NCBI GenBank assembly: GCA_944371305.1 | Contig: CALVXM010000001.1 | Location: forward strand, 39,600 to 103,599 | Length of the DNA: 64,000 nt | Origin: an uncultured Bacilli bacterium | GTDB lineage: Bacteria; Bacillota_I; Bacilli_A; RF39; UBA660 | Direction: 5' to 3' | Part shown: piece after piece, positions 1-64,000 of the stretch | How the letters are laid out: every line of letters starts with the position of its first letter | How positions within the stretch are numbered: position 1 is the stretch's first letter | Notes under the pieces: generated by a model | Seen by the model: only the letters and a program-made list of their open reading frames with translations | What the model was told of the DNA's origin: nothing | The model's database searches: none | Made by a program: the position numbers and the translations under genes

Positions 1-190
1 ATTACTTACGCTATTCGGAAAATAAGTGTTGATAAAATCACTCAAAACAGGTATTTTTAAATTATTAGCAATAAAATCCAATATTCTTAAAAATATATCA
101 ATTATTCCAATATAATAAATTAAACTACTAAATTTTTTAAATATCATGACCGCTAAAGCGCCAAGCACTAAAACAATTACAACTACATCC
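1..190 (-). CDS. Partial CDS (start at 190, runs off window): small hydrophobic protein of unknown function
   Basis: RC of 1-190 reads ATG at 190 then MDVVVIVLVLGALAVMIFKKFSSLIYYIGII... with no stop before the window edge; no family recognised. Confidence 0.3.
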
Positions 191-193
191 ATT

Positions 194-766
194 TTATCCT
201 CTCAATTCTATATTAACTACATAACTAGGTAACTCAATTTTTATTTTAGTAATTGGTTCGTTATATGTTGTTATTTCTATGTTTTCTTCACTTTCAACTT
301 CATTATTATTAAATATTAGTTCATAATCGCTATATTTAACTAAATAAGTTTTACTATTTTCTAAATGATTAGTCGTCTTTAATACTCCCTTTTTTAATAA
401 GTTATAAATATTAACCGGAGTATAAACGCCAATTTTATAATCAGATAATTCAAATGGTTTTTCTTCTAAAAGATATTCTTTATCGTTATAAGTTATCAAA
501 TTAGTTAAAGAGTCATAAGTAAATGTTTCTTCAAAAACAAATTCTAATTTATAATCTTTAATATCTTTAATTACTTCAATTCCTTGTTCCTCTTTCTCTT
601 GTTCAGTAATCTCATCAGGTTCTTCTGGTATTTGCGTTTCATGAGTACCGTTAGAAATCAATATAAACACAAACATAAAAAATATGGCATAAATAATTAA
701 TATAGCTATTGCTCTAGTTCGTTTATTTGCCCACATTTTTTTAATAAATTGAATAGTTTCTTTCAT
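194..766 (-). CDS. Hypothetical signal-anchored protein (N-terminal TM helix, acidic linker)
   Basis: 190 aa ORF; hydrophobic segment AIAILIIYAIFFMFVFILI near N-terminus; no catalytic motif seen. Confidence 0.45.
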   Translation of the reverse strand: MKETIQFIKKMWANKRTRAIAILIIYAIFFMFVFILISNGTHETQIPEEPDEITEQEKEEQGIEVIKDIKDYKLEFVFEETFTYDSLTNLITYNDKEYLLEEKPFELSDYKIGVYTPVNIYNLLKKGVLKTTNHLENSKTYLVKYSDYELIFNNNEVESEENIEITTYNEPITKIKIELPSYVVNIELRG

Positions 767-1719
767 TCTAATACTTTTCCTACAATATCTTTATCTCTTA
801 ATCCATTAATAAAATCAATAGCACTCATCTTATTTCTTCCTTCAGGTTGAACAGTTTTTAAAACAATTTCACCATTACTTACTTTAACCCCAATTCCATC
901 TTTATAAATAGCCGTAATTTGACCATTAAAACCCATCGGATAATTTTCAGTTATGTAAGATTCCCACACCTTAAGAATTTTACCAGCAAATATACAATAA
1001 CTTCCTGGATAAGAATTTAATCCTCTTATTTGGTTATAAATTTGTCTTTTAGTTAAATCAAAATTAATTTTTTCATCACTTTTTTTAAGAGTAAAAGCGT
1101 ATGTTGCTAACGATGAATCTTGCTTAGTACGACTATTAGTACCATTTATAATACTAGGCAAAGTTTTTAAAAGCAAATCTCTTCCCAAAATAGTTAATTT
1201 ATCATGCAAACTACTAGCAGTATCAGTATCAGTTATTTCAATTTCCTCCTGGCTAATAATATCGCCTTCATCCATTCCCATATTCATGTACATAATAGTT
1301 ATCCCAGTTTTTTTGTGACCTTCAATAATAGCTTTATGAATTGGAGCGCCACCTCTTAATTTAGGTAATAATGAAGCGTGAACATTGATACAACCTAACC
1401 TAGGGCATTCTAATAACTGTCTTGGCAATATTTGTCCATAAGCACAAGTAATAATTAAATCTGGTTTCAAGTTAATAATTTCTTGATAATCTTCCTTAAT
1501 TTTTTCTGGTTGTAAAACCAATATGGCATGTTCATTAGCAACTTGTTTAATTGGCGAAGATGTTATTTGACCATGATTTCCTGGTCTATCTGGTTGAGTG
1601 ACTACTGCTCTTACCTTATAATGCTCTAACAACCCTTCTAAAACTGGAACCGCAAAAACTGGCGTTCCCATAAAAACAATTTGCAAATCTTTCTCAATTG
1701 TTATATTTGAATAATCCAT
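763..1719 (-). CDS. fmt: Methionyl-tRNA formyltransferase
   Basis: N-terminal IVFMGTP-FAVP-L motif, formyltransferase core HASLLPKLRGGAPI, 318 aa; adjacent to priA as in many Firmicutes. Confidence 0.9.
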   Translation of the reverse strand: MDYSNITIEKDLQIVFMGTPVFAVPVLEGLLEHYKVRAVVTQPDRPGNHGQITSSPIKQVANEHAILVLQPEKIKEDYQEIINLKPDLIITCAYGQILPRQLLECPRLGCINVHASLLPKLRGGAPIHKAIIEGHKKTGITIMYMNMGMDEGDIISQEEIEITDTDTASSLHDKLTILGRDLLLKTLPSIINGTNSRTKQDSSLATYAFTLKKSDEKINFDLTKRQIYNQIRGLNSYPGSYCIFAGKILKVWESYITENYPMGFNGQITAIYKDGIGVKVSNGEIVLKTVQPEGRNKMSAIDFINGLRDKDIVGKVLE

Positions 1720-1764
1720 GATATCACCTACAATAATTTTATCACGAAAAAAAGAAGAAGTAAA

Positions 1765-2361
1765 TTATATTATTACATCTTCTTCTTTTTTATCTTCAAA
1801 TTTTATTGGATTTTTTATCTCTAAATCAGTTTTAATAACTTTACGATTTTCTTCTATTACATCATATATTGGTTTTAATTTAAATTTTAATATTAAAGCT
1901 ATAATATTACTAGGAAATCTCCTTACCTTTTTATTGTACTTTAAAGTTGCTTCATTATAATATTTTTTAGAGGTTATTATTTCTTCTTCAACTAAATTAA
2001 ACTGTTTAATAGCATTTAAAAATACTGGATTTTGCTTCAAAATAATATTAGCATCTGCTACCTCCCATAATCTATCGATTAAATTATTTAATTCAACATT
2101 CATCTCTATACGTTCTTTAGAAGAAAGCATATTATAATCGTCTTTAATCAAAAATGTCATTCTTTGTAATGTATCTTTTTCCAAGTTATACCGACTAAAT
2201 ATATTTACTAAAGTAGGAATTAAATTAATTCTTTTCTTAAAAAAATTGTCAAGATTTAAAAATTCACGGTTGGACTTTTTATCTAAAAAATTTAGACTAT
2301 TATATGTTATATAAATATAACTTATAATTAAAATTATAACAATTAAAATAAATATCCACAT
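1765..2361 (-). CDS. lemA: LemA family membrane protein
   Basis: 198 aa, N-terminal TM helix, C-terminal YYNEATLKYNKKVRRFPSNIIALILKFK resembling LemA C-terminal FPSNIVAGMFGF signature. Confidence 0.65.
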   Translation of the reverse strand: MWIFILIVIILIISYIYITYNSLNFLDKKSNREFLNLDNFFKKRINLIPTLVNIFSRYNLEKDTLQRMTFLIKDDYNMLSSKERIEMNVELNNLIDRLWEVADANIILKQNPVFLNAIKQFNLVEEEIITSKKYYNEATLKYNKKVRRFPSNIIALILKFKLKPIYDVIEENRKVIKTDLEIKNPIKFEDKKEEDVII

Positions 2362-2393
2362 TTAAATCACCACTATTATTATAACACATTTTC

Positions 2394-4625
2394 TTATATT
2401 TTATTTGGATTAAAGTCAATTCCCACAATTACTTTACTATTTGAATATTTATCATTTATAAATTGTAAGTAAGGATATATTTTTTTAGTATCTTTGTATT
2501 TAATAATTATATGAAAATGATAAACATTATTTATTTTAGGGATAATAGCTGGGCTAGGTCCTAAAATAATTTCTTCGTCTAAATTTTGTCTTAAATAAGT
2601 TATAATCTTATTACTTTCATTTTCACATTTACTAATATCACTACCACTTATTTTAATTAAACATAAATTGTAAAAAGGAGGATATTTTAAAATTTTTCTC
2701 AAATGCATTTCTTCATTATAAAAGCCGATATAATCATGATTTTTAGCCAAAACTAAACTATAATGATCGGGATTAAAAGCTTGAATAATAACTTCACCTT
2801 TTAACATTCCCCTTCCAGCTCTACCCGATACTTGATTTAATAATTGAAAAGTCCGCTCAGCACTTCTAAAATCTGGAATATTTAAAGAAGCATCACCATT
2901 GATAACACCTACTAAAGTAACATTAGGAAAATCTAATCCTTTTGCAATCATTTGAGTTCCAATTAAAATATTGTATTTTAAATTTTCAAAATCAGTTATT
3001 ATTTTTTTATGAGCTTGTTTAGTTCTAGTAGTATCAACGTCCATTCTAAGTACTTTAGCCATAGGAAATTCTTTGATAACCTCTTCCTCTAACTTTTCAG
3101 TACCCATTCCTCTTTCATTAATATTTTTACTCTTACAAACAGGACAATTATATAATTTATTAGTTTCATAATTACAATAATGACAAACCATTTTTTTATT
3201 TTTTAAATGATAAGTTAAAGGAATATCACAATTAGGACATTTATGTGTAAAGCCACAATCGTTACAAGTAGAAATAGTAGTATAACCTCTTCGATTCAAG
3301 AGTAAAATAATTTGTTCATTATTGTTCAATTTTTCGTTTATTTTTTCTTTTAAAATCTTAGCAAAAATAAAATTTCCATTTTTGATTTCTTTTTTCATAT
3401 CAACCAAAGTAACATTAGGTAAATTTTGATTCACTCTTCGTTTCATTTCTAATAATTCATATACTCCTGCTTTAGCTCTTGTATAACTTTCAACCGATGG
3501 TGTTGCGCTCCCCAAAACAATCGGACATTGATGCCATTTAGCACGATATAATCCAATATCAATCGCATTATACCGTGGATTATTTTCCTGTTTGTAAGTA
3601 CTCGAATGTTCCTCATCGATAATGATTATTCCTAAATTTGAAAGTGGGGCGAAAACAGCACTTCTAGCTCCAATAACTATTTTCACTTCATTTCTTTCAA
3701 TTTTTCGCCACTCATCATATTTTTCACCATTACTTAAATGACTATGTAATATAGCTATATCATTACCGAACCTTTTTTTAAAAGTTTCAACTAATTGTGG
3801 TGTCAAACTAATTTCAGGTACTAAAATCAATGCTTGTTTATTATTTATAACTTTTTGAATTAATTGCATATATACTTCGGTTTTACCAGAACCAGTAACT
3901 CCATGTAATAAATATGGTTTAAATTCATTTAATTTAATTTTAGAAATAACTTGCTTTTGTTCTTCAGTCAAAGATTTACTAGTTTCTTTTTCTAAAACCT
4001 CTTCATTTAGACGATAAACTTCCTTATAATATTTTTCAATTATACCTTTTTTTAATAGTTTATCAATTGTGTATTGTGATGTTTGTTTAGCTTCTTTTAA
4101 AGAAATATCATGATTATCTAATAAATTCATGATAATTTCTTCATTTTCATTAGTAGGACTATAATCTTTAACTTTTCTTAAAAACAAAACTTTTTTCACA
4201 TTTATTTTAAAATTTTTTTTAGCTTTCAAAGCAGTTGGTAACATAGTTTGATAAGCACTAGTTAAGGTACATAAAGTTTTTTTACTAATATATTTTCCTA
4301 GTTCTAGTAACTCTTTATTTAAAACTGGTTTTTCATCAACTAATTCGCTTATTTCCTTCAATTCATAATCACAAGGTTGGTATTTTTTGATATTTATCAC
4401 AAAGCCTTCCAAAGTTTGTTTACCAAATGGCACCAAACAACGACAACCTATTTGAATATTTAAATTTTCTGGAATCAAATAAGAGAATGTTTTATCAATT
4501 TTTTTAATTTCCACTAAGATATCTGCAATCATCATCTCACCAACTTTTATTTTAACATCCAAATATATGTTTGTCAAATAAGAATTCATTATTTCATAAT
4601 TAAAAAAATAGAATTTTAGTAGCAT
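2394..4625 (-). CDS. priA: Primosomal protein N' (replication restart helicase PriA); true start probably an internal Met (MIADILVEI...)
   Basis: Walker A LLHGVTGSGKTEVY, DEEH box IIIDEEHSSTY, Cys4 zinc-binding insert CNDCGFTHKCPNCD...CHYCNYE, 3'-DNA-binding N-terminus. Confidence 0.9.
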   Translation of the reverse strand: MLLKFYFFNYEIMNSYLTNIYLDVKIKVGEMMIADILVEIKKIDKTFSYLIPENLNIQIGCRCLVPFGKQTLEGFVINIKKYQPCDYELKEISELVDEKPVLNKELLELGKYISKKTLCTLTSAYQTMLPTALKAKKNFKINVKKVLFLRKVKDYSPTNENEEIIMNLLDNHDISLKEAKQTSQYTIDKLLKKGIIEKYYKEVYRLNEEVLEKETSKSLTEEQKQVISKIKLNEFKPYLLHGVTGSGKTEVYMQLIQKVINNKQALILVPEISLTPQLVETFKKRFGNDIAILHSHLSNGEKYDEWRKIERNEVKIVIGARSAVFAPLSNLGIIIIDEEHSSTYKQENNPRYNAIDIGLYRAKWHQCPIVLGSATPSVESYTRAKAGVYELLEMKRRVNQNLPNVTLVDMKKEIKNGNFIFAKILKEKINEKLNNNEQIILLLNRRGYTTISTCNDCGFTHKCPNCDIPLTYHLKNKKMVCHYCNYETNKLYNCPVCKSKNINERGMGTEKLEEEVIKEFPMAKVLRMDVDTTRTKQAHKKIITDFENLKYNILIGTQMIAKGLDFPNVTLVGVINGDASLNIPDFRSAERTFQLLNQVSGRAGRGMLKGEVIIQAFNPDHYSLVLAKNHDYIGFYNEEMHLRKILKYPPFYNLCLIKISGSDISKCENESNKIITYLRQNLDEEIILGPSPAIIPKINNVYHFHIIIKYKDTKKIYPYLQFINDKYSNSKVIVGIDFNPNKI

Positions 4626-4724
4626 TTCTTTTAATATTTTTAATTATTTTCAAATTAAATTGGACTTTATCATTCAATTTTCAAATTAAATTACATATTC
4701 TATATATAGAATTGAGGTGATTTC

Positions 4725-5564
4725 ATGGGAAACGATATATATCAAAATGCCATGTGTAAAATTGAACAAGATCAAAAATGTAAACCTTCTTGTGTAACTT
4801 GCGTCGGAGCAACCGGACCTACTGGGCCGACCGGACCTGCTGGTCCAACTACAGTAGCAGTTGGACTTACAACTACTGGTATACCGGGTTCTAACGCTAC
4901 TGTTACCAATGCAGGAACCAATACTAATGCTATTTTCGATTTTGTTATTCCTGCCGGTGCGACCGGTGCAACCGGGCCGACTGGACCTACTGGACCACAA
5001 GGTATTCAAGGTATTCAGGGTATTCAAGGAATAGCGGGAGCAACTGGAACCCCTGGAGCGACTGGAGCGACTGGACCTACTGGGCCTGCCGGAGCATCTG
5101 GTGCAACTGGAGCGACTGGACCTACTGGACCAACTGGACCTAGTATTACACCAACATTTACAATAGGGACTGTTTCAACTGGAGCCCCTGGTTCTACAGC
5201 TACCGCTTCTATAACTGGTACATCTCCTAATTTCTTCTTAAATTTAACTATACCTGCTGGAGCGACTGGACCTACTGGAGTATCTGGCGCTACTGGACCT
5301 ACTGGACCTGCTGGAGCATCTGGCGCTACTGGACCTACCGGGCCTGCTGGAGCATCTGGCGCTACTGGGCCTACCGGACCTGCTGGAGCATCTGGTGCTA
5401 CTGGACCTACTGGACCTGCTGGAGCATCTGGTGCTACTGGACCAACTGGACCTGCTGGAGCATCTGGTGCTACTGGACCTACCGGACCTGCTGGAGCATC
5501 TGGTGCTACTGGACCTACCGGACCTACTGGACCAACTGGACCAACTGGACCTACCGGACCATAA
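4725..5564 (+). CDS. Collagen-like triple-helix repeat protein (Gly-X-Thr repeats); no signal peptide and no C-terminal globular domain
   Basis: Long runs of [16 protein letters not shown]; short non-collagen N-terminus with Cys cluster [10 protein letters not shown]; ends in GPTGPTGP then stop and an intrinsic terminator. Confidence 0.75.
5275..5526 (+). repeat. Tandem 36-bp repeat (about 7 near-identical units, ggagcatctggYgctactggRccWacYggRcctgct) encoding [12 protein letters not shown]
   Basis: Direct reading of sequence; units differ only at synonymous third positions; explains spurious antisense ORFs 4686-5027 and 5244-5579. Confidence 0.85.
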
Positions 5565-5600
5565 TATATAGCAATTCATAAACTTTTAAAGATTACCTTA

Positions 5601-5645
5601 AAGACTCTATTGATTTTGATAGAGTCTTTATTATATTTTTTTTAA
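5601..5645 (+). terminator. Rho-independent terminator of collagen-like gene
   Basis: Hairpin aagactctat-tgattttg-atagagtctt followed by T-rich run. Confidence 0.7.
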
Positions 5646-5673
5646 TATTATACATACTAATGATGGTGATATT

Positions 5674-6360
5674 ATGAAACCAATAATTGGAATAGTAGGA
5701 ATTGATGAAGTAAAAAATGACAAAAATATTATTTGTATATTTGAAAATTATCGAAAAGCAATCATAAAATATGGTGGAACACCTATTTTAATCCTTCCTC
5801 CCAAATTAATCGATTATCATGACTTTAAACCCAAAGATACGGGAAAATTAACTAAAGATGACAAAGAAATTATAATAAATCAATTAAATTTATGTAATGG
5901 CATCATTATTCCAGGAGGATCAAGAAGATTTGAACATCATAATTTTATCTGCGATTACTGTAATAAAAAAAGAATCCCCATTCTAGGAATTTGTATGGGA
6001 ATGCAAACTATGTGTAATTATGACAATAACAATCAAAATGTTAACATCAATAATATTTTTCACAATAGTAAAAAAAACTATAAACATTTAGTTACAATTG
6101 AAAAAAATTCTAAATTATTTGATATATTGAAAGAAGAAAAAATCTTAGTTAATAGTTTCCATGACTATAAAGTTGAAAATAGCGGTTCTTATAAAGTAGC
6201 GGCAACTTGTAACGATGTTATTGAAGCAGTTGAAAAAAAAGAAGACCCCTTTAATATTGGGGTTCAATGGCATCCTGAAAAAAACTATGATAAAGATTTA
6301 AATAGTAATAAAATCTTTACCGAATTTATTAGGTGCGCTAAATCATACTATCACGAGTAA
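5674..6360 (+). CDS. Class I glutamine amidotransferase-like hydrolase, peptidase C26 / gamma-glutamyl hydrolase (PuuD-like) family
   Basis: Nucleophile elbow ILGICMGMQ, C-terminal VQWHPE His motif, 228 aa. Confidence 0.75.
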   Translation: MKPIIGIVGIDEVKNDKNIICIFENYRKAIIKYGGTPILILPPKLIDYHDFKPKDTGKLTKDDKEIIINQLNLCNGIIIPGGSRRFEHHNFICDYCNKKRIPILGICMGMQTMCNYDNNNQNVNINNIFHNSKKNYKHLVTIEKNSKLFDILKEEKILVNSFHDYKVENSGSYKVAATCNDVIEAVEKKEDPFNIGVQWHPEKNYDKDLNSNKIFTEFIRCAKSYYHE

Positions 6361-7267
6361 AAACATCGACATTATCTAATGTGTATATATCAAGTACACT
6401 TTTTTTATTTGTCTTAATAAAACATAATCCTTTAATTACAACATCATTATGATTAACTTCAACAGTTGTTTTTTTCAAATTATTAATCGCAATTTTTTTG
6501 TAAAATCTTTTAATTTTTAAATCATTAGAAATATAAAAAGTCAAATCGATATCTTTAGCTTCTATTTTTAAATATTTATCAACTATTAAAGTTTGAAATC
6601 CTTTTATTTGATAAGTAATCGGTTTAATTTCTTTTTTAGGAATTATTTTTTTCAATTCATTTCCTTCAACGTAATTAGCTATATCGCCATCATCTAACAA
6701 ACCGGGGGTATCAACTAAAGTAAAATTTTCTAATTTTATTGAAATAGTATTTAAAGTTGTACTAGGCATAGGACTAGTTGTTATCTCAGTTTTATTATTA
6801 GAATAATTGTAAATAAGTTTATTAATCATTGTTGATTTGCCAGCATTGGTAAATCCAACCACATAAACTTTATCTGATTTTTTATATTTATTAATCATTT
6901 CTAATAAATTATCAAAATTATAATTTTTTTTGCTACTAATTATAATCTTATCAATCACATCTATTTTATAATCATAATCATATAATTTTTCAAATGAAAT
7001 ACTTTTTGGTAATAAATCTCTTTTGGTTAAAACCAATATTATATCATTTTTTAAATATTTTCTAATCAAAGATAAATTTCCAACATTAAACAAATCAACT
7101 ACTAATAAAACTAAATCATGACTCTTATTAACATTTTGTAAAATAGGAATAAAATCACTATTATTTTTAACAATTACTTGATATTCACTATAATGTTTAA
7201 TTCGAAAACATCTTTCACAAAGTCCTTCATTTGAAGTTAATTCACCACATCCAAAACATTTATTCAT
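6338..7267 (-). CDS. yqeH: Ribosome biogenesis GTPase YqeH (circularly permuted GTPase with N-terminal zinc ribbon); start taken at internal MNKC, ORF-track start at 7294 is probably too long
   Basis: CFGCGELTSNEGLCERC zinc ribbon; permuted G-motifs TKRD, VVGFTNAGKSTMINKL, DTPG; 8-nt overlap with upstream yqeG as in Bacillus. Confidence 0.8.
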   Translation of the reverse strand: MNKCFGCGELTSNEGLCERCFRIKHYSEYQVIVKNNSDFIPILQNVNKSHDLVLLVVDLFNVGNLSLIRKYLKNDIILVLTKRDLLPKSISFEKLYDYDYKIDVIDKIIISSKKNYNFDNLLEMINKYKKSDKVYVVGFTNAGKSTMINKLIYNYSNNKTEITTSPMPSTTLNTISIKLENFTLVDTPGLLDDGDIANYVEGNELKKIIPKKEIKPITYQIKGFQTLIVDKYLKIEAKDIDLTFYISNDLKIKRFYKKIAINNLKKTTVEVNHNDVVIKGLCFIKTNKKSVLDIYTLDNVDVFTRDSMI

Positions 7268-7790
7268 AATATTTTCCTTTAGTAAATAAATCATTATCTC
7301 TCAGTTTTTTTAAAATTCTCTTTTCAAAATGACGGTTAATTTTAGTTGGTTTACTTTCTTTAGTACCAATCGGATTAACTAAAATGGTTGTAATACCAAC
7401 TTTGTTACCACCTTGAATATCAGTTATTAACTGATCACCAATGCAAGCAACATTAGCTACGTTAAGTTTATACTCATCTAACACTTTAAGATACTTTTTC
7501 TTAAATGGTTTCATTGCTAAAGCACAACAATCAACATCTAATTCATCTTTAAATGGTTTTACTCTAGTCTTTCGACTATTTGAAAAAATGATAATTCTAA
7601 AACCTTTGGTTTTTAAGTCATCAAATAATTCTTTTATTTTTTTATTAGGTTTTTTCATGGTAATTGGTACAATTGTGTTGTCTAAATCTATAAGTAAACA
7701 TCTTATACCACGATTATATAAAGTATCATAATTGATAGTGTAAATACTTTTTTGATAAATATCTGGAATATATTTCTCCATATCCAACAA
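7260..7790 (-). CDS. yqeG: HAD-superfamily (subfamily IIIA) phosphatase YqeG
   Basis: HAD motif I LLIDLDNTIV, motif III GDQLITDIQGGN, 176 aa, immediately upstream of yqeH. Confidence 0.75.
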   Translation of the reverse strand: MLDMEKYIPDIYQKSIYTINYDTLYNRGIRCLLIDLDNTIVPITMKKPNKKIKELFDDLKTKGFRIIIFSNSRKTRVKPFKDELDVDCCALAMKPFKKKYLKVLDEYKLNVANVACIGDQLITDIQGGNKVGITTILVNPIGTKESKPTKINRHFEKRILKKLRDNDLFTKGKYYE

Positions 7791-7869
7791 CTCCTATTAA
7801 TAATTATATCAATTTATTTAATAAATTTAAAGAGTTATTAAATAAAAACTAATAACTTTTCTAGTAAAA

Positions 7870-8575
7870 TTATGAAAGAATCGCCCTTGAACTATAATAG
7901 ATAGAATTACTACCGTTGTTATAGAAAAAAGCAAATATTCCACCGCCAGGTCCATTAGCATAATGACTGCTACGAAGAACCCAAGAAGTATTAGAATTTA
8001 AAGAATATGAATGCTCTTCATACCAACCACCAATTATAGTTCCTAAAATTGTTAAAGTTTCTTTAGTCGCATCACCTAATTTACCTCTTGAATGCGTTAA
8101 ATTATTAGTTGCATCATATGTATAACTATCATAATACTTAGTTACTAAAACTTGCACCTGAAGAAAGGAAATTACCATTGGCATTAACCATACTACCCAT
8201 TCCATATTCTTAATCACGTGATAATCGCCATTAATTTTATAATTATTAGCAATATTTTTTATCTAATTTCTCGCTGGTTTAACAAGGATTTAAAACTACA
8301 CCTTAATCTTGATGATAAATGACATTATGCAAGTAATTCTATTTCCAAAAGTTTCAATATTAGCTAAAAATACTTCGTTGATAACTGGTATTTGTCCTTC
8401 AATTTGCTCATTATAATAAGTTTCTCTAATCGCTTTAGCATATCCCTCAATACTTCTTTTATTCGCACTATCGCGTGACTGTTCAATTACATTTAATTAG
8501 TATCGCAATTAAAGCAATAATAGCTAATATGATCATAACTGCTAATAATTCGACTAACGTAAACCTTCTAACCTC
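7870..8575 (-). pseudogene. Degraded prepilin-type N-terminal domain gene (pilin-like family member A): no start codon, Gly(-1) replaced by Arg, at least two frameshifts
   Basis: RC of 8500-8575 reads RRFTLVELLAVMIILAIIALIAIL then stop; the next frame continues EQSRDSANKRSIEGYAKAIRETYYNEQIEG...; ORF 7870-8217 carries the C-terminal part (..SWVLRSSHYANGPGGGIFAFFY) resembling the C-termini of the other paralogues. Confidence 0.6.
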
Positions 8576-10530
8576 TAACTATCTATCCTTTTACCATCCC
8601 TAATCACATATTCCTCTTTAGTCTTAGCATCAAATACATAAGTTGCCTGATTAAATTCAATATTATCAAAATCTTTTAAAATTTTAATATTATTAACTTT
8701 ATTAAAAACTTTATCTAATTTCTCTTCGATTTGTTCTTTCGTAAATGGTTTAGCAATATAATCGATAAAACCTTGTTCAATATATTTTTCTTTTGCTCCA
8801 GAAATAGCGTCAGCCGTTAAAGCTATTACTGGGGTATTAAAGTCTGGTATCTCTTTTAATTTTGCCATTGCTGTTACTCCACTCATATTTGGCATCATAA
8901 TATCCATTAAAATTAAATCATATTGTTGACCACTATTAATTTTATTTAAACATTCAATACCATCATAACATTCATCAATTTCAAATCCAAAACCAGCTAT
9001 AGCCAGTTTAGCTACTTTGATATTTAATTTATTATCGTCGACAATTAATACTTTTTTATGACCATAATTTTTAATAACATTGTTTTTAACAATTATATTT
9101 TCATCCAATGGTTCTTCTAGCTTACTTATTTTTTGAGGTATTTGAACAATAAATAACGATCCTTGTCCAAATTGACTTTGAACATTTATCTTTCCATTCA
9201 TCATTTCAACTAATGATTTAGTAATAGCTAGACCTAAACCGGTTCCTTCAGTAGTAGTATTTCTTTCTACATCCAATCTTTCAAATTTGTTAAATAATTT
9301 ATTTATTAATTCTGCTTTAATTCCTCTTCCTGTATCTTGAACACTAATTATTAAATTGCATAAATCATTTTTATTAATACATCTTACATTTAAATTAATA
9401 CTTCCTTGTTCAGTATATTTGATAGCATTAGACAATAAATTATTGATTATTTGTTTAATATGAATCTTATCACCAATTAATTCATATGGTACATCAGGAG
9501 CAATACTTATTTTAAATTCGATTGGTTTAGTCCCAATTCTTGTTAATGTTACCTTACATAAATTAGTTATTTCTTTTCTAAAATTATAAGGACTATTTTC
9601 TATTTCTATTTTCTCGGCCTCAATTTTATTGATATCTAATATGTTACCTACTATTTCAAGTAATGTTTGACTAGCATTCTGAATATCGATTGAGTCTTCG
9701 ATTACTTCTTTAGGAACACGATCTTTATAATTAGTTATATCAAAAGAAAGTCCGACGATTGCATTTAAAGGGGTTCTGATTTCATGCGACATACTAGATA
9801 AAAAATCTGATTTAGCTCGATTCGCTTTTTCTGCTTGATTTTTAGCTAAAGTCATTTGAGCTAACATCTTTACGTCCGGATTTTCAATTGTAAAATACAT
9901 TGTTACACATATCAAAGTTTCAACATAAGTCATAAGTAAAATTTGTGGATATTTCATCTGAATAGCCATCGCAATGCCTCCGATAGCTAAAAATATAAAT
10001 ACTGGAATATATTTTCTATTTTTTAATTTTTTTATATTAGTTAACAATAAAATTATTATAATAGCTATTAAAACACCTGATATAAAATACGTAAATAAAA
10101 CACTAACGCCAGCTGTATATCGTATGTTAAAATCATCTTTAATAATTATATCTATTGGTAAAACAAATAAAATCAAAGCCATAATAACATAGTAAATAAA
10201 AAATATAATATATCTTTTCTTATCTACTATTAATTCATTTCTTATCACACTAAATATATAATACGCGAATGTCGAAATCCACAAGATTAAATAAAGCAAA
10301 TAAGATTTATAAATTAGTTCACTAATCAAAGGATAATCTTTATAAATGTATGAAGCATAAGTACACAACATCTCGATAATCAATCCAAATAAATTTGAAA
10401 TTATTAAAACTTTAAATATTTTGGTTTCCTTACTATCTACATGTCCTTTAACAAAAAATAAAATTATAATTAAAATACTAAAAGGTATTGCACATAGAGG
10501 AAAATATATTCCACTTCCCATAATCTTCAC
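8575..10530 (-). CDS. Hybrid sensor histidine kinase (polytopic membrane sensor, HisKA, HATPase_c, C-terminal receiver domain)
   Basis: About 6 N-terminal TM helices; H-box [15 protein letters not shown]; G-boxes DTGRGI / GTGLGLAI; receiver LIVDDNKLN...ILMDIMMP. Confidence 0.85.
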
Positions 10531-10599
10531 TTCCCCGTATCATAATTATAACATTAATAAATTAATATGTAAATTAAAAAAAGAATAACAGCAGTTATT

Positions 10600-12354
10600 C
10601 TAAATTTTCAATACTTTTTGTTTAGCTTCTAGTTTTTCTAAAGCATCTTGTTCTAAGAAAGAATAATCAATTTTATCAGTTCCCGCTTTTCTAGGAAGTT
10701 CTGAAATAAACTCGATATAACTTGGAATTTCATATGATTTTAACTGTTCTTTTGTATTATTAGCTGTTAAAACTGGTTTTAAAAATTGTTCTTTAATACT
10801 ATCCATTACTTCCATCGAAGGTTCAACACCATCTTTTAAAACAATATATGCTTTATTTTTATATAACATTTCCTCATCAGGGACCTTAACAACCGCACAA
10901 TCACTGACATTATCCATATAAGAAATTAGATTTTGAATGCGATCACAATAAACTTTATTTAAGCTGGACATAATATAAAATCTTGATTCTCTACCAGTCA
11001 AAGTAAAATAACCATCTTCATCAATAGAACCTAAAGTACCTGTTTTGAAAAAGATTTTACCACCCCTTTCAAATTTAACTTCAGAAGTAGCTTTTTGATT
11101 TTTAAAATATTCTTTAAAAACATGTTTTCCTGAGACACATAACAATCCTACTTCATTATATTTTTTCTCTTCCATTGTCTCTGGATCAACTATAATAGCA
11201 TCAGTTCCAACCAATACTTTACCGGCAGTTTCTGGTCTAATTTCAATTCCCGTTGGATTGGTTCCACAACTAACTGTCTCCGCATTACCAGAACCATTAC
11301 CCATTTCAACATTTCTAGCGCCATGACTTTCTAAAAATTCTTTTCCTCTTTTAGAATGATTAGGAGTTAAAAAATCCCCACCTGATATAAAAGTTGTTAT
11401 CGATGATAAATCTTGGCTATCTTCGATATTTCTCATGATTAATTCTAATAAAGCTGGGCTTCCAAAAATAATATTCGGATTTTTCTTCAAGTAATAACTG
11501 ATTGTATCTTTAGATATATCAGGAGCTAGGATCGCTGTTTTACTACTTAATAAAGTCATTATTGTCGAAGTTACAAAACCATAAGGATAAGAAAATGGAA
11601 CACATACTAAAGTTTTATCACCATTTAAAGATTTAACATGACTAGAATTTTTTAAATAAGTACCCGCTGCTAAAACATTTTCATTAGTCAAAACAACCGA
11701 TTTGGGTTTACCAGTTGTTCCACTCGTAAACAAAATTAAACAATTATCTTTAGAATTATTATTAGGTAATCCTTTTTTTTGATATTTTGATATACTTTCC
11801 AAACTACTAAAATCAATAAAGGAATCATTATGAGTGATGTGATAATCTTTATCCATCAATAAATTATTTACTTTTGATTTATCTAGGGTAATTATATATC
11901 TTACACAGCTATTATTTTTAATTTCTTCATTTTCTAAATCGGTTTTATCAAAATTTATAAAAACTGAAGATTCAAAAGTATTAAGATAATCACATATTTC
12001 ATCTTTTGAAGCATTAGCATTTAAAAATGTCACAACTGCGCCGATTCGATTACAAGCTAAAAAAGTAGCTACTGCTTGATAATAATTAGGCATACAAACT
12101 GATACAATTTCACCTTTTTTTACGCCCAGTTCTTTCAAAGCTTTAGATATGATAACAGAATCATTAATTAATTGTTCATAAGATGCATTTAAATCAATGC
12201 AGTCAATGGCATCCTTCTTTTTATAAAAAGTATTTATTAATTGAATCGAATTATAAACACTCATATTAGGAATCACCGGATGTCGTGCAGAAAAAGAATA
12301 TCCATTATTTTGCGGTTTATCAATACTAGGATATCCAGTTAATTCTTTTTTCAT
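10600..12354 (-). CDS. AMP-dependent synthetase/ligase (adenylate-forming, ANL superfamily); start taken at MKKELTGY after a GGAGGGG Shine-Dalgarno
   Basis: AMP-binding motif LFTSGTTGKPKSV; about 585 aa; co-directional with mraY and murE. Confidence 0.8.
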   Translation of the reverse strand: MKKELTGYPSIDKPQNNGYSFSARHPVIPNMSVYNSIQLINTFYKKKDAIDCIDLNASYEQLINDSVIISKALKELGVKKGEIVSVCMPNYYQAVATFLACNRIGAVVTFLNANASKDEICDYLNTFESSVFINFDKTDLENEEIKNNSCVRYIITLDKSKVNNLLMDKDYHITHNDSFIDFSSLESISKYQKKGLPNNNSKDNCLILFTSGTTGKPKSVVLTNENVLAAGTYLKNSSHVKSLNGDKTLVCVPFSYPYGFVTSTIMTLLSSKTAILAPDISKDTISYYLKKNPNIIFGSPALLELIMRNIEDSQDLSSITTFISGGDFLTPNHSKRGKEFLESHGARNVEMGNGSGNAETVSCGTNPTGIEIRPETAGKVLVGTDAIIVDPETMEEKKYNEVGLLCVSGKHVFKEYFKNQKATSEVKFERGGKIFFKTGTLGSIDEDGYFTLTGRESRFYIMSSLNKVYCDRIQNLISYMDNVSDCAVVKVPDEEMLYKNKAYIVLKDGVEPSMEVMDSIKEQFLKPVLTANNTKEQLKSYEIPSYIEFISELPRKAGTDKIDYSFLEQDALEKLEAKQKVLKI

Positions 12355-12443
12355 TAAATACCCCTCCATCGGAATGTATGCTACCATAAATAAAAAAAAT
12401 TGTCAAATTATTTAAACAAAAAATTACTAACCAAAGTTAGTAA

Positions 12444-13433
12444 TTATATCCATACCCCCCATAAAATAGCGATAGCAGCTAAAACGATACCAAAAAACCA
12501 AAACATTTTAACGATATCTAATTCATGCCATCCTAATTTTTCAAAATGATGATGTAGTGGTGTCATCAAAAATATTCGCTTACCAGTAAATCTCACCGAC
12601 AATCTTTGTAATACACATACCAATGTTTCAACAACAAATACACCAGCTACAATAATTAAAGTTAATTCGTGGCTTGATACAATTGAAACAGCTGCTAAAG
12701 TCCCCCCTAAAGCAAGTGATCCTGTATCACCCATAAATACTTTAGCAGGATATGTATTAAAGAAACAGAAAGCTATTAAAGCTCCTACTAATATAAAACA
12801 AAATACACCAATATCTTCATTTCCTTGAATACCAAGTGAGGCCCATGCTATCATACCAAAAGCTAAGAAAGCTATTGCCGATAAACCACCAGCTAAACCA
12901 TCTAAACCATCAGTTAAATTAACTGCATTAGTAGAAGCAACCAGCATTAATAATATCAATATCCAATAAAACCACCCAAGATTAATAGTTATGCCTAAAG
13001 TATATATCTCTAAAACTGGATCTCTACCACCCTTCATAAATAAAATGAAGAAAACCACCGCAATAAGTATTTGACCGATTAGTTTTTGAAATTCACTCAA
13101 TCCAATATTATTATGTCGTTTAATAATCAAATAATCATCGATAAATCCAAGTAAGGCATAAGCTAGAAAAACAAAAATAACAGTTCCTAAATTATAAGTC
13201 ATTTCTAACTTATTCATCAACAATAATATCACAACTGATAAAATAGTCGGAATAATAAATATTAATCCACCCATAGTTGGTGTACCATCTTTTTCTTTAT
13301 GTTTTGATAAGAAAACACTCACACTTTGTTTAATATTCATCTTTTTTAGTAATGGTATTAACACAACACCAAAAATAATCGATAAAATAAATCCTATCAT
13401 GAACGCTAATACAGCCTTTGCTAAAATTAACAC
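12444..13433 (-). CDS. mraY: Phospho-N-acetylmuramoyl-pentapeptide transferase
   Basis: 10-TM protein, NAVNLTDGLDGLA signature, HHHFE motif (PLHHHFEKLGW). Confidence 0.9.
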   Translation of the reverse strand: MLILAKAVLAFMIGFILSIIFGVVLIPLLKKMNIKQSVSVFLSKHKEKDGTPTMGGLIFIIPTILSVVILLLMNKLEMTYNLGTVIFVFLAYALLGFIDDYLIIKRHNNIGLSEFQKLIGQILIAVVFFILFMKGGRDPVLEIYTLGITINLGWFYWILILLMLVASTNAVNLTDGLDGLAGGLSAIAFLAFGMIAWASLGIQGNEDIGVFCFILVGALIAFCFFNTYPAKVFMGDTGSLALGGTLAAVSIVSSHELTLIIVAGVFVVETLVCVLQRLSVRFTGKRIFLMTPLHHHFEKLGWHELDIVKMFWFFGIVLAAIAILWGVWI

Positions 13434-13451
13434 ATCATCATCTCCAATTGT

Positions 13452-14774
13452 TTATATATTTTCTAGTACTATTTTTTTATCATCAAAATCATATTTTATA
13501 TTATTAATAATTTGATAAGTCTCATGACCTTTTCCCAACACCAATAGTATATCATTAAAAGATAACATTTGTATACCCTTTATAATCGCTTTTTCTCTAT
13601 TTAAAATAATTTCATAATTAAACTTGTCAAGATTATGTAACATATCACTGATGATATTATTCGGATTTTCACTTCTTGGATTATCATTAGTAAATATAAC
13701 ATAATCGCTATTAGAACAAGCTATATCACTCATAATCGGTCTTTTAAAACTGTCTCGATCTCCCCCACATCCGATAATCGTTATAATATGATTAGGATTT
13801 AATTCCTTAACTGCTTTAATAACATTCAAAACAGCATCTGGAGTATGAGCATAATCAATAATAATTAAATTACTATCTTTTTTTATGATATCCATTCTTC
13901 CAGGTGGACAAACTAATTGTTCTATAACACTAGTATCTAAATTTAATTCACTTAATAAAGCTATTACGACTAATATATTATATAAATTATGTTTCCCAAT
14001 TAATTTAGTTTTATAACTAATATCGTTGACTTTAAAAGAACTTCCTTCCAAATTAATTACATAATCAGTTAGTTTATAATCACCGGATCCGATTCCATAA
14101 GTAATACTATTGTCTTTAATAAAATAATCTTTATATAAATCATCAATGTTGACAAAAGTTTTATCAGTTACATTTTCAAATAATACCTGTTTAGCTTTAA
14201 TATAATTATCGAAAGATTTATGATAATCCAAATGATCTTCAGTTAAATTAGAAAAAATACCATATTTAAATTTTAATTTATCTAGTCTTTTCATATCCAA
14301 GGCATGGCTACTACATTCCATCACCACATATTCGATATTATTTTCTACACATGTTAATAATAATTCATAGATCTCTAGAATATCTGGAGTAGTATTGGAT
14401 AAATCTTTAATTTTTTCATCTAAATAAAAACCAATTGTTCCAATATAAGCACATTTAATTCCCAGTTTATTTAAAGCCTGATAAATTAAAAAACAAGTTG
14501 TCGTTTTACCATTAGTACCAGTCATTCCAATCAATTTTAAATTTTTAATTTGATCATAATAATTATCATATAAATAATTAACTAAATAATTATGTGTATC
14601 TTCAGTCACAATTGTTTCAACATCATAATTACCTTCTTCAACTATCACTTTACTAGCGCCATTTTTAATAGCATCTAAAATGTAATCATGACCATCATGT
14701 GTTTTTTTTAATGCCACAAATATATCACCTTTCACAACTTTTCGTGAATCGTCTTTTATATTCAAATTAATCAC
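13452..14774 (-). CDS. murE: Mur ligase, MurE type (UDP-MurNAc-L-Ala-D-Glu--diamino acid ligase), canonical DNPR motif
   Basis: P-loop GMTGTNGKTTT; MurE-specific IFTNDNPRSENP near C-terminus; upstream of mraY. Confidence 0.85.
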   Translation of the reverse strand: MINLNIKDDSRKVVKGDIFVALKKTHDGHDYILDAIKNGASKVIVEEGNYDVETIVTEDTHNYLVNYLYDNYYDQIKNLKLIGMTGTNGKTTTCFLIYQALNKLGIKCAYIGTIGFYLDEKIKDLSNTTPDILEIYELLLTCVENNIEYVVMECSSHALDMKRLDKLKFKYGIFSNLTEDHLDYHKSFDNYIKAKQVLFENVTDKTFVNIDDLYKDYFIKDNSITYGIGSGDYKLTDYVINLEGSSFKVNDISYKTKLIGKHNLYNILVVIALLSELNLDTSVIEQLVCPPGRMDIIKKDSNLIIIDYAHTPDAVLNVIKAVKELNPNHIITIIGCGGDRDSFKRPIMSDIACSNSDYVIFTNDNPRSENPNNIISDMLHNLDKFNYEIILNREKAIIKGIQMLSFNDILLVLGKGHETYQIINNIKYDFDDKKIVLENI

Positions 14775-14831
14775 CCATTATATTTTATTCAAATGGTTAA
14801 AAAATGTGGTAAAATATAGTTGGTGAAGATA

Positions 14832-16586
14832 ATGAAAAAAATTATTTTGTTATTAATTTTAATTTTTCCTTTTAAAATTACTGCTTTAGAACAAGCTGTT
14901 GTCGATATTAATGAATTAAATATTTATGAACTACAAGAATATGTCGACAAAGGATATTTAACTTATGAAAAAATCGTTAAACTATATTTAGATCGAATCA
15001 ACGAATATAATGAACAATATAACGCTTTAATCACAGTTAACGAAAATGCTTTAGAAGAGGCTAAAAAGTTAGATTTAGAATATCAAGAGAAAGGTAGACG
15101 TAGTCTAATTCATGGGCTACCAGTTATTGTAAAAGATAACATCGATGTTAAGGGATTACCTACTACTAATGGCGCTAAAGGATTGCTAGATGCCTATCCC
15201 AATGAAAATGCTGATGTCGTTCAAAAATTAATCGATAACGGCGCTATTATTATTGCCAAAGCTAATATGGATGAATTTGCTTTCAACGCTACTTATTCTC
15301 ATAGTAGTTTTGGCGATGTTTATAACGCTTATAATACTGCTTATTCATCTTATGGGTCTTCTGGGGGAAGTGCTGTTAGTGTAGCAAGTAATTTAGCCGT
15401 TTTTGCTTTAGGAACCGATACAGGAAGTTCAGTTAGAGTCCCAAGTAGTGCTAATGGTGTTGTTGGAATTAGACCTAGTTTTGATATTATGAGTGGTAAA
15501 GGTGTAATTAAATTTGAAGAAACAAGAGATGTTGTCGGTGTTATAACCAAATATGTTAGCGATAATGCCATTGTTTTAAACATTATCGATGAAGTCGATA
15601 TTAATTATGAACAATATTTAAATAAGCCACTAGATGGAATCAAGATAGCAGTCATCAAAGGATTTATGAATCCTAATACCAACAGTACTAGTGTGGCTTA
15701 TGGAAAAACTGACCAATTTATCTATGACATGATGAATGATGCTATTGAAGATTTAGAAAATTTGGGTGTTGAAATTATTTATCTAGATAATTTTTATTTA
15801 AATTATCAATTTGATGCCACAACAATGTGTTACAATTTTAATGAACATATAAAAAATACTTCTAGTAAAATTAGAAGTTTAGATGATTTAATTAAAAATG
15901 GTGGTTATACGCAATATATCGAAGGTTATAATGGTTATTATTGTAATCATGATTACAAATTAACAAACACTTATAAAAACTATATCAATAATCGTAATAA
16001 TAATATCAAAACTGCCAATAATAGATTTGAAAGTAATGATATTGATGCGATCATCTACCCTACTTTAAAAACAGAATTATATACTATCGAAGAAGCCAAA
16101 TATAAAAAAATTCACACTCCAAGTTCAGACACAGCACCTTTAATTGGATTCCCTGCTATGAGTATTTTAATTGGATACTATAATAATTTACCTTATGGTA
16201 TGGAAATAATGGCTCAAGCTAATAATGAAAAAGTTATTTATCAAATTGCTAGTGCTTATGAAAAATTGCACAATTATTATAAAACTCCTAGTATCGCTCC
16301 TAGTCTTTATGAAATACCTGATAATACTAATAAATTATTAGAATATTACGATAAATATAAAGACAATAAAAAATATGAAGAAATCAATAGTAAAGTTAAA
16401 AACTATTTAATTAATTTTGATGGTAATAGTGATAATATTAATAATTTAATTAACAAATATGAGGAAGAATTAGTAACCCCTGATATCAACAATGAAGATA
16501 ACATCAAAAACCAAAATTATAACTATATTATTATTTTACTAGGAGTATTGGTAGCTGTTATTATTATTAAGAAGGTGAGAAAATGA
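14832..16586 (+). CDS. Amidase-signature (AS) family amidase with N-terminal signal peptide and C-terminal TM anchor (predicted extracytoplasmic); start at ATG 14832 (ORF track uses upstream TTG)
   Basis: Signal-like N-terminus MKKIILLLILIFPFKITA; AS core GSSGGSAVSVA and GTDTGSSVRVP; C-terminal hydrophobic YIIILLGVLVAVIIIKKVRK. Confidence 0.75.
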   Translation: MKKIILLLILIFPFKITALEQAVVDINELNIYELQEYVDKGYLTYEKIVKLYLDRINEYNEQYNALITVNENALEEAKKLDLEYQEKGRRSLIHGLPVIVKDNIDVKGLPTTNGAKGLLDAYPNENADVVQKLIDNGAIIIAKANMDEFAFNATYSHSSFGDVYNAYNTAYSSYGSSGGSAVSVASNLAVFALGTDTGSSVRVPSSANGVVGIRPSFDIMSGKGVIKFEETRDVVGVITKYVSDNAIVLNIIDEVDINYEQYLNKPLDGIKIAVIKGFMNPNTNSTSVAYGKTDQFIYDMMNDAIEDLENLGVEIIYLDNFYLNYQFDATTMCYNFNEHIKNTSSKIRSLDDLIKNGGYTQYIEGYNGYYCNHDYKLTNTYKNYINNRNNNIKTANNRFESNDIDAIIYPTLKTELYTIEEAKYKKIHTPSSDTAPLIGFPAMSILIGYYNNLPYGMEIMAQANNEKVIYQIASAYEKLHNYYKTPSIAPSLYEIPDNTNKLLEYYDKYKDNKKYEEINSKVKNYLINFDGNSDNINNLINKYEEELVTPDINNEDNIKNQNYNYIIILLGVLVAVIIIKKVRK

Positions 16587-17995
16587 AATTAAATCAATTA
16601 ATCGATTGTCCTTATGATACTCTAATAACCGGCATTAAAACTAACTCGGTTAATATTCAAAAAGGAGATTTATTTATTTGTATCGATAGTAAGACAATGG
16701 ATCGTCATCTATTTATCGATGACGCTATTAAAAAAGGGGCAGCAGCCATTATCGTCAAAAATGATGTCAAAGAAAAATCTGTACCAATTATTAAAGTAGA
16801 TGACCCTAATGAAGTATTTGTCGATATTATCAATAAATTTTATAATTACCCTACTGATAAATTACAAATGATAGGAATAACTGGTACCGATGGTAAAACC
16901 ACAGTAGCTACAATTATTTATCAGTTGATAGATAATTGTGCCTATATTGGTACTAATGGTATTTTTTATAATAATCACAAAGAAAAGACAAACAATACTA
17001 CCCCCGCTTTAGATAAAACTTATCCCCTTTTCGTTGATATGATTAATAATAATATTAAAACCGTCAGTATGGAAGTATCTAGTGAAGCTATTTTATATGA
17101 ACGGGTTAGAGGCATAAAATTTAATTGTGCAATTTTGACTAATATTACAAAAGAACATTTAAATACTCATAAAACTTTAGAAAACTATATTAATTGCAAA
17201 TGTCAATTGTTTGAAAATACCATTGGACCTTGTATTTTAAATAAAGATGATGAACATTACTTAGAAGTAGCTAAACATTGTAATAAAACAGTATATACCT
17301 ATGGCAGTAAAGAAGATAACGATTTATATTTTAAAGATGTAATTTTGAAACATAATCAAACTATTTTTAAACTAGTTTATCAAAATAAAGAATATGAAAT
17401 TATTAGTCCTTTAATTGCTTTATTTAATGTCTATAATTTATGTGCTAGTATTTTAGCGTTAGTATCATTGGGTTACGATATTGATAAGATTATTAAAAAT
17501 ATTCCTAAATTAAATATTAGTGGACGACTTGAAAATATTGATTTAGGCCAAGATTTTAAAGTTATTGTCGATTATGCCCATACCCCTAATGGAATAGCTA
17601 AATTATTAGAATTTATCAATAGTTTAGACTTTAATCGTTTGATTGTCGTCTTTTCTGAACCCGGAGAAAGGGATAAATCAAAACGTGCTATTAAAGGTTA
17701 TAATGTCATTACTAATTGTGATTATGCAATTATAACTAGTCAAGATCCTAGAAGTGAAAATCCAATGGATATAGCTAATGATCTAATTAGTGATGTTAAA
17801 AATTATCAAAATTATGAAATTATTTTAAACCGTAGTGACGCTATTAAAAAAGCTATCGATATGGCTAAATCAAATGATATTGTTTTAATTCTTGGTAAAG
17901 GAAGTGAAAACTATCAAATTTTAAGTGATAAAATTATTGAATTTTGTGATATTGATGAAGTTAAAAAACATTTAAAAAATCTACTTTCAAAGTAG
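16583..17995 (+). CDS. Second Mur ligase, MurE-like paralogue with variant QDPR motif (candidate for adding a non-canonical residue to the peptide stem)
   Basis: P-loop GITGTDGKTTVA; C-terminal IITSQDPRSENP in place of DNPR; 470 aa; translationally coupled (4-nt overlap) to the amidase. Confidence 0.8.
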   Translation: MKLNQLIDCPYDTLITGIKTNSVNIQKGDLFICIDSKTMDRHLFIDDAIKKGAAAIIVKNDVKEKSVPIIKVDDPNEVFVDIINKFYNYPTDKLQMIGITGTDGKTTVATIIYQLIDNCAYIGTNGIFYNNHKEKTNNTTPALDKTYPLFVDMINNNIKTVSMEVSSEAILYERVRGIKFNCAILTNITKEHLNTHKTLENYINCKCQLFENTIGPCILNKDDEHYLEVAKHCNKTVYTYGSKEDNDLYFKDVILKHNQTIFKLVYQNKEYEIISPLIALFNVYNLCASILALVSLGYDIDKIIKNIPKLNISGRLENIDLGQDFKVIVDYAHTPNGIAKLLEFINSLDFNRLIVVFSEPGERDKSKRAIKGYNVITNCDYAIITSQDPRSENPMDIANDLISDVKNYQNYEIILNRSDAIKKAIDMAKSNDIVLILGKGSENYQILSDKIIEFCDIDEVKKHLKNLLSK

Positions 17996-18005
17996 ATTTT
18001 TTATT
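17975..18005. terminator. Bidirectional intrinsic terminator between murE-like (+) and Doc/Fic-like (-) genes
   Basis: A-run, hairpin ctactttcaaagtag, T-run; overlaps the TAG stop of the murE-like gene. Confidence 0.65.
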
Positions 18006-18011
18006 ATATAT

Positions 18012-18815
18012 TTATTTTTTTATATAAGTCTTTTCTTCATCTTTTTTTAATTCTTCTGAAATATCCAAATCATAAATAGAATCACATATTTTATAGTAAT
18101 AAAATTGATTTAAAGAAGTATAATCTCTTTTTTTCATAGCTTTCATTAAAGCATCTTTATATTCAGCTCGCTCTTTTGTTTTAACATAAACAGGCGGTAA
18201 ATTATATTGTTTAAACATCAAATTTAATAAAGCTCTAAATGTTCTTTTATTTCCATCATTAAACGGTTGTACTCTAATTAATTCGGTAGTAACATAAATA
18301 CAAGCATTAATATAATCAAATATCGAATAAGGATCATTAAAATCAACTTTAGGTAAATCTTTACCAATGAATGATTGAAAATAACTTCTCGCTTCTTCAT
18401 AATTAGGAACTTCGATAATTTCATTTTTTAAAACAGCAGAACCATCTCTTAACTTTCCCCCAAACTCTGGATAAGGACATTCAGAAAATAATAACATATG
18501 AATTTTCATTGCTTCGATGAATATATCAAATTTTTGTTTACTAAAGTCATAACTTTTGATATATTCATAAGCTTTAGCTAGGCCTTTTCTCTCCTCTTCT
18601 AAAAGAGTTTGATCGATTCGACTTTCATTATATAAATAATATCTTTTAAAATTATCGTAAATTATTTTAAAATGTGGTTTTTGATTAGATTTATAATACA
18701 TCGTAATAATTTGTTCTGGAATTAAACTATCTTTTTTATACAAACGATGTTCTTCTTTTCTTTTTCGATAACCTTCAAATACTAAAACAATAAAATCTCT
18801 TAATTCATTTTCCAT
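18012..18815 (-). CDS. Fic/Doc-family protein with non-canonical motif QPFNDGNKR (Doc-like HxFxD(A/G)NKR signature but with Gln replacing the catalytic His)
   Basis: Sequence IRVQPFNDGNKRTFRALLNLMF at residues about 180-200 of 267; no adjacent Phd-like antitoxin ORF. Confidence 0.55.
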   Translation of the reverse strand: MENELRDFIVLVFEGYRKRKEEHRLYKKDSLIPEQIITMYYKSNQKPHFKIIYDNFKRYYLYNESRIDQTLLEEERKGLAKAYEYIKSYDFSKQKFDIFIEAMKIHMLLFSECPYPEFGGKLRDGSAVLKNEIIEVPNYEEARSYFQSFIGKDLPKVDFNDPYSIFDYINACIYVTTELIRVQPFNDGNKRTFRALLNLMFKQYNLPPVYVKTKERAEYKDALMKAMKKRDYTSLNQFYYYKICDSIYDLDISEELKKDEEKTYIKK

Positions 18816-18850
18816 ATAATCCCCTCCTTAGTAGTTTCATATTATATTTC

Positions 18851-18885
18851 AAATTAAAACGTTTGTCAAATTGACAAACGTATCA
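18851..18885 (-). terminator. Intrinsic terminator downstream of the membrane-Mur ligase gene
   Basis: Hairpin aacgtttgtcaaattgacaaacgt with flanking T-rich run on the minus strand. Confidence 0.6.
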
Positions 18886-20478
18886 TTATTTTTCATTAAA
18901 CACATCTGGTAAATCGTTTTCTAATAAAATATAAGTTTCTTGATTATTAAAATATGTTTGAGCTATTTTGATAGCTTCTTTAACATCATTTAAAACCAGC
19001 AATTTCTTATTATCAAAGCCAGCTTCGATAATTCCTTTTTGAATTGGTTTAGTTTGTTCAGATCCTACTAAAATGGCTAAATCAACAGAAGTAGCAATAA
19101 ATTTACCAAAATTATAATTAACTTCGTATTGCTTATCACCCATTTCAATCATCCCCGGTGTGATAACAATTTTTTTACCTGGCATCAATTTCAAAACATC
19201 TAAAGCCATTTTAGAACCGATTGGATTTGAATTATAAGCATCATCAATATAAGTTAGATGACCATATTTTTTAATTTGCAGACGATGTTCAATCGGTTTA
19301 ATTTGATTAACTCCTCTTTGCAATTCATTGATATTTAATCCTAATTCATACCCAACGGCAATACCAGCCAAAATATTATAAACATTCGCATCCCCTAATA
19401 ATTTGGTATTAAATTCATAAGATTTTTTATCACCTTTAAAGTGAACTTTAAAATTCATGCCACTACTAGAATATTTAATGTCACTAGCGTAGACATCAGC
19501 TTTATCGCTTAATCCATACCAAACTATTTTTATTTTATTTTTTAAATTGTATTTAACTTGTAATTCATCATCAATATTTAAAAAACCAACTCCATTTGGT
19601 GGTAAACTTTCGATAAGTTCAAATTTAGCTTGTGTCGTATTGGCAATAGATCCGAATGTATCTAAATGAGCTGTCCCTATTTTAGTTAAAACACCATATT
19701 TAGGTTTTACTATACTAGCTCGTGATTTAATATCCCCTTTTCTAAATGCCCCTAATTCAGCGATAAAATAATCGTTATATTTATCAATATATTCGTTAAT
19801 AGTTCTAATTAAACCATAATTGGTATTAAAATTTTGCGGAGTTGGAAAGGCGATGTATTTTATATTTAAGATATCATTAATAATATTTTTAGTACTAGTT
19901 TTACCATAACTACCTGTAACGCCAATAACTTCCATGTTATTTAAAGTTTTTAACTTTTTCATAGCCTTACTTTTATAATATAAATATACTAATTTTTCAA
20001 CTGGTTTATTGATAATATTAACTAGGTAAACAATATGATAGTTAAAATAAATTAAACTACCTAAAATAAAATAATATAAAAATAAATTAGACTCATTGAA
20101 TGTTAAAAATATCAAGATAAGAGGAATACTATATAAAATTAAAGTAGTGATACACATTCTTTTAATTCTACTAGTAAAAGCAAGTGGTTTTTTTACCTGT
20201 TCATTTCGATATTTATTTAATAATACATATGATAAAAGGAAATAATATACTGTTATAATGACACTAAGTAAATTATTATCGATAAAAATACCAAGAATAA
20301 CAATGAATAAATATAGATAATCTAACCAAGTAAAAATAAAAGAAGCATTATTATTGATCCATTTTAAATAACGATTACCATCATTGTACCAATTTTGTTG
20401 AAGCATATGAAAAGCTTTTTTTAAATCAATGATAGTATAAACTAACATACTTAGTAAAGCCAAAAGAAATAAATTCAT
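18886..20478 (-). CDS. Mur ligase family protein (MurF-like C-terminal DDAYNSNP motif) with an unusual N-terminal polytopic membrane domain of about 170 aa
   Basis: About 5 predicted TM helices in residues 1-170; P-loop GVTGSYGKTSTKNII; DDAYNSNPIGS motif; 530 aa. Confidence 0.7.
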   Translation of the reverse strand: MNLFLLALLSMLVYTIIDLKKAFHMLQQNWYNDGNRYLKWINNNASFIFTWLDYLYLFIVILGIFIDNNLLSVIITVYYFLLSYVLLNKYRNEQVKKPLAFTSRIKRMCITTLILYSIPLILIFLTFNESNLFLYYFILGSLIYFNYHIVYLVNIINKPVEKLVYLYYKSKAMKKLKTLNNMEVIGVTGSYGKTSTKNIINDILNIKYIAFPTPQNFNTNYGLIRTINEYIDKYNDYFIAELGAFRKGDIKSRASIVKPKYGVLTKIGTAHLDTFGSIANTTQAKFELIESLPPNGVGFLNIDDELQVKYNLKNKIKIVWYGLSDKADVYASDIKYSSSGMNFKVHFKGDKKSYEFNTKLLGDANVYNILAGIAVGYELGLNINELQRGVNQIKPIEHRLQIKKYGHLTYIDDAYNSNPIGSKMALDVLKLMPGKKIVITPGMIEMGDKQYEVNYNFGKFIATSVDLAILVGSEQTKPIQKGIIEAGFDNKKLLVLNDVKEAIKIAQTYFNNQETYILLENDLPDVFNEK

Positions 20479-20523
20479 AACCTTTCCTCCTAATTAATAT
20501 TATTTGAAGTTTTAAAATTATTA

Positions 20524-21021
20524 TTAAAACATATCGATGATTTTATCCAATTTATCAATAACTGGATAACCTTTATTTTTATTTAAATCTCTAGAAAATT
20601 GAACCCCAATTCCACCTTCATTTTTCCATTCATCTAAATTACCTGAATAATCATCAATTAAAATAGCATCCTTACTTAAACAAATTTTAGTTTTAGATAT
20701 TTCTCTTGGAACAGGAATAATCGTAATATCCTTAAAATATCTTCTAATATAATTTATCTTAGCAATTGCTTCATCTAATGAGTTAACATGCGTTAAAATA
20801 GCAACATTAAATTTATTAGAAGCAAATATTTTTTTGATACAATTAAAACTATCATTAATAATTGGTGTTAAAGTTAATAATTGTTTCCAATTTAAATTAG
20901 AATAAAATTCTTTCATCTTATCAGGATCTTTACGATCAACTTCTAATCTATCCAACATATCATAAGTAACACTGATAGTATCCATAACCACACCATCAAA
21001 ATCTATATATAAATTTTTCAT
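20524..21021 (-). CDS. HAD-family 5'(3')-deoxyribonucleotidase-like protein
   Basis: Motif I IDFDGVVMDT at N-terminus, 165 aa, NT5C-like size. Confidence 0.55.
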   Translation of the reverse strand: MKNLYIDFDGVVMDTISVTYDMLDRLEVDRKDPDKMKEFYSNLNWKQLLTLTPIINDSFNCIKKIFASNKFNVAILTHVNSLDEAIAKINYIRRYFKDITIIPVPREISKTKICLSKDAILIDDYSGNLDEWKNEGGIGVQFSRDLNKNKGYPVIDKLDKIIDMF

Positions 21022-21051
21022 AAATCACCTTCTAATATTATATCATATAAA

Positions 21052-21783
21052 CTAATCATTTTTATATTTAAAAAAACTAGTAAATCTTTTTAAAACATAA
21101 AGAATAATTAAGCAAATAACAAATATAATCATATTTATTATTATATTTTCTTTTAATAAAATTGGTAAAAATAACGCTGTTGTAATATTACTCATCATAT
21201 GTAATATAATTGGCGCTTTAATTGTTTTATATTTTTCATATACAAATATTAATATAAAACCAATCGCAAAAGCATATACCATTTGGAAAATGTTAAAATG
21301 AATTATAGCAAAAAAAGTAGTTGTTAAAAGAATAGCTTGCATATTAGTAAATTTATTTTTAAACTCATTATAAATAATTCCTCGAAACATCAATTCTTCA
21401 ATAATCGGTCCTAATACTCCTGTAGCTAATAAAGTAATTAAAATATGATTGTTTTCATTAAATAAGTTGGTTTTAAAAATAAAATCATTCATATAATAAG
21501 CAAAAATATTATAAATTAAACTAACTATAATACCAACTAGCAATAAATATGAAATCTGTATTTTAGATTTGTTGTTTTCTTTCTTATATTTTTTATATTC
21601 TGAAATTAACAATGGGATAAAAATAAGACTAATTATTCCTACGATATAAATTTGATTATTTCCTAAAAATTCTTTAAACAAATTCATATCATTGCCATTC
21701 ATATTATAGATATAAGATATTATAAAAACTAATAAAAATTGCGCTAAAAAATATAACAATGGCCATTTTATTATCTTCCACAT
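21052..21783 (-). CDS. CPBP (CAAX protease / Abi) family intramembrane metalloprotease
   Basis: Motif GPIIEELMFRG (EExxxR), FAIIHF (FxxxH), HMMSN region; multi-TM, 243 aa. Confidence 0.75.
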   Translation of the reverse strand: MWKIIKWPLLYFLAQFLLVFIISYIYNMNGNDMNLFKEFLGNNQIYIVGIISLIFIPLLISEYKKYKKENNKSKIQISYLLLVGIIVSLIYNIFAYYMNDFIFKTNLFNENNHILITLLATGVLGPIIEELMFRGIIYNEFKNKFTNMQAILLTTTFFAIIHFNIFQMVYAFAIGFILIFVYEKYKTIKAPIILHMMSNITTALFLPILLKENIIINMIIFVICLIILYVLKRFTSFFKYKND

Positions 21784-22020
21784 ATCATTTCACCAAGTTT
21801 ATTATATAACAAATAAAAAAAGATTACAATAAAATAGTTTGCTATAACTAATTTAAATATAAAAAAAGATAAATTTTAACTTTATCTTTTTAAGTAAATA
21901 AAATTAATTCTCACCAAAAATATCATCAATAACATTTTCTGGAATATGATAAAATTTTTGATCGAAAATAATATATGGGTGACTTCCCCCAATACTATCT
22001 GTAGGGTCTACCGGTTCTAT

Positions 22021-22410
22021 TCATTCTCCATTAACTTTAAAATTTCCATCACTTTGTAATTCAAATTCATAGTTATTACTCTTTATTTTTAATTTGGTTA
22101 CTTTACCATTTTGATATTTGACTTCTAAGACTTCCGCATTCCCTAAACTCACCATTTTGCTAACATCATCAATGGTTACTCCATCATCATCATTACATAT
22201 ATCTGTACTTTCATCTAATTGATTCTTCATTGCTGATGTCGCACAATAATTATTAATGCCACTTAATATCATACTTGCTTCTGATTTTCCCGCACTCTTT
22301 CTAGCATCTTCAATCACATTTAATATGATTGGGGTTGCTATTAGGGCTATTATAGCTAATATTATTATGACTGCTAATAATTCAATCAATGTAAATCCGC
22401 ATTTCTTCAT
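22021..22410 (-). CDS. Prepilin-type N-terminal cleavage/methylation domain protein (pilin-like family member B, the only intact copy); start at ATG 22410 after a GGAGG Shine-Dalgarno (ORF track extends to a GTG at 22425)
   Basis: MKKCGFTLIELLAVIIILAIIALIATPIIL: class III signal peptide with G(-1) F(+1) E(+5); about 129 aa. Confidence 0.8.
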   Translation of the reverse strand: MKKCGFTLIELLAVIIILAIIALIATPIILNVIEDARKSAGKSEASMILSGINNYCATSAMKNQLDESTDICNDDDGVTIDDVSKMVSLGNAEVLEVKYQNGKVTKLKIKSNNYEFELQSDGNFKVNGE

Positions 22411-22518
22411 AAGTATTCTCCTCACTTTCTTATAACTTATTTATTTAATTAATATATTCTAATAATAAGTTATATTTTTGATATAAGGTATTTCTTTTAA
22501 TTGCGATATTAACAAATA

Positions 22519-22590
22519 TTATTTAGTTGATATCTTTTTCATTCTACGTGTGCTATTCGCTAATAAAGTTTTTACTTTATTTTCTAACAT
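22519..22590 (-). CDS. Candidate leader peptide ORF (23 codons, MLENKVKTLLANSTRRMKKISTK) upstream of pilin-like gene B
   Basis: Conserved with a second copy at 59093-59161 (MIENKVTAKLANSTHGGGQKPL), at about 80% nucleotide identity; preceded by a conserved promoter. Confidence 0.35.
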   Translation of the reverse strand: MLENKVKTLLANSTRRMKKISTK

Positions 22591-22616
22591 CTTACTGCAC
22601 CAACTTTCTATATTTA

Positions 22617-22645
22617 ATTATATATTATTTTTTGCTTAAAAACAA
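22617..22645 (-). promoter_or_regulatory. Sigma-70-type promoter TTGTTT-N17-TATAAT driving the leader ORF and pilin-like gene B
   Basis: Exact hexamers with 17-nt spacer read on the minus strand; the same arrangement is conserved upstream of paralogue D. Confidence 0.5.
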
Positions 22646-22668
22646 AATTTTATGAAAAATAGTTCAAA

Positions 22669-23169
22669 CTATCTGTTTGAACTAATTAAAATATCCTCTA
22701 AATTTAGTCTTGTTCTTGGTAATGGATTTTCATCTTTAACACCAATAGCAATTGCTGATACTAATTCCATTTCAACACCAACTAATTCTTTAACATAATC
22801 TTCAATTTTTTTAATATATCCAATCCATAAACTTCCTAAATTTCTATTTTCACATTCTAATAAAATATTTTCAATTGCTGCTCCAATCGATAAATGATTA
22901 AAATATTCATCGCTACTATTATAGACTAAAATTAAATAAGGAACATTAGCTATTACTTCTGCAGTTTTATTAGGTCCTACTAATTCAATCATTTTTGAAC
23001 TAATTTTAGTTTTTACATCCTGTGAAACAATTAAAAAACGCCAAGGTTGATTATTTTTGGCTGATGGGGCCATCAAACCAGATTTTAAAATATCTTTGAT
23101 TATATCAATTGAAATATCTTCATTTTTATAAGATCTAATACTTCTTCTATTTTTTATTTCCTTTAACAT
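22669..23169 (-). CDS. Nitroreductase family protein
   Basis: N-terminal KNRRSIRSY motif typical of NfsB/FRP-type nitroreductases; 166 aa. Confidence 0.7.
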   Translation of the reverse strand: MLKEIKNRRSIRSYKNEDISIDIIKDILKSGLMAPSAKNNQPWRFLIVSQDVKTKISSKMIELVGPNKTAEVIANVPYLILVYNSSDEYFNHLSIGAAIENILLECENRNLGSLWIGYIKKIEDYVKELVGVEMELVSAIAIGVKDENPLPRTRLNLEDILISSNR

Positions 23170-24202
23170 CGATAATCACCTTATTATTTTTGAAAAATTT
23201 ATAACTGGTTATAAATAAAATTGAAAGTGGTAAAGCGATAATAATTCCAACAAAACCAAATAATATACCACCACCAAAAACAGCAGCTATAACAACAATT
23301 GGATGAACTTGATTACTCTTACCATATACCAGTGGATTTAAAACATAAGAATCGATAAATGAAGTAATTAAAGTAACGATAATAACAGTTAATCCTAAAG
23401 CAGGACTGATAGTAAATCCTGTTATAACCCCGACAACTTGAACCATAATTCCTCCAAAATATGGAATAAAGTTAGCTAATCCTGATAAGAACCCTAATAA
23501 TAAAGCATTAGGATGACCTATTAAATAATAAATTAATGTATATTCAAAAAAGCTAATACATACTAAGATTAAAAATCCTTTAAGATAATTTTTGATTTCG
23601 CTATCTAAAGTAGCGACATATTCGTATATTTTTTGTGATTTACGTGCTAAATATTTTTTTATACATTTTCTAATTTTATCCATATCAAGAAGAAAATAAA
23701 CACTAGAAGCTAAAGCAATAAACACATTAGTTATAACACTAATTGAAGTATTAATCGTTTTAACAGCGCCATCAGATACAAATTTCCCAACATTAGTAAT
23801 TATTTCATTAAAAGTATTCATAATAGTATCACCAAACGTACCAAAATCAATATTGAAATTAGTAGAGATATCTTTGATAAAAACGATTAATGAATCGATT
23901 AGGCTAAGAATTTGATTCGATAATAACGGTACTAGTAAAATTAAAACTGTAGCAATAATAGCAATTATTAAAACAATCATAATCCCAACACCTAAACCTT
24001 TAGGCACATTATGTTTAACCAAAACCTCCAATAAAGGATATAAAGCATAAGCAATTACAAATCCCGCAAAAAGTGGCAAAACAATTTTTAATATTTTACT
24101 TAAAATTCCTATCCATAAAGCTCCTGATTGATAAACAAAAAAGCATATAATTGCAATTAAAGCAATATTTATCAGTTTAAAATCTAATTTATTTTTTATC
24201 AT
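23147..24202 (-). CDS. AI-2E family transporter (UPF0118 / PerM-like membrane protein)
   Basis: 351 aa, about 8 TM helices, topology and size typical of AI-2E family; no sharper motif. Confidence 0.6.
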   Translation of the reverse strand: MIKNKLDFKLINIALIAIICFFVYQSGALWIGILSKILKIVLPLFAGFVIAYALYPLLEVLVKHNVPKGLGVGIMIVLIIAIIATVLILLVPLLSNQILSLIDSLIVFIKDISTNFNIDFGTFGDTIMNTFNEIITNVGKFVSDGAVKTINTSISVITNVFIALASSVYFLLDMDKIRKCIKKYLARKSQKIYEYVATLDSEIKNYLKGFLILVCISFFEYTLIYYLIGHPNALLLGFLSGLANFIPYFGGIMVQVVGVITGFTISPALGLTVIIVTLITSFIDSYVLNPLVYGKSNQVHPIVVIAAVFGGGILFGFVGIIIALPLSILFITSYKFFKNNKVIIDVKGNKK

Positions 24203-24208
24203 TATAAA

Positions 24209-24646
24209 TCACCTTTCTAAAATAATTGTCACCGGTCCATCATTAGTTATGTCAACTACCATTTCAGTTTGAAAAATACCAGTTTCAACAGGAATATTAT
24301 ATTTTTTTATCTCCTCATTGAATAAATCATACATATGATTTGCTTCAATAGCTTTCATCGAACCAATATAACTAGGACGATTACCTTTTTTAGTATCAGC
24401 ATATAAAGTAAATTGTGAAATTGATAAAATACTTCCTTTAACATCTAAAATTGATTTATTCATAACATTATTATCATCATCAAAGATTCTTAAATTAACC
24501 AATTTTTTGACCAAATATTTAATATCTTCAATTGTATCTTTATGAGTAAATCCTACTAAAACGACTAAACCAAAATCAATTTTACCAACTACTTTTTTAC
24601 CAACACTAACTTTAGAATTTTTACTTCTTTGAACTACTAATTTCAT
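24209..24646 (-). CDS. dtd: D-aminoacyl-tRNA deacylase
   Basis: MKLVVQRS..VG.I..GLVVLVGF N-terminus and SQFTLYAD motif; 145 aa; immediately downstream of relA as in Bacillus. Confidence 0.9.
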   Translation of the reverse strand: MKLVVQRSKNSKVSVGKKVVGKIDFGLVVLVGFTHKDTIEDIKYLVKKLVNLRIFDDDNNVMNKSILDVKGSILSISQFTLYADTKKGNRPSYIGSMKAIEANHMYDLFNEEIKKYNIPVETGIFQTEMVVDITNDGPVTIILER

Positions 24647-26790
24647 TTTATTAACCTTTCAACACTTAAAATATTTGATATCATATTTAAATCATTCATA
24701 TATTTCATTAATTTTTCTTTATTTTCAACTAAAACTGTTACCTGATAAGTATAATCATCACCACTAGTTAATGTTTTAATGCTCTCAATAGTAATATCAC
24801 TATTAGAAGTTTTAGAGACAATTTCCATTAAAACATTTTTATCATCTAATGATTTAATTAATAAACTAGTTGGATATTTTTTCTTTGTATTATTCCATTT
24901 AACATCGATTAATCTTTCATTTAAATCATTTACATTAGGACAAGCCATCCTATGAACCGTAATACCATGACCTTTAGTAATGTATCCAACGATTCGATCA
25001 CCATTAACCGGTTTACAACAAGACGCAATATTAACTTTAATATCGTCAATTCCTTTAACGATAATATCATTTTTAATATTTGGTAAAACTACTTCTTTAT
25101 CTTTAGTTTTATTTAAAATTATTTCCTCTTTAGTAATATTTTCTTCAGTTATAATATTAATTACTTGGTTAGGACTTATTCTAGAACTTCCTAAATTAAT
25201 GTATAGTTCATTTAAATCGTTATACTTTAATTCGCCGATAATTTTATCGATATTTTCAGAACTTAGAAAAGAATTAATTGGTATTTTTCGCCTTTTAAGT
25301 TCTTTATTTAATAATTCCTCACCCTTATTGTAATAATCTTCTTTAACTGTCTTATTGAAAAATGATTTAATCTTATTTTTAGCTTGGGTTGTTTTAGCAA
25401 TATTGATCCACTCTTTACTTGGCGTAGAATTTTTATTAGTATTAATTTTAACTATATCATTATCTTTTAATTTATAATCTAGTGGTACTATCGTGTTATT
25501 GACAATAGCACCAATCATCGTGTCTCCCACTTTTGAATGAACTCTATAGGCAAAATCAATCGGTGTTGAGCCATTAGGTAGTTCAATTACATCTCCCAAC
25601 GGTGTAAAAACATAAATGGTATCTTTTAAAACATCTTCTTTAACAGAATCCACAAAGTGTTCTTCACTTTCTTCGTTTTTAAGCTCCATGATAACTCTAA
25701 AAAATTGTAATTTTTGCTCCATTTCACTTTGCATATTAGATTTTCCCTCTTTATATGACCAATGAGAAGCAATACCATTTTCTGCTACCTTATCCATTTC
25801 ATAGGTTCTGATTTGAATTTCAAATAATTGTCCATCTATACCAAAAATAGTTGTATGTAAAGATTGATACATATTCGTTTTAGGCATCGCAATATAATCT
25901 TTAAACCGTTTTGGAATAGGACGATATTTAGAATGGATTAAACCTAAAACTTGATAACATTCAGCTTCAGTATCAACAAATACTCTTAAAGCTAATAAAT
26001 CATATATTTCATTAAATGATTTACCCTTATCTAATTTTTTATAAATACTATAAATACTTTTACTACGTCCCTTTATTTCATGTTTGATGTCGTGTTCATT
26101 TAAAATTTTAGAAACACTTTCCATCATCTCTACAATATAATTATCTCTTTCAACTTTGGTTTTATTTAATTTTTCGACAATTTGATAATAGACATCAGGT
26201 TTTAAATATCTTAAAGATAAATCCTCTAATTCCGATTTAATACTATTGATACCTAGACGATGAGCAATCGGCGTAAATATATCTAAAGTTTCTTTCGCAT
26301 TATCCTTCTGCCTTTTTTCTGATAAAGCCCATAATGTCCGCATATTATGTAACCGATCAGCTAATTTTAAAATTATAACTCTAACATCTTCAGTCATTCC
26401 AACTAATATTTTTCTTTGATTAGCAATAACCGCTTCGTTATCACCACTAAAATTTAGTTTGTTAATTTTAGTGATACTTTCTACTAACTTAGATACCTCT
26501 AATCCAAATCGATTTTCTAACTCCTCTTTAGTAACATCACAATCTTCAATTGTATCGTGTAATAAGGCAGCTGAAATAGTTTTACTATCAGCATGAATTT
26601 CACTCAAAATATAAGCAACATTTAAAGGATGAACAATATAATCTTCACCACTGATTCGCTTTTGACCATTATGCTTTTCCTTAGCAAATAAATAAGCTTT
26701 TTCAATTTCATTTAATTCTTCTTCATTTTTAATATAAGTTTTTAATTTCTTATTTAATTGTTCAAAGCCATTTACTTTAGTTATTGTCAT
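24643..26790 (-). CDS. relA: Bifunctional (p)ppGpp synthetase/hydrolase RelA/SpoT homologue
   Basis: HD hydrolase domain HPLNVAYIL...LLHDTIED; synthetase domain; TGS and ACT C-terminal domains; 715 aa. Confidence 0.9.
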   Translation of the reverse strand: MTITKVNGFEQLNKKLKTYIKNEEELNEIEKAYLFAKEKHNGQKRISGEDYIVHPLNVAYILSEIHADSKTISAALLHDTIEDCDVTKEELENRFGLEVSKLVESITKINKLNFSGDNEAVIANQRKILVGMTEDVRVIILKLADRLHNMRTLWALSEKRQKDNAKETLDIFTPIAHRLGINSIKSELEDLSLRYLKPDVYYQIVEKLNKTKVERDNYIVEMMESVSKILNEHDIKHEIKGRSKSIYSIYKKLDKGKSFNEIYDLLALRVFVDTEAECYQVLGLIHSKYRPIPKRFKDYIAMPKTNMYQSLHTTIFGIDGQLFEIQIRTYEMDKVAENGIASHWSYKEGKSNMQSEMEQKLQFFRVIMELKNEESEEHFVDSVKEDVLKDTIYVFTPLGDVIELPNGSTPIDFAYRVHSKVGDTMIGAIVNNTIVPLDYKLKDNDIVKINTNKNSTPSKEWINIAKTTQAKNKIKSFFNKTVKEDYYNKGEELLNKELKRRKIPINSFLSSENIDKIIGELKYNDLNELYINLGSSRISPNQVINIITEENITKEEIILNKTKDKEVVLPNIKNDIIVKGIDDIKVNIASCCKPVNGDRIVGYITKGHGITVHRMACPNVNDLNERLIDVKWNNTKKKYPTSLLIKSLDDKNVLMEIVSKTSNSDITIESIKTLTSGDDYTYQVTVLVENKEKLMKYMNDLNMISNILSVERLIK

Positions 26791-26794
26791 TTTA

Positions 26795-27070
26795 TCACTC
26801 TTCTTTAAAATAAATTTCTCGATTTCTTAAATTTAATTTTTGTTTTAGATAATTATCGATAATAGCATCATCGACATTTAAAACATCACTAACCATCTCG
26901 TACAAAGATAAATTATTAGATTTCTTCCACTTTACCTCTTTTAAATAATTCCAAATATCTTCATTTTTAATATATTGATAACCACTTCTTGCCATTTCTC
27001 TTCTTTTTGTATTTAAAGCTGGTTTTAATCGATTATATAATTCCTCTAAACTATTAAATTCAAGATTCAT
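26795..27070 (-). CDS. Small conserved hypothetical protein (91 aa) upstream of relA, possibly a ComN-like post-transcriptional regulator
   Basis: Size and position only; weak resemblance; no motif. Confidence 0.3.
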   Translation of the reverse strand: MNLEFNSLEELYNRLKPALNTKRREMARSGYQYIKNEDIWNYLKEVKWKKSNNLSLYEMVSDVLNVDDAIIDNYLKQKLNLRNREIYFKEE

Positions 27071-27146
27071 ATTATTTCACCTCTAATATTTTGCAAAACT
27101 TATACATATATTATATAAGAAAAATTAATATTTTTAAAGGTGATTT

Positions 27147-28436
27147 ATGAAAAAAAACAAATTTGTTATATCTACCATTATATTAATAATCGGTGGTTTT
27201 ATAACTAAAATCTTAAGTATGATTATTAAAATAGTTATGACCAGATTAGTTGGAACTGAAGGAATCGGTTTATATATGTTAGTAAATCCCACCTTTATGC
27301 TTTTTATTGCAATATGTACTTTAGGAATGCCGACCGCTATTTCTAAATTAGTATCCGAAAATAAAAGAAATAATAAAAAACTGGTAACATCTGCTTTGGT
27401 AGTATCTATTAGTATCAATGTATTTATTATGCTTTTTGTTATTTTAGCAGCTAAAATGATTGCTAATAACTTATTACATGAAGAAAGAGCTTATTACTCG
27501 TTATTAGCTATTGGATTGGTTTTACCTTTCATTTCAATATCAGGAATTCTAAGAGGATATTTTTTTGGTAAACAAAAAATGATTCCTCATGTTTTATCAA
27601 ATATTACTGAAGATGTCACAAGATTAATTAGTATTTTATTATTCACACCGTTTTTTTTAATTAAAGGTTTAGAATTTGCCGTTGCTTTCTTAGTTTTATC
27701 TAATATCATTAGTGAATTAACTTCAATTATAATTTTATTCTTCTTCCTTCCTAAAAACTTTAAATTAACTAAAAAAGATCTCACTCCCAGTCTAAATAAT
27801 ATGAAAGATATTTTAGAAATAAGCTTGCCTACTACAGGTAGTAGATTGATTGGAACTATTGGAATGTTTTTTGAACCGATTATTTTTACTTATTTTTTAT
27901 TAAAATTAGGCTATTCTAATCAATATATTCTTAATGAATATGGTATTTTAAATGGTTATGTTATGCCTCTTATATTATTGCCGTCATTTTTTACAGGAGC
28001 AATATCACAAGCGCTACTTCCTATCGTAAGCAATGGTTATGCTAATAACCATATAAAATATACAAGGAGTAAAATTAAACAAGGAATATTTTTTTCTCTA
28101 CTGATAGGTATTCCCGCTACCATTATTTTTGTTTTAGTTCCTCAAATACCTTTAAAACTTATTTTCAACACTGATCAAGGGATAAATTATATTAAAATTT
28201 TAGCTCCGATTTGTCTACTTCATTATATTCAATCACCATTAACCTCTTCATTACAAGCGATTGGAAAATCAAGTGAAGCCATGAAAGATACCTTAGTTGG
28301 TATGATTTTAAGAACTATCAGTTTAATTATCTGCTGTTATCTTAATTTAGGAATTTATAGTTTAATCGTCGCTAGTAGCATTAATATAATATACGTTACT
28401 ATTGCTCATTTTATCAAAATCAAAAAATTAATATAA
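27147..28436 (+). CDS. MOP-superfamily flippase (polysaccharide biosynthesis protein / SpoVB-MurJ-Wzx-like)
   Basis: 429 aa, about 12-14 TM helices, family-typical N-terminal KIL.MI.K.V..R.VG.EG.GLY. Confidence 0.7.
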   Translation: MKKNKFVISTIILIIGGFITKILSMIIKIVMTRLVGTEGIGLYMLVNPTFMLFIAICTLGMPTAISKLVSENKRNNKKLVTSALVVSISINVFIMLFVILAAKMIANNLLHEERAYYSLLAIGLVLPFISISGILRGYFFGKQKMIPHVLSNITEDVTRLISILLFTPFFLIKGLEFAVAFLVLSNIISELTSIIILFFFLPKNFKLTKKDLTPSLNNMKDILEISLPTTGSRLIGTIGMFFEPIIFTYFLLKLGYSNQYILNEYGILNGYVMPLILLPSFFTGAISQALLPIVSNGYANNHIKYTRSKIKQGIFFSLLIGIPATIIFVLVPQIPLKLIFNTDQGINYIKILAPICLLHYIQSPLTSSLQAIGKSSEAMKDTLVGMILRTISLIICCYLNLGIYSLIVASSINIIYVTIAHFIKIKKLI

Positions 28437-28476
28437 GTTACTATTTTTTCATATAATTTTATGAGGTCGATTAATT

Positions 28477-29403
28477 ATGAATATAATAGATAAAAATTTC
28501 AACGAATTGGTTAATAAAATTAAAAACATGTCGCAAGATGACATTTATGTCAATATTCAAAATAAATTTCATCACTTACCACAAGACATTAAGGATTCAT
28601 TAGAACAATACTTTAATTTATTTAATTATTGGGGAAAACTAAATGTCTCTTCAAATAACTACCAAGAATTGTTTGAAAAATCACAAGTATTATTCGAACA
28701 TATCGATGATTTTATTTGGTTATATAATAGACTGGAAGATTATTCTTCTAAAAAAATATTATTTGGAATTTTAAATAATTGGTACCAATATGATTTTATA
28801 ACTTTAAAAGAATGTATGAATAATCCTTTTAAACATTATTTTGATCTAGATATTATTCCTAATTGCGATAATGAAGTTTTTGTCGATTTAGGTGCTTATA
28901 CTGGTGATACAACTTTTGATTATATTAATACTTATCAAAATTATAAAAGAATCTATTGTTATGAAATAACTAAAGAAACCCTTTCGATTTTAAAAGACGT
29001 TCTAAGTAATTATAAAAATATTGTTTATAAAAATAAAGCTGTTTCCGATCAAAATAATATCTTATATTTAAGCGAAAGTTCTGTTAATGCATCAGCTAAC
29101 CAAGCATTAGAAATCGGTACCATTGAAATAGAAAGTGTTAGTCTAGATAACGATATCTTAGAAAAAATCGATATGATTAAAATGGATATAGAAGGATCTG
29201 AATATAAAGCATTAAAAGGTGCTAAAAATCATATTATTCACGATAAACCAAAGTTGTTAATTTCAGTTTATCACAATAATGATGACTTGTGGCAAATTCC
29301 TAAATTAATTGATGAGTATAACCAAAATTATAAATTTTATTTAAGATATTATGGTAATAATATCTATCCAACTGAAATAGTGTTACTTTGTGTACCACAA
29401 TAA
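28477..29403 (+). CDS. FkbM-family SAM-dependent methyltransferase
   Basis: VDLGAYTGDTTFDY SAM-binding segment and IKMDIEGSEYKALKG FkbM signature. Confidence 0.7.
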   Translation: MNIIDKNFNELVNKIKNMSQDDIYVNIQNKFHHLPQDIKDSLEQYFNLFNYWGKLNVSSNNYQELFEKSQVLFEHIDDFIWLYNRLEDYSSKKILFGILNNWYQYDFITLKECMNNPFKHYFDLDIIPNCDNEVFVDLGAYTGDTTFDYINTYQNYKRIYCYEITKETLSILKDVLSNYKNIVYKNKAVSDQNNILYLSESSVNASANQALEIGTIEIESVSLDNDILEKIDMIKMDIEGSEYKALKGAKNHIIHDKPKLLISVYHNNDDLWQIPKLIDEYNQNYKFYLRYYGNNIYPTEIVLLCVPQ

Positions 29404-29404
29404 T

Positions 29405-29437
29405 AAAAAAATTCAAGAAAAACTTGAATTTTTTTAA
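29405..29437. terminator. Bidirectional intrinsic terminator (FkbM gene / pilin-like gene C)
   Basis: A-run, hairpin attcaagaaaaacttgaat, T7. Confidence 0.7.
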
Positions 29438-30507
29438 TTAACCTATTCTAAAAGCCGGAGCAACACCATTAATATCAATAGCATGAGGATCATTCCAATT
29501 GCCATCAAGCATAATACGGTAAAAAGCAGTATTAAGGTGAGCAAAAGCAGAACGTGTCCACCAATAACTTTCAAGTTCTTGATGTCTTTTTATTGCTCCT
29601 TTATAATTACTAGTGCTTACATTATTCATTTCATAATAATCTAATTGTCTTGTATTGTTATCGCTCGTATCATTACTTATAATATTACTTGTTCCATTTT
29701 TACCATAGATTTCTTTCGTAGCTAACAAATATAATTTGTCGTTAGTTATAAAATTTTCTAAATCTCCACTACCATGACTAGATATTACTTTTGTATCTAT
29801 TATTACATTTTTTAAATCTTCCGGTAACGAATTATATATATCATTTTTTAAAAATATATATAGTTCACTTGCAGGATATCCCCCTATATTAGTTAAAGTT
29901 GAATTTATTTTACGTAATGTGATTATATCAACAAATTCAATCACAAATCCACAAGCAGTTTGCGAAAATTCATTATTACTACATTCAGATGGCGTTGTAA
30001 TATTGGCTATTCTTACCGTATATGTACCAGCATATTCTCCAGTTAAAGTTACTTCTTTTGTATCTCCTACTTTATATTTACTCATATCCCCATTTTTTAC
30101 GGCATTAGCTATTGTTTTCCATGAATCATCTTTAAATGATACTGGAGTATGATTTTTACATTCTTCATCATAGCGAAATACATATTGATTATTAATTTCA
30201 TCCCATTTATATAATACACAACCTGTCATTTCTTTATTAGTCACTGGATTTATCGTCTCAATTTCTAAAAAGCCACTACTTTTTAATTCATTTAAAAATA
30301 TCGCATTTTCTTCGGTTGAATATCCTAAACTATTTTGAGTACTATAATTATGAGCTGCTTCTAAAATACTATCAATACTTCTTTCTAATGCTGCTTGCTT
30401 ACTATTTTCGATTGATTTATCGACTATTGGAAAAGTTATTAAAGCTATTATTCCAAGTATTATTATGACTGCTAATAATTCAACTAATGTAAATCCTTTT
30501 TTAACAT
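29438..30507 (-). pseudogene. Prepilin-type N-terminal domain protein (pilin-like family member C, about 355 aa if corrected) interrupted by a 1-nt frameshift in an A6 run at codon 4
   Basis: ATG 30507 gives MLKKDLH-stop; shifting one base after the A6 run (plus-strand T6 at 30497-30502) gives ..KKGFTLVELLAVIIILGIIALITFPIVDKSIENSK... continuous with ORF 29438-30244; perfect promoter TTGCTT-N17-TATAAT upstream. Confidence 0.6.
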
Positions 30508-30532
30508 TCTAATTCACCCACTCTTTAAATTC

Positions 30533-30561
30533 ATTATATACGAACTTATATTCAAAAGCAA
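30533..30561 (-). promoter_or_regulatory. Sigma-70-type promoter TTGCTT-N17-TATAAT for pilin-like gene C
   Basis: Read on minus strand about 25 nt upstream of ATG 30507. Confidence 0.45.
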
Positions 30562-30567
30562 GTTTCA

Positions 30568-30600
30568 TATAACAAAAAAGGTCATTTTTTCAATGACCAA
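30568..30600 (-). terminator. Intrinsic terminator at the end of the arc operon (after the YfcC-type carrier gene)
   Basis: Minus-strand hairpin ggtcattgaaaaaatgacc followed by T6. Confidence 0.7.
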
Positions 30601-30604
30601 TTTA

Positions 30605-32062
30605 TTATAAGAACATCATCGCTAACGTTAAAATAAGAATATTGACAACTGCAATCGTAACGACAATCTTTAAAGCAAATTTTACCCAAGTTGCATATTC
30701 TACTTTAGCTACTGCAAGTCCACCCATAATAGCGCCACAAGTTGGTGTAATTAAGTTAACTAAACCGTTAGCAGCAACTATAGTCATAACAGTTCCTTCA
30801 ACACTATATCCTAATTGATAAGCAACTGGTCCTACGATAGGTGCTGATAAAGTAGCCAAACCAGAACTAGATGGAACTAAAATAGATAATAGAACATGAA
30901 TAACATAGTTAAATGGTGCGAATATGATAACTGGAACATTTTTAAGCATCTCAGCAGCATTATAAATTATGTAATTATCTAAATATGTGCTTTGCATTAA
31001 AACTGAAGCTCCACGAGCAATAGCGATAATTAAGATTACTCCAACCATATCGTCAGCGCCATCGATAAATGTATCAACAAATTTTTTCTCTCCAGTTCTA
31101 TTAACAAAACCAATAATAACTGACATAATTAAAAACCACAAAGCTGCTTCATAGAAATACCACTGTCCTAAAGGCATTCCTGTTAACCAACCAGTAAATT
31201 TAGGAAATATATCAATACCAAATTCTTCCCAAGGAATAAATCCAACAATCATCACAACAAATGTCAAAGCAAATAAACATAAAGTAATTTTTTGTTTTTT
31301 GGATAATTTAACATTATCTAATTCAGTATTAACATGACTTCCGTATTCTTCTTCCGCATTTTTTCTTTCTCTTAACGATAAGAAAGTTGAACCTTTTTTC
31401 TTAATAACTCTTTTAGCATAAGCCATTACAAATAAAATAGAAATCAATAAAGTTGTCAGCCATAAAGCTACACCTATACCAATTATAAGTCCTTGATTAA
31501 CAGCAATTCCTTCAGGCAAGGCGCTAACTGCTGCTCCTACCGCAAATGGATTAATAGTTGATCCTAAAACACCTGAACCTGCTCCTAATAAAACAACTGC
31601 TGATGCTACCAAGGTATCCATACCAGCCATTACCATCGTTGCAGATAATAAAGCATAAAAACCAACAGTTTCCTCAAGCATACCATAAGTAGTACCACCA
31701 ACTGAGAAAATAAACATTAAAATTGGTATTAATATTAACTCTTTACCTTTTAGTTTTTTAACCAAAACTTTAATACCAGTTTCCAAAGCTTCAGTTCTTG
31801 CAACAATAGCTAAAAACCCGCCTAGAATAAGAACGAAAATACAAACATCAATCGCATTTTCAAATCCTAAAATAGGAGACAAAAGTACATCTGATAATGT
31901 CGCTCCTACAACACCACTACCATTGACAATTTCTTCAACGCCTTCAGCGTTAGTAACAAATTCTGCTTTAGGTAGAAAATGTGAAACAATTCCTAAAGCA
32001 AATATTAATATGAAAATTATCGAAAAAGCGGTTAGAAAACCTTTTCTTTTTTTCTTTGCCAT
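30605..32062 (-). CDS. YfcC-family membrane carrier (putative arginine/ornithine antiporter, ArcD-like by context)
   Basis: 485 aa, about 11-12 TM helices, basic N-terminus MAKKKRKGFLTAFSIIF typical of YfcC family; last gene of the arc operon. Confidence 0.65.
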   Translation of the reverse strand: MAKKKRKGFLTAFSIIFILIFALGIVSHFLPKAEFVTNAEGVEEIVNGSGVVGATLSDVLLSPILGFENAIDVCIFVLILGGFLAIVARTEALETGIKVLVKKLKGKELILIPILMFIFSVGGTTYGMLEETVGFYALLSATMVMAGMDTLVASAVVLLGAGSGVLGSTINPFAVGAAVSALPEGIAVNQGLIIGIGVALWLTTLLISILFVMAYAKRVIKKKGSTFLSLRERKNAEEEYGSHVNTELDNVKLSKKQKITLCLFALTFVVMIVGFIPWEEFGIDIFPKFTGWLTGMPLGQWYFYEAALWFLIMSVIIGFVNRTGEKKFVDTFIDGADDMVGVILIIAIARGASVLMQSTYLDNYIIYNAAEMLKNVPVIIFAPFNYVIHVLLSILVPSSSGLATLSAPIVGPVAYQLGYSVEGTVMTIVAANGLVNLITPTCGAIMGGLAVAKVEYATWVKFALKIVVTIAVVNILILTLAMMFL

Positions 32063-32063
32063 A

Positions 32064-33005
32064 TTATTCTCCCTTTCTAACGATTACTGTGCCAGTTTTA
32101 CCTAACAAAGCATCCTTGATTTTACCTAATGAGGTAATAATTGCTTGTCCATCTTTTTTATGTGATACATAATCTATACATGCTTCTATCTTAGGAAGCA
32201 TACTGCCTGCTTTAAATTCATCATTCTTCATATATTCTTTTGCTTGTTTAACTGTTAAAAAGTCTAATTTTTGTTCGTTTTCCTTATTAAAATTAATCGC
32301 TACTTTTTCGACAGCTGTCAATATTAAGAAAATATCAGCGTTCAGATCAATCGCTAGTTTCGCGCTAGTTTTATCTTTATCAATAACCGCATCAACTCCA
32401 ACTAGGCTATTACGTTTTTTAATAACTGGTATGCCTCCACCACCTGCTGCTATAATTACATTATGTTTATTGCTTAAGTCCCTAATAACCTTACCCTCAA
32501 CTACCTTTAATGGATTAGGACTAGCAATAACTCTACGGTAACCTCTTCCAGCATCTTCTTTAAATACAAAACCTTTTTCTTTAGTTAATTCATCTGCTTC
32601 TTTTTTTGTATAAAAGTTGCCAATTGGTTTAGTTGGATTAGAAAAAGCTTCATCTTTACTATCAACTAAAACTTGAGTTATAACAGTAATACAATTTTTA
32701 CGCATATTTCGTCTAAATAACTCTTTTTGAATTGATTGCTGCAAATGATATCCAATATATCCTTGACTCATGGCGCCACATTCAGCAAATGGCATATCAG
32801 GAGTATCGATTTCTTCATGTGCTACTTCCATTGCTAAGTTGATCATACCCACTTGAGGTCCATTACCATGAGTTACAACAATATCGTAACCATCTTCGAT
32901 AATATCAACAATATTTTTAGCGGTACTCTTGATTAAATTTAATTGTTCACTAGGGGTATTACCTAAAGCATTACCCCCTAGTGCAATGACGATTTTTCTT
33001 TTCAT
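32064..33005 (-). CDS. arcC: Carbamate kinase
   Basis: N-terminal [11 protein letters not shown], amino-acid kinase fold, 313 aa. Confidence 0.9.
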
Positions 33006-33991
33006 TTATATAAAGTCGCGAACATAATAGCTTTAATGGTATGTAATCTATTTTCAGCTTCCTCAAAAACTCTTGACTGTTTTGATTCAAAAACTTCATT
33101 AGTTACTTCCATTTCTGTCAAACCAAATTTTTCATGAATTTCTTGACCAATCGTTGTTTTTAAATCATGGAATGATGGTAAGCAGTGTAGAAATATTGCA
33201 TTTGGATTAGCAATACTCATTAGTTCTTTGTTTACTTGGTAAGGTTTTAATAGATTAATTCTTTCCTCCCAAATACTTGCATCTTCACCCATTGAAACCC
33301 ACACATCAGTATATAATACATCAGCATTTTTAACAGCTTCTTTAGGATCTTCAATAAATTCAATTGTCGAATTATATTTTTTAGCAAACTCTTCACATTG
33401 TTTTACTAATGGTTCTTCAGGTACTAATTGTTTTGGACTACAACAAACAAAGTTAATTCCCAATTTAGAACAAATAACCATTAAAGAATTAGCGACATTA
33501 TTTCTGCCATCACCTAAGAAAACTAATTTTTTACCTCTAATTTCACCAAATTCTTCTTTAACAGTCATAATATCTGCTAACATTTGAGTTGGATGAAATT
33601 CATTAGTTAAACCATTCCAAACTGGAACTTTAGAATACTTGGCTAATTCTTCGACGATTTCCTGATCAAAACCACGATATTCAATGCCATCATACATTCT
33701 CGATAAAACACGAGCCGTATCTTCGATACTTTCTTTTTTGCCCATCTGTGAACCAGTTGGTCCTAAGTAAGTAGCTCCCATACCTAAATCATAAGCTCCA
33801 ACTTCAAAAGCACATCTTGTTCTAGTTGAATCCTTTTCAAAAAGTAAAACAACATTTTTACCTCTTAAATAAGCATGTGATTTTTTATTTTTTTTCTTCT
33901 CTTTGAAAAGAATAGCAAGTTTAATTAAATAAGTAATTTCTTCTGGTGTGTAATCGATTAGTTTTAAAAAATCACGACCATAAAAATTCAT
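33002..33991 (-). CDS. arcB: Ornithine carbamoyltransferase (catabolic)
   Basis: STRTR carbamoyl-phosphate motif, HPTQ, HCLP motifs; 329 aa. Confidence 0.9.
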
Positions 33992-33992
33992 T

Positions 33993-35234
33993 TTACATCT
34001 CCCTTTCTAATGGCATACTCATACATCTTGGTCCACCACGTCCTCTTGATAATTCAGCACTTGGCATTTCCAAAACTTTAATACCATGATTTCTTAATAC
34101 TTCATTTGTTTCATTATTTCGATCATAGACAACAACAACTCCAGGAGCAATACATAAAGTGTTTGAGCCATCATTCCATTGTTCACGTTCAGAAGCAATC
34201 TTATCGCCTCCCGCACAAGGAATAAGTGTTATTTGACGACCTAAATAATGTGACAAAATATTTTCCAACGAATCATTAATCTCTTTAACATTCAAATCTT
34301 CATCACTATCAGGTACATCGCCTTCAGTTATTTCAAACACTTGAAGAGTTTCCATAATTCCAGGATGATATGTAAATTTATCGTAATCTATTTGTGTAAA
34401 TACGGTGTCTAAGTGCATGAAAGCACGACTATTAGGAATGTTAAAAGCCAATATTGTATCAATCTTACAATCCTTATCTTTAAATAAATTTTTAGCAATT
34501 TGATCAATAGCTTCAGGACAAGTTCTTTGTGAATAACCAATAGCTAAGATATGTTCATTCAAATTTAGAACATCACCGCCTTCAATATGATGAGGAAGAT
34601 AGCGATCATAGTAAAGAGTCAATTGATCTTTATATTCTGGATGATATTCAAAAATATATTCGGCATAGATTGTCTCTCTATTTCTTGTAACTGAATACAT
34701 CTTATTTAAAGAAACACCATGCCCAATACTAGCAAAAGGATCTCTTGTAAAATATAAGTTAGGCATTGGTTTAGCCAAAAATTTTGATTCTTCACTAACT
34801 AAATCAACTAATGATTTTTCAATTTCTCTTTTTTCCCGATCTAATTCACCAATTTGAATTCCTTCCATTGTTTTTAAAACTAGTTCTTTAGGATCCTCAA
34901 TATTATTTAGATATTCATATACTAAATTCTTATATTTAGGAGTCCTAATTCCTGCTTCATAGATAAATTGTTTTAAGAACTTTTCTTTAATACCAGGATT
35001 AAACATTAAAACCTCAGCCATCAAATCTTCCAAATATACTACTTCGATACCGTTTTCCTTTAAAAGATTTGCAAAATAATCATGTTCTTTTTGTGCCACT
35101 GGTAGATAAGGAATATCATCAAATAATAACTCAGATAATGTATCAGGTGTTAAATTTAATAATTCTTTACCAGGGCGATGCAATAAAACTTTTTTTAATT
35201 TTTTAATTTCACTATCAACTTTAATAGCATACAT
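33993..35234 (-). CDS. arcA: Arginine deiminase
   Basis: 413 aa; C-terminal catalytic region [15 protein letters not shown] (Cys nucleophile). Confidence 0.9.
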
Positions 35235-35247
35235 ATAAATTCCCCTT

Positions 35248-35949
35248 TCAATTCTTCAAAAATTCTTTTAATCTTTCCGTTTGTGGATTATTAAATAATT
35301 CTTGTGGACTACCACTTTCTAAAATTTTCCCATCATCCATAAAAATTATTTTAGTTGCAAAATTATAAGCAAAATTAAGTTCATGTGTTACCACAATCAT
35401 CGTTATACCTGACTTTGCAACTTCTTCCATTAAATTCAGTACTTCTTCAATCATTTCCCTATCCAACGCTGACGTCGGCTCATCAAATAAAATTACTTTC
35501 GGATCAGTCATCAAAGCTCTTATTATGGCTACTCTTTGTTTCTGACCGCCTGATAAATCAGCAGGATAAGCATTCTCTTTATCATCTAATTTTATTTTTT
35601 TTAAATAATCTTTAGCTTTTTCAATAGCAGTTTCTTTATTCATTAATTTTGTTTTAATAGGCGCTAAAGTAATATTTTCTAAAACCGTTAAATTTTCAAA
35701 TAAATTAAACGATTGAAAAACCATTCCTATTTCATGAGTTTTACTAATTTTATTAATGTCTTTATCACAAAAATTTATCTTTCCACTAGTAGCTTTTTCT
35801 AATCTTCCTAAACATCTAAGTAATGTACTTTTACCACTTCCTGAAGGACCAATAATTACTATTTTTTCTCCATTTTCAACTACTAAATCTATTTTTTTTA
35901 AAACTTCAACTTTTCCAAACTTTTTAACTAGTTTCTTAACTTCGTACAT
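35248..35949 (-). CDS. Polar amino-acid ABC transporter ATP-binding protein
   Basis: Walker A GPSGSGKST, signature LSGGQKQRVAIIRAL, Walker B ILFDEPTSALD. Confidence 0.9.
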   Translation of the reverse strand: MYEVKKLVKKFGKVEVLKKIDLVVENGEKIVIIGPSGSGKSTLLRCLGRLEKATSGKINFCDKDINKISKTHEIGMVFQSFNLFENLTVLENITLAPIKTKLMNKETAIEKAKDYLKKIKLDDKENAYPADLSGGQKQRVAIIRALMTDPKVILFDEPTSALDREMIEEVLNLMEEVAKSGITMIVVTHELNFAYNFATKIIFMDDGKILESGSPQELFNNPQTERLKEFLKN

Positions 35950-36634
35950 GGTTTAGTTTCCTTTCTAACATTCTCATTAGTCTAACTAATAAGAATGTAA
36001 AGAATAAATAAATTAAAGCTGAAACAATAAGTGGAAAGAAATAGTCATAAGTCCTACTAGAAACAATATCGGAAGCTTTTAACAACTCAACAATCCCGAT
36101 ATATCCAGCTACGGAAGTATCTTTTAAAAGTGTAATAAATTCATTACCTAAAGCGGGAAGCATACTTCTTAAAACTTGTGGGAAAATAATATAACGCATC
36201 GTTTGAAAATAAGATAAACCTAAAGTTTTTGCTGCTTCTTTCTGCCCATCGCCAATTGATAAAATACCTGATCTTATTATTTCTGATACATAGGCAGCCG
36301 AGTTTAATCCAAATGTTAATATACCAACTAACAAAATGGGGATATCAATACTCTTGAAAACAACATAATACAAAATCATTAACTGTAATAAAACAGGTGT
36401 TCCTCTTATAATATAAACATAGAAATCACATATTTTAGTGAGAACCTTTAAATGTTTTGTCTCTTTATTATAATCTTTAATTAATGATATAACCATACCC
36501 AAAACAATTCCAATTATAACCGCTAATAAAGCAATTATTAAAGTATTTTTAAGACCATCTAAAAAATACAAATATCTATTTTCATATATAAAAGTTTTAT
36601 AAAACATATCACCTATTTCATTAAAAAAACTCAT
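35936..36634 (-). CDS. Polar amino-acid ABC transporter permease (HisMQ/GlnP family)
   Basis: EAA-like loop region and 5-TM layout; operonic with ATPase and binding protein. Confidence 0.85.
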   Translation of the reverse strand: MSFFNEIGDMFYKTFIYENRYLYFLDGLKNTLIIALLAVIIGIVLGMVISLIKDYNKETKHLKVLTKICDFYVYIIRGTPVLLQLMILYYVVFKSIDIPILLVGILTFGLNSAAYVSEIIRSGILSIGDGQKEAAKTLGLSYFQTMRYIIFPQVLRSMLPALGNEFITLLKDTSVAGYIGIVELLKASDIVSSRTYDYFFPLIVSALIYLFFTFLLVRLMRMLERKLNHVRS

Positions 36635-36637
36635 TTA

Positions 36638-37354
36638 TTACTCCGAATATTTAATAACATATTCTTCTATCTTATTTTCATCGATTAATCTTTGTAAAAC
36701 TTTATTTATCGTATCTAATAATTCTTGATTACCTTTTTTTACAATCATACCATATTTATCGGTAAATAAAATCCCATCTAATATTTTTAACTCATCATTT
36801 TCTTTAACTAATTCTTGCGCTGGTAATTGATCCATAACAATACAATCAGATTTTCCAGCTTTAACATCTTCAGCAGCAGCTAAATATTTCTTTTGAGCTA
36901 TTACTTTTGCATCTTTGTAATTTTCATTAACATACATATCAGCTGTTGTTCCAAGTTGAACAGATATCGTTTTATCTTTAATGTCATCAAGAGTTTTGAT
37001 ATCACTATCCTTTCTTACAACAACTACTTGGTTAGATACGACATATTCAATCGAAAAATCAACTTCTTCTTTTCTTTCGTCAGTAATACTCATACCAGCT
37101 GCTCCAAAATCAGCTTTGCCAGACTTGACTTCATTTATAATAAAATCAAATGCAATATCTTTAACGACTAATTCTTTTCCTAATTCCTTAGCAATCTCTT
37201 TTCCAATTTCGATATCTACTCCTACAATTTCGCCGTTTTCATAAAATTCATAAGGAGCAAAACCGGCTTCTGTCACCATTACTAATTCGTTTTCATTTCT
37301 TCCACAACCAACTAGTAACAAAGCCAAGACTACTATAACTAACTTCTTTAACAT
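36638..37354 (-). CDS. Amino-acid ABC transporter substrate-binding lipoprotein
   Basis: Lipobox LLLVGCG; type II periplasmic-binding-fold size (238 aa). Confidence 0.8.
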   Translation of the reverse strand: MLKKLVIVVLALLLVGCGRNENELVMVTEAGFAPYEFYENGEIVGVDIEIGKEIAKELGKELVVKDIAFDFIINEVKSGKADFGAAGMSITDERKEEVDFSIEYVVSNQVVVVRKDSDIKTLDDIKDKTISVQLGTTADMYVNENYKDAKVIAQKKYLAAAEDVKAGKSDCIVMDQLPAQELVKENDELKILDGILFTDKYGMIVKKGNQELLDTINKVLQRLIDENKIEEYVIKYSE

Positions 37355-37453
37355 CTATCCCTCCTATATTATCTAATAAAATTATATCATTCAAAATAAA
37401 AAAAGTAAATTAATTTTATCATTAATTCGACAAATTAACTCACTTTTGTATAA

Positions 37454-38956
37454 TTAGTTCATTACTATATAATAATTACCATATATATAAAATTTAAACT
37501 CGCTTATATCTACTTTATCAATGTTTTCTTTTTGAACAATATAAATACTTTCTTTATCTAAATTTTTAATATCTTTTATTTCTTTTATATCAGTATTTAA
37601 AACAGCATTATAAGTGTCTATATAAATTTTAAATCCTCCATCATTGTTAAAATTCAAATAATATTTTTCTTTGTCAATATTTTTAACAAATAAAATTCCT
37701 TCTTTTAAACCATTACTGAAACACCCACTATGGTTAATTTCATCATAATAACTGTTGTAAAAAAATACATTATAGCTTACAAATAAAATAATATAAATAA
37801 AACTAATTAAAACCATAAACGTTCTTTTATATTTTATCTTTTTATAAATTAAGTATAAACCATAAACAGTTAAAAATAATAAAGGATACCAAATAATATT
37901 TAGACGATTAATATTAGTTCCATTAATAAATACTCCAACAAAAAGACTTAAAAATGTCCATAGAATAAATAGTTTTATTCCGATATTTTTTTCCTTTTTT
38001 ATAAAATAATAAATTATACCAATAAATATAAATATAATTGAAATGTGATAAGTTGTTCCAAAAATATTAGTGGCATTCCATTCTAAATAATCATATTGTT
38101 TAAAAATAATATTGAATAAAGTTTTTAGGTTTTCTAAAAGTTGAAAAATAATATTATTAGAAAATAATAGCATATCATCAGTTCTAGTTGAATTCGGAAA
38201 ATATTTTATCGTAAATATTCCCAAATTAATACTTTCATTTATTTTAAAGAAATTAATAATGTACATAATTAGCAAAGGTGTGAAAGTAACAAAATAAATT
38301 AAGATACAAATAATTAAGTCTTTTAAAGTTACTTTTTTATTTATAAATAAATATATAGCACTTATTAAAAGAAAAAATGGAACAAAATAAATTGCTATAC
38401 CATACGTATACATAGTAAGGCCAAAAAATATCATTGATAAGTAAAGAAAAATTTTTTTATCAGTTATCCCACGATACAATAAATATATAGATATTAAAGC
38501 AAAATGAGGAAACATATTACAATCAATTGACCATTTTGATTGTAGTATGTGCCAAGGACTAATTGCCAAAAAAGCCAAAGCAACTAAAGCAACTTTTTTA
38601 CTTTTAAATATCCTTTTAGCAAAATCATAGAAAATAAATAAACTAATTAAGCTAATTAAAATCATTGGCAATCTAATTGAAAATAAAGAAAAACCAAATA
38701 TTTTAATGAAAAAAGCCATAATATAAGCAAGCATTACACTTTGTCCAGCAAATCCCCAAGCTTCTAGGTAAACAGGAAAAGAAACCCCAGTTAAGTCTTT
38801 CCCTGTTTCAGCAATTGCCTTAGCATTTAAAGCAGTCATTGATTCATCAACATTTAACTCTAATAAATCAGGCCATTGATAAACTCTAACTAAAATAGCG
38901 ATTAATAAAATAGTTATAAATAAAATTTTAAAATAATTTTTTTTAATAAATTTCAT
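37454..38956 (-). CDS. GT39/GT83-type (PMT/ArnT-like) polytopic glycosyltransferase
   Basis: 500 aa, more than 10 TM helices, first extracytoplasmic loop with DE motif (NVDESMTALNAK). Confidence 0.55.
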   Translation of the reverse strand: MKFIKKNYFKILFITILLIAILVRVYQWPDLLELNVDESMTALNAKAIAETGKDLTGVSFPVYLEAWGFAGQSVMLAYIMAFFIKIFGFSLFSIRLPMILISLISLFIFYDFAKRIFKSKKVALVALAFLAISPWHILQSKWSIDCNMFPHFALISIYLLYRGITDKKIFLYLSMIFFGLTMYTYGIAIYFVPFFLLISAIYLFINKKVTLKDLIICILIYFVTFTPLLIMYIINFFKINESINLGIFTIKYFPNSTRTDDMLLFSNNIIFQLLENLKTLFNIIFKQYDYLEWNATNIFGTTYHISIIFIFIGIIYYFIKKEKNIGIKLFILWTFLSLFVGVFINGTNINRLNIIWYPLLFLTVYGLYLIYKKIKYKRTFMVLISFIYIILFVSYNVFFYNSYYDEINHSGCFSNGLKEGILFVKNIDKEKYYLNFNNDGGFKIYIDTYNAVLNTDIKEIKDIKNLDKESIYIVQKENIDKVDISEFKFYIYGNYYIVMN

Positions 38957-38971
38957 ATCTTTCCAAACCTC

Positions 38972-41900
38972 TTATCCAATTTTTAAAAATTTTGTATCGA
39001 CAATTGAATATAAATATAGATTAATTACTTTATTAGTTTTAGTTGTGACAAATTCTTTATAGCCATTTAATTGTTTTAAATATTTATCATCCTCAACATT
39101 TTTTAATTTATAATCGATTATATCAATATGATCATCGTACTCTAACATAAGATCGATAATTCCGTGATATTTTGTATCATCCTTAATATACATAAATTCA
39201 TATTCTTTATATATTTTAGCATATTTAATATTCTTTAAAACATCACTTTTTAAAAAATTATTAATTTTTTCTTGATAAAATTTATTTTCTAAATTTATTT
39301 CTTGATTAAAATCTAAATTTTCTAATAATTCGTGAAAATATGTTCCAAATTCTAATATCTTTTTCTTATCTTTAGTAATTACTTCATTTATTTTTTTAGA
39401 AAAACTATTTTCTTTTATTTCTTCGTTAGGAATATTAATATTTTCGACTTTTAATTCTTTAAATTCTGAAATATCATAATTATTTTCTTTGATCAAGTTA
39501 TAATCTTTAGTTAAATTAGGAATTTCTACTTTAATTAAATATTTTTCTAATCTATTTTTAACTGAATTAATAATATCTAAAAAACTACGATATTGTTCTT
39601 TAAGATTATTTTTTAATACTAATTCATTATTAAAGCTATTTATGTCACTATATGGTATAACCATTATCATTTTTTCTTTGGCTCTTGTTAGTGCCACATA
39701 AAATAACCTTATTTTTTCTGATATTTCTTCTTTTATATAATCATCTTTAATTAGTGTTTTATAAATAGTATTGCCGATACCTTCATCAAAATATGGTGTG
39801 ATTATACCATATTTATTACTATATAAAAACTTTTCATTCAACTCACTAATATTAAAACTTTTATATAAATTAGCAAAATAACAAATATGATATTCTAAAC
39901 CTTTTGACTTGTGAATTGTCATTATTTTAACGGCATCGCCTAAATCATTATTGATTTGATATTTTATCTGATAATTTTCCCTAATCATCTTGTCTAAATG
40001 GTTAGAAAATAAAACAATATCATAATCAATTAAATTATTTGCCATCTCAATTATCTCGTCAATTTTAATTAAACTCGCTTCAATATTACCAATAGTAATT
40101 AATTTTTCATAAAAATTAAACTTCTTTAAAATCTCATTAATTATATAAGAAGGACTAAAATCTAAAGATATCTCTTGAGCTTTTTTAAATAAATCACTAT
40201 CATAATAATTTTTATTTAAAAAATATTTAAAAATGATATCGTCTTTTTCATTATAAATAAAACTTCGCATAATACTTATAAATAAATATCTAAAATCACT
40301 ATCATATTCTTTATTTTTAACTTTTATCACAAATTTAATTAAATTATTTAAAACATAAATATCTTGATCATTGTTCATCTTTTCTTCTTTTAAAATATTT
40401 AAAGGTATTTTATGATATTCAAATATTTTTTTAAATAAATCAAAATTACTAGAGCGATCCAATAAAATAACAAAATCACTATAACGAACATTTCTTAATA
40501 TTAATTCATCCTTGTCAAATATTTGATAATTATTATCGATTTTATTTTTTATATCACGAGCAATTAAAAAACACTCTACTTCATCTTTACTAAAATTATT
40601 ATTGTCTTTTTCATATTCTAGTATCTCAAGATTATAATCTTGCTTAGTTGCTCCTTCATTGATATAAGAGTCATTACCAAATATCATTTGGTGTGTCTTT
40701 AAATAATCTGCTCCTCCAATATCATCATTCATAATTAAATTAAAAATTAAATTAATATCATCTAAAACTTCTTTTCTTGAACGAAAATTTTTATTTAAAT
40801 CGATTTTAATTCCACCAATTTTTTGGGAATAATTATCATACTTATTTTTAAAAATATTTGGGTTCGCATTTCTAAAGCGATAAATTGATTGCTTAATATC
40901 TCCAACCATATAAACATTATTAGAAGAAATATATTTAATAAATTCTTCTTGTAAATCGTTGGTATCTTGGTATTCATCGATCATAATTTCTTTAAAATTG
41001 TTTTTTAATTCTAAAGCGACATTATCATTTTCTTTAACTATTTTAATTGCAAGCAATGCAATATCATTAAATTCATATAAATCATTTTGTCTTTTATAAA
41101 AATTAATTTTTTTAGTTAATTCTAAAATAATATCAATTATAACTTTAACATAATCTTCAGTTTTTAAAATTGTCTCTTTTATCTTATCGACGCTATCATA
41201 ATTACATAATTCATTAATAGATTTAATTTTTTTATTGAGTTTATCTTTAATTTTTTTAGCCTCATCTAAAGAACCACGCGGTAAAGGTGGTAATTTTAAA
41301 ATAGAATTGTTTTTTATATCAAGATAAATTTCACTATTTAAAAGCGCATTTATTACTTCATATAATTTATTTAAATATTCACTATCCACATAATTACTTA
41401 ATTCACCTATTATATCTTCAAGTGATAAAATTTGCTTTTTAATATAAATTAAATAAGAATTTATATCTTTATCAATATCACTAAATTGATAGTTTTCTAA
41501 ATAAGCAATTTTATCGATTAACATATCTAATTTATCATTTATAGTTAAAATTTGTTTTCTAATTTCTTTATCATCTTTAACACAAAAATCATTAATTAAT
41601 TTTTTAAAATTAGTGTCATTTTGATATTTATTTTCAAATATTTCATCTAAAAACTCTTCTTTTTTTATTTTAACAACTGATTCCTCAATAATATTTACAT
41701 CTTTTGCTATATTAATTAAATAATGATATTTCTTAACAACCGATAAAGCAAAACTATCGAAAGTTGTAATATAAGCTGCATCAATCATATCTAATTCTTG
41801 AACTAGATTTTCTTTTTTGATTTTTTTTCTAATTCGTTCTTTCATTTCACTAGCTGCAGCTTTAGTGAAAGTTAAAATAAGTAATTCGTTAATATGAATA

Positions 41901-42055
41901 CCTTGTTTTAATTTATCGATAACACGTTCACTTAAAACCGCTGTCTTACCGCTTCCTGCACCCGCACTGACAATAATATTTGTCCCACTTTTATAAATCG
42001 CATCATTTTGTTCTTTAGTCCACACTGGCATTATCATCACCTCCAATATCGACAA
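38972..42055 (-). CDS. addA: ATP-dependent helicase/nuclease subunit A (AddA/RexA, UvrD-like helicase plus RecB nuclease)
   Basis: Walker A AGAGSGKT, UvrD helicase motifs, C-terminal nuclease GIIDLMLE...IIDYKL. Confidence 0.85.
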   Translation of the reverse strand: MSILEVMIMPVWTKEQNDAIYKSGTNIIVSAGAGSGKTAVLSERVIDKLKQGIHINELLILTFTKAAASEMKERIRKKIKKENLVQELDMIDAAYITTFDSFALSVVKKYHYLINIAKDVNIIEESVVKIKKEEFLDEIFENKYQNDTNFKKLINDFCVKDDKEIRKQILTINDKLDMLIDKIAYLENYQFSDIDKDINSYLIYIKKQILSLEDIIGELSNYVDSEYLNKLYEVINALLNSEIYLDIKNNSILKLPPLPRGSLDEAKKIKDKLNKKIKSINELCNYDSVDKIKETILKTEDYVKVIIDIILELTKKINFYKRQNDLYEFNDIALLAIKIVKENDNVALELKNNFKEIMIDEYQDTNDLQEEFIKYISSNNVYMVGDIKQSIYRFRNANPNIFKNKYDNYSQKIGGIKIDLNKNFRSRKEVLDDINLIFNLIMNDDIGGADYLKTHQMIFGNDSYINEGATKQDYNLEILEYEKDNNNFSKDEVECFLIARDIKNKIDNNYQIFDKDELILRNVRYSDFVILLDRSSNFDLFKKIFEYHKIPLNILKEEKMNNDQDIYVLNNLIKFVIKVKNKEYDSDFRYLFISIMRSFIYNEKDDIIFKYFLNKNYYDSDLFKKAQEISLDFSPSYIINEILKKFNFYEKLITIGNIEASLIKIDEIIEMANNLIDYDIVLFSNHLDKMIRENYQIKYQINNDLGDAVKIMTIHKSKGLEYHICYFANLYKSFNISELNEKFLYSNKYGIITPYFDEGIGNTIYKTLIKDDYIKEEISEKIRLFYVALTRAKEKMIMVIPYSDINSFNNELVLKNNLKEQYRSFLDIINSVKNRLEKYLIKVEIPNLTKDYNLIKENNYDISEFKELKVENINIPNEEIKENSFSKKINEVITKDKKKILEFGTYFHELLENLDFNQEINLENKFYQEKINNFLKSDVLKNIKYAKIYKEYEFMYIKDDTKYHGIIDLMLEYDDHIDIIDYKLKNVEDDKYLKQLNGYKEFVTTKTNKVINLYLYSIVDTKFLKIG

Positions 42056-44321
42056 TATCTTTTTCTTGGTAGTAGCAAATATCTATAAACGGACAATATA
42101 AACAACCTATGTTCTCACCATCTAATCTTTTAGGATTAATAGCAAATGAACCATTTAAAATATTATCACGAGCAAAATTTATTTTCTCATCGACAGTTTC
42201 AATTAATTTATCTATTTCTTCATCATTAATCATTTTCGCATAATGACTAAAACCATTACTAGTAGTTTTTAAAGATTTAATTACTTGGCTATTCTCATAA
42301 GTCTTATCAAATTTTTCTAGAATATCTAAATTTTCATTAGTATAACCTTGAAGTTTTAAATTATTTTCTTTAAGTTCTACATATGAATGATTATTATCCC
42401 TATTAATTTCATTATTTAATATTTTTTGTAAATAAAAACCAGCTATTTTAATATTTTTAAACTTTAATTCTTTTGATAAATATAAATAAATTGGTAACTG
42501 CATTTCTAATCCATATTTAGTATTATCGATATCTAAAATAGGATTACCAGTTTTATAATCAATAATACACAATATTGTTTGATTATCTTCTTCTTTATAT
42601 AAAATCTTATCGATTACCCCCATAAAGGTAACTTTAATGTTAGTACTTTTATCGATAAATATCTTTTGTTCATATAAAGCCTTATTTAAATTTAAACTTT
42701 GATATTGTTTTTTTATTGTTTCGATAATAAATTTTAATTCATTTTTTAACTTTTCAACGAAAAATTTCTCTTTATGATTAAATTGATATTCTTGATTATC
42801 TAAAAATGTTTGATATTCTTTTTCAAAATCAAATTCATCGTTAAAAGCTTTTGACAAAACATAGTGAAATAAACTGCCTAAAACAGTTTGATATGTTTCT
42901 TCAAACTTATTAATTTTTAAAATATTATTTAAATAATATCTAAAACTGCATTTATAATAATTATCAATACTAGAATAAGATAATAATAAATTATTATTTA
43001 AATATTTTAATAAATCTTCCTTTTCTATTTTATTATATTTATTATCATATTTTCGATAATTTAAATCATAATTATTTAAATAAACTAAATTTTCTTCTTT
43101 TACTCCGTATTTAATTAATTTATCTAAAGAATTAGTTAAAACAATTTTATTATAAAAATCTGAATGTTTAAAATTCGTTTTATAATTTTTAATTATTTTT
43201 AAATTTAAATCTTCGTTTAAATTAGATATTAAATATTTTTCTTTATTATCTTGTAATTTATAAGTTATATATAAATTTTTAATACTGTTAATTTTGTTAA
43301 TTATTTTTACTTTTTCTAATTTATTTAATTCATTTGAAGTAAATAAACCCAATTTTGCTTTTTCTTCATCATTAAAAAAATCTTCATCTTTATATATGAT
43401 TGGTATAACCCCATAGTTAAAACCTAAAATAAAAATGTGATCATAGTCATCTACTTTACTATCAAATGATATTAACTTGACACTATTTTTTAATTCTCTA
43501 TCTTTAATTTTAGTATGTTTTAAATCATAAATTATTAAGTCTTTAACGTCATTTATATCATATTCAATGTATTTGTTGTAAATATCGATCACTTTGTTTA
43601 TAATATCTTGATTATTAAATCTTTTTTTTATTTCTTCAATTACATTCTCACTTAAATTATCGATAAAATATTTACCGATTGTTGTCTGATAAAAATTGGT
43701 ATCATTAGGAATATCGATTGGGATATTATAAAAATATCCTACTCTTTTTAAAATAGAATAATAATTATTTGTTACTCCCATTAATTTTATTTTATTAATA
43801 TCGATTCCTTGCTTTATTAATTCAGCTATTTTATCAAAAACAAATTCTACTTCTTCATTTATTGTTTTAAATTCATAAACACTATCATGAATATATTTAC
43901 ATTTTTCTTTAATAGTAGTAATCTTTTTATTCGTTAATAATTCTAAATCAAAATTACTTAAATTATATCCATAAACAACAATATTTTTAAAATTAATTTT
44001 TTTTACTTTGACTAAATTTTTAACCTCATTTTTTAATTTTAATAAATTATTTAACTTTGTATTATTTGAATCTACTTCTTTAAGATATAACATATTATCT
44101 AAATAGATTTTAGCCACTTCATATTTTAAGCCATATTTTTCCATTAAAAAAAGAATTGCTTTTTCGTCATATTCAAAAAAAGACTTTCGCAAATTTTCTA
44201 AAGTGATATATTTTATACTCATTAATGGTTTTTCCTTTGTTACCTCTAAAATAACATCTTCCTTAATATCATTAGGTAATATAAATAATGTATTATCGGT
44301 TAAGTAATCTAAATAAGTCAT
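42015..44321 (-). CDS. addB: Helicase/nuclease subunit B (AddB/RexB) with RecB-type nuclease and Fe-S cysteine cluster; N-terminal Walker A apparently degenerate
   Basis: C-terminal IIDYKTGN nuclease motif and CLYCPFIDICYY cysteines; 41-nt overlap with addA. Confidence 0.75.
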   Translation of the reverse strand: MTYLDYLTDNTLFILPNDIKEDVILEVTKEKPLMSIKYITLENLRKSFFEYDEKAILFLMEKYGLKYEVAKIYLDNMLYLKEVDSNNTKLNNLLKLKNEVKNLVKVKKINFKNIVVYGYNLSNFDLELLTNKKITTIKEKCKYIHDSVYEFKTINEEVEFVFDKIAELIKQGIDINKIKLMGVTNNYYSILKRVGYFYNIPIDIPNDTNFYQTTIGKYFIDNLSENVIEEIKKRFNNQDIINKVIDIYNKYIEYDINDVKDLIIYDLKHTKIKDRELKNSVKLISFDSKVDDYDHIFILGFNYGVIPIIYKDEDFFNDEEKAKLGLFTSNELNKLEKVKIINKINSIKNLYITYKLQDNKEKYLISNLNEDLNLKIIKNYKTNFKHSDFYNKIVLTNSLDKLIKYGVKEENLVYLNNYDLNYRKYDNKYNKIEKEDLLKYLNNNLLLSYSSIDNYYKCSFRYYLNNILKINKFEETYQTVLGSLFHYVLSKAFNDEFDFEKEYQTFLDNQEYQFNHKEKFFVEKLKNELKFIIETIKKQYQSLNLNKALYEQKIFIDKSTNIKVTFMGVIDKILYKEEDNQTILCIIDYKTGNPILDIDNTKYGLEMQLPIYLYLSKELKFKNIKIAGFYLQKILNNEINRDNNHSYVELKENNLKLQGYTNENLDILEKFDKTYENSQVIKSLKTTSNGFSHYAKMINDEEIDKLIETVDEKINFARDNILNGSFAINPKRLDGENIGCLYCPFIDICYYQEKDIVDIGGDDNASVD

Positions 44322-44365
44322 AATTCACCTACTTCTTATATAATTATATCAAAACTTTCATATAG

Positions 44366-44728
44366 TTAAAAATATTTCTCAAAATTTATATAAATATATG
44401 TTAATTTTTCTTCTAATTCTTCATATAATTGATCTTTTGGCATAAAAAAGCCATTTTTAAACATTTTTAGAACCAAAACAGCAACACCAATTACAACAAC
44501 AATTCCTAAAGATGAGCTAAAAGCGTATTCAATTTTATAGAAATCTAGTTTTTTTGTATCTTCATTATATCCAACAATAATAAAAGATGCCACTGCAATA
44601 ATTAAAGTCGTTAAATTCCCGATAAAACCAGTTTTAATTCGATTTGGAACTTTTTTTCTATAATGTGATATGCATAAATTTATTTCATCCTTTTTAGTAA
44701 TATTATTGCTTTTCAAAATATCTACCAA
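44366..44728 (-). CDS. Hypothetical small membrane protein (two TM helices)
   Basis: 120 aa ORF with hydrophobic segments; no motif. Confidence 0.35.
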   Translation of the reverse strand: MVDILKSNNITKKDEINLCISHYRKKVPNRIKTGFIGNLTTLIIAVASFIIVGYNEDTKKLDFYKIEYAFSSSLGIVVVIGVAVLVLKMFKNGFFMPKDQLYEELEEKLTYIYINFEKYF

Positions 44729-44929
44729 ATTTAAAACATCTTGATTCTCAATAATATCAATATAATTTTTAAATTTTTTTGTTCTATCATTATTAGTACT
44801 TTTTAGATATTTTTTAAAATCAACAATTATCCAAATTCTAATAGTAAATATAAATATAACAAAATAAGCTATAAATAAGAAATATTTGTTTATTCCATTA
44901 AAATAAAGAAGTAAAGTTTGGATTGATTA

Positions 44930-45346
44930 CAATAAATTAGACAGAAAAAATGTGGATATGCAATTACTCCACCAAAAACAAGTAATTCAAATAGTATTAT
45001 AGATTTAGATGATAACTTAATAACAATTTTAAAAAAACATTATGAAAAAGAAAGTAAAATATATAGTTTTAGTAAAAATATGTTTATTTTTGGTAATGTC
45101 AGATTTTTAGCTCAAACTACTTGTAATAATAATTTAAAAAAATATGTAAAAAAAGCTAATGTCAAATACATAAGTCCACACGGTTTTAGACATTCCCACG
45201 CAAGTTTGCTTATTAATTTAGGTTGTGATAGTTATGATGTTGCACAACGTCTAGGTGATACTCCAAAAATAGTAGAAAATACATATTATCATATGTTTAC
45301 TAAAAAGAAAAAACATACTTTGGAATTGTTAAACAATTTAAAATAA
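44930..45346 (+). pseudogene. Remnant (C-terminal catalytic part only) of a tyrosine recombinase/phage-type integrase
   Basis: In-frame ..LITILKKHYEKESKIYSFS..ISPHGFRHSHASLLINLGCD..DTPKIVENTYYHM (R-H-x-x-R ... Y catalytic residues) with no N-terminal domain; upstream frame broken by stops. Confidence 0.6.
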
Positions 45347-45372
45347 GTGGTAATTAGGAGGTAATTATTTCA

Positions 45373-45402
45373 CGACATATTAAAACCCTTATAAAATAAG
45401 GG
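45373..45402 (+). terminator. Intrinsic terminator after the integrase remnant
   Basis: Hairpin cccttataaaataaggg then T5. Confidence 0.55.
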
Positions 45403-45598
45403 CTTATTTTTATATGGAGCGTATAAAGAAGAAGTCGAATAACTTTTCTTACGCCAATAATCAGGTAAGTAATAACTACTAACTAGTAAAATTATATCAC
45501 AACATTTACATTTTGAAACAAAAAATGTCTAATTTTACATTGAAATTATGAAAAATTCAAGAAATATGCTATAATTAATATGATTGGAGATGATTTAT

Positions 45599-46033
45599 AT
45601 GAAAGAAAATATCGATTTAGGTGCTGCAATTGAAAAAATTCAAAATTATGCTATCAACTCTTTTCAACCTAGTTATGTTCGTGCAGATAGTAAACCAGCC
45701 GATGTTGCAAAATATTCTGACTTTATAGAACTACCACATGATATAATTGACCAAGTTCCAGATGTAATCTTAAAAGTATATGGCGAAGAAAAAGGTGCTT
45801 TGGAATGGAAGAAAATTGCAACAGCTGTCTTCAAATTAACAGTAGTATCTGATGTACGTGTTGAAGTAACTAGATTAATGCGAGCTCTTTTAGCAGTATG
45901 GGACGAAGAACGTAAATTTATGTATAAAGGAAAAGATGGAAAAGACTATACTTCTTTTGAACAAGTTAGGTCAGTAAATGAATTTTATGCACAACAAGAA
46001 AATCCTACAATAGAACAAGGAAGAAGTAGATAA
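45599..46033 (+). CDS. Hypothetical protein (cargo ORF 1 of the mobile element); start at ATG after a GGAG Shine-Dalgarno
   Basis: Intact ORF with good RBS; no recognisable motif. Confidence 0.5.
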   Translation: MKENIDLGAAIEKIQNYAINSFQPSYVRADSKPADVAKYSDFIELPHDIIDQVPDVILKVYGEEKGALEWKKIATAVFKLTVVSDVRVEVTRLMRALLAVWDEERKFMYKGKDGKDYTSFEQVRSVNEFYAQQENPTIEQGRSR

Positions 46034-46052
46034 AAACTATAGGAGATTATAT

Positions 46053-46625
46053 ATGTTTGTAAAAAATAAAGTTATTGATAAAGACGAAATTCAAAGAGTA
46101 ATTGAAAGTAGAGATTTAATAACATATGATTCATTAAAAAAAGAATGGGATGATGTGGAAGAAACTAGTAAAGAATTAGGAATAGAACCTACAAATAAAG
46201 AATTTAATTTTTATGAAATGTATGAAGTTGCCTTTAGTTGCAATTTGTATGGTTTAACTTTAGATGAATTAGAATATATAGTCGAGAATAATTTATTTGG
46301 TTTTGATGAAAATAATATACTTGATTATAGATGTAAAATGAGTATTGAAAGAAGAATTAAATATTATAAACAAATTCTTTCTGATTTAACTAATTGCATT
46401 CAAAAAGGTAATGTAGGAAGTTATTTTAGTAAATATGGAGATTTATTTCACATGAGTGGTGGTGGATTACAAATAGCATCATTTTTGGGTTTAAATAGAA
46501 ATGGTGTTGAACTTACTTCAGAAGGTGAGAAATTAAAAGTTTGTATAGAGAACATTAGACAATTACATTACAACGAAATTAAACAGAGGTCTGCGACAGC
46601 TAAACATGGATCAGTTCATAGATAA
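46053..46625 (+). CDS. Hypothetical protein (cargo ORF 2 of the mobile element)
   Basis: Intact 190 aa ORF, AGGAG RBS 8 nt upstream; no recognisable motif. Confidence 0.5.
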   Translation: MFVKNKVIDKDEIQRVIESRDLITYDSLKKEWDDVEETSKELGIEPTNKEFNFYEMYEVAFSCNLYGLTLDELEYIVENNLFGFDENNILDYRCKMSIERRIKYYKQILSDLTNCIQKGNVGSYFSKYGDLFHMSGGGLQIASFLGLNRNGVELTSEGEKLKVCIENIRQLHYNEIKQRSATAKHGSVHR

Positions 46626-46747
46626 TATTTACAATGTAAATACTACATACAAAAGTCGTGGCACGTTATGAAATTACAAAGTAATTTTGTAAGTGGCGAT
46701 AGACTTTTATAAATATATTTTCATTACGAAGTTTTGAAAATATATAA

Positions 46748-46925
46748 TTGCAATTTATTGCAATTCAAAAAACATAATTATTGCTTGAACGATTAGTTCT
46801 TGCTTAATTATGTTTTAGGGTTTCAAAAGGGAGTATTCCCTTTGCACACCTATTGGCTCTGCCAATAGAGAAGTGTGTTTTATCTATTGGAAATAGATAT
46901 TACCGACAAGCGAATGCTTGTCTTT
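46748..46925. other. Candidate origin of transfer (oriT/RSA) for the Pre/MobV relaxase: inverted repeats ttgcaatttattgcaa (46748-46763), gggagtattccc (46829-46840), and cacacctattggc-tct-gccaatagagaagtgtg (46845-46877) ending in GTGTG/TTTTA
   Basis: Position immediately 3' of the mob gene on the non-coding side; the MobM-type nick sequence of pMV158 is GTGTG/TTA. Confidence 0.4.
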
Positions 46926-50034
<3,109 letters not shown>

Positions 50035-50058
50035 TTATCATCTCCTTTTCTTCAAAAA

Positions 50059-50104
50059 AAGAGGTGTCAAAAGTATTAAGCAACTAATACTACTGACACC
50101 TCTT
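50059..50104 (-). terminator. Strong stem-loop (11-bp stem, nested palindrome in loop) plus T7 immediately upstream of the serine recombinase RBS: putative read-through insulator / attenuator
   Basis: aagaggtgtca...tgacacctctt with T-run then GAAAAGGAGA then ATG on the minus strand. Confidence 0.5.
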
Positions 50105-50229
50105 AAAATCTAATTTAGAATAATATTTACTTATAAATACGAATCTCATACTATTTTTCCCCCTAAATAGACATAAGTCTTCTTGGCTGATTATTCTATC
50201 ACTTTTTTAAGAAATGTCAAATCATTGGC

Positions 50230-50505
50230 TTAAAAATGGCTTTTAATGTGATTTTCAAAGTCTTTAAACTTTATTTTTTCATTATAGCCATTAACAAATA
50301 TGTCATCACATTCATCAAACATTAAATATTCAATATTATTAACTTTAATAATATGTGGTTTTACATAAGCAATATTTGTTCCCTTAATACTTTTAATATT
50401 TCCATTTGTAATAGTAGGTTTAGCACAAGCAAACTTACAAATCATTTCAACCTTTCTTTTTAGTTCAATACTTATCTCTAATTCTTTAGTTTCTATTGTT
50501 AACAT
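50230..50505 (-). CDS. Hypothetical 91-aa protein between recombinase and tRNA-Gly
   Basis: ORF only; no motif. Confidence 0.35.
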   Translation of the reverse strand: MLTIETKELEISIELKRKVEMICKFACAKPTITNGNIKSIKGTNIAYVKPHIIKVNNIEYLMFDECDDIFVNGYNEKIKFKDFENHIKSHF

Positions 50506-50531
50506 ATAATCACTCTCACTTTCTTAAATAA

Positions 50532-50558
50532 CAAAAAAACTAACTATTTCTAGTTAGC
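50532..50558 (-). terminator. Intrinsic terminator downstream of tRNA-Gly
   Basis: Minus-strand hairpin ctaactagaaatagttag followed by T7. Confidence 0.7.
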
Positions 50559-50602
50559 ATTTATTACTCTCGAAATATAAAAGTTCGAGTTTCCTATCAT
50601 AT

Positions 50603-50677
50603 TGGAGCAAGTGAGCGGAATCGAACCGCCGTCCCAGCCTTGGCAAGGCCGTATACTAACCGCTGTACTACACCTGC
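50603..50677 (-). tRNA. tRNA-Gly (anticodon GCC), CCA encoded
   Basis: RC folds as cloverleaf: acceptor gcaggtg/cacttgc, anticodon stem cggcc/ggctg, loop ttGCCaa, T-loop ttcgatt, 3' tCCA; 75 nt. Confidence 0.9.
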
Positions 50678-50726
50678 AAAACTAAACATAATTATACAAT
50701 AATTATATTCAATTGTAAATAGTTTT

Positions 50727-51653
50727 TTAAAAAATTATTAAATAAGCATAATAACAGATAAACAATGAAACCATTATTAAACCTTCTACTCTACTAATTG
50801 TTCTTTCACTCCTACTTAAAAAATAAAACATGGAAGCCGATATTATAACAGTCAATAAATCGATATAATTAAAAGCAAAACTAGAAATAGTTCCATAAAT
50901 TAAGGTTGGAAGACCTAAAACTATACAAATATTAAATATATTAGTACCTATAATATTACCAACCGTCATATCAAACTCACCTTTTTTTGCCGAAGTAATA
51001 GTAATCATTAATTCTGGTAATGATGTACCTATCACTATTACAATCATTGAAATTAATTTAGTAGCAATATTTAAATTTTCTGATAAATATAAAGTTGCGT
51101 TAACTATTAAATCACTAGCAAAAACAATAACAAATATCGATATAGTAGTTAAAACTATTGATTTAAATTTACTAGTTTTAACAAATTCTTCGTCAACTTT
51201 TCTGAATTTTTTAATTAAACGATATAAATAAATACCAAACAATATAAAGAGTAAAATTAAAATAGCTGCATCATATCTAGATAGATGATTATCAGCAAAT
51301 AAAACACAAAATGCTACAGTAGTTATTACTAATAATGGTAATTCTTTAGCAACAGTTACTGTTTTGACTTTAACTGGTTTTATAATACTTGCTATTCCTA
51401 TTATAAGTAAAATATTAACAACACAACTTCCTAAAACATTTGCAATTGTCAAATCATAGTTATTAGCGCTAATACTATTAAAAGAAATAGCAAGTTCTGG
51501 AGCACAAGTACTAAATGAGGCAATAGTTAAAGCTATAACCATCTTAGGGACTTTAAAACTAGTAGCTAAATTTGAAGTACTATCGACAAAAACATTAGAT
51601 GATATAACAATTAAAATTAATCCAACAATTAATAATATGATATTTAAAAACAC
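50727..51653 (-). CDS. CaCA-family sodium/calcium exchanger membrane protein (YrbG-like)
   Basis: 308 aa, two internal homologous halves each with alpha-repeat GxS..E motifs (GSCVVNILLI / GNIIGTNIFNI). Confidence 0.7.
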   Translation of the reverse strand: MFLNIILLIVGLILIVISSNVFVDSTSNLATSFKVPKMVIALTIASFSTCAPELAISFNSISANNYDLTIANVLGSCVVNILLIIGIASIIKPVKVKTVTVAKELPLLVITTVAFCVLFADNHLSRYDAAILILLFILFGIYLYRLIKKFRKVDEEFVKTSKFKSIVLTTISIFVIVFASDLIVNATLYLSENLNIATKLISMIVIVIGTSLPELMITITSAKKGEFDMTVGNIIGTNIFNICIVLGLPTLIYGTISSFAFNYIDLLTVIISASMFYFLSRSERTISRVEGLIMVSLFICYYAYLIIF

Positions 51654-51692
51654 TAGTTATCACCTATTTTTATTATATCACAAAAAAAAGAT

Positions 51693-53336
51693 TTAAATCA
51701 TCTCAAACCTTTTTTCTATTCTTTCTTTACCTAATAATTTCATTATCTCATATAAATCAGGCGTCATTGTCTTAGTAGTTAAACAAACTCTTAAAACCAT
51801 ACTAACATCACCAACATGACCTTTATAATTATCAGGATGTTCTTTATATTCTTTTACTTCTTTAGCATAGCCTAATTCTTCACTCAATAACTTTATCTTA
51901 TTAAACCAAGTTTCTTTATCATCATTTGCATCATAATATTTGGAAATATAAAAAGATATAATTTTTTTTATTTCACCTAAATCATTTATTTTATCAAAAT
52001 TATATTCTAAATTAATAAATAATTCATCATACATATACCAATTTTCTTTTTTATAATCCGAAAACATAGCTAAATCTTTACGTGGTTTTTTCTGTTCTCT
52101 TTCAATATTCATAACATTAATACTATAATCTTTATATTTAGTTAATAATTCATACAATTCGTTATCATAGTTTTTAGCATATTCTAACGTTTTATTATAA
52201 ACCTCATCGGCTTTTAACAAACTAATATAATTCTTAGATATATTTAATAATTTTTCTACATCGAATAAAGAACCACTTGAACTTATTTTTTTAAATTCCA
52301 ATTTAAAGTCATCAATTGATTTATCTTTGTTTTGTAAATACCACATCTCAAAATTAGAATTTGCAACCGTACATAAATATAATAATACAGCTTCTGTTGG
52401 GATTCCTTTTTCATGATAATAAGAAATCGCTGCTTCAGGATCTTTTCGTTTACTTAATTTTCGACGATTACCATTTTCCTCTTTAAGTAACGGTGCGATA
52501 TGCGCATATTTAGGAGGTTTAAAACCAAATACCTGAAATAATTGTAAATGAATAGGAACACTTGATAACCATTCATCACCTCTAATGATATGAGTAGTAC
52601 GCATTAAATAATCATCAACTAAATGAGCAAAATGATAAGTTGGTAATCCATCACCTTTAATAATAATAATATCTAAATCATTTTCAGGTAATTCTAATTT
52701 TCCTTTAACTAAATCATCATAAATTATTTTATTTTCAAATTTACCAGGTGATTTTAATCTAATAACATATTTCTCACCATTTTCGATTTTTTTAATGACT
52801 TCTTCCTTTGATAAATAGCGATCTTTAGCCCATTTACCATAATATCCAATTCTATCTTTGATACTTTCTTGTTCTTTTCGTATATTTTCTAGATCTTCTT
52901 CATTACAAAAACAAGGATAAGCTAAATCATTAATCAATAAATGTTTAGCAAACGTTTGGTAAATTTCCTTTCTTTTACTTTGAATATAAGGTCCGTATTC
53001 ACCAATCCATTCGCTTTCACTAATCATACCTTCATCTATTTTAATACCATAATTTTTTAAATCTCTAATTATACCAGAAACACCATTTTCAACTTCTCTT
53101 TTTTTATCGGTATCTTCGATTCTTAAAAAAAATACTCCATTAGTTTGTTTAGCCATTTTACTAGATATAAAAGCAGAAAACAAAGCTCCCATATGTACAT
53201 ATCCAGTTGGACTTGGAGCATACCTAGTTACAATTGCGCCATCCTCTAAATTTCTCTTAGGATAAATCTTATCATAATCTTCAATTGTTTTATCAATGTT
53301 AGGTAATAAAATATCAGCAAACTCCTTATTTGTCAT
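51693..53336 (-). CDS. gltX: Glutamate--tRNA ligase (class I, long C-terminal anticodon-binding extension)
   Basis: RYAPSPTGYVHMGA (HIGH-type), KLSKRK (KMSKS-type), 547 aa. Confidence 0.85.
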   Translation of the reverse strand: MTNKEFADILLPNIDKTIEDYDKIYPKRNLEDGAIVTRYAPSPTGYVHMGALFSAFISSKMAKQTNGVFFLRIEDTDKKREVENGVSGIIRDLKNYGIKIDEGMISESEWIGEYGPYIQSKRKEIYQTFAKHLLINDLAYPCFCNEEDLENIRKEQESIKDRIGYYGKWAKDRYLSKEEVIKKIENGEKYVIRLKSPGKFENKIIYDDLVKGKLELPENDLDIIIIKGDGLPTYHFAHLVDDYLMRTTHIIRGDEWLSSVPIHLQLFQVFGFKPPKYAHIAPLLKEENGNRRKLSKRKDPEAAISYYHEKGIPTEAVLLYLCTVANSNFEMWYLQNKDKSIDDFKLEFKKISSSGSLFDVEKLLNISKNYISLLKADEVYNKTLEYAKNYDNELYELLTKYKDYSINVMNIEREQKKPRKDLAMFSDYKKENWYMYDELFINLEYNFDKINDLGEIKKIISFYISKYYDANDDKETWFNKIKLLSEELGYAKEVKEYKEHPDNYKGHVGDVSMVLRVCLTTKTMTPDLYEIMKLLGKERIEKRFEMI

Positions 53337-53388
53337 ATAACCACTCCTTTCATAATTATATCATAAAAAAAAGTATATTTAATACTTT

Positions 53389-53598
53389 TTACATATATTT
53401 TGTCATTGATTTCATCATTTGATTAACTTGTTTTTGACTTGGAGTTCTACCCATCTGGGTCATCATCGCCTTAATCATTTGTTCGTTGATTGGTGGGTTC
53501 TTCTTAATTTGTTTTTGAATTAAATTTCTCGCTACAAAAAATCCAATTACGCCACCAACTACTAAACCAATTAATAAATATATAATATTCCACAACAT
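53389..53598 (-). CDS. UPF0154 / YneF-family small membrane protein
   Basis: 69 aa, N-terminal TM, C-terminal ..MMTQMGR.PSQKQVNQMMK.M typical of YneF. Confidence 0.6.
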   Translation of the reverse strand: MLWNIIYLLIGLVVGGVIGFFVARNLIQKQIKKNPPINEQMIKAMMTQMGRTPSQKQVNQMMKSMTKYM

Positions 53599-53658
53599 TA
53601 TTCATCAACTCCTTTATTAATTTTACTATTTTTTACCATATTTTTCAACACTTATTTC

Positions 53659-54306
53659 CTATTTTTTAATTAATACTTTAAAATTATTATCAATTTTATT
53701 TAAATATAATTTAATCTTTTTATAGCTTCTTGTTAAAATACGACTAACGTAAGACGCTGAAATATTTAATATTTCACTAATTTGTGCTTGGGAATAAGAC
53801 GGACTATTTATTCCAAAATATAACATAACAACTCTTTTTTCTAAATCACTTAAAACTATTAATGACTCAATTACTTCTTTTTTTAATTCTTTATCAATAT
53901 AATTATCTTCAATACTAATATCATCGAGCAATAAATCCATAAATTCAAAATCATCATCAATATTATTATTTAAACTACTAACATTTTCTAATTTCTTATT
54001 TTTTCTTAAAAACATCAATATTTCATTTAAAATACAACGCGATGCATAAGTGGCAAACTTAACTTTATAAGAAACATTATAATTATCGACAGCTTTAATT
54101 AATCCGATACAACCAACTTCAAATAAATCATCGTATTCTATATAATACAAAGATTCATAAAAAGACTTATAATGAATTTTAACAAGACTCATCACTAATC
54201 TTAAGTTGGATTCAATTATTATATTGCGACTTTCAATATCACCATTTTGATATTTTAAAAATAATATATTTAATTTTTCTTCTTCAATCGGTTCTGGTAA
54301 AAACAT
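53659..54306 (-). CDS. Sigma-70 family RNA polymerase sigma factor (regions 2 and 4 only, ECF/sporulation-like size)
   Basis: Region 2 ..LIKAVDNYN...FATYASRCI; region 4 HTH ..SQAQISEILNISASYVSRIL; 215 aa. Confidence 0.7.
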   Translation of the reverse strand: MFLPEPIEEEKLNILFLKYQNGDIESRNIIIESNLRLVMSLVKIHYKSFYESLYYIEYDDLFEVGCIGLIKAVDNYNVSYKVKFATYASRCILNEILMFLRKNKKLENVSSLNNNIDDDFEFMDLLLDDISIEDNYIDKELKKEVIESLIVLSDLEKRVVMLYFGINSPSYSQAQISEILNISASYVSRILTRSYKKIKLYLNKIDNNFKVLIKK

Positions 54307-54316
54307 ATTAATCTCC

Positions 54317-54733
54317 TCATGCCATAATTGTCGATAACGTAACTTTCCCTGTTAACCAAAAATAATCATTATTAATAAAGTCACAAACAAAAATATTTTT
54401 ACTATACGTTTTAAAATCTTCTAATAAGTTATTATAGTTTATACCTCTTATGATAATTCTTGTATGTTTTAATTCAACAAAGGTCTTATCAACATAAAAT
54501 GTTCTTTCATTATCAAGTTTATATTTTTTATTTAAATAATATTTGAGATTAAAAATATTTATTCGTTCACATAGTTGACTATATAACGAAATGCCATAGT
54601 TAAAATCTTCTTTCATATAATATAATTTCTTCAATATATCGAATAAAAATAATGGATTTTTTTGATAATAATCATAATATTCTTTTTTAATAACAAAAAG
54701 ATTATATTCTTTCATCGGTATCACCCAAATCAA
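54317..54733 (-). CDS. Hypothetical protein (138 aa), upstream of and co-directional with the sigma factor
   Basis: ORF only. Confidence 0.35.
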   Translation of the reverse strand: MIWVIPMKEYNLFVIKKEYYDYYQKNPLFLFDILKKLYYMKEDFNYGISLYSQLCERINIFNLKYYLNKKYKLDNERTFYVDKTFVELKHTRIIIRGINYNNLLEDFKTYSKNIFVCDFINNDYFWLTGKVTLSTIMA

Positions 54734-54763
54734 TTATATAACCTTTAAAATGCGAAATTTGTC

Positions 54764-56689
54764 TTATTTTAGCGAATCGATAATTTTTTTGATAATTTGC
54801 TCGTAACTAAATTCCATTTCATCTAAAACTTCATCTTTTGTGCCACTATAACCAAATCTATCTAAAGTTATCAAATATTTTTCATTATAAACAAAACTTT
54901 CCCAACCATATTTACTACCTGCTTCAACCACAAATGTTCGATATCCTTTTGGTAAAATACTCTCTTGATATTCTTTTGATTGTTTTAAAAATAATTCTCT
55001 TGATGGCATACTAACTACACGAATATCAACCTTATAATTTTCATATAAATAATCAGCAATCTTAATACTTAATTCAACCTCACTACCAGTAGCTATAATA
55101 ATTGCATGTAATTGTTGTTCCTTTCTTACAATATAACCACCATTAGCCACTAATTTATGATTAGTAAGATGATTTACTTCAACCTCATTTCTTGATAAAA
55201 CTAAACAACTTGGTTTTTGATTATTAATGATATATTCCCAACAACCGATAATTTCTTTAATATCGGCTGGCCTAAACACAGTCATATTAGGAATACTTCT
55301 TAAAGAAATTAATTGTTCGATTGGTTGATGAGTTGGACCATCTTGACCAATATTAATTGAATCGTGGGTAAAAATATAAGTAACAGGTAAATTCATCAAA
55401 GCACTAAGACGAATAGCCGGTTTTAAATAATCAGAAAAAACTAAGAATGTCGATCCAAAACAATTAAATCCACTTAAAGCAAGACCATTTAAAACAGATC
55501 CCATCGCATGTTCCCTAACTCCAAAATTAATATTATCACCAGTAAAATTATCAAGATTATTACTTAAAACTGCCTTAGTTGAAGATCCTAAATCCGCACT
55601 ACCACCGATAAAATTAGGAATCCTCTTAGCAATTTCCTTCATAACTTTACCATTACTAACTCTTAAAGATTCAACTAAATTGCTATCAAATTCTAAATCT
55701 GATAAATCTAATTTAATATTTTCCTTATGATAATTCAAATCATTAACCAATTTATGAAATAATTCATATTTTTTATTACTTCTTTCACTTATTTGTTTAG
55801 TAAAATTCTCTTTTGCCTCCAAATTAACATAAAATTCGGTTGGATCAATTTTAAGTTTTAATTTTAATTTATTTATATCATCTTTATCCAAAGGTGAACC
55901 ATGAACTTTATTAGTGTTTTCATTAATTGATCCTTCGCCAATAATTGTTTTAACTTCAATCAAAGTCGGTTTATCACTTTTTTTAGCTTCTTCAATTGCT
56001 TTATCAATGCTAGAAATACTATTATTTTTAACTAATATCGTATTCCAATTTAATGCTTTAAAGCGATCAATAACATTTTCATCAAAGACGTTTTCAGTTC
56101 TACCATCTAAACTAACATTATTAGAATCATATAAAACAATTAAATTATTTAGTTTTAAACTTCCTGCTAACGATGTAGCCTCATAACTAACACCTTCCAT
56201 TAAGTCACCATCACCACACAAAACATAAACGTGATAATCAAATAAACTTTGCTCTTTTCCTAATTTGCTTTTTTTAGGTAATTCATACTTTTTATTCAAT
56301 ATTTTTCCTGCTAAAGCCATACCTACAGCAGACGCAATTCCTTGACCTAAAGGACCGGTCGACATATCGACTCCTTCAGTGATACCAAATTCAGGATGAC
56401 CAGGTGTTTTAGAATGAATATGCCTAAATTGTTTTAAATCATCAATAGTTAAATTAAATCCCGCCATATATAAAGTTGCATACAATAAAGCTGAACCATG
56501 ACCTGCTGACAATACAAAACGATCCCTATTTTCCCATAATGGATCATTAGGATTAACATTCATATGTTTAGCATAAACCGTGTAGATAATGTTTGCTGCA
56601 CCTAAAACAATTCCTGGATGACCACTATTAGCCATATCAATCATATCGATACCTAAAGATTTAATGTTACTAACAATTTCTCTATCCAT
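54764..56689 (-). CDS. tkt: Transketolase
   Basis: ThDP-binding N-terminus ..ANSGHPG..G; GDGDLMEG; 641 aa; GAGGTG Shine-Dalgarno before ATG. Confidence 0.9.
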   Translation of the reverse strand: MDREIVSNIKSLGIDMIDMANSGHPGIVLGAANIIYTVYAKHMNVNPNDPLWENRDRFVLSAGHGSALLYATLYMAGFNLTIDDLKQFRHIHSKTPGHPEFGITEGVDMSTGPLGQGIASAVGMALAGKILNKKYELPKKSKLGKEQSLFDYHVYVLCGDGDLMEGVSYEATSLAGSLKLNNLIVLYDSNNVSLDGRTENVFDENVIDRFKALNWNTILVKNNSISSIDKAIEEAKKSDKPTLIEVKTIIGEGSINENTNKVHGSPLDKDDINKLKLKLKIDPTEFYVNLEAKENFTKQISERSNKKYELFHKLVNDLNYHKENIKLDLSDLEFDSNLVESLRVSNGKVMKEIAKRIPNFIGGSADLGSSTKAVLSNNLDNFTGDNINFGVREHAMGSVLNGLALSGFNCFGSTFLVFSDYLKPAIRLSALMNLPVTYIFTHDSINIGQDGPTHQPIEQLISLRSIPNMTVFRPADIKEIIGCWEYIINNQKPSCLVLSRNEVEVNHLTNHKLVANGGYIVRKEQQLHAIIIATGSEVELSIKIADYLYENYKVDIRVVSMPSRELFLKQSKEYQESILPKGYRTFVVEAGSKYGWESFVYNEKYLITLDRFGYSGTKDEVLDEMEFSYEQIIKKIIDSLK

Positions 56690-56739
56690 ATCATCACCTC
56701 AATTATATAACATATTATAACATATTTTAGAATAAAAAA

Positions 56740-56915
56740 AAAGTCCAAGAATGCGGGCCCTTAACGATAAAACCTAGTCTCTACCAGGTGGGCATCACAT
56801 CATCAATTTTAGGATTCTCAAAATTAATTGAGCCTTCAACACCATCGATGAATTAGATTCCCAATATTCGTTAATCAGTCGGTTTTTCTAAATGAGCTTA
56901 TCGCTATCCTTAGAC
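56740..56915 (-). ncRNA. Candidate small/structured RNA or tkt 5' leader (about 175 nt, GC-rich island, extended -10 TGgTATAAT at 56922-56930, 3' T9)
   Basis: Local GC far above flanks (gggcccgc, cccacctgg); no ORF; family not identified; no clean terminator hairpin found. Confidence 0.2.
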
Positions 56916-56965
56916 AATTATATTATACCATAAATTATTAAAAATATCATAATTTTAAATATTTT

Positions 56966-57745
56966 TCATATTTTCCCATTTTTATAACCTAAAATTGTGT
57001 TTAAATTAACATTTTTAGTACTAGTCATAATATTAACATCAGCTTTACTATATATCTTATTTAATTCTTTTACTAAATTTTTAATAACTACTCTTTGACC
57101 GGAATTTTTTTTAGTTACAGAACAAGCACAATCTAAAAATTCTAATTCATTATTTTTAGCCCATTTTATTATGTCATCCTCCTTAACATAATAAAGTGGT
57201 CTTATTAATGTCATACCTTCAAAATTAGTACTATTTACCTTTGGAACCATACTACTAAAATTACCGTTAAAAATCATATTAAGTAAAACCGTTTCAATAA
57301 CATCGTTAAAATGATGACCCAAAGCGATTTTATTACAACCGATACTTTTTGCATAACTATATAAATAACCTCTCCGCATCTTTGCACACATATAACAAGG
57401 ATTGTCAGTCGTATCAGCTATATTAAATATCGGTGTTTCAAATATCTTAGCATCTATATTCAAATTTTCTAAATTTTCCTTTATTTTATCGATATTTTCT
57501 TTACTATAACCAGGATTCATAACAATAAATTCTAAATCAAAATTAAATTTGCCATGCCTTTTTATTTCTTGCATACACTTAGCTAATAAAAATGAATCTT
57601 TTCCTCCACTAATACATATAGCAATTTTATCATTTTCTTCAATTAAATTAAATTCTTTTATTGCTTTAACAAAAGGAACAAATATTTTCTTTCGATACTT
57701 TTTTATAATACTTCTTTCAATTTCTTTTAATTCCATAAACATCAC
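56966..57745 (-). CDS. PP-loop ATPase, tRNA 2-thiocytidine synthetase TtcA-like
   Basis: PP-loop ICISGGKDS, CxxC pair CYMCAKMRRG, 259 aa. Confidence 0.7.
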   Translation of the reverse strand: MMFMELKEIERSIIKKYRKKIFVPFVKAIKEFNLIEENDKIAICISGGKDSFLLAKCMQEIKRHGKFNFDLEFIVMNPGYSKENIDKIKENLENLNIDAKIFETPIFNIADTTDNPCYMCAKMRRGYLYSYAKSIGCNKIALGHHFNDVIETVLLNMIFNGNFSSMVPKVNSTNFEGMTLIRPLYYVKEDDIIKWAKNNELEFLDCACSVTKKNSGQRVVIKNLVKELNKIYSKADVNIMTSTKNVNLNTILGYKNGKI

Positions 57746-57943
57746 ATATGTATTATATCAAAAACTATCTACATACGTAATAACTTTTATTAAATTATAA
57801 TAAAAAGAATTCAAAGTTTGAATTTTTTACTAAACTGTTTTTATTCTAGTTGTAAATTACTAATATTTTTAGGTTTAACCTAGGGAATAAAACTTGTTTC
57901 CTAATGCTTCTCTTTATCTAACCATAGTCACATAAATCTCAGT

Positions 57944-58927
57944 TTAAAAGGAATATGCACGGACGTCGGTGGTATTCGTCGGGTTGTTGTAGAAGTTGCC
58001 ATAGCCATAGACGCGACGAACGTAAGACGAACTATATCTATTTCCTAACCAAAAATAATCTTTTATATCTAAATATGAATTAGTTCCACCTGCTCTTACA
58101 TATTGATTTTCATCTAATAATCCTACTTTTTTAGTTACTGTTATTTCATCGACATCTGTATATATTCCTACATTAAATGTATTGTCTTTTATATTATTTT
58201 GAATGCTACCATCTAAACTATTATAAAAATATTCATTTAACCAATTATTGATATAACTTGCTTCATATTCTTCTTCTGTTTCCCATACATCATAAGCTGG
58301 ACTAATTGCTGTCAATGGTTGTTGAGATACCAATAATAATGTATTCTCTTCTGTATCAATTTCTACTATTCGCCAATGATGACCCCCATACCATAAATAA
58401 TTATTAGTAACTTCGTCATTTGTACCTTTATAATAATATATATTACTATTTGTTTCATCTTGCACTAATCCTTTGGTTCCAACTTGTTCTAATAATGTTG
58501 ATATTAAATTTGTCTCTGGGTCCTCTGGTAGCTTGACACCACATTCTTCTTCATCAATGGAAAAACTTCCATCACCACATAATGTAAATTTATGAGTATT
58601 ACTATTGACTACTAAATTTGTTACTTTACCATTACTGTATTCTACTTCTAATACTTCGGCATTTCCTAAACTTACCATCTTACTTACTTCTTCAGTTGTT
58701 ACTCCATCGGCACATATATCTTCTGTTCCATTTAATTGATTTTTTACTTTACTAGTAGCACAGTAATTATTAATGCCACTTAATATCATACTTGCTTCTG
58801 ATTTGCCCGCACTCTTTCTTGCATCATCAATGACATTTAAGATAATTGGTGTGGCTATCAAAGCTATTATAGCTAATATTATAATAACTGCTAATAATTC
58901 TATTAACGTAAATCATTTTTTCTTCAT
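57944..58927 (-). pseudogene. Prepilin-type N-terminal domain protein (pilin-like family member D, about 327 aa; N-terminal 120 aa about 85% identical to member B plus a roughly 170 aa C-terminal extension) carrying an in-frame TGA at codon 5, exactly the Gly(-1) position
   Basis: ATG 58927 after a GAGGAG Shine-Dalgarno: ATG AAG AAA AAA TGA TTT ACG TTA ATA GAA TTA TTA = MKKK-stop-FTLIELLAVIIILAIIALIATPIIL...; paralogue B has TGC GGA at the same place. Confidence 0.6.
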
Positions 58928-59092
58928 AAACATTCTCCTCACTTCTATTATGTCTTATCTTTATATTGTCTATTCTATAATTTTATTTTAACTTATATTA
59001 GATTATAAGGCAATTATCTTTTTTAATAATATGTGACATTTTTGATGTGAGGTAATTTTTTTATTTTTAAATTAAACAAATAACAATTTAAT

Positions 59093-59161
59093 CTATAAAG
59101 GTTTTTGCCCCCCCCCATGTGTGCTATTTGCTAATTTGGCTGTTACCTTATTTTCTATCAT
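59093..59161 (-). CDS. Candidate leader peptide ORF (22 codons, MIENKVTAKLANSTHGGGQKPL) containing a G9 (plus-strand C9, 59108-59116) homopolymer
   Basis: Paralogous to 22519-22590; the G9 tract encodes GGG within the ORF. Confidence 0.35.
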   Translation of the reverse strand: MIENKVTAKLANSTHGGGQKPL

Positions 59162-59189
59162 CTTACTACACCTACTCTTTCTATTAATA

Positions 59190-59218
59190 ATTATATATTA
59201 TTTATCAATTTAAAACAA
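59190..59218 (-). promoter_or_regulatory. Sigma-70-type promoter TTGTTT-N17-TATAAT driving the leader ORF and pilin-like gene D
   Basis: Exact hexamers, 17-nt spacer; conserved with copy B. Confidence 0.5.
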
Positions 59219-59307
59219 GATTTTATTAAATAAAATTTTGGAATACCAAAAAAATGTAGATATCTCTTTTTTGACATATCTACATTTAATATATTACTTC
59301 GATTCAA

Positions 59308-60675
59308 CTATGATATTTTAAAAGAATTATCCAAACTATCTTTAGGAAATCTAACTACTTCATCAGTCAAATGATTAATTCTAAAGATTTCATTATCAAC
59401 GATATTATCACCATAAGTACCAATATAAAAACTATTCACACCAGCAATATAATTAGCATCACCATAAGTTCCATGTTGCCAATTCTTTAAATAATTAATT
59501 GTTGCTTTAAAATTACTATATTTATTTTCATCTAAAGCTTTAGCAAAACCGATTGGATCATTATGAACCATTTTAACGTACTTAATCCAACCAATATCAT
59601 TATAATCAACTACAACATCATCAAATGTTCTGCCAGTCTCATCAGCATAAATAGCTACTATTAGATCCATCAATCCTTGACCATAATTGTAAGATTGTAA
59701 AGCCATTTTCTCATTACCATGATATTTCTCTAAAACTTTTTGATAACGCATAATTCCCATTTTTATATTAGTTTTTTTATCGATAGCATTATCTAGTGTT
59801 TCATAAATCGTTTCTTCTTCGCTTGTTGTATAATTAAATGCGGTAATTTTTTGCCCATTAGGCGATTCTAATTGACAAATTCCTACGCCAAAACCATTAT
59901 AGTTACTACCGCCAGGAATCGTTGTCTCATGACTTAAACTGGACTCCTTCATAATTAAACAAAGAAATATATATGGATCTATTCCAAAATCATTAGCAGT
60001 TTTTAAAAAGTAATTGCCATCATCAGAATTCAAAAAATTCTTTATTTTATTAATTGTATAATTATCAATTTTAGTACTAATTGGAATTGTAGAACTATTA
60101 GCAACCTCATTGTTAATCACTTTCAAAGTTTGTTCTAAACGATTATTTAAAGTATTATCTAAAGCTTCATAAACAGGTTTTTCTAAATCATCTTCTATAA
60201 CATTATTATAAGAAAGAGCAAATTCTTGTTCAATTTTAGGAATTTCATTTTCGATAATATTTTCCTGAACAACAGTTTGAGTAGTGTTTATATCACTTTT
60301 GTCTAAAACTTGTTTAGCAAGATGAATTGAACCAATCAAGGTAACCGTAGTAAGCGCTAAAGCAGCAATCCGCTTTTTATTATAATTTACCTTCTTAACA
60401 ATAGGAGTTGCCTCATCGATTCCATCTAGTATGGCATGATATAATCTTGAATCAATATGCTTTTTGTACGATTTTAAAGTAAGGGAATTACTACGGTTAT
60501 AAATAATCTTAATATCATTTGCCCGCATCTCAACTAATCTAGGATTGTTAGGTAAACTCTCTATCAAAGCTCGCATTTTAGAAGTACTGTTACTTCTTCT
60601 CACTCTTTTTTGAGGAGTTCTTTCAATAATTGTCTGTTTATATTTACCATTAGAATAATCGATAATTATTTCCAT
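59308..60675 (-). CDS. Bitopic membrane protein with C-terminal SLT-like (lytic transglycosylase / lysozyme-like) domain
   Basis: TM segment IAALALTTVTLIGSIHLA around residue 105; SLT-like motifs MKESS (catalytic E-S), GVGICQL (GLMQ-like), SYNYGQG (AYNAG-like). Confidence 0.45.
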   Translation of the reverse strand: MEIIIDYSNGKYKQTIIERTPQKRVRRSNSTSKMRALIESLPNNPRLVEMRANDIKIIYNRSNSLTLKSYKKHIDSRLYHAILDGIDEATPIVKKVNYNKKRIAALALTTVTLIGSIHLAKQVLDKSDINTTQTVVQENIIENEIPKIEQEFALSYNNVIEDDLEKPVYEALDNTLNNRLEQTLKVINNEVANSSTIPISTKIDNYTINKIKNFLNSDDGNYFLKTANDFGIDPYIFLCLIMKESSLSHETTIPGGSNYNGFGVGICQLESPNGQKITAFNYTTSEEETIYETLDNAIDKKTNIKMGIMRYQKVLEKYHGNEKMALQSYNYGQGLMDLIVAIYADETGRTFDDVVVDYNDIGWIKYVKMVHNDPIGFAKALDENKYSNFKATINYLKNWQHGTYGDANYIAGVNSFYIGTYGDNIVDNEIFRINHLTDEVVRFPKDSLDNSFKIS

Positions 60676-60679
60676 ATTC

Positions 60680-61246
60680 TCACCTTTTTATACTTACACT
60701 AATTCCATCACCAACGTCATAAAACGTTGTATCATAATCCTTATTTTCTTTTAAAAAATCGATATAATTATTAATTTTTTTTACTAATTGTCTTAAATTT
60801 TTACTCATTTCTTGTCTGCTATTTACTAAACCATGAAAATTCAAATTATCTGTTATAACATATTTTTTATCATTCAAATTAGGAGTAAATTTATTAAAGA
60901 ATTTTATATTTTGTGCTTTAGCAGCATCGATAAAAATCAAATCAAAAGAATCAGTTAAAGAAACATTAAAAGCATCATCACAAATCAAAGTTATTCTATC
61001 CTCTAAATTATACTTAGAAATATTTTTAACTGCTTCTTTATATCTAGATACATCTCTTTCAATAGAAGTAATATAAATGTCATCAGCTACTAAAGCCATT
61101 TTAATAGCAGAATAACCAATAGCTGTTCCGATTTCTAAAATCGATTTGATATTATTTTTCTTAATAAAACCAGTCAAAAAATTTATACCATCTTTTTGCA
61201 TTATTGGAATATTATATTTTTTAGCATATTCTTCTATTTCTAACAT
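60680..61246 (-). CDS. Class I SAM-dependent O-methyltransferase (YrrM-like)
   Basis: SAM motif LEIGTAIGYSAIKMA; DLIFIDAAK; syntenic with mltG as in Bacillus yrrM. Confidence 0.7.
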   Translation of the reverse strand: MLEIEEYAKKYNIPIMQKDGINFLTGFIKKNNIKSILEIGTAIGYSAIKMALVADDIYITSIERDVSRYKEAVKNISKYNLEDRITLICDDAFNVSLTDSFDLIFIDAAKAQNIKFFNKFTPNLNDKKYVITDNLNFHGLVNSRQEMSKNLRQLVKKINNYIDFLKENKDYDTTFYDVGDGISVSIKR

Positions 61247-62289
61247 GATCTACCTAAATATAGTAAACATTTTTCTTGATGTTCACTATAGGTAGTTGAA
61301 TAGTAAGTTTTATTAGAACTGCTATCATAAACATCAGCTAAAAAATATAAATAATCATTATCATCAGGATACAACACTGCCTTAATACTTGCTTCACTAG
61401 GTAATCCGCCAGGGCCAACTGGCAATCCGTAATATTTATAAGTATTATAAGGAGAATCGACTGCTAAATCACTATTAGTATAAGATAATTTCCATTCATC
61501 AATCGCATAACCAATAGTAGCACAACTTTGTAACATCATATCAATATCCAATCGATTTAAAAATACTCTTGCAATCTTAGGACGATCCTCATCTAAAATA
61601 GCTTCATGTTCGACAATAGAGGCTAAAGTAAGTATTTCATGAGGAGAATATTCGCTTTTTTCAATTTCAGTTTTATATTTAGATAAAACTTCATCCATTT
61701 TATCTAACATTTTATAAGTTATTTCTTCCATAGTTGCGTCTGGATATATCTCATAAGTGTCAGGGAAAAAATAACCTTCTAAATTATGTTTTAAATTATT
61801 ATTTTTTACTTCATCAGTAATAAACCAATATTTAGTAATTACTTTATTTAACAAATCAGAAGAATCCCAATAATTAAGTAAATCAGCACTTTTAATATTT
61901 GTTTTTTCACTAATGTAATCAGCCACATCAGTAATATGTTTACCTTCTGGAATTGTGAAAGAAACAGTTGTAGCATCATCATTTTCTAATGTTTCGATGA
62001 TTTTTTTAACTCCCATATTTTGATTTAAAACATAAGTACCTTTTTTTAAATTTTGTGGATTAAATATCTTAACATAAATTTTATAAAAAGTTTCTGATCT
62101 AATTAACCCACTTTCTTTTAATTGAGGAGCAATCGATAAATAACTACTATTTTCCGAAACTGTAAAAGATACTTCTTTGCTTTCTTTACTAACAGCCCCT
62201 ATTCCATAATTATAAGATAGACATCCAACTAAAATAACCACAACTAAAACAACAATAATAAATTTATAGACTGTAACGTACTTCTTCAT
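61240..62289 (-). CDS. mltG: Endolytic murein transglycosylase MltG (YceG-like)
   Basis: N-terminal TM anchor, LASIVEHEA catalytic-region signature, 349 aa. Confidence 0.8.
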   Translation of the reverse strand: MKKYVTVYKFIIVVLVVVILVGCLSYNYGIGAVSKESKEVSFTVSENSSYLSIAPQLKESGLIRSETFYKIYVKIFNPQNLKKGTYVLNQNMGVKKIIETLENDDATTVSFTIPEGKHITDVADYISEKTNIKSADLLNYWDSSDLLNKVITKYWFITDEVKNNNLKHNLEGYFFPDTYEIYPDATMEEITYKMLDKMDEVLSKYKTEIEKSEYSPHEILTLASIVEHEAILDEDRPKIARVFLNRLDIDMMLQSCATIGYAIDEWKLSYTNSDLAVDSPYNTYKYYGLPVGPGGLPSEASIKAVLYPDDNDYLYFLADVYDSSSNKTYYSTTYSEHQEKCLLYLGRSC

Positions 62290-62303
62290 AATATAAAACG
62301 AGC

Positions 62304-62597
62304 TTATTGCTCGCTATCCTCCATATCTGTTTTAACCTCTTCTTGCAATTCGTCTAAAATAGTTTCAATAATTTTCCATTCTTTTTCAGTTTCAATAGCG
62401 GTTAAATTTAAATTTTCTTGATTTGGAGTATAAATAGAAGCATATACTTTAGTATTTCCTTCCTCATCAGTTGTATTATCAGTATATACTATATAATTTT
62501 TACCTGTTTCATCTGATTCAAATGTAAACAAAACTTCACATTCAATTTCTTTTCCTTGATCATCTATTACTTTAAATTTCATTTGTTCTTCTTTCAT
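62304..62597 (-). CDS. DUF1292 (YrzB-like) protein
   Basis: 97 aa, FKVIDDQGKEIECEVLFTF..TGKNYIVY typical of the family; conserved position between ruvX and mltG. Confidence 0.65.
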   Translation of the reverse strand: MKEEQMKFKVIDDQGKEIECEVLFTFESDETGKNYIVYTDNTTDEEGNTKVYASIYTPNQENLNLTAIETEKEWKIIETILDELQEEVKTDMEDSEQ

Positions 62598-62599
62598 AT

Positions 62600-63004
62600 T
62601 TAATTTCCTTTCCTATCTAAAAACGTTTGTAATATTATAGTGGCAGCTAAAGCATCGACTTTTTCTTTTCTTTTTTTTCTTGATAAATCAGCTTCGATCA
62701 TATAATTGTGGGCTGAAACGGTCGATAACCTTTCATCTTGTAATTCAACTTTGTAATTTAATTGTTCCAACTTTTTTTTAAATTCTAGAGTTTCTAAAGC
62801 TTTCGGTCCTAACGTATTATTCATATTTTTAGGCAATCCTAAAACAAGTATATCGATATTATATTCTTTAATAACCTTTTCTAGTTCTTCAATTAAGTTA
62901 TCAATATTTTCATATCTAATTGTTTTTAAGGAAGTGGCAATAACTCCTTTAGAAAGCGCTAAACCTAATGTTTTAGCTCCTAAATCTAATCCTAAATAGT
63001 TCAT
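62600..63004 (-). CDS. ruvX: Putative pre-16S rRNA nuclease / Holliday-junction resolvase-like YqgF (RuvX)
   Basis: N-terminal LGLDLGAKTLGLALS, RNase H-like fold size (134 aa). Confidence 0.85.
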   Translation of the reverse strand: MNYLGLDLGAKTLGLALSKGVIATSLKTIRYENIDNLIEELEKVIKEYNIDILVLGLPKNMNNTLGPKALETLEFKKKLEQLNYKVELQDERLSTVSAHNYMIEADLSRKKRKEKVDALAATIILQTFLDRKGN

Positions 63005-63240
63005 TTTATAAAACTATCAACTAAAACTTCCAAAACTCTCGTTCGATCAAATTTTGTTATTTTATTCCTTGCTTCTTTATGTGAAGAAATATACCCAGGA
63101 TCACCACTCATCAAATAACCGACTAATTGATTTTTAGCATTGTAACCTCGTTCTTCAAGAATTTCAATCACTTCTTTAATCGTATCAGCAATCAAAGTAG
63201 CTTCAATTTCATCAGTTGTAAAAATTTTGGTTTCATCCAT
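63001..63240 (-). CDS. UPF0297 / DUF965 protein (YrzL / IreB-like)
   Basis: ..NQLVGYLMSGDPGYISSHKEARN.I matches the YrzL family; 79 aa; 4-nt overlap with ruvX. Confidence 0.8.
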   Translation of the reverse strand: MDETKIFTTDEIEATLIADTIKEVIEILEERGYNAKNQLVGYLMSGDPGYISSHKEARNKITKFDRTRVLEVLVDSFIK

Positions 63241-63318
63241 AATAACACCACCTTATTACATTTTAATTTTATCAAATATTTAATCTTTTTACAAGACTAT
63301 CTTTTGAAAAAAAACGTT

Positions 63319-63741
63319 TTAAAAAACGTCTTTCTTAAATGTATTAGTTTTTGTAAAATTCAAAACATCATCAGTACTAGGTAAATTAAATTTTTCTAAA
63401 TCGTCAAGCATAGAAACCGGTATATCAGCAAAAATAAAAAATTCATCATCTTCTTTTTTAATACTGGCATCTATTCCCATTTCTTTTAATATCAAAACTG
63501 TTAAATCATACACTTTCGTACGAAAATAAATTTCTTTTTCTAATTCAAATTTGTTATCAAAATTAGAAATTATATCATCAGAACAAACAACATGACAAAA
63601 CGTTTGATAAGAAGATTTATCTTTTAAATGCCATTGTGTAAAGCCACGTGTAAATACTTTTAAAACTAACAATTTGGCCTCGATAATTAATTTTTCTCTA
63701 ATGATATTTTGTTTCAAATTATCTAAATTCCTTAAATTCAT
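63319..63741 (-). CDS. Hypothetical protein (140 aa)
   Basis: ORF with an AAGGGGGAT Shine-Dalgarno; no motif. Confidence 0.4.
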   Translation of the reverse strand: MNLRNLDNLKQNIIREKLIIEAKLLVLKVFTRGFTQWHLKDKSSYQTFCHVVCSDDIISNFDNKFELEKEIYFRTKVYDLTVLILKEMGIDASIKKEDDEFFIFADIPVSMLDDLEKFNLPSTDDVLNFTKTNTFKKDVF

Positions 63742-63809
63742 AAATATCCCCCTTGAGATAGTATTTTATATTTAATTCTATTAAAACTCAAGATAAAAGA
63801 CTATTCTAA

Positions 63810-64000
63810 AATAGCCTTTATTCTTCTAACTCCAGCACTACTAGCTTCTTCTTTTAAAATTTTAAATTTACCTAATTCCCTAGTATTTTTAACGTGTGGA
63901 CCACCACATAACTCTTTTGATACATCACCGATACTATAAACAGTTACAACATCAGGATATTTTTCAATAAACATACATTCGGCACCTGAATTTATTGCCT
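63810..64000 (-). CDS. alaS: Partial CDS (3' end only): alanyl-tRNA synthetase editing-domain C-terminus (AlaS or AlaX-type), ending right after the CGG.H / GVRRI.A motifs
   Basis: RC reads ..[38 protein letters not shown]-stop; synteny with yrzL-ruvX favours alaS. Confidence 0.6.

Follow-up and report, generated by a model that had tools for sequence, protein, structure and literature searches.

In Neisseria, pilC carries a poly-G tract in its signal-peptide region. In the ermC leader peptide and in the long-range coat/replicase interaction of phage MS2, translation unmasks a sequestered ribosome-binding site. The leader of Helicobacter pylori tlpB (hp0102) contains a variable G-repeat that is targeted by the small RNA RepG, which tunes translation (PMC8295292), and in Haemophilus influenzae heptamer repeats in the 5′-UTR of hmw1A form an RNase III hairpin (PMC12721329); the general background of homopolymer phase variation is given in PMC5354566. 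The joint use of a repeat, an upstream ORF and the masking of a ribosome-binding site was not found in the literature searched on this point. Here we analyse the 5′ regions of two pilin-like genes, B and D, in a 64-kb stretch of DNA (the window) from an uncultured gut Bacilli lineage. Our best reading, to which we assign a probability of about 0.4, is that a phase-variable upstream ORF may gate translation of the pilin.

All features described below lie on the minus strand. Gene B (22021–22410) encodes 129 residues beginning MKKCG↓FTLIELLAV, and its N-terminus, MKKCG↓FTLIELLAVIIILAIIALIATP, has the features of a type IV prepilin, with a basic leader, G/A at −1, F at +1, E at +5, a hydrophobic helix and a match to PF07963. 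The ribosome-binding site of the pilin, GTGAGGAG, is at 22418–22425. According to the preliminary description, a perfect TTGTTT-N17-TATAAT promoter lies upstream. The predicted site, here termed P1, is present (22617–22645; −35 at 22640–22645, −10 at 22617–22622) and is the sole recognisable promoter of B, but it is not perfect, since the −35 hexamer matches TTGACA at only three of six positions and the promoter was for this reason not listed by a consensus scanner. At B the module is bounded on its upstream side by an intrinsic terminator (22660–22684) that belongs to the preceding nitroreductase gene.

Downstream of P1 are a ribosome-binding site (22598–22609), which reads AGAAAGTTGGTG in B and AGAAAGTAGGTG in other strains and copies, and a 23-codon ORF, MLENKVKTLLANSTRRMKKISTK (22519–22590), whose stop is 108 nt from the pilin ATG (22410). 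This ORF, previously taken to encode a leader peptide, exists as a truncated form of an upstream ORF of 40–46 codons. The full extent in B is 44 codons including the stop (22459–22590), MLENKVKTLLANSTRRMKKISTK-stop-YLLISQLKEIPYIKNITYY-stop, and is interrupted at codon 24 by an in-frame TAA; its C-terminus fits that of the family of 40–46 residues, (P/S)(H/Y)IKN(V/I)TYY-stop. The region includes a hairpin, UUAGCGAAUAGCA / UAUUUGUUAAU (22498–22568), and a degenerate anti-ribosome-binding-site element, CCTTAT (22483–22488), at the place of CCTCAC in other copies. In those copies the same stem surrounds a G tract. The tract has gone from B, which has no homopolymer of slippable length (about 7 or more).

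The block is repeated upstream of D at about 80% identity, as had been reported: the B–D values are 80% for the promoter part, 80% for the first 15 codons and 71% for the remaining leader. The predicted P1 of D (59190–59218) has TTGTTT at 59213–59218 and TATAAT at 59190–59195. It precedes an upstream ORF that, with the nine G residues present here (59108–59116), is read in a short frame of 22 codons, MIENKVTAKLANSTHGGGQKPL (59093–59161). This G9 run is the longest G/C homopolymer in the window and is of slippable length. The long frame, which needs G5, G8 or G11, would extend to a TAA at 59023–59025 (59023–59161); in another copy of the D locus, L098, the upstream ORF is in this frame and has 44 codons for amino acids. 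The long frame reads as Pro-His codons the hexamer CCTCAC (59047–59052), the complement of the pilin ribosome-binding site GTGAGG. A 46-nt piece missing from B contains a predicted proximal promoter, P2, TTGCCT-N17-TAAAAT (58985–59013), homologous to the TTGCAT/TTGCAA-N17-TAAAAT of short-leader pilins in related MAGs. The pilin ribosome-binding site of D, GTGAGGAG, is at 58935–58942.

In the window strain gene D itself (57944–58927), of the pilin-DUF6273 type, is a pseudogene, with TGA in place of the Gly(−1) codon (58913–58915), so that the prepilin motif is broken at −1, and with an internal deletion of about 0.83 kb. Elsewhere the DUF6273 domain is known from phage receptor-binding proteins, in which it is a target of hypermutation. 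The TGA led us to consider an alternative genetic code (25 or 4), which was rejected because the long genes of the window have no in-frame TGA and another strain has GGA at the D locus. Look-ups of the D product, translated from two alternative start codons, gave no match, and the locus was reached through homologues. Across three strains the D-locus tract is G9, G6 and G5, while the 460 nt or so compared around the tract are otherwise nearly identical. Logan contigs adjoining D all end where the module begins, presumably because the module is repeated, and hold no tract-length information.

The promoter-ORF block is the distal half of a 5′ module of about 250–310 nt that is present at at least nine pilin/DUF6273 loci of the lineage, in different gene neighbourhoods. 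A search for further copies, as the preliminary description had advised, yielded seven loci elsewhere; together with the two window copies they give nhmmer matches of about 210 nt, with E-values from 1e-39 to 1e-61, and the whole window has no copy besides B and D. Chance resemblance in AT-rich DNA is refuted by these matches at nine loci, even though promoter-like hexamers are as frequent here as in shuffled sequence (6 sites in the region against 3.9 ± 2.1), so that hexamers alone prove nothing; what lies above chance is the conservation. The 42-nt start of the ORF has no chance match anywhere in the window. The P1 site is retained in all copies (in L106 as TTGACA-N17-TAATAT), as is the ribosome-binding site of the upstream ORF, AGAAAG(T/A)(T/A)GGTG, followed after 7–9 nt by ATG. 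The latter agrees at 10–11 of 12 positions with AGAAAGGAGGTG, the extended anti-16S consensus. Two further candidates were set aside: a protein-binding site formed by the direct repeat TCACAT-N8-TCACAT, whose second copy is unconserved as DNA (GTCACA, GTTACA, GTAACT, ATAACT), and antisense ORFs of 29–42 residues across the block, which we regard as AT-rich by-products.

Among GTDB species representatives with related pilins (72 loci), the module search gave weak local matches only, and these led to fused poly-G pilin genes. In sister genomes such genes are intact, with a long leader, M-KLTNSKT-GGGG-HLLNNA↓FTLIELL or ATG-(I/K)KLTNSKT-G(n)-HLLNNA↓FTLIELL, that includes an in-frame poly-G tract. 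The leader of the fused genes is coding, because two loci, L012 (GGTGGC) and L053 (GGAGGC), retain it without a homopolymer. Between its promoter and the G tract, the module can be aligned to the starts of these genes (L029, L031, L036, L038, L041 and others) at z = 3.5–7.7 relative to shuffles. P1 is homologous to their TAGACA-N17-TATACT, and the sequence after the tract, CC TTT ATA GAT TAA, can be compared with GCC TTT ACT TTA ATA GAA TTA (AFTLIEL) in the fused genes. These alignments show that the block was once the 5′ end of a long-leader poly-G pilin gene, with its promoter, ribosome-binding site, ATG and the first part of its leader-coding sequence. In the window lineage this 5′ end has been severed from its pilin body. 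It now precedes a short-leader pilin (MKKxG↓FTLIELL), which is served by a second ribosome-binding site, and the severed start forms the upstream ORF, its frame set by the G tract. Only the relic CC TTT ATA GAT TAA is left of the FTLIELL core, and the upstream ORF is not itself a prepilin. Neither this origin nor the poly-G tract nor the second promoter figured in the preliminary description.

The evident descent from a pilin 5′ end is also what the main rival explanation would predict. According to it the block is an inert fragment of a poly-G pilin gene whose body was lost: P1 may still fire, neither the short ORF nor the G tract nor CCUCAC serves a function of its own, and the copies are alike as young duplicates homogenised by gene conversion. 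We regard this as a serious possibility, if short of a probable one. Signatures of gene conversion are present. A clustered GTAACT/GTCACA swap, corresponding to alleles that other paralogues carry, distinguishes L106 from L107, and in L096 parts resembling L089, L084 and L094 form a mosaic. The pilin family is moreover in widespread decay, with A a remnant, C frameshifted and D carrying its nonsense codon and deletion; gene C does have the short, simple leader ascribed to it, but its own frame is broken in an A6 run. The tract has been interrupted or lost at four of nine loci (B, L088, L094 and L106), and B has a nonsense codon.

The coding signal bears on this question. One frame in three runs for 40–46 codons to a conserved stop, and the other two end a few codons past the tract, so that the frame decides between 21–23 and 44–46 codons. 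Both window copies are short forms, B through its in-frame TAA and loss of the tract, D through G9 being out of frame. The conserved N-terminus M(I/L)ENKV..LANST that had been noted shows little sign of evolving as a peptide: in the first 15 codons variable columns fall 6/6/2 at codon positions 1/2/3, without codon periodicity, and pN/pS is 0.83. A conserved short ORF with a strong ribosome-binding site (AGAAAGTAGGTG, 9 nt before the ATG) is indeed present in the leader of these surface-protein genes. Its conservation (0.89) does not exceed that of the module's non-coding parts (0.85 and 0.84), as expected of a relic. Among loci found independently of the upstream ORF, about one-third are in the long frame and the frames occur at about 1/3 each, the neutral expectation.

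Beyond the tract the picture differs. In seven distinct copies the long frame is free of internal stops, against 19–23 stops in the other two frames; its pN/pS is 0.45, against 0.72 and 1.21. The position of the stop is retained despite a TAA/TAG change, and over the final nine codons variation is confined to third positions (n = 4, p about 0.01). Protein clusters of 40–48 residues (11 + 3) have both ends in common, KLANSTH ... IKN(V/I)TYY-stop, with in-frame indels between them. These observations support the upstream ORF of our best reading. They could also be explained if the product of 40–46 residues were a functional small basic protein, phase-variable and made beside each pilin gene only when the G tract is in phase. 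We consider this unlikely. The 14 clusters are an ascertained sample, skewed to open frames, because short-frame copies are too short for gene calling; the third-position excess in the whole post-tract part is non-significant (11/26, p = 0.22), and such changes are also neutral for the helix described below (C-G to U-G). The N-terminal third is without a coding signature, and the sequence derives from a frameshifted pilin fragment and former non-coding DNA. A Pfam search with the product of 44–45 residues matched no family, and a profile search of 1.84 billion representatives added just three small relatives and low-complexity matches in large proteins.

What the long frame does contain is CCUCAC, which lies inside the upstream ORF in that frame only and is complementary to the pilin ribosome-binding site GUGAGG. 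CCTCAC has just six occurrences in 128 kb (both strands of the window), and the ribosome-binding sites of B and D, read as their reverse complements, account for two of them. Wherever histidine occupies the position its codon is the rare CAC (genome-wide, CAT 214 and CAC 32); B has TAT. Pairing of the ribosome-binding-site core with CCUCAC is predicted at a probability of 0.99–1.0 in D, L097, L098, L089, L093, L096 and E and at 0.58–0.73 in L088 and L084, and the helix is predicted in 9 of the 11 modelled transcripts overall. Exceptions are a mismatch in L084 (GUGAAG) and the replacement of P-H by S-Y or P-Y in P0258, P0247 and B; true compensatory changes are absent from the helix among the copies compared. 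Local folds have z-scores of −3.3 in E, −2.5 in D and −1.7 in B. The hairpin around the tract has z-scores of −1.9 in B, −2.3 in D, −2.1 in L084 and −4.3 in E.

Our preferred reading, the phase-variable gate, follows this predicted fold. In transcripts from P1, CCUCAC (with AUGUC) would pair with the pilin ribosome-binding site GUGAGG (with GACAU) and block translation, and ribosomes reading the long frame would traverse CCUCAC and open the helix. Slippage of the G tract would thereby turn translation of the pilin on or off at a distance of about 170–220 nt, retaining a phase variation that sister lineages would achieve by a tract inside the pilin gene. A point against this reading is that in most copies P2 is placed after CCUCAC and before the pilin ribosome-binding site: transcripts starting there would escape the gate, and copies with this added promoter might bypass it; B and E have P1 only. 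The predicted pairedness of the ribosome-binding site is 0.20–0.58 in most P2-type transcripts, against 0.64–0.94 in the P1 type. The full-length intact genes seen (557–582 residues) are all three in the long frame (L098, L100–105 in 6/6 samples, and L106). Against the gate, several intact loci are stably in a short frame (L084–87, with G7 in four samples, and L089/90), and tract length is unvaried in E (six samples), L084 (four samples) and L089 (two samples). A wider proposal is that about ten loci per genome may be switched remotely in this way, the tract in a 45-codon upstream ORF deciding whether each pilin/DUF6273 protein is translated and the expressed subset changing accordingly; we put this forward only tentatively.

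A cis-acting leader peptide or RNA had been suggested for B and D. Action in cis is plausible by way of the predicted masking by CCUCAC inside the full-length upstream ORF, but there is neither a terminator nor an Rfam family to go with it, and classical leader-peptide attenuation or a riboswitch-like RNA controlling transcription into the pilin gene is very improbable. A short ORF with its ribosome-binding site within a long leader, and a conserved hairpin around the tract, would suit such a mechanism. Neither leader (22411–22659 in B, 58928–59260 in D) has an intrinsic terminator, however, only the predicted long-range helix masking the ribosome-binding site; a search of the whole window against Rfam 15 at the gathering score gave no match in the leader regions, and the two leaders yielded only noise at E ≤ 10. 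The fold of the entire B leader does not stand out (z = −1.5), runs of regulatory codons are absent, and the C-terminal half of the peptide depends on the frame.

Set against the gate, an inert relic would require three things to have coincided: that a frame of 28 codons stayed open in DNA rich in stops (probability about 0.08–0.2), that a 6-nt complement of the ribosome-binding site lies within that frame (about 0.01–0.05) and that the rare codon CAC was kept. The chance probability for the helix is understated, since the helix was noticed only after folds had been inspected. Moreover, diverged versions of 40–41 residues retain both ends through in-frame indels, and the module (0.84–0.89 over its parts) is better conserved than the third codon positions of the adjoining, highly conserved pilin N-terminus (0.675). 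With about 0.85 in the module against 0.675 at these silent sites, gene conversion would need to end exactly at the pilin start.

If the gate is real, a contingency locus would have outlived the loss of its original frame, the repeat now acting by way of an upstream ORF on a ribosome-binding site that is masked, and an uncultured, small-genome, spore-forming lineage of gut Bacilli with many pilin-DUF6273 genes would vary its surface stochastically. Even as a relic, the module would be a clean case of a gene fragment kept as a promoter-plus-ORF unit. For annotation there is a warning in that 'genes' of 44–46 residues are called or missed here according to homopolymer length.

Of the known systems, the pilC type of phase variation is the nearest, in that a G run near the start of a frame sets that frame and differs in length between strains. 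The likeness is closest in the related MAGs, where the tract is inside the prepilin leader itself; in the window lineage, by contrast, it lies in a separate upstream ORF, 170–220 nt before the pilin ATG. The host also differs, being a low-GC, uncultured gut Bacilli lineage with a many-copy family, in which ON/OFF switching is a prediction from sequence. The tlpB leader shares a length-variable G run outside the regulated gene and a post-transcriptional action, here proposed, but the H. pylori repeat binds a trans-acting small RNA, whereas the read-out proposed here is the frame of the upstream ORF. As in hmw1A, the repeat is in a structured 5′ UTR and would act in cis on the expression of an adhesin; hmw1A has heptamers, RNase III processing and no upstream ORF, in place of a mononucleotide run in a hairpin within one. 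With ermC and MS2 the module would have in common a downstream ribosome-binding site paired with a segment of a translated upstream ORF, although that pairing is a predicted one and the switch envisaged is a heritable frameshift, not drug-induced stalling or obligatory coupling. The downstream genes, finally, resemble class III type IV prepilins (PF07963, N_methyl) in their basic leader, G/A↓FTLIELL and hydrophobic helix, whereas the upstream ORF, descended from such a leader, is not a pilin.

The intact pilin-like gene B (22021-22410, minus strand, the transcribed strand of the region) encodes a 129-residue protein beginning MKKCG/FTLIELLAV. The intergenic region 5′ of it, 258 nt long, starts right past the hairpin that terminates a nitroreductase gene (22660-22684, minus) and contains a predicted promoter, P1, formed by TTGTTT (22640-22645), a 17-nt spacer and TATAAT (22617-22622), also on the minus strand. 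An extended ribosome-binding site, AGAAAGTTGGTG (22598-22609, minus), precedes a 23-codon ORF (22519-22590, minus). The preliminary description of a promoter and 23-codon ORF upstream of B, repeated at paralogue D, is borne out by reading the sequence: the D copy has its promoter at 59190-59218 and its ORF at 59093-59161 (both minus), with 80% identity to B over the promoter and first 15 codons and 71% over the remaining leader. The promoter was overstated as 'perfect', since its -35 hexamer matches the consensus at three of six positions. Promoter-like hexamers are no commoner in the region than in shuffled sequence, and the evidence is conservation, not the hexamers alone. The genome, like the window, is 26% G+C and uses the standard genetic code, in-frame TGA being absent from its long genes. 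Rfam matches in the window are limited to a 6S RNA (56738-56919, minus, 67 bits) and a tRNA gene (50606-50677, minus); long collagen-like GXT triplet repeats (GGA CCT ACT ...) at 4800-5600 form an unusually high G+C island.

In the window, nhmmer finds the block at B and D alone, yet it is not private to them. Look-ups of closer and more distant pilin homologues, and a single scan of metagenomes for a DNA pattern, yielded the complete upstream region at seven further loci with different gene neighbourhoods (E = 1e-35 to 1e-61 for all module loci): after bipA (L084-87), ylbE (L088, L092), a cation ATPase gene (L089, L090), a peptidase M19 gene (L100-105, hereafter E) and ftsZ (L106, L107), at L093, and at L094 and L096, which have a common upstream flank, the L094 module having no pilin after it. 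Several of these loci share both their samples and their coverage with locus B, which makes them paralogues from a single species or from very close relatives. The exact B protein is encoded on 20 metagenome contigs, among which the leaders hardly differ. The module runs from P1 through a ribosome-binding site and ATG, about 15 codons (ML[E/Q/G]NKVT..LANSTH), a G tract, CC TTT ATA GAT TAA and a spacer with CCTCAC to a predicted proximal promoter, P2 (TTGACT or TTGCCT, N17, TAAAAT), a UTR of about 60 nt and GTGAGGAG, followed by a short-leader pilin. A 46-nt piece with P2 is absent from B and E, where P1 is the sole recognisable promoter. Three of four Logan contigs beside D (L080, L081, L083) end 127 nt past the SLT gene, exactly at the module start, and the remaining one (L082) stops after 25 nt. 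Short-read assemblies presumably break at the repeated module, and copy counts from MAGs are therefore probably too low.

The G tract sets the frame of the upstream ORF and varies by strain. At locus D, three strains carry G9 (the window, where it is the longest G/C homopolymer), G6 (L097) and G5 (L098) within about 460 nt that are otherwise nearly identical. G6 and G9 give an ORF of 21-22 codons and G7 (L084, L093) one of 23 codons ending in TFID; with G5, or with an interrupted tract as in L088, E and L106, the ORF reaches 44-46 codons and ends in LPHIKNVTYY. The 23-codon ORF of B, earlier read as a possible leader peptide, is a long frame of this 44-46-codon type cut by one in-frame TAA (MLENKVKTLLANSTRRMKKISTK, stop, YLLISQLKEIPYIKNITYY, stop). 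The D copy, with G9, is in a short frame in the window strain, and both window copies of the upstream ORF are in a truncated state.

The pilin-DUF6273 gene at D (57944-58927, minus) is a pseudogene in the window strain, with TGA in place of the Gly(-1) codon GGA (58913-58915) and an internal deletion of about 0.83 kb relative to the intact 567-aa allele at the same locus in L098. Both lesions are common to L097. Between strains, identity is about 93% over the gene body and 98% over the flank. DUF6273, the C-terminal domain of C and D (29441-30490 and 57947-58861), has been linked in the literature to targets of diversity-generating retroelements in phage receptor-binding proteins. Past the TGA stop of B, 39 in-frame codons (21904-22020, minus; IEPVDPTD...) resemble the D continuation (LPEDPET...), and B may therefore be a shortened derivative of a longer pilin-DUF6273 gene. 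The ATG of paralogue C, a pilin N-terminus plus DUF6273 of about 350 codons, does not share the frame of the gene (30491-30507, minus): C has an A6 run at 30497-30502, and ATG TTA AAAAAG GA.. would read MLKKGFTLVELL given A7. A similar A-run frameshift occurs in L010, from a related MAG; that of C could be phase variation, decay or assembly error. Paralogue A (about 7900-8572, minus) is a degraded pilin remnant with an FTLVELLAV-like stretch, several stops and no start codon.

The origin of the block can be traced through relatives of B encoded at 72 loci in related MAGs ('uncultured Bacilli/Tenericutes'), with up to about ten copies per genome. In a subset the pilin gene itself starts ATG-(I/K)KLTNSKT-G(n)-HLLNNA/FTLIELLAV, with n = 5-14; L036 (G9) is in frame, and L029, L031 and L044 (G11), among others, are out of frame. 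The same long leader is retained in L012 and L053, where GGTGGC or GGAGGC replaces the homopolymer; the long leader is thereby shown to be coding. The window block aligns with the fused-gene 5′ ends from the -10 hexamer across the ribosome-binding site, ATG, KL(A/T)NS.. and G tract (z = 3.5-7.7 against dinucleotide shuffles), and the bases 3′ of the tract are a decayed AFTLIEL. The 'leader peptide' is therefore the 5′ end of a phase-variable pilin gene, cut off from the rest of it. In the same MAGs, short-leader pilins (e.g. L008, L014) have a promoter and UTR similar to P2 and the proximal UTR. The module thus seems to join what were once two pilin genes, of which the upstream one survives only as its first few dozen bases.

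Other features were seen at pilin loci of related MAGs. A motif absent from the window, AAAWTTTYC(G/C)-(CG/TG)3-5-GTAATTT, is conserved just 5′ of the pilin-promoter -35 (L011, L012, L015, L016, L019, L020, L035, L037, L038, L042, L052, L058, L099); the motif has an alternating purine-pyrimidine core (CGCGCGCG, TGTGTGTG, CGTGCGCACG), is conspicuous in genomes of about 26-30% G+C, and might serve as a binding site for a regulator or as a switch based on dinucleotide repeats. Short stem-loops near the predicted pilin mRNA 5′ end, e.g. GGAATAGAAAAATAGAAATATTCC and AAAGATAATAGTCTTT, lie in the 5′ UTRs of L012, L015, L016, L024, L028, L030, L035, L052 and L054 and may be stabilising 5′ hairpins. 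In L056 (BRZ_DM bin25) a long pilin leader is interrupted near its start by an in-frame TGA (ATG GAA AAA TGA TTG ...), with a possible second start further on (MSG/FTL).

Mean pairwise identity among seven module copies is 0.85 for the P1 region, 0.89 for the first 15 codons of the upstream ORF and 0.84 for the remaining leader; in the first 40 mature pilin codons it is 0.675 at third positions and 0.945 at first and second positions. The whole module is more alike than adjoining silent sites, and the upstream ORF does not exceed the non-coding parts in conservation. The first 15 codons show no coding signal by codon-position counts (6/6/2 variable columns at positions 1/2/3) or pN/pS (0.83). 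Past the tract, the long frame has 7/8/11 variable columns, pN/pS 0.45 (0.72 and 1.21 in the other frames) and no internal stop in seven distinct copies (19-23 in the other frames), and its last nine codons vary at third positions alone (four sites); this suggests a weak coding signal. Public protein sets contain 11 clusters of a 41-45-aa product and three more diverged representatives of 40-48 aa (two of the three with both family ends, differing by in-frame indels), a sample biased because short-frame copies are too short for gene calling. Pfam has no family match for the product, and a functional small protein is improbable, ranking below both the relic and the translational gate described below. 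L106 and L107 represent one locus from two samples and are set apart by a clustered GTAACT/GTCACA swap matching alleles of other paralogues, and L096 is a mosaic of other copies; gene conversion apparently acts on the module. One chromosomal site carries module then pilin in L096 and module then unrelated sequence in L094. These two pairs of differences point to recombination among module copies. The main rival to the gate, an inert relic with a working promoter and copies kept uniform by gene conversion, is only slightly less probable.

Two predicted structures involve the leader. A stem of 12-16 bp, UUAGCAAAUAGCA/UGUUAUUUGUUUAA, lies around the tract and the two short-frame stops (z = -1.2 to -4.3); it is retained in B despite the lost tract and may be the reason for the conservation of 'LANS'. 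In a helix noticed post hoc, CCUCAC, then UC and AUGUC, would pair with GACAU, GA and GUGAGG, the pilin ribosome-binding site, with predicted core probabilities of 0.99-1.0 in D, L097, L098, L089, L093, L096 and E, 0.58-0.73 in L088 and L084, 0.34 in B and 0.26 in L106. Folded locally, the region scores z = -3.3 in E, -2.5 in D and -1.7 in B. In predicted transcripts starting at P2, most copies show weaker pairing of the site (0.20-0.58). CCTCAC is rare (six occurrences in 128 kb) and encodes Pro-His in the long frame; the rare CAC is used in every copy with His there (TAT in B), against genomic counts of 214 CAT and 32 CAC. Module copies show no compensatory covariation in the helix, the changes being one-sided, C-G to U-G. 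Both window leaders lack an Rfam family match and an intrinsic terminator; classical attenuation or a riboswitch is very improbable, again ranking below gate and relic.

We favour, at a probability of about 0.4, a phase-variable upstream ORF that gates translation of the downstream pilin. P1 transcripts would mask the pilin ribosome-binding site; only ribosomes in the long frame would traverse CCUCAC and open the helix, and tract slippage would switch pilin translation. Phase variation, which sister genomes achieve inside the pilin gene, would thus be preserved at a distance. In favour of the gate, every full-length intact gene seen, three in all (L098, E in six of six samples, and L106), has the long frame, and both D pseudogene alleles have a short one, though n is tiny and L106 was found via its upstream ORF. 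Against it stand P2 as a possible bypass, several intact loci that are stably short-frame, a frame distribution of about one-third among unbiased loci, constant tract length across samples at some loci, and tract decay at four. B has lost the tract, and its anti-ribosome-binding-site element is weakened to CCUUAU; expression of B would be weakly constitutive or absent.

Among the closest known systems, H. pylori tlpB/RepG has a variable G repeat in an mRNA leader (PMC8295292) and H. influenzae hmw1A a structured 5′ UTR with repeats (PMC12721329). For the module, comparison with known systems rests on a predicted switch. Neisseria pilC, likewise among the closest, exemplifies pilus-associated genes that phase-vary through a homopolymer in the 5′ coding region, and in ermC and MS2 a ribosome-binding site is unmasked by translation. 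The proposed module switch would combine phase variation of the pilC type with unmasking of the ermC/MS2 type.

Follow-up and report, generated by a model that had tools for sequence, protein, structure and literature searches.

The window analyzed here, a 64-kb stretch of DNA from an uncultured Bacilli bacterium, carries on its minus strand a pilin-like gene, designated gene C, whose allele is best explained as a naturally segregating off allele. With a probability of roughly 0.65, it represents a natural null or strong hypomorph, a locked-off young pseudogene at the mutation-prone 5′ end of a surface-adhesin gene. Three states of this 5′ end occur among gut metagenome contigs; one, with the leader MLKKNHTDITKK and a run of nine A residues (A9), would be ON, and the other two, with a run of eight (A8) or with a 25-nt deletion, would both be OFF. 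In the window allele, a slipped-strand deletion between TAAAAAA repeats would have placed the start codon in a short frame reading MLKKDLH and then stop, and the prepilin frame, left with no start codon, would give rise to little or no prepilin from gene C. Two types of mutation at a single hot spot, one in a homopolymer and one at a direct-repeat pair, would thus inactivate the gene, and its loss may be tolerated or favored. Gene C would be a lectin-tipped pilin of an uncultured, very AT-rich member of the human-gut Bacillota that is often OFF in nature, as would be expected of a surface structure on which immunity, phage, or niche exerts fluctuating selection. The biological weight of the finding is small, as this is a real but ordinary kind of gene inactivation.

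Reading frames and domain architecture of gene C

Reading along the minus strand, ...AAAGAGTGGGTGAATTAGA is followed by ATG TTA AAA AAG GAT TTA CAT TAG. The frame actually initiated (30484 to 30507, minus strand) has seven codons, MLKKDLH, running from ATG at 30507 to 30505 to the stop codon TAG at 30486 to 30484, and rereading of the strand gave the same result as the earlier note had reported for this start codon. The A run within this frame is exactly six bases long (A6; 30502 to 30497, minus strand). One base out of register with the ATG lies an open pilin frame of 356 codons plus TAA (29438 to 30508, minus strand), which begins just past a TAG at 30511 to 30509, opens with NVKKGFTLVELL... 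(also given as NVKKGFTLVELLAVIIILGIIALITFPIVDK...), and ends at TAA 29440 to 29438. Its class III signal and alpha1N segment start at GGA 30496, and the pilin module extends to approximately 30146. No ATG, GTG, or TTG was identified in the pilin frame before GTG 30244 (codon 89), which lies downstream of the signal; because this is the first start codon in the frame, the list of open reading frames gives a product of only 268 amino acids. Reinitiation past TAG 30484 was considered as a source of pilin and rejected, as the first in-frame start is at codon 89 and any product made from it would be signal-less.

Insertion of one A, to which a −1 slip is equivalent, restored the class III signal as had been claimed and generated a 356-amino-acid protein with matches to PF07963 (N_methyl; E value, 1.2e-5), TIGR02532 (E value, 3.6e-7), and PF19789 (DUF6273; E value, 3.7e-14). 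Gene C is a real disrupted gene and not a chance open reading frame, and its domain architecture is clear from these matches. A start codon in the same frame as the prepilin signal is absent from the window allele and present in the A9 allele.

The prepilin signal, KK/GFTLVELLAVIIILGIIALITFP, consists of a hydrophilic leader ending in Gly, a hydrophobic alpha1N, and Glu at position +5, and a class III signal is also present in the intact allele, P0001. An AlphaFold2 model of the intact allele, built from a 61-sequence alignment (pLDDT, 89.4; pTM, 0.70), has a long N-terminal helix (residues 16 to 67) followed by a small sheet and a compact alpha/beta module, an arrangement that agrees with a pilin fold. 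The N-terminal part was likened to the pseudopilins GspI and EpsI and to the pilin PilJ. The C-terminal DUF6273 module (29441 to 30145, minus strand) is predicted with high confidence to adopt a C-type-lectin-like fold and is presumed to be the ligand-binding graft of a modular pilin. Gene C has a PilB-like modular-pilin architecture, and by analogy the pilin module probably presents the ligand-binding module at the filament tip. Pfam scans identified no pilus machinery (prepilin peptidase or assembly ATPase/platform) within the 64-kb window.

Sequence varies greatly between homologues in the segment that precedes the conserved GVAPAFRIG end. In a BLASTN comparison of the gene with the 64-kb window, no second copy of its 3′ part that could represent the template repeat of a diversity-generating retroelement (DGR) was found, and no reverse transcriptase was identified in the window. 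The closest named protein relative (55%) is from "Candidatus Faecisoma merdavium," and a 47% relative (L015) carries a TasA-like signal.

A Shine-Dalgarno (SD) sequence, GGGTGA (30514 to 30519, minus strand), is separated by 6 nt from the ATG downstream and by 11 nt from an A AAA AAG heptamer; it was judged good, and the ribosome-binding site is intact, as previously reported. The DcuC-type transporter gene upstream is followed by an intrinsic terminator comprising GGTCATTGAAAAAATGACC and a T run (30580 to 30598, minus strand), the sequence of which is identical in all alleles; two terminator-like sites were found against 0.3 expected from shuffled sequences. Since this terminator (30598 to 30580) closes the upstream gene, the pilin gene forms its own transcription unit and must have its own promoter. 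The putative promoter (30533 to 30561, minus strand), which is also identical across all alleles, consists of a −35 sequence, TTGCTT (30561 to 30556), a 17-nt spacer, and a −10 sequence, TATAAT (30538 to 30533). The description of this site as a consensus promoter applies to the −10 but not to the −35, which matches at only three of six positions; the site was not listed by the promoter scan, and promoter-like sites in this region of 26% GC were no more frequent than in shuffled sequences (13 versus 11.6).

Gene C is monocistronic and lies between the dcuC-like gene and a convergent FkbM-type methyltransferase gene (28477 to 29403, plus strand). Between the two convergent genes, an AT-rich hairpin, AATTCAAG-TTTTT-CTTGAATT (29410 to 29430), has an A run on one side and a T run on the other and fell below the G+C threshold of the terminator scan. 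Judged by its sequence, this hairpin is likely to be a bidirectional terminator between the pilin and methyltransferase genes.

The 5′ lesion and its alleles

A search with the repaired protein identified a sister allele, P0001 (364 amino acids; 99% identical), with the N terminus MLKKNHTDITKKGFTLVE. The contigs that carry it share the synteny of the window, with genes for OTCase, carbamate kinase, and the DcuC-type transporter on one flank and for the FkbM-type methyltransferase, a Wzx/MurJ-like flippase, and RelA on the other. This in-frame allele reads ATGTTAAAAAAAAATCATACTGATATTACTAAAAAAGG, has a 12-residue leader, MLKKNHTDITKK, ahead of /GFTLVE, and holds the A9 run. DNA alignment revealed that the window is without 25 nt relative to the long allele, namely TAAAAAAAAATCATACTGATATTAC. 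The single-base loss in an A7/A6 tract that the earlier note had proposed was therefore not the lesion; as 25 is 24 plus 1, the 25-nt loss mimics a one-base frameshift. A homopolymer "one-base frameshift" called from a single sequence can be a larger deletion, which only sister alleles show.

In the long allele, two 7-nt direct repeats lie 25 nt apart in the arrangement TAAAAAA-AAATCATACTGATATTAC-TAAAAAA. Alignments and a string census showed that a single TAAAAAA copy, which includes the A6 run, is retained in the window at the deletion junction (30497 to 30503, minus strand). The keeping of one repeat copy is what slipped-strand deletion between short direct repeats classically leaves behind, and the sequence points to the 25 nt having been lost through such a slipped-strand (microhomology) event. 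We infer that its direction was deletion and not insertion. Under the opposite polarity, the ancestral form would be the short out-of-frame one, and a frame-restoring 25-nt insertion would have produced the A9 leader. In line with this, deletion-class alleles outnumber A9 alleles and show greater diversity, and most family members have short MKKG leaders. However, the 25 nt do not duplicate neighboring sequence, and the presence of two TAAAAAA copies in the long allele and exactly one in the short allele is a deletion signature. The long leader is also joined to a different C-terminal cassette in one locus (L017), and an ancestral gene with no usable start codon is implausible, and the reversed polarity is considered highly improbable.

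Alleles of approximately 99% identity were obtained from gut metagenome contigs; DNA was taken for representatives of each gene-call type, and their 5′ ends were scored. One locus (L016) was a duplicate of another (L008), and a metagenome pattern scan added two loci, one of them a duplicate. The in-frame A9 form was found at five loci (L001 to L004 and L017), and the out-of-frame long A8 form at one, L011, the sole A8 contig verified at the DNA level. The 25-nt deletion, also out of frame, was found at 10 loci (the window, L005 to L010, and L012 to L014). The samples were drawn from nine or more ENA studies, and within the same study series both states are present.

These observations bear on the suggestion of a homopolymer sequencing or assembly error that hides an intact A7 gene, for which only the general error-proneness of homopolymers can be cited. 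The window allele is 25 nt, not 1 nt, shorter than the intact allele, and at least 10 contigs, assembled independently in different studies and with different assemblers, have the identical junction. The three alleles are real, the window allele is free of assembly error at this junction, and the suggestion is effectively excluded.

In the 90% protein cluster, the in-frame 364-amino-acid form is present on nine contigs and out-of-frame calls on approximately 24, comprising 268-amino-acid (∼15 contigs), 263-amino-acid, 288-amino-acid, and 131-amino-acid calls and two 376-amino-acid calls. The last two (P0125 and P0127; ...WVNQNVKKGFTLVE) raised the possibility of a suppressor mutation converting TAG 30511 to CAG, which was rejected, as the DNA still reads TAG; the Q in both proteins comes from the gene caller's code, which read TAG as Gln on the deletion allele. 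The 268-, 263-, and 288-amino-acid calls and the 376-amino-acid calls with TAG as Gln are frameshift artefacts, and many database entries are affected. Homologues of 288 to 291 amino acids with no N_methyl match were considered as further truncations and rejected, as they have a different N terminus (MRKLKRKKNY...) with a hydrophobic anchor and are intact.

The earlier note had also offered a reversible on/off switch. For the window allele, this would be A6-to-A7 phase variation by slipped-strand mispairing, with the ON form carrying the leader MLKK. Tracts in the signal-peptide-coding region are well known to cause phase variation of pilus-associated genes, and the poly-G tract of Neisseria pilC provides a precedent; here, one added A would restore a canonical prepilin, and the homopolymer at the same 5′ end of the sister allele does slip (A9 versus A8). 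The locus therefore resembles a contingency gene, in that its 5′ coding tract occurs as both an in-frame (A9) and an out-of-frame (A8) length variant. The window allele differs in that it carries A6 after the deletion and has been seen in one state only: all 10 of the deletion loci were A6, and the 90% protein cluster held no A7 (356-amino-acid) form, in a census of consensus assemblies, which do not reveal minority variants. Given this lack of A7, the check put forward in the earlier note, for reads supporting A7, makes the wrong comparison. In addition, A6 is short for an efficient switch and is unremarkable in the window, where 190 A/T runs of exactly six were counted. The window allele cannot revert by simple slippage except through A6 to A7, a form absent among the alleles examined. 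A reversible switch thus suits the A9/A8 polymorphism of the sister allele and fits the 25-nt deletion allele less well, and for the latter it is very unlikely. Early-stage pseudogene was the best of the three options in the earlier note, with an initiated frame that stops and no start in the pilin frame.

The A8 haplotype is otherwise the same as the A9 haplotype of L002 to L004, consistent with the A9 tract having slipped recently. Across the window, A/T runs of at least nine are strongly depleted (1 observed versus 10.9 expected), and runs of six to eight are over-represented; for this genome, the ON allele's A9 tract is therefore exceptional.

Variation and possible output of the deletion allele

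Across 15 loci, six single-nucleotide polymorphisms (SNPs) were identified in gene C, all in deletion-class lineages. The nonsynonymous changes were V77A, A142T, F227Y, and F361L, and the synonymous changes were at I41 and N334; flanking genes had 3 nonsynonymous to 6 to 8 synonymous changes. The resulting pN/pS-like ratio of approximately 0.5 in gene C, against approximately 0.13 in the flanks, is compatible with relaxed constraint, although the difference is not significant (Fisher P = 0.16 to 0.31). All four combinations of the indel with flanking site 4239 were found, so that the four-gamete test fails and the deletion is present on several haplotypes. It follows that recombination has carried the deletion onto different backgrounds or that the deletion has occurred more than once.

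Several features count against reading the window allele as a null. The 356 downstream codons are fully open in every allele examined, and the deletion allele is in the majority and occurs on several haplotypes, which could mean that it is not simply deleterious junk. Furthermore, the deletion creates the order SD-AUG-UUA-AAA-AAG, a layout that frameshifts by −1 in vitro. Expression could therefore be leaky or tuned, with ribosomes that initiate at ATG 30507 slipping by −1 on A AAA AAG at codons 3 and 4 to give MLKKGFTLVE..., and with the initiation SD 11 nt upstream acting as a stimulator. Prepilin with a canonical short leader would then be produced at some fraction of its usual rate, which could suffice for a minor tip pilin.

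The heptamer (30496 to 30502, minus strand) has the slippery form X XXY YYZ and lies in the exact zero-frame phase (UUA AAA AAG G), with AAA AAG in the initiated frame; after a −1 slip, reading continues GGA TTT ACA..., and the product is the repaired protein. The SD, GGUGA, which is the gene's own initiation SD, ends 11 nt 5′ of the heptamer, within the range of approximately 10 to 14 nt taken as stimulatory. A dnaX-derived mRNA used in vitro, in which one SD is followed by AUG, one codon, and AAA AAG (MVKK), relies on that single SD for both initiation and frameshifting (PMC5389563). In the E. coli in vitro system, −1 shifting on this construct reached 84% when the hairpin was present, 20% when it was absent, and 2% when the slippery site was missing (PMC5389563). 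The layout of gene C is the same as that of the construct shifting at 20% with no hairpin (PMC5389563), although these efficiencies are from the E. coli in vitro system and not from the host of gene C. Leaders of the MKKG type are the commonest in the family, and the deletion allele is frequent with its open reading frame intact, which also speak for frameshifting.

However, no downstream stimulatory structure was found in gene C: the minimum free energy was −13.5 kcal/mol against a mean of −15.6 kcal/mol for shuffled sequences (z = +0.73), and no stable local hairpin was predicted. The two-frame arrangement is a by-product of a within-species deletion and lacks conservation; relatives and sister alleles are in one frame. 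In ordinary genes, an in-frame A AAA AAG occurs five times in the approximately 19,000 codons of the window against 7.7 expected, indicating that the heptamer is tolerated, and no sign of purifying selection was seen among the deletion alleles. On balance, −1 frameshifting as the source of prepilin is regarded as unlikely. It is more doubtful still that the deletion has made a low-output allele that is expressed solely by SD-stimulated −1 slippage at codons 3 and 4 and is kept at high frequency. If this were true, the tip adhesin would have three heritable expression levels (full with A9, low with the deletion, and off with A8), and gene C would provide a natural frameshift site created de novo by a deletion, with frameshift-dependent expression arising by accident.

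Other pilin-like loci and comparison with known systems

One of the A9 loci, L017, belongs to the same species, its DcuC protein being identical, and matches the promoter, SD, and long A9 leader at 100% identity. Identity drops to approximately 83% about 85 nt past the SD, inside the alpha1-coding segment, and homology ends fully after the pilin module (..YDEECK); the downstream gene differs as well. Its C-terminal module is a different domain, weakly FGE-sulfatase-like with an E value of 3e-4, which is below Pfam's threshold. These differences indicate that whole cassettes are exchanged at the locus, with the breakpoint in the conserved N-terminal coding segment.

Three further pilin-like genes were identified in the window. 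A heavily decayed remnant (∼8590 to 7870) has a 3′ fragment resembling the L017-type module, a small pilin gene (22410 to 22021) is intact, and a DUF6273-bearing pilin gene (from 58925) has TGA as its Gly(−1) codon and reads MKKK-stop-FTLIELL. In the window strain, three of the four pilin-like genes (the remnant, the gene at 58925, and gene C) are therefore damaged, which favors ordinary inactivation and turnover over a sophisticated mechanism. The TGA in the gene at 58925 suggested a code in which TGA encodes Gly (code 25). This was rejected, as TGA closes 8 of 49 long open reading frames, among them those of relA, the OTC gene, and an ABC ATPase gene, and long genes show no interruption when translated with table 11. 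Beside the same pilin gene is an SLT gene; all four contigs from other samples end approximately 127 nt past it.

With regard to the lesion, deletions between short direct repeats arise by replication slippage, and the deletion hot spots of lacI are the classical case. The window allele resembles these with no notable difference, one 7-nt repeat copy and the intervening DNA having been lost. Gene C shares with dnaX-type −1 frameshifting an identical heptamer in the correct phase and an upstream SD, at 11 nt in gene C and at 10 nt in dnaX. Unlike dnaX, it has no downstream hairpin, is not conserved, and appears to be born of a recent deletion. Like Neisseria pilC, gene C is a pilus-associated surface gene whose first codons contain a homopolymer, and A9 and A8 both occur naturally, whereas the window allele is a 25-nt deletion and not a tract-length variant. 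Simple-sequence-repeat contingency genes in general have been reviewed elsewhere (PMC5084427, PMC3315296).

At the protein level, the nearest parallels are the modular type IV pilins of Streptococcus sanguinis, PilB with a vWA module and PilC with a lectin module (PMC8179133, PMC9934059). The likeness lies in the class III signal, the small pilin module, the bulky C-terminal module that is not pilus-specific, and the monoderm host; gene C differs in that its module is DUF6273, in that it is out of frame, and in that no pilus machinery lies beside it in the 64-kb window. DUF6273 is a C-type-lectin-like receptor-binding domain in gut phages, where it is often DGR-diversified (PMC10743442; bioRxiv 10.1101/2024.10.15.618418). 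Gene C shares the domain family and fold with these DGR targets, but its domain is fused to a pilin and not part of a phage tail protein. Gene C thus joins two known kinds, the modular pilins and the frameshift-inactivated surface genes.

A second interrupted pilin gene and its leader

Gene C, the bimodular type IV pilin gene with a DUF6273 module at 29438-30507 (-), is joined in the window by a second DUF6273-bearing pilin-like gene at 57944-58925 (-), which carries a stop codon within its class III prepilin signal. The 5′ end of this gene reads ATG AAG AAA AAA TGA TTT ACG..., translated MKKK, stop, FTLIELLAVIIIL..., with 322 codons open beyond the TGA, which is a genuine stop codon in this genome. 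The TGA occupies exactly the position of the Gly(−1) codon, and a paralogue has AAA TGC GGA TTT at the corresponding site; judged against this paralogue, a G-to-T change or the loss of 3 nt would explain the stop.

A conserved leader of ∼70 nt containing a mini-ORF lies upstream of this gene (about 59160-59095) and also upstream of the pilin gene that starts at 22410 (22590-22520). The mini-ORFs encode MIENKVTAKLANSTHGGGQKPL and MLENKVKTLLANSTRRMKKISTK, respectively, each closed by a stop codon, and the mini-ORF leader is similar to the long leaders found in some members of the pilin family (MIEKRIKFKLVNSMRMKKG). The 59.1-kb copy includes a homopolymer at 59108-59116, C9 on the forward and G9 on the reverse strand, which is extraordinary in a genome of 26% GC. 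This G9 leader may be a phase-variable tract or the remnant of an older 5′ end. Contigs carrying the SLT-domain gene (59308-60675) in other samples (L018 to L021) all stop ∼127 nt downstream of that gene (4/4), just short of the region matching the mini-ORF/G9 leader and the 58925 pilin gene, a pattern suggestive of repeated or variable sequence at which assemblies break.

The pilin gene at 22021-22410 (-) is small and intact, encoding 129 aa (MKKCGFTLIELL...) and terminating at TGA. Past this stop, 39 more in-frame sense codons (IEPVDPTD...; 21904-22020) show a loose parallel to the linker of the 58-kb paralogue, and the small pilin may therefore be a truncated modular pilin.

Homopolymers, frame variants, and other elements

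The homopolymer spectrum over the whole window is unusual. A/T runs of 6, 7, and 8 were over-represented (190, 93, and 26 observed versus 131, 49, and 18 expected, respectively), and runs of ≥9 were nearly absent (1 observed versus 10.9 expected), the sole A9 being intergenic (56734-56742). The population that holds the gene C alleles has further length or frame polymorphisms. A 1-nt indel splits the DcuC-type gene in one sample, L013 (position 2215 in the coordinates of L001, a contig with the A9 in-frame allele), and the AMP-binding enzyme gene at 10600-12387 (-) has variants of 584, 589, and 595 aa inside a 90% cluster.

Elsewhere in the window, genes for a Mob_Pre relaxase and a large serine recombinase (46926-50031, -) adjoin a tRNA-Gly gene (50603-50677, -), and together they resemble a small mobilisable element in integrated form. 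A gene encoding a collagen-triple-helix-repeat protein (4725-5564, +; PF01391; E value, 1.6e−24) lies in otherwise housekeeping surroundings.

Pilin modules at the gene C site

In a different strain of the same species, the counterpart of the gene C site (L017:905-2500, -) carries a pilin gene with an identical promoter and A9 leader, the long in-frame 5′ end of sister alleles. Identity with the window breaks within the α1-coding segment, about 85 nt past the SD; the pilin module is diverged (about 83% nucleotide identity), the 400-aa C-terminal module is unrelated to that in the window, and the downstream gene also differs. The identical promoter and leader, followed by the break in the α1-coding segment and an unrelated C-terminal module, suggest that cassettes are swapped at this site via the conserved N-terminal coding sequence. 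The window also contains a decayed pilin pseudogene at about 7870-8590 (-), which reads ..RRFTLVELLAVMIILAIIALIAI.. and then breaks frame several times; the fragment at its 3′ end (ORF 7870-8217) is similar to the C terminus of the alternative, FGE-sulfatase-like pilin module of L017.

Follow-up and report, generated by a model that had tools for sequence, protein, structure and literature searches.

Two genes on a small integrative mobilizable element

Two genes, ORF1 and ORF2, lie close together on the forward strand of the window, by which we mean the whole stretch of 64,000 nucleotides that was analyzed. ORF1 (45599-46033) starts with ATG, has GGAG 8 nt upstream, and encodes a protein of 144 aa, and ORF2 (46053-46625) has AGGAG 8 nt upstream and encodes a protein of 190 aa. 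They have the same orientation and are separated by 19 nt. The original prediction of two linked genes was right about the 19-nt gap, the ribosome binding site on each gene, and the length of ORF2, but it had given ORF1 145 rather than 144 aa. Homologous sequences form 41 clusters at 90% identity for ORF1 and 24 for ORF2. All of these clusters are metagenomic or come from metagenome-assembled genomes, and no homologue in any of them carries a protein name. The pairwise dN/dS values were 0.35 to 0.53 for ORF1 and 0.24 to 0.39 for ORF2, with one ORF2 pair at 45% identity giving 0.65. These homologues, together with dN/dS values below 1, indicate that ORF1 and ORF2 are real genes under purifying selection.

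Both genes belong to an element of about 5.2 kb (about 45416-50607), which was delimited by comparison with contigs carrying the same genes at other chromosomal sites. The element contains five genes only. The remaining three, all on the reverse strand, encode a MobV (Mob_Pre) relaxase of 418 aa (46926-48182; PF01076, E=6e-30), a large serine recombinase of 622 aa (48163-50031) with Resolvase, Recombinase, and zinc-ribbon domains, and, upstream of the recombinase, a conserved backbone protein of 91 aa (50230-50505). The mob and recombinase genes overlap, and the 91-aa gene adjoins the recombinase gene in nearly all relatives, at different chromosomal sites. The left end of the element is formed by a block (45420-45577, forward strand) that is 72 to 94% conserved in relatives carrying other genes in the place of ORF1 and ORF2 (the slot). 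The recombinase site is probably located in this block, at the end of which lies the cassette promoter. A conserved right-hand backbone block (46651-46925) contains conserved hairpins and an oriT-like site and possibly a single-strand origin. An Rfam search of positions 45300-47000 returned nothing above threshold. Outside the element, at 45080-45346, there is an 88-aa fragment of a tyrosine integrase. The element resides in uncultured Bacilli of the gut, of the RF39/Tenericutes type, under the labels Tenericutes, Mollicutes, Acholeplasma sp. CAG:878, or Candidatus Faecisoma. The element family is common in such small-genome Bacilli of humans and animals; over 35 genomes at species level and several hundred contigs from metagenomes contained it.

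The element end beside the 91-aa gene abuts its target, a tRNA-Gly(gcc) gene on the reverse strand (50603-50677). The encoded 3' TCCA of this gene (50604-50607; TGGA on the forward strand) is one copy of a 4-bp direct repeat, and the other copy, TGGA (TCCA on the reverse strand), lies at 45416-45419, at the end away from the tRNA. The same end was found near a co-oriented tRNA or tmRNA gene in 30 of the 35 relatives scanned, with exact abutment on the 3' end of the tRNA or tmRNA gene in all 16 junctions listed. The target genes across relatives encode tRNAs for Gly, Cys, His, Thr, Lys, Leu, and Ala as well as tmRNA. Both junctions share the same 4 bp, TCCA or ACCA, which are the encoded CCA end; the far ends of relatives read ...TATACGC/TCCA or ...CACAGGC/ACCA, matching the tRNA CCA end at the opposite junction. 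What this adds for the mobile-element field is a large serine recombinase that appears to target the encoded CCA end of many tRNA and tmRNA genes.

The oriT-like site (46850-46890, forward strand) consists of a hairpin, CTATTGGC-TCT-GCCAATAG (46850-46868), and, after it, GAAGTGTG/TTTTA; the nick is predicted to fall between 46877 and 46878 on the forward strand. Relatives carry TAGTGTG/TTA or TAGTGCG/TTA exactly, the sequences at which nicking by MobM (pMV158) and MobSag has been mapped experimentally (PMC5090054, PMC5863519). As in the oriT of pMV158 MobM and IMESag-rpsI MobSag (MOBV1), the hairpin stands 8 to 9 nt 5' of the nick motif, and the 10-mers are exact in relatives. In contrast to those systems, the predicted site is downstream of mob and on the noncoding strand of mob, so that mob, and not the cargo, would follow the nick. 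If the nick is as predicted, the forward strand would be transferred, with mob entering first and the slot last, as the sense strand. Anti-defense genes of plasmids show a leading-region pattern (PMC11541004). The idea that the slot follows this pattern was weakened, because the strand of the nick motif identical to those of MobM and MobSag puts the slot last. Beyond the oriT-like site there is a terminator hairpin with a T run (46905-46922, forward strand), which is kept by compensatory changes in the alignment. Transcription of the cassette would stop at this hairpin, shortly before the convergent mob gene is reached.

Following a published definition (PMC5704250), we class the element as an integrative mobilizable element of the serine-recombinase/MobV kind: it has its own integration module, a relaxase, and an oriT, is without type IV secretion genes, occupies several chromosomal sites, and is bounded by short direct repeats. 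The original prediction had compared the place of the two genes with that of resistance genes in Tn4451-family elements. With Tn4451/Tn4453 (TnpX and TnpZ), the element shares the small size, the chromosomal location, the large serine recombinase, the Mob_Pre/MobV relaxase, the oriT, and the accessory cargo, without a transfer apparatus (PMC5704250), and the domain architecture of the recombinase is that of the TnpX type. However, when compared with plasmid-borne and clostridial recombinases, it was at most 29% identical to the former and 23 to 25% identical to those beside clostridial TnpZ-like Mobs. The Mob protein is at most 45% identical to plasmid-borne relaxases, over the N-terminal domain only, and about 30% identical to the Mob of the clostridial relatives found. 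TnpV, TnpY, and TnpW are absent from the element, in which there was no TnpV match and no extra ORFs. In Tn4451/Tn4453, the RSA/oriT is upstream of tnpZ, the cargo lies between the recombinase and mob, and insertion is at loosely specified GA sites, whereas here the oriT-like site is downstream of mob on the opposite strand, the cargo lies beyond mob, and insertion is at the CCA end of tRNA and tmRNA genes. The element resembles Tn4451 only in its general kind and is not a close relative of it.

A slot for exchangeable cargo

Homology among relatives ends at 45577-45579 and resumes at 46651 with AAAAGTCGTGGCACG, and ORF1 and ORF2 occupy the slot between these break points. A predicted extended -10 promoter (45548-45575, forward strand; ATGAAA-16 nt-TG-c-TATAAT) has 10 of 12 consensus matches, with the TG present. 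This promoter (atatgcTATAAT) is found upstream of unrelated cassettes, and the slot starts 2 to 3 nt past TATAAT. The span from the -10 box to the AAAGTCGTGGCACG block is replaced wholesale between close relatives. Two loci (L011 and L013) match the window on both flanks and carry a 233-aa gene in the slot instead. Two others (L019 and L020) have the same host flank and left end as the window, but from 45579 on their sequence differs and encodes a protein of 530 aa. The slot is therefore polymorphic at the same chromosomal site, within flanking DNA that is 96 to 98% identical.

We surveyed the slot in one genome per species and in metagenome contigs, which yielded about 110 loci with both flanks. 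Across these loci, the slot is 270 to 2,660 bp long and holds one to four ORFs, all on the ORF1/ORF2 strand, from at least 45 unrelated protein families. Backbones whose Mob proteins are at least 94% identical carry no fewer than eight different cassettes. The last ORF of at least 18 unrelated cassettes has its stop codon immediately next to the backbone sequence AAGTCGTGGCACG. The slot is a dedicated, promoter-driven, fast-turnover cargo site. The claim that the two genes are cargo on a mobilizable element was thereby borne out and can be put more sharply, as the slot filled by the genes is hypervariable, has sharp boundaries, and carries other genes in almost all relatives.

None of 38 alternative slot proteins matched any of the 5,027 defense models of PADLOC. 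Seven alternative slot proteins had matches in PHROGs, of which six were to families of unknown function and one was to a "membrane-flanked domain"; one match was strong. A Pfam search with ten slot proteins gave one suggestive match, to the bacterial PH domain, just below threshold. By eye, we identified from sequence an ABC-transporter pair, RmlA/RmlB-like enzymes, and a phosphatase-like protein. The presence of membrane proteins, an ABC transporter, and sugar-nucleotide enzymes therefore indicates general cargo, and no function is implied by the slot alone. Most of the pool consists of small soluble proteins that lack relatives, and known defense systems are not concentrated there. Dozens of protein families that the databases do not recognize, ORF1 and ORF2 among them, are gathered in a single promoter-driven slot, a compact and clearly bounded set from which candidate conflict proteins can be taken for testing gene by gene.

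The slot is similar to the integron platform in that one resident promoter serves promoterless, exchangeable cassettes, mostly of unknown function, in arrays of one to four ORFs. It differs from the integron in being without an IntI tyrosine integrase and without attC-like repeats between or after the cassettes; neither an attC-like imperfect inverted repeat nor a recombinase site was seen at the cassette junctions. Here the whole slot contents are swapped between two conserved flanks, and some cassettes carry a second copy of the promoter (L037). Prophage "morons," P2/P4-type hotspots, and anti-CRISPR/anti-restriction loci typically hold conflict genes expressed independently of the element's own functions, and many of their occupants belong to recognizable defense or anti-defense families. 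The slot has in common with these loci the conserved flanks and the fast turnover of small genes, many without relatives, but none of the approximately 40 proteins tested here was recognizable as defense or anti-defense, and there is no Aca-like HTH regulator.

The combination of ORF1 and ORF2 is rare and was found in the window and at five other loci (L001, L003, L004, L012, and L111). At L184, an ORF1 homologue with 61% identity is the sole slot gene, and at L005-8, an ORF1 homologue with 39% identity lies beside a 69%-identical left end in larger elements without ORF2. ORF2 homologues stand alone, without an upstream partner, at L189 and L191/192, and at L190 the ORF2 homologue is followed by the gene for a 732-aa HNH protein. 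At L062, L181-183, and L186-188, an unrelated 72-aa gene precedes ORF2 at the same 19-nt spacing, and its product is unrelated to ORF1 except for the last six residues. Between L012 and the window, ORF2 is 99% identical and ORF1 is 66% identical. The obligate linkage expected of a toxin-antitoxin pair was thus not found, and ORF1 and ORF2 are two independent exchangeable cargo genes, each found without the other. The original prediction had taken the pair for a tight two-gene module, a common address for toxin-antitoxin, abortive-infection, or small defense modules. Neither part is supported, given the solo occurrences of both genes, the ORF2 copies behind the 72-aa gene, and the absence of PADLOC matches to ORF1, ORF2, and the 38 alternatives. 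The 72-aa gene has diverged in parallel with ORF2, which raises the possibility that ORF2 depends on a small partner encoded upstream in certain settings.

Properties of the encoded proteins

ORF1 and ORF2 were both confidently modelled with AlphaFold, and the predicted folds are new. The ORF1 model (pLDDT 86) has a helical N-terminal domain (residues 1 to 100), a C-terminal beta-hairpin and helix (from approximately residue 106 or 108 to 134), and a disordered basic tail that ends in ...ENPTIEQGRSR. The two regions differ in omega, which is 0.4 to 0.9 for residues 1 to 100 and about 0.1 for residues 101 to 144. As dS in the latter region is 0.3 to 0.5, the conserved C terminus is kept at the protein level. 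The ORF2 model (pLDDT 91, pTM 0.82) is compact, with eight helices, and ends in ...GSVHR. Both proteins are acidic (pI 5.3 for ORF1 and 5.35 for ORF2) and hydrophilic, as are most slot proteins; the median pI is 5.2 for the slot pool, compared to 6.6 for host proteins.

Searches of the Pfam, PHROGs, PADLOC, and NCBIfam libraries with the window proteins and all members of both alignments gave only sub-threshold noise, and PDB sequence-profile searches and viral structure comparisons found no relative of either protein. This agrees with the earlier statement that neither protein has a recognizable motif. The library, PDB-profile, and structure comparisons also gave no catalytic motif in ORF1 or ORF2, and neither contains a nuclease, ATPase, TIR, SIR2, or membrane domain. 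A Mab-21_C match in 5 of 19 ORF2 relatives was dismissed because it spans only 28 residues of closely related sequences. An HMM profile search with ORF2 against 1.84 billion representatives recovered 26 clusters, all single-domain and without fusions to other domains, which form a small family of their own. Neither ORF1 nor ORF2 is encoded on sequenced plasmids and phages, and the sole match in a search of viral contigs was a single copy of ORF2, located terminally on a contig that carries the label viral. The C-terminal motif of ORF1 was also considered in two other cassettes (L055 and L056). An HMM built from ORF1 relatives missed both, and a profile-profile comparison of the ORF1 C terminus with them is suggestive only (24 columns, E=0.0076, probability 5%).

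An arginine-terminated tail is common to many of the unrelated cargo proteins and may be of general interest for mobile elements. The C-terminal residue is Arg in 19 of 45 slot protein families (42%), compared to 18 of 369 host ORFs (5%; Fisher p=5e-11). A further six slot families end in Met, usually after a basic residue. A basic residue at -3 or -2 combined with a final R or M was found in 20 of the 45 slot families and in 10 of the 369 host ORFs. ORF1 ends in GRSR, and all 26 of its 26 homologues keep the final R. In ORF2, which ends in SVHR, the tail sequence is variable, but 18 of 19 homologues have R or K as the last residue. The sequence GGAATGCATAGA-TAA-AAGTCGTGG is identical in three to four unrelated genes. 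Part of the tail thus lies in DNA that the genes have in common with the backbone, and past recombination could account for it. Two observations speak against an origin at the DNA level alone: the Arg codons are not the same (AGA, CGT, AGG, and CGA), and the tail is also present on internal ORFs, including ORF1. The tail may be either a relic of the recombination junction or a functional C-terminal address, for example, a type IV secretion signal.

Possible roles of ORF1 and ORF2

We tentatively favor the view, with a probability of about 0.4, that ORF1 and ORF2 are orphan cargo genes, independent of one another and under the promoter of the element, and that their products would act by stoichiometric binding rather than catalysis in conflict between element and host. 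Both the binding and the anti-defense parts of this view are drawn from negative evidence and analogy. ORF1 and ORF2 would be cotranscribed in one mRNA from the extended -10 promoter of the backbone, and the transcript would traverse the oriT region and stop at the hairpin at 46905-46922. The products are predicted to be small, acidic, soluble, and helical, with neither a catalytic motif nor a known fold, and would most likely bind other macromolecules stoichiometrically. The fast-evolving N-terminal domain of ORF1 may determine target specificity, and the conserved C-terminal hairpin-helix and basic tail may have a constant role. The likeliest role would be in conflict of the element with its host or with rival elements, and our first choice is that a host defense or exclusion function is blunted, which would allow the element to establish and persist. 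The two proteins are similar to Acr, Ard, and Ocr anti-defense proteins in general properties only (small, acidic, helical, orphan, and with fast turnover); there was no Pfam or PHROGs match to these described families and no phage or plasmid homologue. The general nature of the slot cargo and the joint divergence of the 72-aa gene and ORF2 count against this view. In addition, the late entry of the slot fits poorly with the leading-region pattern of anti-defense genes (PMC11541004), and the promoter, which looks constitutive in the integrated state, would equally suit a gene that benefits the host.

The latter point leads to the possible, though rather unlikely, alternative that the proteins protect the host in the manner of prophage "morons," as small proteins that, through abortive infection or exclusion, counter phages or incoming elements and pay for carriage of the element. 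The constitutive-looking promoter would fit such a role, as would the fast turnover of the slot, which frequency-dependent selection would give. Some slot alternatives are membrane proteins, including the bacterial PH-domain protein. ORF2 homologues adjoin AbiD (L189) and the HNH nuclease gene, which is type IV-like (L190), and the L005 element with the ORF1 homologue also holds an OLD-family nuclease. However, such defense-gene neighbors are equally expected for anti-defense genes and for mobile elements generally, PADLOC did not match ORF1, ORF2, or any of the 38 alternative slot proteins, the domains listed above (nuclease, ATPase, TIR, SIR2, and membrane) are absent, and most cassettes are far below the size of a typical defense system. 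A different kind of role, and a doubtful one, is suggested by the tails. The basic tail may be the recognition signal of a helper type IV secretion system, so that protein made in the donor travels with the DNA and acts in the recipient. Positively charged C-terminal signals and protein cotransfer are documented for conjugation systems (PMC11288057, PMC8714903). The excess of Arg ends among slot families and the conserved final residues of ORF1 and ORF2 are consistent with such delivery. In addition, the donor seems to express the genes, which as DNA would be the last to arrive. The slot would then be a tagging expression site, which we likewise consider improbable, in which a tail (...G/S-x-H/R-R/M) made in part from backbone-proximal DNA addresses unrelated cargo. 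This common address would most plausibly be read by the type IV coupling protein of the helper element, and premade cargo proteins would be injected into the recipient with the element, offsetting the late DNA entry of the slot genes. If true, a minimal mobilizable element of human-gut bacteria would carry a polymorphic effector repertoire. However, the tail is short and is missing from more than one-third of the families, recombination history could account for it through the DNA shared with the backbone, and the relevant Gram-positive or wall-less systems have no defined secretion signal.

The least likely readings are a toxin-antitoxin pair and element housekeeping. A type II addiction pair with ORF1 as antitoxin and ORF2 as toxin, stabilizing the element, would be in keeping with the 19-nt gap and common orientation, with the small gene (ORF1 or the 72-aa gene) that often precedes ORF2 at 19 nt, and with the codivergence of the 72-aa gene and ORF2. 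This reading is very unlikely because the genes are separable (ORF2 is solo at L189 and L191/192 and ORF1 at L184 and L005-8) and no toxin, antitoxin, or defense model was matched. In addition, the two alternative upstream partners are unrelated save for the last six residues, and both genes are missing from most relatives of the element. Neither ORF1 nor ORF2 resembles known toxin or antitoxin families in sequence or fold (e.g., RelE, MazF, PIN, Doc, and HEPN), and HTH, RHH, and AbrB folds were looked for and not found. A housekeeping function, whether as an excision directionality factor, in the regulation of transfer, or in replicating or maintaining the excised circle, is likewise very unlikely, as most near-identical backbones are without both genes and carry unrelated ones and as no DNA-binding fold was detected in ORF1 or ORF2. 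The ORF1 homologue at L005-8 does stay by the conserved left end while the remaining element differs, but the conserved 91-aa gene is a better candidate for these functions.

Integration at tRNA and tmRNA genes

In the window and at loci L024-L058 and L103-L145, which carry related elements, the insertion point of the mobilisable element is the 3' end of a gene for a tRNA or tmRNA. The targets are Gly, Cys, His, Thr, Lys, Leu, and Ala tRNAs or tmRNA, and the CCA end that the target gene encodes is found on both sides of the element, as TCCA or ACCA. In the window, the direct-repeat copy lies at 45416-45419 and the target tRNA-Gly at 50603-50677. Given this location and these flanking repeats, the universal CCA end seems to be the target of a large serine recombinase. 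According to a review of integrative mobilisable elements (PMC5704250), tRNA 3' ends are used as targets only by tyrosine recombinases.

Just beyond the left end of the element, a tyrosine recombinase is represented by an 88-aa C-terminal piece (45080-45346, + strand; Phage_integrase, E=6e-9), which is followed 3' by a terminator (45386-45402). This fragment is probably the remnant of a previous element that had used the same tRNA. At L026, L027, L032, L057, and L184, the first element is adjoined by second copies of the 91-aa gene, the recombinase, or Mob, often partial, which points to tandem accretion. Such accretion is expected, since integration restores a CCA-like end.

Nearly all relatives encode the 91-aa protein (50230-50505, - strand) upstream of the recombinase; it had no family match and may act as a directionality factor or regulator. 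In L005, a protein of 95 aa takes this position. The gene for the 91-aa protein and the neighbouring tRNA gene point the same way, and read-through from the tRNA promoter is therefore possible.

Transfer site and adjacent hairpin

An oriT-like site (46850-46890) lies downstream of the relaxase gene mob, on its non-coding strand, and consists of a hairpin followed by GAAGTGTG/TTTTA. The nick 10-mers of MobM and MobSag, TAGTGTG/TTA and TAGTGCG/TTA, occur exactly in relatives of the element. Between the cargo slot and the oriT-like site, a conserved hairpin with a 12-bp stem (AAAACATAATTA...TAATTATGTTTT; 46769-46816) is preserved by compensatory changes across relatives. This hairpin may be a single-strand (lagging-strand) origin, similar to the ssoA that adjoins mob in IMESag-rpsI.

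Boundaries and contents of the slot

The cassette edges are unusually precise, both in the window (45575-45579 and 46626-46665) and among the tabulated cassettes. The left junction falls 2 to 3 nt past the promoter TGcTATAAT, and at the right junction at least 18 unrelated cassettes have AAGTCGTGGCACG immediately after the last ORF's stop codon. The right junction of the window differs in that 25 nt, including a small hairpin, separate the stop codon from AAGTCGTGGCACG.

Otherwise different slot proteins (L047, L048, L055, and L062/L181) have in common the N-terminal motif Y-V-L-I-x-x-x-D-x-x-x-K-x-x-F-V-E-K. A second motif, Y-K/R-T-C-D/E-G...T-M-E-E-V...Y-N, is found in the slot proteins of L055 and L056, and the conserved C terminus of ORF1 loosely resembles it (hhalign E=0.0076). 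Shared modules may be building blocks of the cargo pool. Of the 45 unrelated protein families in the slot, 42% end in Arg, compared to 5% of host ORFs; the examples in the window are GRSR (46022-46033) and SVHR (46611-46622). The tail GMHR recurs in three unrelated slot families and a fourth in L050, while GRSR and KHR are each found in two unrelated families.

Retron and OLD-family genes near an ORF1 homologue

At L005/L006/L007, positions 7973-9716, just beyond the left end of an element bearing an ORF1 homologue, encode a reverse transcriptase of the retron type (RT_Ec107-like, E=5e-126) and a 193-aa neighbour. Within this element, L005 encodes an OLD-family ATPase-nuclease (11064-12284).

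Follow-up and report, generated by a model that had tools for sequence, protein, structure and literature searches.

Homopolymers in the promoter or 5′ region switch families of surface proteins in Bordetella (fim), Mycoplasma (vlp) and Treponema (tpr). For Neisseria opc, the switch is a poly-C homopolymer at the promoter/5′ region (PMC3960869). Neisseria pilC1 and pilC2 vary at the level of translation, through a poly-G tract close to where the coding sequence begins, as outlined in the summary of Jonsson et al. 1991 given by PMC5320596. [quoted passage not shown]

We analysed a window of 64 kb (the whole stretch of DNA under study, 26% G+C) that contains nine consecutive C at 59108-59116 of the plus strand, read as G9 on the minus strand, which is the coding one. 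No other G/C run of the window exceeds six, and 100 dinucleotide-preserving shuffles give an expectation of 0.03 runs of this kind; the initial annotation had rightly called it exceptional in an AT-rich genome. That annotation also placed the run, as Gly-Gly-Gly, inside a 22-codon ORF upstream of pilin-like gene D, and predicted that one G more or less would shift the frame and move the stop. The three glycines are codons 16-18, and the stop does move: 7 nt on with G10 or G7, and 70 nt on, to 59025-59023, with G8, G5 or G11. G9 is a homopolymer of mutable length in the 5′ part of an ORF, as looked for in a contingency locus. Homopolymers are prone to errors and exactly G9 is absent from all other public assemblies of the locus, so that an artefact of sequencing or assembly, with the run absent or not truly nine bases long, was considered. 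It is extremely improbable, given that 11 further independent assemblies, and the paralogous and orthologous copies too, carry a G tract at precisely this position, with lengths reproducible across samples (G6 in eight; G7 in four at another locus).

The explanation that we favour, with moderate confidence, is a switch of reading frame in a small conserved ORF, named ORF1, which is truncated here by G9, in a haplotype whose adjacent pilin-like gene is inactivated. The run would be a slippage-prone homopolymer inside ORF1, itself the first element of a conserved module of about 310 nt. This module appears directly ahead of many pilin-like genes, predicted to encode a prepilin N-terminus and a variable DUF6273-type body. 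In relatives, a tract inside an extended prepilin leader would gate translation of the whole pilin-like protein; at the present locus, the tract would control at most ORF1 itself. The 45-aa ORF1 product could act in cis, by ribosomes crossing a CCUCAC element that resembles an anti-Shine-Dalgarno sequence, or in trans. The features concerned are listed in Table 1.

Table 1. Positions of the features of the gene D and gene B loci in the window.
Feature	Position	Strand	Description
P1, promoter-like	59190..59218	-	TTGTTT 59218-59213, 17-nt spacer, TATAAT 59195-59190; putative function
Shine-Dalgarno-like AGGTG	59169..59173	-	7 nt 5′ of the ORF1 ATG; GGTG core in all copies
ORF1, truncated G9 state	59093..59161	-	22 codons and TAG; reads MIENKVTAKLANSTHGGGQKPL and stop
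Full-length ORF1 span	59023..59161	-	Reached with G8, G5 or G11; product MIENKVTAKLANSTHGG(G)KNLYRLNCYLFNLKIKKLPHIKNVTYY and stop, TAA 59025-59023
G9 homopolymer	59108..59116	-	Codons 16-18 (Gly-Gly-Gly) of ORF1, frame-setting; 5, 6 or 10 at the same site in other assemblies
CCTCAC	59047..59052	-	Pro-His in full-length ORF1; complementary to GTGAGG of the gene D RBS
P2, promoter-like	58985..59013	-	TTGCCT, 17 nt, TAAAAT; TTGACT in most other copies
RBS GAGGAG of gene D	58935..58940	-	
Pilin-like gene D, pseudogene allele	57944..58927	-	ATG AAG AAA AAA TGA TTT ACG, i.e. MKKK-stop-FTLIELL; DUF6273
Paralogous module of gene B	22411..22661	-	About 68% identical; P1 and ORF1-B; tract replaced, long frame destroyed, P2 region deleted
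ORF1-B	22590..22519	-	Reads MLENKVKTLLANSTRRMKKISTK and stop; AGAATGA in place of the tract
Pilin-like gene B	22021..22410	-	129 aa, MKKCGFTLIELL..., intact; Pfam N_methyl PF07963, E = 1.5e-7

Several traits are shared with pilC as summarised: the G homopolymer lies early in ORF1, the full product comes from one in three length classes, lengths differ between strains, and the setting is pilus-related. Contrary to pilC in that summary, the tract occupies a separate ORF of about 45 codons upstream of the pilin-like gene and not the pilus gene. The module tracts, as read from assemblies, are also short, at 5-7 G with 9-10 as exceptions, and are stable within a haplotype, and the host is a Gram-positive-type gut lineage. 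The latter is an uncultured, low-G+C lineage of Bacilli/Mycoplasmatota type; the organism of the window has cell-wall genes. With tlpB, as described in PMC8295292, the locus has in common a length-variable G run upstream of, and outside, the regulated coding sequence, which could tune rather than switch expression; unlike the repeat of that description, the window tract falls within an ORF that looks translated and whose frame is conserved beyond the tract. The likeness to opc, fim, vlp and tpr lies in surface-protein multigene families with a homopolymer for each copy in a conserved 5′ module. In those systems the tract is in or near the promoter and acts on transcription, whereas the window tract is inside ORF1, about 75 nt 3′ of the P1 -10 element and about 95 nt 5′ of the P2 -35 element.

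The module extends from about 59225 to 58928 and comprises P1, an AGGTG Shine-Dalgarno sequence, ORF1 with its G tract, P2 and an RBS. We found 28 copies, 16 of them distinct, at at least nine chromosomal loci of the species and its relatives, always directly before a pilin-like gene. P1 is nearly invariant among them: TATAAT never changes, and the first hexamer differs in a single copy (TTGTCT in L098). P2 can equally be read as a 10-bp hairpin. Between the gene D module of the window and its counterpart L081, identity reaches 91% over 292 nt, against 64% for mraY of the same two genomes; such high identity across species could result from gene conversion or horizontal exchange and not from selection on ORF1.

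The product of ORF1 is set by the tract length modulo 3. With n = 5, 8 or 11 a conserved product of 44-46 aa is encoded, of the pattern ...LANSTHGG(G)KNLYRLNCYLFNLKI.KLPHIKNVTYY; any other n leaves a stump of 21-24 aa. In the window G9 holds the stump state, a single G deletion short of full length. A 31-aa ORF at 59023..59118 shares the frame of full-length ORF1, whose TAA ends 9 nt before P2. The 22-codon ORF of the initial annotation therefore exists, and is the truncated state of a conserved ORF of 44-46 aa rather than a regulatory leader; what had been overlooked is that the G8/G5 frame is the conserved coding frame. Copies in the off state keep the long frame open, and reading the frames demonstrates a potential switch between the forms of 44-46 aa and 21-24 aa.

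Tract lengths were taken as consensus values of assemblies. The comparison between strains that the initial annotation had called for gave, for 12 independent assemblies of this locus with nearly identical flanks, G5 twice, G6 eight times, G9 once (the window) and G10 once. Downstream of bipA, another copy of the module has G7 in four assemblies, with G6 and G5 in other haplotypes. Elsewhere we read G7 (L080), G6 (L081, L099), G6A (L095/L096) and two interrupted tracts, G5TG3 in L101 and AG4CGG in L098. The length follows the haplotype: G5 goes with an intact gene D, and G6, G9 and G10 with an allele of gene D that carries a TGA. Since G6 is identical in eight assemblies and G7 in four of the paralogous locus, short tracts are stable at the strain level, which argues that a tract of G5-G7 behaves as an ordinary haplotype marker and not as a fast switch. 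The slipped-strand phase-variation switch of the initial annotation therefore stands as a site of polymorphic length that sets a frame, and the sequences support its origin in a phase-variable family; fast switching at 5-7 G is not supported. We infer that G9 here, like G10 in one other assembly, arose by expansion of G6, the allele by which the dead haplotype is marked. At nine bases, the tract is probably more mutable now than the usual G5-G7, and RNA polymerase slippage on it is conceivable.

Gene D is a pseudogene in this haplotype. Its TGA, at 58915-58913, is codon 5 and falls exactly on the prepilin Gly(-1); it is present in all ten assemblies without G5, several of which have further breaks in the gene, and the window allele is missing about 900 nt of its 3′ part relative to the intact allele of 567 aa. 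The latter occurs in ERZ2790584 and ERZ2916540, where L102/L109 read MKKKGFTLIELL, with a GGA codon at the site and a G5 tract. The initial annotation had missed the TGA. The sequence around the stop suggested genetic code 4 or 25. Both were rejected, because 15 of the 70 long ORFs end in TGA, readthrough lengthens them hardly at all, and an allele with GGA exists; in this genome, then, TGA works as a true stop. The prepilin features (a short basic leader, Gly/Ala at -1, Phe at +1, Glu at +5 and a hydrophobic helix in one open frame) are not found together in the window allele, and an exact-sequence look-up with the 305-aa gene D ORF returned no match. Between strains the coding sequence of gene D is a mosaic, indicating recombination among paralogs.

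The second locus of the window provides a copy whose ORF1 is dead. The initial annotation had noted that the leader paralog before gene B lacks the tract, and AGAATGA indeed replaces it. This copy is nearly invariant in seven assemblies. The gene B protein is found, identical, on 20 contigs; since gene B is conserved behind a dead ORF1, ORF1 is not needed in cis to keep a pilin-like gene.

Homologous tracts were also found outside the species. Across 65 loci (463 kb) of about 14 related MAG species, many pilin-like paralogs have an extended leader, M.KLTNSKT(G)nHLLNNA ahead of FTLIELL. Nine of the 11 G/C runs of seven or more in these 463 kb sit at that very position of the leader, with n = 7-14. 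Although eight of these nine leave the leader out of frame, the gene bodies behind them are intact over 348-660 aa. Long-leader paralogs whose tract is interrupted (GGTGGC, GGAGGC) are in frame. By analogy, this is the signature of translational phase variation, and these paralogs, with G7-G14 in the prepilin leader, closely match the pilC design as summarised in PMC5320596.

By nhmmer and by alignment, the window sequence is homologous to the 5′ ends of the long-leader genes over P1, which matches their promoter region, the Shine-Dalgarno sequence and the 5′ part of ORF1; the homology stops at the tract. The window tract shares ancestry with the poly-G tracts of related species, and resides here in a detached small ORF instead of a pilin gene. 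We also considered the spacer 3′ of the tract as a decayed remnant of FTLIELL coding sequence. Since the homology ends at the tract, ORF1 coding sequence fits better.

Conservation 3′ of the tract bears on whether ORF1 is a gene. A public protein collection holds 15 protein clusters of the long form, of 41-46 aa with one variant of 69 aa, which are by nature ascertained only where the frame is open. One of them, P0122, is the 44-aa ORF1 product of this very locus, from the two assemblies with G5. Substitutions between clusters are conservative (R/K, L/V/F, V/I), the C-terminus KLPHIKNVTYY is nearly invariant, one lineage has an in-frame gap of two residues (6 nt), and P0129 and P0132 differ by a single Gly. 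In all 13 distinct copies that bear a tract, the long frame after it is open to the same TAA, though 11 of the 13 are out of frame at the tract. The variable sites of the long frame, only 19 in number, are distributed over codon positions 1/2/3 as 7/3/9. Because of the 15 conservative clusters, the frame open in 13 of 13 copies, the codon-position pattern and the 91% identity of the module, the "spacer" that was taken for an untranslated leader is most simply ORF1 coding sequence, and the sequences suggest that a product of about 45 aa may be functional.

A neutral relic would account for part of the same observations. ORF1 would then be non-functional and the tract a mutational hot spot left from the ancestral poly-G-gated 5′ end of a pilin gene, while promoters and recombination keep the module uniform. 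ORF1 is out of frame in the majority of module copies, also where the pilin gene that follows is intact; the copy of gene B has lost tract, long frame and P2, and gene B is conserved all the same; the tract state is linked to the haplotype; the mosaic structure of gene D is a trace of paralog recombination; and the excess of module over mraY identity fits exchange between genomes. Against it, a frame of at least 25 codons stays open after the tract in each of the 13 distinct copies, in DNA of 26% G+C rich in stops. Conservative substitutions, second codon positions that vary least and an in-frame gap are not expected of a relic either, nor are interrupted, non-slippery tracts in the in-frame state (L098; P0125, P0127, P0134). 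We regard the relic as unlikely, and keep to the frame switch in a conserved ORF1.

The ORF1 product matches no Pfam or NCBIfam family. An AlphaFold model gives two helices at low confidence (pLDDT 60). The family is very narrow, with eight representatives among 1.84 billion in an exhaustive profile search; the other matches of this search are LLANSTDGGxTWxY repeats, probably by chance.

The initial annotation had suggested that the tract could act on coupling or attenuation of gene D. In a model of this kind, tract length in a regulatory leader would move the stop and, by coupling, attenuation or masking of the RBS, alter expression of the pilin-like gene. ORF1 and the pilin gene have the same orientation, and one transcript from P1 could cover both. 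Depending on the frame, 166, 159 or 96 nt separate the ORF1 stop from the gene D ATG; even the shortest of these distances excludes direct coupling, and no terminator was predicted between the two. With P2 intervening as well, coupling or attenuation by the tract has no anatomical basis.

Masking of the RBS is the form of this model for which the sequences offer a candidate element. CCUCAC is predicted to pair with GUGAGG at 58942-58937 in every copy tested and in the consensus (MFE, RNAalifold), and no frame but that of G5/G8/G11 would take ribosomes across it; on transcripts from P1, the RBS could thus be freed when ORF1 is translated in full. The allele linked to an intact gene D at this locus is, moreover, the in-frame one, G5. 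This resembles attenuation of the ermC/cat type, with a short uORF and an RBS-complementary sequence crossed in one frame only. Unlike ermC/cat, there is no inducible stalling signal, the frame would be set by DNA slippage and not by a ligand, and some 105 nt, including a promoter-like site, separate the anti-SD from the SD element, whose pairing has no covariation support. The changes seen in the pair are all one-sided, and none is compensatory (covariation term +1.48); an RBS change in L088 disrupts the pair. Transcripts from P2, if P2 is active, would lack the anti-SD element, which is located upstream of this site. Many intact pilin genes follow an out-of-frame ORF1. We therefore hold the regulatory leader to be doubtful. 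A cis-regulatory role of the tract is possible but unsupported, and moot at this locus since gene D is dead: with TGA at codon 5, it is not expressible whatever the tract.

A further reading is an element that acts at the RNA level. The G run could lie in a structured 5′ leader or be the target of a C/U-rich sRNA, its length tuning expression gradually, for which RepG and tlpB offer a precedent in PMC8295292. A long hairpin (59115-59100 with 59088-59072, and neighbouring pairs) does enclose the tract in MFE and consensus folds, and one of its pairs changes on both sides. The RNAalifold helices are plausible but without net covariation, the overall covariation term being unfavourable, and AT-rich sequence folds promiscuously. 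AUGUC/GACAU, a possible compensatory pairing seen between copies B and D, is at odds with L101. Searched with Rfam covariance models and E values of up to 10 admitted, 58850-59320 and 22380-22700 gave no hits beyond chance level, and a riboswitch or other known RNA was discarded on these grounds. As coding constraint already accounts for the conservation 3′ of the tract, an RNA-level element is very unlikely.

A more elaborate possibility is a contingency device in two tiers, in which the poly-G of ORF1 would serve as a remote on/off or level switch for a pilin-like adhesin: the G5/G8/G11 frame would either free the RBS via CCUCAC or make a small activator that acts in trans. We offer it as a speculation with little likelihood. 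Were it true, each pilin-like paralog would be gated independently, without a tract in the adhesin itself, and related species would have, in their long-leader paralogs, this switch in a direct form fused to the gene.

The window tract alone, at a decayed locus, is of little consequence. The lineage, by contrast, carries a large pilin-like family with variable DUF6273-type bodies and with poly-G in either the prepilin leader or a conserved, unannotated ORF of 45 codons. This points to stochastic surface variation as in Neisseria, Campylobacter and Mycoplasma, but in commensals that were never cultured. Annotation misses the small ORF1 because the tract puts it out of frame in most genomes.

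Three Logan contigs all break at 59181, which raised the case of an invertible promoter. This was set aside, as no convincing inverted repeats were found. The break is explained by a stretch of 34 nt shared with other copies of the module in the same samples, which makes the k=31 graph branch at this point.

Many pilin-like paralogs of related MAG species carry G7-G14 tracts within an extended leader peptide, and eight of the nine tracts listed in the table are out of frame, with gene bodies intact at 348-660 aa. These long-leader paralogs constitute a poly-G contingency family that has not been described before. Two other G runs from the related loci, one in a pilin-like gene and one in the RBS region of an unrelated gene, are listed with them.

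Positions and strands of features in the window, and of G runs at other loci
Feature	Sequence	Position	Strand	Remark
Gene A, fourth pilin-like remnant	window	7870-8567	-	RFTLVELLAV...
Gene C, pilin-like	window	29438-30507	-	DUF6273, E = 3.6e-14
Large serine recombinase	window	48163-50031	-	
tRNA	window	50606-50677	-	
6S RNA	window	56738-56919	-	
Leader poly-G tracts	L019, L028, L029, L054, L057, L062, L069, L071, L075	~18 nt before FTLIELL		
G8 run	L079	4560-4567		within body of pilin-like gene
G7 run	L027	6022-6028		RBS region of unrelated gene

Codons 5-9 of ORF1, the small ORF that holds the G tract before gene D, form a 15-nt segment (window 59117-59149) that is hypervariable between copies of the upstream module and absent from the long-leader homologs. 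Its variants include KVTAK, KVTPL, ILTSK and MITSA, among others, between nearly invariant flanks; in some module copies, the segment lengthens a hairpin containing the start codon of ORF1. Between the window and L081, a locus from another genome, the module is 91% identical, whereas mraY reaches only 64%: this indicates either very strong constraint on the module or its exchange between species. Another part of ORF1, LANSTHGG..Y, is similar to the Asp-box-like repeat LLANSTDGGxTWxY(R/S)I, which occurs many times in large secreted proteins (P0139, P0141); since the motif is short, the likeness is probably due to chance.

Three Logan contigs from different samples (L001, L002 and L004) stop at the same base, window 59181. 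Inversion was considered as the cause and rejected: a 34-nt stretch common to other module copies creates a branch in the k=31 graph, which accounts for the common end.

In gene D itself, codon 5 is a TGA (window 58913-58915, minus strand), placed precisely at Gly(-1) of the prepilin motif. Ten assemblies carry this stop, while two (L102 and L109) have GGA and an intact gene of 567 aa; live and dead alleles thus both exist at this polymorphic locus. Near its 5' end, the coding sequence of gene D is also a strain-to-strain mosaic (window 58700-58870 compared with L005-L012), in which blocks correspond to gene B or to other paralogs. This pattern suggests gene conversion among members of the pilin-like family.

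Gene B (region 21904-22410, minus strand) ends at a TGA (22023-22021), after which about 40 more codons continue in frame and resemble gene D (NGE*IEPVDPTDS versus EEECGVKLPEDPETN), so that gene B looks like a truncated paralog. Despite this appearance, its 129-aa product is found in identical copies on 20 contigs. Gene A, immediately following a hybrid histidine kinase/response-regulator gene, retains RFTLVELLAV... but lacks a start codon and contains frameshifts; it appears degraded. In gene C, an A6 run (30502-30497) puts the ATG (30507-30505, minus strand) out of frame with KGFTLVELL. The mismatch may reflect a second switch based on a homopolymer, decay to a pseudogene, or an error in the length of the homopolymer. 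With A7 instead of A6, the start region (30491-30507, minus strand) would read MLKKGFTLVELL.

The 6S RNA is flanked by transketolase and ttcA-like genes. Next to the tRNA, the window has the large serine recombinase; in other strains the place is taken by a phage integrase or by a transposase of the ISL3 type. The site adjoining the tRNA is an integration spot that varies by strain.

Follow-up and report, generated by a model that had tools for sequence, protein, structure and literature searches.

Type IV pilins and pseudopilins are made as precursors with a class III signal peptide (PF07963), which is cut by a PilD/ComC-type peptidase. Homopolymer phase variation in a signal-peptide coding region is known, for example from the poly-G tract of Neisseria pilC. 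The codon UGA is read as Trp in Mollicutes (code 4) and as Gly in Gracilibacteria/SR1 (code 25), and low-GC Gram-positive bacteria are known to read through UGA at a low level by means of tRNA-Trp. Targets of diversity-generating retroelements (DGRs) with a C-type-lectin fold include Mtd of a Bordetella phage, TvpA of Treponema and DUF6273 proteins of gut phages. DUF6273 has been described as a C-type-lectin-like domain that DGRs target, with the variable repeat (VR) at its C-terminus (PMC10743442, PMC11792537), and DGR surveys mention pilin-type targets (‘G-type pilin’) only in passing, as rare items (PMC11661182). DGR tip adhesins are also found on the type V pili of Bacteroides, which depend on lipoprotein-type export and strand exchange (bioRxiv 10.1101/2024.11.15.621889), in place of the type IV prepilin leader encountered here.

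Gene D, the subject of this analysis, lies in a 64-kb stretch of DNA analysed as a whole (the window) and carries an in-frame TGA within its prepilin-type leader. This TGA is very probably a plain loss-of-function allele, produced by a change of GGA to TGA at codon 5 and present at high frequency in the species. The TGA itself is ordinary; the biology of the family to which gene D belongs is a less charted combination of known mechanisms.

The interrupted leader of gene D

Gene D (57944..58927, minus strand) is a conceptual ORF of 327 codons (MKKK*FTLIELL...VRAYSF*) with a stop at codon 5, and represents the short form of a protein that joins a pilin leader to DUF6273. Re-reading of the minus strand gives ATG (58927-58925) AAG AAA AAA TGA (58915-58913) TTT ACG TTA ATA GAA TTA TTA, with the TGA in frame at the Gly(-1) codon, and so confirms the MKKK-stop-FTLIELL start given in a preliminary description of the locus. 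After the TGA, the frame is open for 322 codons, to a TAA at 57946-57944. The GAGGAG ribosome-binding site of the same description was likewise located, at 58940-58935 (minus strand), 7 nt before the ATG; it is the same in all alleles and in the paralogous gene B. Further upstream lies a promoter-like TTGTTT-17-TATAAT (59190..59218, minus strand), identified by sequence only and scoring below the promoter-scan threshold, which is also present in paralog B. With the Gly put back, the translation gives a Pfam match to N_methyl (PF07963, E=1.4e-7) and a partial one to DUF6273. Several features expected of a prepilin are found, namely a mature end of the form F/M-T-L-I/V-E with Glu at +5, a hydrophobic helix of about 20 residues, and a pilin fold with a long alpha1 on an antiparallel sheet. 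The remaining feature, a short basic leader ending in Gly/Ala(-1), is destroyed by the TGA in the window and is intact in three orthologous loci (L002, L083 and L086).

The preliminary description laid stress on the stop having struck the very residue that is critical for the prepilin peptidase, an emphasis that is functionally meaningless for a stop codon. A stop can be reached by one base change in 128 of the 327 codons of gene D (182 single-base changes), and any early stop inactivates the gene equally, so the Gly(-1) position has no special meaning. That the stop falls there is coincidental, and no more than chance.

Ribosomes loading at the GAGGAG/ATG would be expected to stop after Met-Lys-Lys-Lys and to make no prepilin. 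The nearest in-frame start is TTG 58861, and a product begun there, without the hydrophobic alpha1-N, would undergo no insertion, processing or assembly. Gene callers do annotate a 305-aa ORF from TTG 58861, and restart at this or another start codon might be imagined to yield a leaderless cytoplasmic protein with a new role. However, this TTG is preceded by no Shine-Dalgarno sequence, its product would start partway through the hydrophobic alpha1 helix, the lectin-like module has a fold for binding outside the cell, and no sign of selection for a leaderless form was seen, all of which makes a functional restart product extremely improbable.

Ancestral codon and allele counts

The DNA of eleven syntenic loci was fetched and compared with the window. 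The window and all eleven loci share their gene order: one flank of gene D has alaS, ireB, ruvX, a DUF1292 gene, mltG, a methyltransferase gene and an SLT gene, and the opposite flank has a PP-loop gene and tkt. The leader reads AAA AAA GGA TTT in three of the eleven loci (L002, L083 and L086, with G at the polymorphic base 58915) and AAA AAA TGA TTT in the other eight and in the window (with T). Comparison of the orthologous codon in relatives, which the preliminary description had proposed as a check, thus returns TGA in nine of twelve assemblies (window included) and GGA in three, all of them from ENA/NCBI; JGI metagenomes, scanned for exact matches to the D leader in both allelic forms, gave 0 hits. 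The strain closest to the window, L083, shows a single difference from it in 5,984 bp, which is position 58915, and the other strains differ at 11-36 positions. The single G-to-T change from GGA to TGA that had been postulated is exactly what the syntenic orthologs and the one-base difference in L083 reveal.

On this comparison GGA is the ancestral state, a point settled by the syntenic orthologs, and TGA is a common segregating allele in these assemblies and not a private one. A nonsense allele is recognized by a sense codon in the orthologs and a stop that abolishes a conserved product, and gene D shows both, with GGA in the syntenic orthologs. Among the options that the preliminary description had listed, the recent nonsense pseudogene is accordingly upheld in so far as the evidence favours a nonsense change, but the change is a common polymorphism and not a private, recent event. 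No extra stop or frameshift is present in the remaining 322 codons of any of the nine TGA alleles, an observation of little power at a divergence below 1%.

A second of the listed options, a sequencing or assembly error with G as the true base, is effectively refuted. The record is a metagenome-assembled sequence and the site adjoins an A6 run, but the change is a substitution and not a homopolymer indel. Moreover, the same T occurs in eight other assemblies, making nine independent ones in all, from different samples and studies, at coverage of roughly 5-28x and on several haplotypes. The closest homolog cluster consists mostly of 305-aa gene calls starting at the internal TTG, and this truncated product has been called independently by gene callers as seven distinct protein variants.

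TGA as a terminator

The clade is filed under Mycoplasmatota, which makes a check of the Mollicute code relevant. The window has 26% GC, and full-length housekeeping genes tile it under code 11, among them those for transketolase, GltX, RelA/SpoT, PriA, AddA-like helicases and a Mur ligase. TGA ends eight ORFs of at least 150 codons, four of which overlap the next gene start as ATGA, and when TGA is read as sense, real genes become only 2-19 codons longer. TGA is a genuine terminator in this genome. Reassignment under code 4 or 25 was rejected on these grounds (termination of genes at ATGA overlaps, and conserved genes of full length under code 11), and the earlier exclusion of the Mollicute code stands.

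A SECIS-like element, the search for which had also been proposed, was sought in 116 nt around the site; none was found, the fold being no better than that of shuffled sequences (z=-0.14). Downstream of the codon, GGA and TGA alleles are identical in sequence, and thus no co-evolved element accompanies the TGA. Recoding to Sec was rejected on both counts.

The preliminary description had offered read-through or recoding more generally, and insertion of Sec, Trp, Gly or Cys at the UGA would provide some full-length prepilin. With 322 open codons downstream, an intact ribosome-binding site and start, and the precedent of tRNA-Trp read-through in low-GC Gram-positive bacteria, this idea has some initial appeal, but it is contradicted by the missing hairpin, by the identical downstream sequence of the GGA alleles and by the role of TGA as an authentic terminator with ATGA overlaps. 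In addition, no suppressor tRNA is present within the 64-kb window, where the only tRNA is tRNA-Gly(GCC). The residue at -1 is Gly in 97 and Ala in 20 of 120 homologs (117/120 Gly or Ala), so near-cognate insertion of Trp would leave an uncleavable precursor, and among 54 leader cores in the fetched loci a stop at -1 occurs only in gene D alleles. The occurrence of GGA and TGA within a near-clonal pair also resembles mutation rather than a feature of the code. Taken together, these observations make read-through or recoding very unlikely.

Two further candidates were discarded. Inspection excluded rescue by a frameshift at the A6 run, since -1 and +1 shifts give short out-of-frame peptides, and the idea that gene D had lost 3 bp by comparison with paralog B (TGC GGA to TGA) fell because the true orthologs read AAA AAA GGA. 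An Rfam search of the long 5' leader common to D and B found no riboswitch or other known RNA, and over the whole window Rfam detected one 6S RNA, one tRNA and nothing else. The 6S RNA (RF00013, 67 bits) lies at 56738-56919 (minus strand), between the transketolase and PP-loop ATPase genes. The tRNA-Gly(GCC) gene (50603-50677) lies near a large serine recombinase gene (Resolvase and Recombinase domains, 622 aa) overlapping a 418-aa ORF (46926-50031, minus strand), which could mark an integrated element.

The pilin-leader family and its retroelement

Homolog searches with gene D return thousands of relatives, typically of about 565 aa and with intact MKK(K)GFTLIELL leaders, and gene D belongs to a greatly expanded family of Faecisoma-like gut Bacilli/Mycoplasmatota. 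The normal product of this family is a surface protein that consists of a type IV prepilin leader, predicted to be cut after Gly/Ala, an N-domain of pilin fold, and one or two C-type-lectin-like DUF6273 modules, the tips of which are rewritten by DGR adenine mutagenesis. After cleavage by a prepilin peptidase, it would be displayed on a type IV-like fibre. The full-length ortholog P0002 (locus L002) is a protein of 567 aa in which a pilin-type N-domain is combined with two DUF6273 modules, and each module closes with a GC-rich hypervariable stretch, NRYSSSxVRxV...GVRAVI. Its AlphaFold model (mean pLDDT 85) has a helix at residues 8-66, then a sheet, then two globular modules, and sequence matches to solved pilins (PilE1, MshA, PilA) place F6 at mature residue 1. 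Gene D is a member of a DGR-target family and not a plain pilin gene.

A complete DGR cassette of another species (L078, 411-4556) includes a family member as its target (411-2426) with two variable repeats (VR1 and VR2), and a template repeat (TR) at 2524-2604 preceded by a hairpin (ACACCTTGCC...GGCAAGGTGTGG). The TR is followed by two small ORFs and a reverse transcriptase gene (3558-4556; Pfam RVT_1, E=3e-14). Template adenines account for 23 of the 25 mismatches between TR and VR, a focus that is the signature of a diversity-generating retroelement. A similar reverse-transcriptase ORF, recognized by motif only, is located at about 12858 in L056. Of the attributes of a DGR target, gene D has the C-type-lectin-like fold (DUF6273) bearing the variable region. 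The other two, a VR/TR pair and a reverse transcriptase in the cassette, are lacking in the window, where no TR was found, and are represented in the family by L078, in which a reverse transcriptase stands beside a family member.

Prepilin-peptidase-like ORFs (FGSFYNVVAYRLP...GGGDIKL), again identified by motif only, are present in related MAGs at about 3399 (plus strand) in L010, directly upstream of a family member, and at about 3494 (plus strand) in L050. No prepilin peptidase was found within the 64-kb window, and no PilB-type ATPase or assembly platform in the loci examined.

Truncation at the 3' end

The preliminary description regarded the remaining 320 or so codons of gene D as intact. 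The frame is indeed open for its 322 codons, but the distal approximately 240 codons are gone by comparison with the 567-aa ortholog. The GC-rich, A-poor VR of gene D (57956..58033, minus strand) is identical in all short-form alleles. It runs at a deletion joint (57944..57956, minus strand) from ..GTCCGTGCA into the 3' flank of a template repeat (ATTCCTTTTAA), which creates the ..VRAYSF* end. The joint reads ...GTCCGTGCA|T|ATTCCTTTTAAACTGAG in the window and in all short-form alleles, and the missing DNA, about 0.9 kb, corresponds to module 2 together with the TR-like element present in L002, its loss reducing 567 aa to 327.

In L002, this orphan TR-like element (7740-7895) lies 3' of the intact ortholog and consists of a hairpin, an A-rich repeat and a ATTCCTTTTAAAC flank. 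The A-rich copy (TCT AGC GTT CGT AAC GTC AAT AAC AAT GGC AAC ...) follows directly on the ortholog stop, with the hairpin before it, and shows decay in the form of a 1-nt indel and 14-17 mismatches that do not fall on adenines. Neither avd nor a reverse transcriptase is found near it. The window contains a single VR copy and, on searching, no TR, and no reverse-transcriptase motifs were detected in the ORFs of the window or of the orthologous locus, even in L002. Recombination between VR1 and a TR-like element of the L002 type explains the short form in the window, and a similar joint recurs in P0118, which ends in ...VRADSF*. Because short-form alleles with an intact leader exist (P0122 and P0127), the sequences suggest that the deletion preceded the nonsense mutation, which would have arisen on the short form. 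Gene D was in decay already, with a DGR cassette devoid of reverse transcriptase and with its second lectin-like module taken by the VR1-TR deletion.

Leader lesions and poly-G tracts in the family

Lesions are present in all four family members of the window (A, B, C and D), but the short copy B might still work. Member A (7870..8575, minus strand) is a heavily degraded remnant that lacks a start codon, has Arg at -1, is frameshifted and retains a C-terminal fragment of the WVLRSS type. The gene immediately upstream of it (8575-10530) encodes a hybrid histidine kinase/response regulator.

Member B (21904..22410, minus strand) has an intact leader (MKKCGFTLIELL) and shares with D its promoter-like region, 5' leader and first 55 or so codons at 80-82% DNA identity. 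Its ORF runs from 22410 to 22021 and ends in a TGA (22023-22021) followed by 38 open codons, and it contains no DUF6273. The terminal TGA aligns with a conserved Cys of the family, and the rough chance of 38 open codons after it is about 0.03 in AT-rich sequence. B may be either a functional short pilin or a remnant.

In member C (29438..30507, minus strand), the ATG and the pilin body are in different frames, owing to a deletion of 25 bp, specific to this strain, between TAAAAAA repeats of the leader. An A_AAA_AAG heptamer happens to result, and a -1 shift on it would bring back MLKKGFTLVELL. Programmed -1 frameshifting at this heptamer was rejected, since four C orthologs, which have the intact leader MLKKNHTDITKKGFTLVELL, reveal the 25-bp deletion in the window. 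C is intact in two samples that bear the TGA allele of D, so the lesions in C and D are independent events.

Long-leader members of the family in related species have tracts of G9-G14 located 18 nt upstream of the mature FTLIELL (MIKLTNSKTGGGGHLLNNA|FTLIELL). Such loci are L011, L016, L018 and L020 (all in MAG BRZ_DM__bin25), L074 and L081 (BRZ_EG__bin97), and L049, L054 and L033. The long-leader ATG is in frame at G9 and G12 and out of frame at G11, G13 and G14, and ON and OFF copies occur together within one MAG. Judged by their sequences, these tracts look like slipped-strand phase variation on top of a DGR-diversified family. Upstream of gene D, a small ORF (MIENKVTAKLANSTHGGGQKPL*; 59093..59161, minus strand) is a detached homolog of the long poly-G-containing leaders and includes a G9 homopolymer (59108..59116, minus strand), the sole G/C run of at least 8 in the window. 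The window and L083 have a G9 tract, eight strains have G6 and L002 has G5, with an ORF of 44 aa, and paralog B has a matching upstream ORF with no G run. Phase variation by repeat length is a property of the long-leader paralogs elsewhere and not of gene D, which is OFF by substitution and in which slippage of the A6 run restores no frame.

Persistence of the TGA allele

The 1.58-kb locus contains 51 substitution polymorphisms, which are clustered in two blocks (58844-58726 and 58091-58055, minus strand). Long invariant stretches separate these two dense blocks inside gene D. The clustering gives a mosaic of the kind typically left by gene conversion from paralogous copies. Two or more haplotype backgrounds carry TGA, and two or more carry GGA, as seen in the near-identical pairs window/L083 and L084-85/L086, and sites 58915 and 58844 show all four gametes. 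Four gametes and two backgrounds imply short-tract recombination, recurrent change at one base or a chimeric metagenome consensus, metagenome consensus sequences being possible chimeras of co-resident strains. The four-gamete pattern hints, with a modest chance, that 58915 may be under selection rather than drift.

These data bear on an unlikely alternative in which gene D would be a contingency gene for a surface protein and TGA its OFF state, maintained by selection. GGA and TGA would then be kept by balancing selection and moved between backgrounds by recombination or by recurrent G/T change. The benefit would come from loss of an adhesin or antigen in some hosts, or under phage or immune pressure. 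The OFF state would be favoured in most hosts, and would either recur at the same nucleotide or be moved by very short recombination tracts. TGA is the majority allele (9/12 assemblies) and both alleles sit on the two near-identical background pairs; elsewhere the family has a built-in poly-G ON/OFF switch in the leader, and leader-proximal lesions recur, for example in gene C. A point mutation, however, has no intrinsic mechanism of reversal. The sample is also small and non-random, with several assemblies from the same cohorts, and chimeric metagenome consensus or short conversion tracts would mimic recurrence. Module 2 and the DGR have already been lost from this copy, which fits plain decay. 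The preferred reading is that the TGA is a plain nonsense allele, and individual copies of the family appear to be dispensable and often inactivated.

The TGA itself is a textbook nonsense allele, to be annotated as a pseudogene or polymorphic loss-of-function allele and not as evidence of recoding. The window and L083 provide a natural ON/OFF allele pair, one base apart over the approximately 6 kb compared. If the OFF state proved to be selected, it would complement poly-G frame switching and DGR mutagenesis of the lectin tips. More broadly, an uncultured, small-genome, low-GC gut lineage (Faecisoma-like) has many loci for proteins in which lectin modules diversified by a DGR are joined to a type IV prepilin leader. 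Sister species add poly-G frame gating, and copies are often lost via VR x TR deletion, leader deletions and nonsense mutation. The family is a tractable system in which to study the joint effect of retroelement hypermutation, phase variation and gene decay on a surface repertoire.

Comparison with known systems

The likeness of gene D to systems of UGA reassignment or Sec insertion is superficial, and consists in a UGA at a Gly codon in a Mycoplasmatota-affiliated genome of 26% GC. By contrast with those systems, UGA here ends real genes and interrupts no housekeeping gene, is polymorphic with GGA among near-clonal strains, and is accompanied by no SECIS-like fold. Like the poly-G tract of Neisseria pilC, the tracts of the family in related species set the reading frame by their length, and ON and OFF copies coexist. 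The tract of gene D differs in being detached in an upstream ORF, and gene D is OFF by base substitution and not by slippage.

Family proteins share with type IV pilins and pseudopilins the basic leader, Gly/Ala at -1, F at +1, E at +5 and an alpha1-N of about 20 residues, and are alike in predicted structure, with a long N-terminal helix and a beta-sheet. They differ in having one or two large C-terminal lectin-like modules, and their genes are scattered singletons among housekeeping genes, with no pilus operon; gene D in the window has, in addition, a stop at -1. Compared with the DGR targets of C-type-lectin fold (Mtd, TvpA and the gut-phage DUF6273 proteins), the family is cellular, its proteins have a fused type IV prepilin leader and contain two VRs each, and a genome has many paralogs; the gene D copy has lost its TR and reverse transcriptase, and its VR is frozen. 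The DGR tip adhesins of Bacteroides type V pili (bioRxiv 10.1101/2024.11.15.621889; PDB 4EPS), the pilus case that has been studied well, belong to an unrelated pilus system in another phylum.
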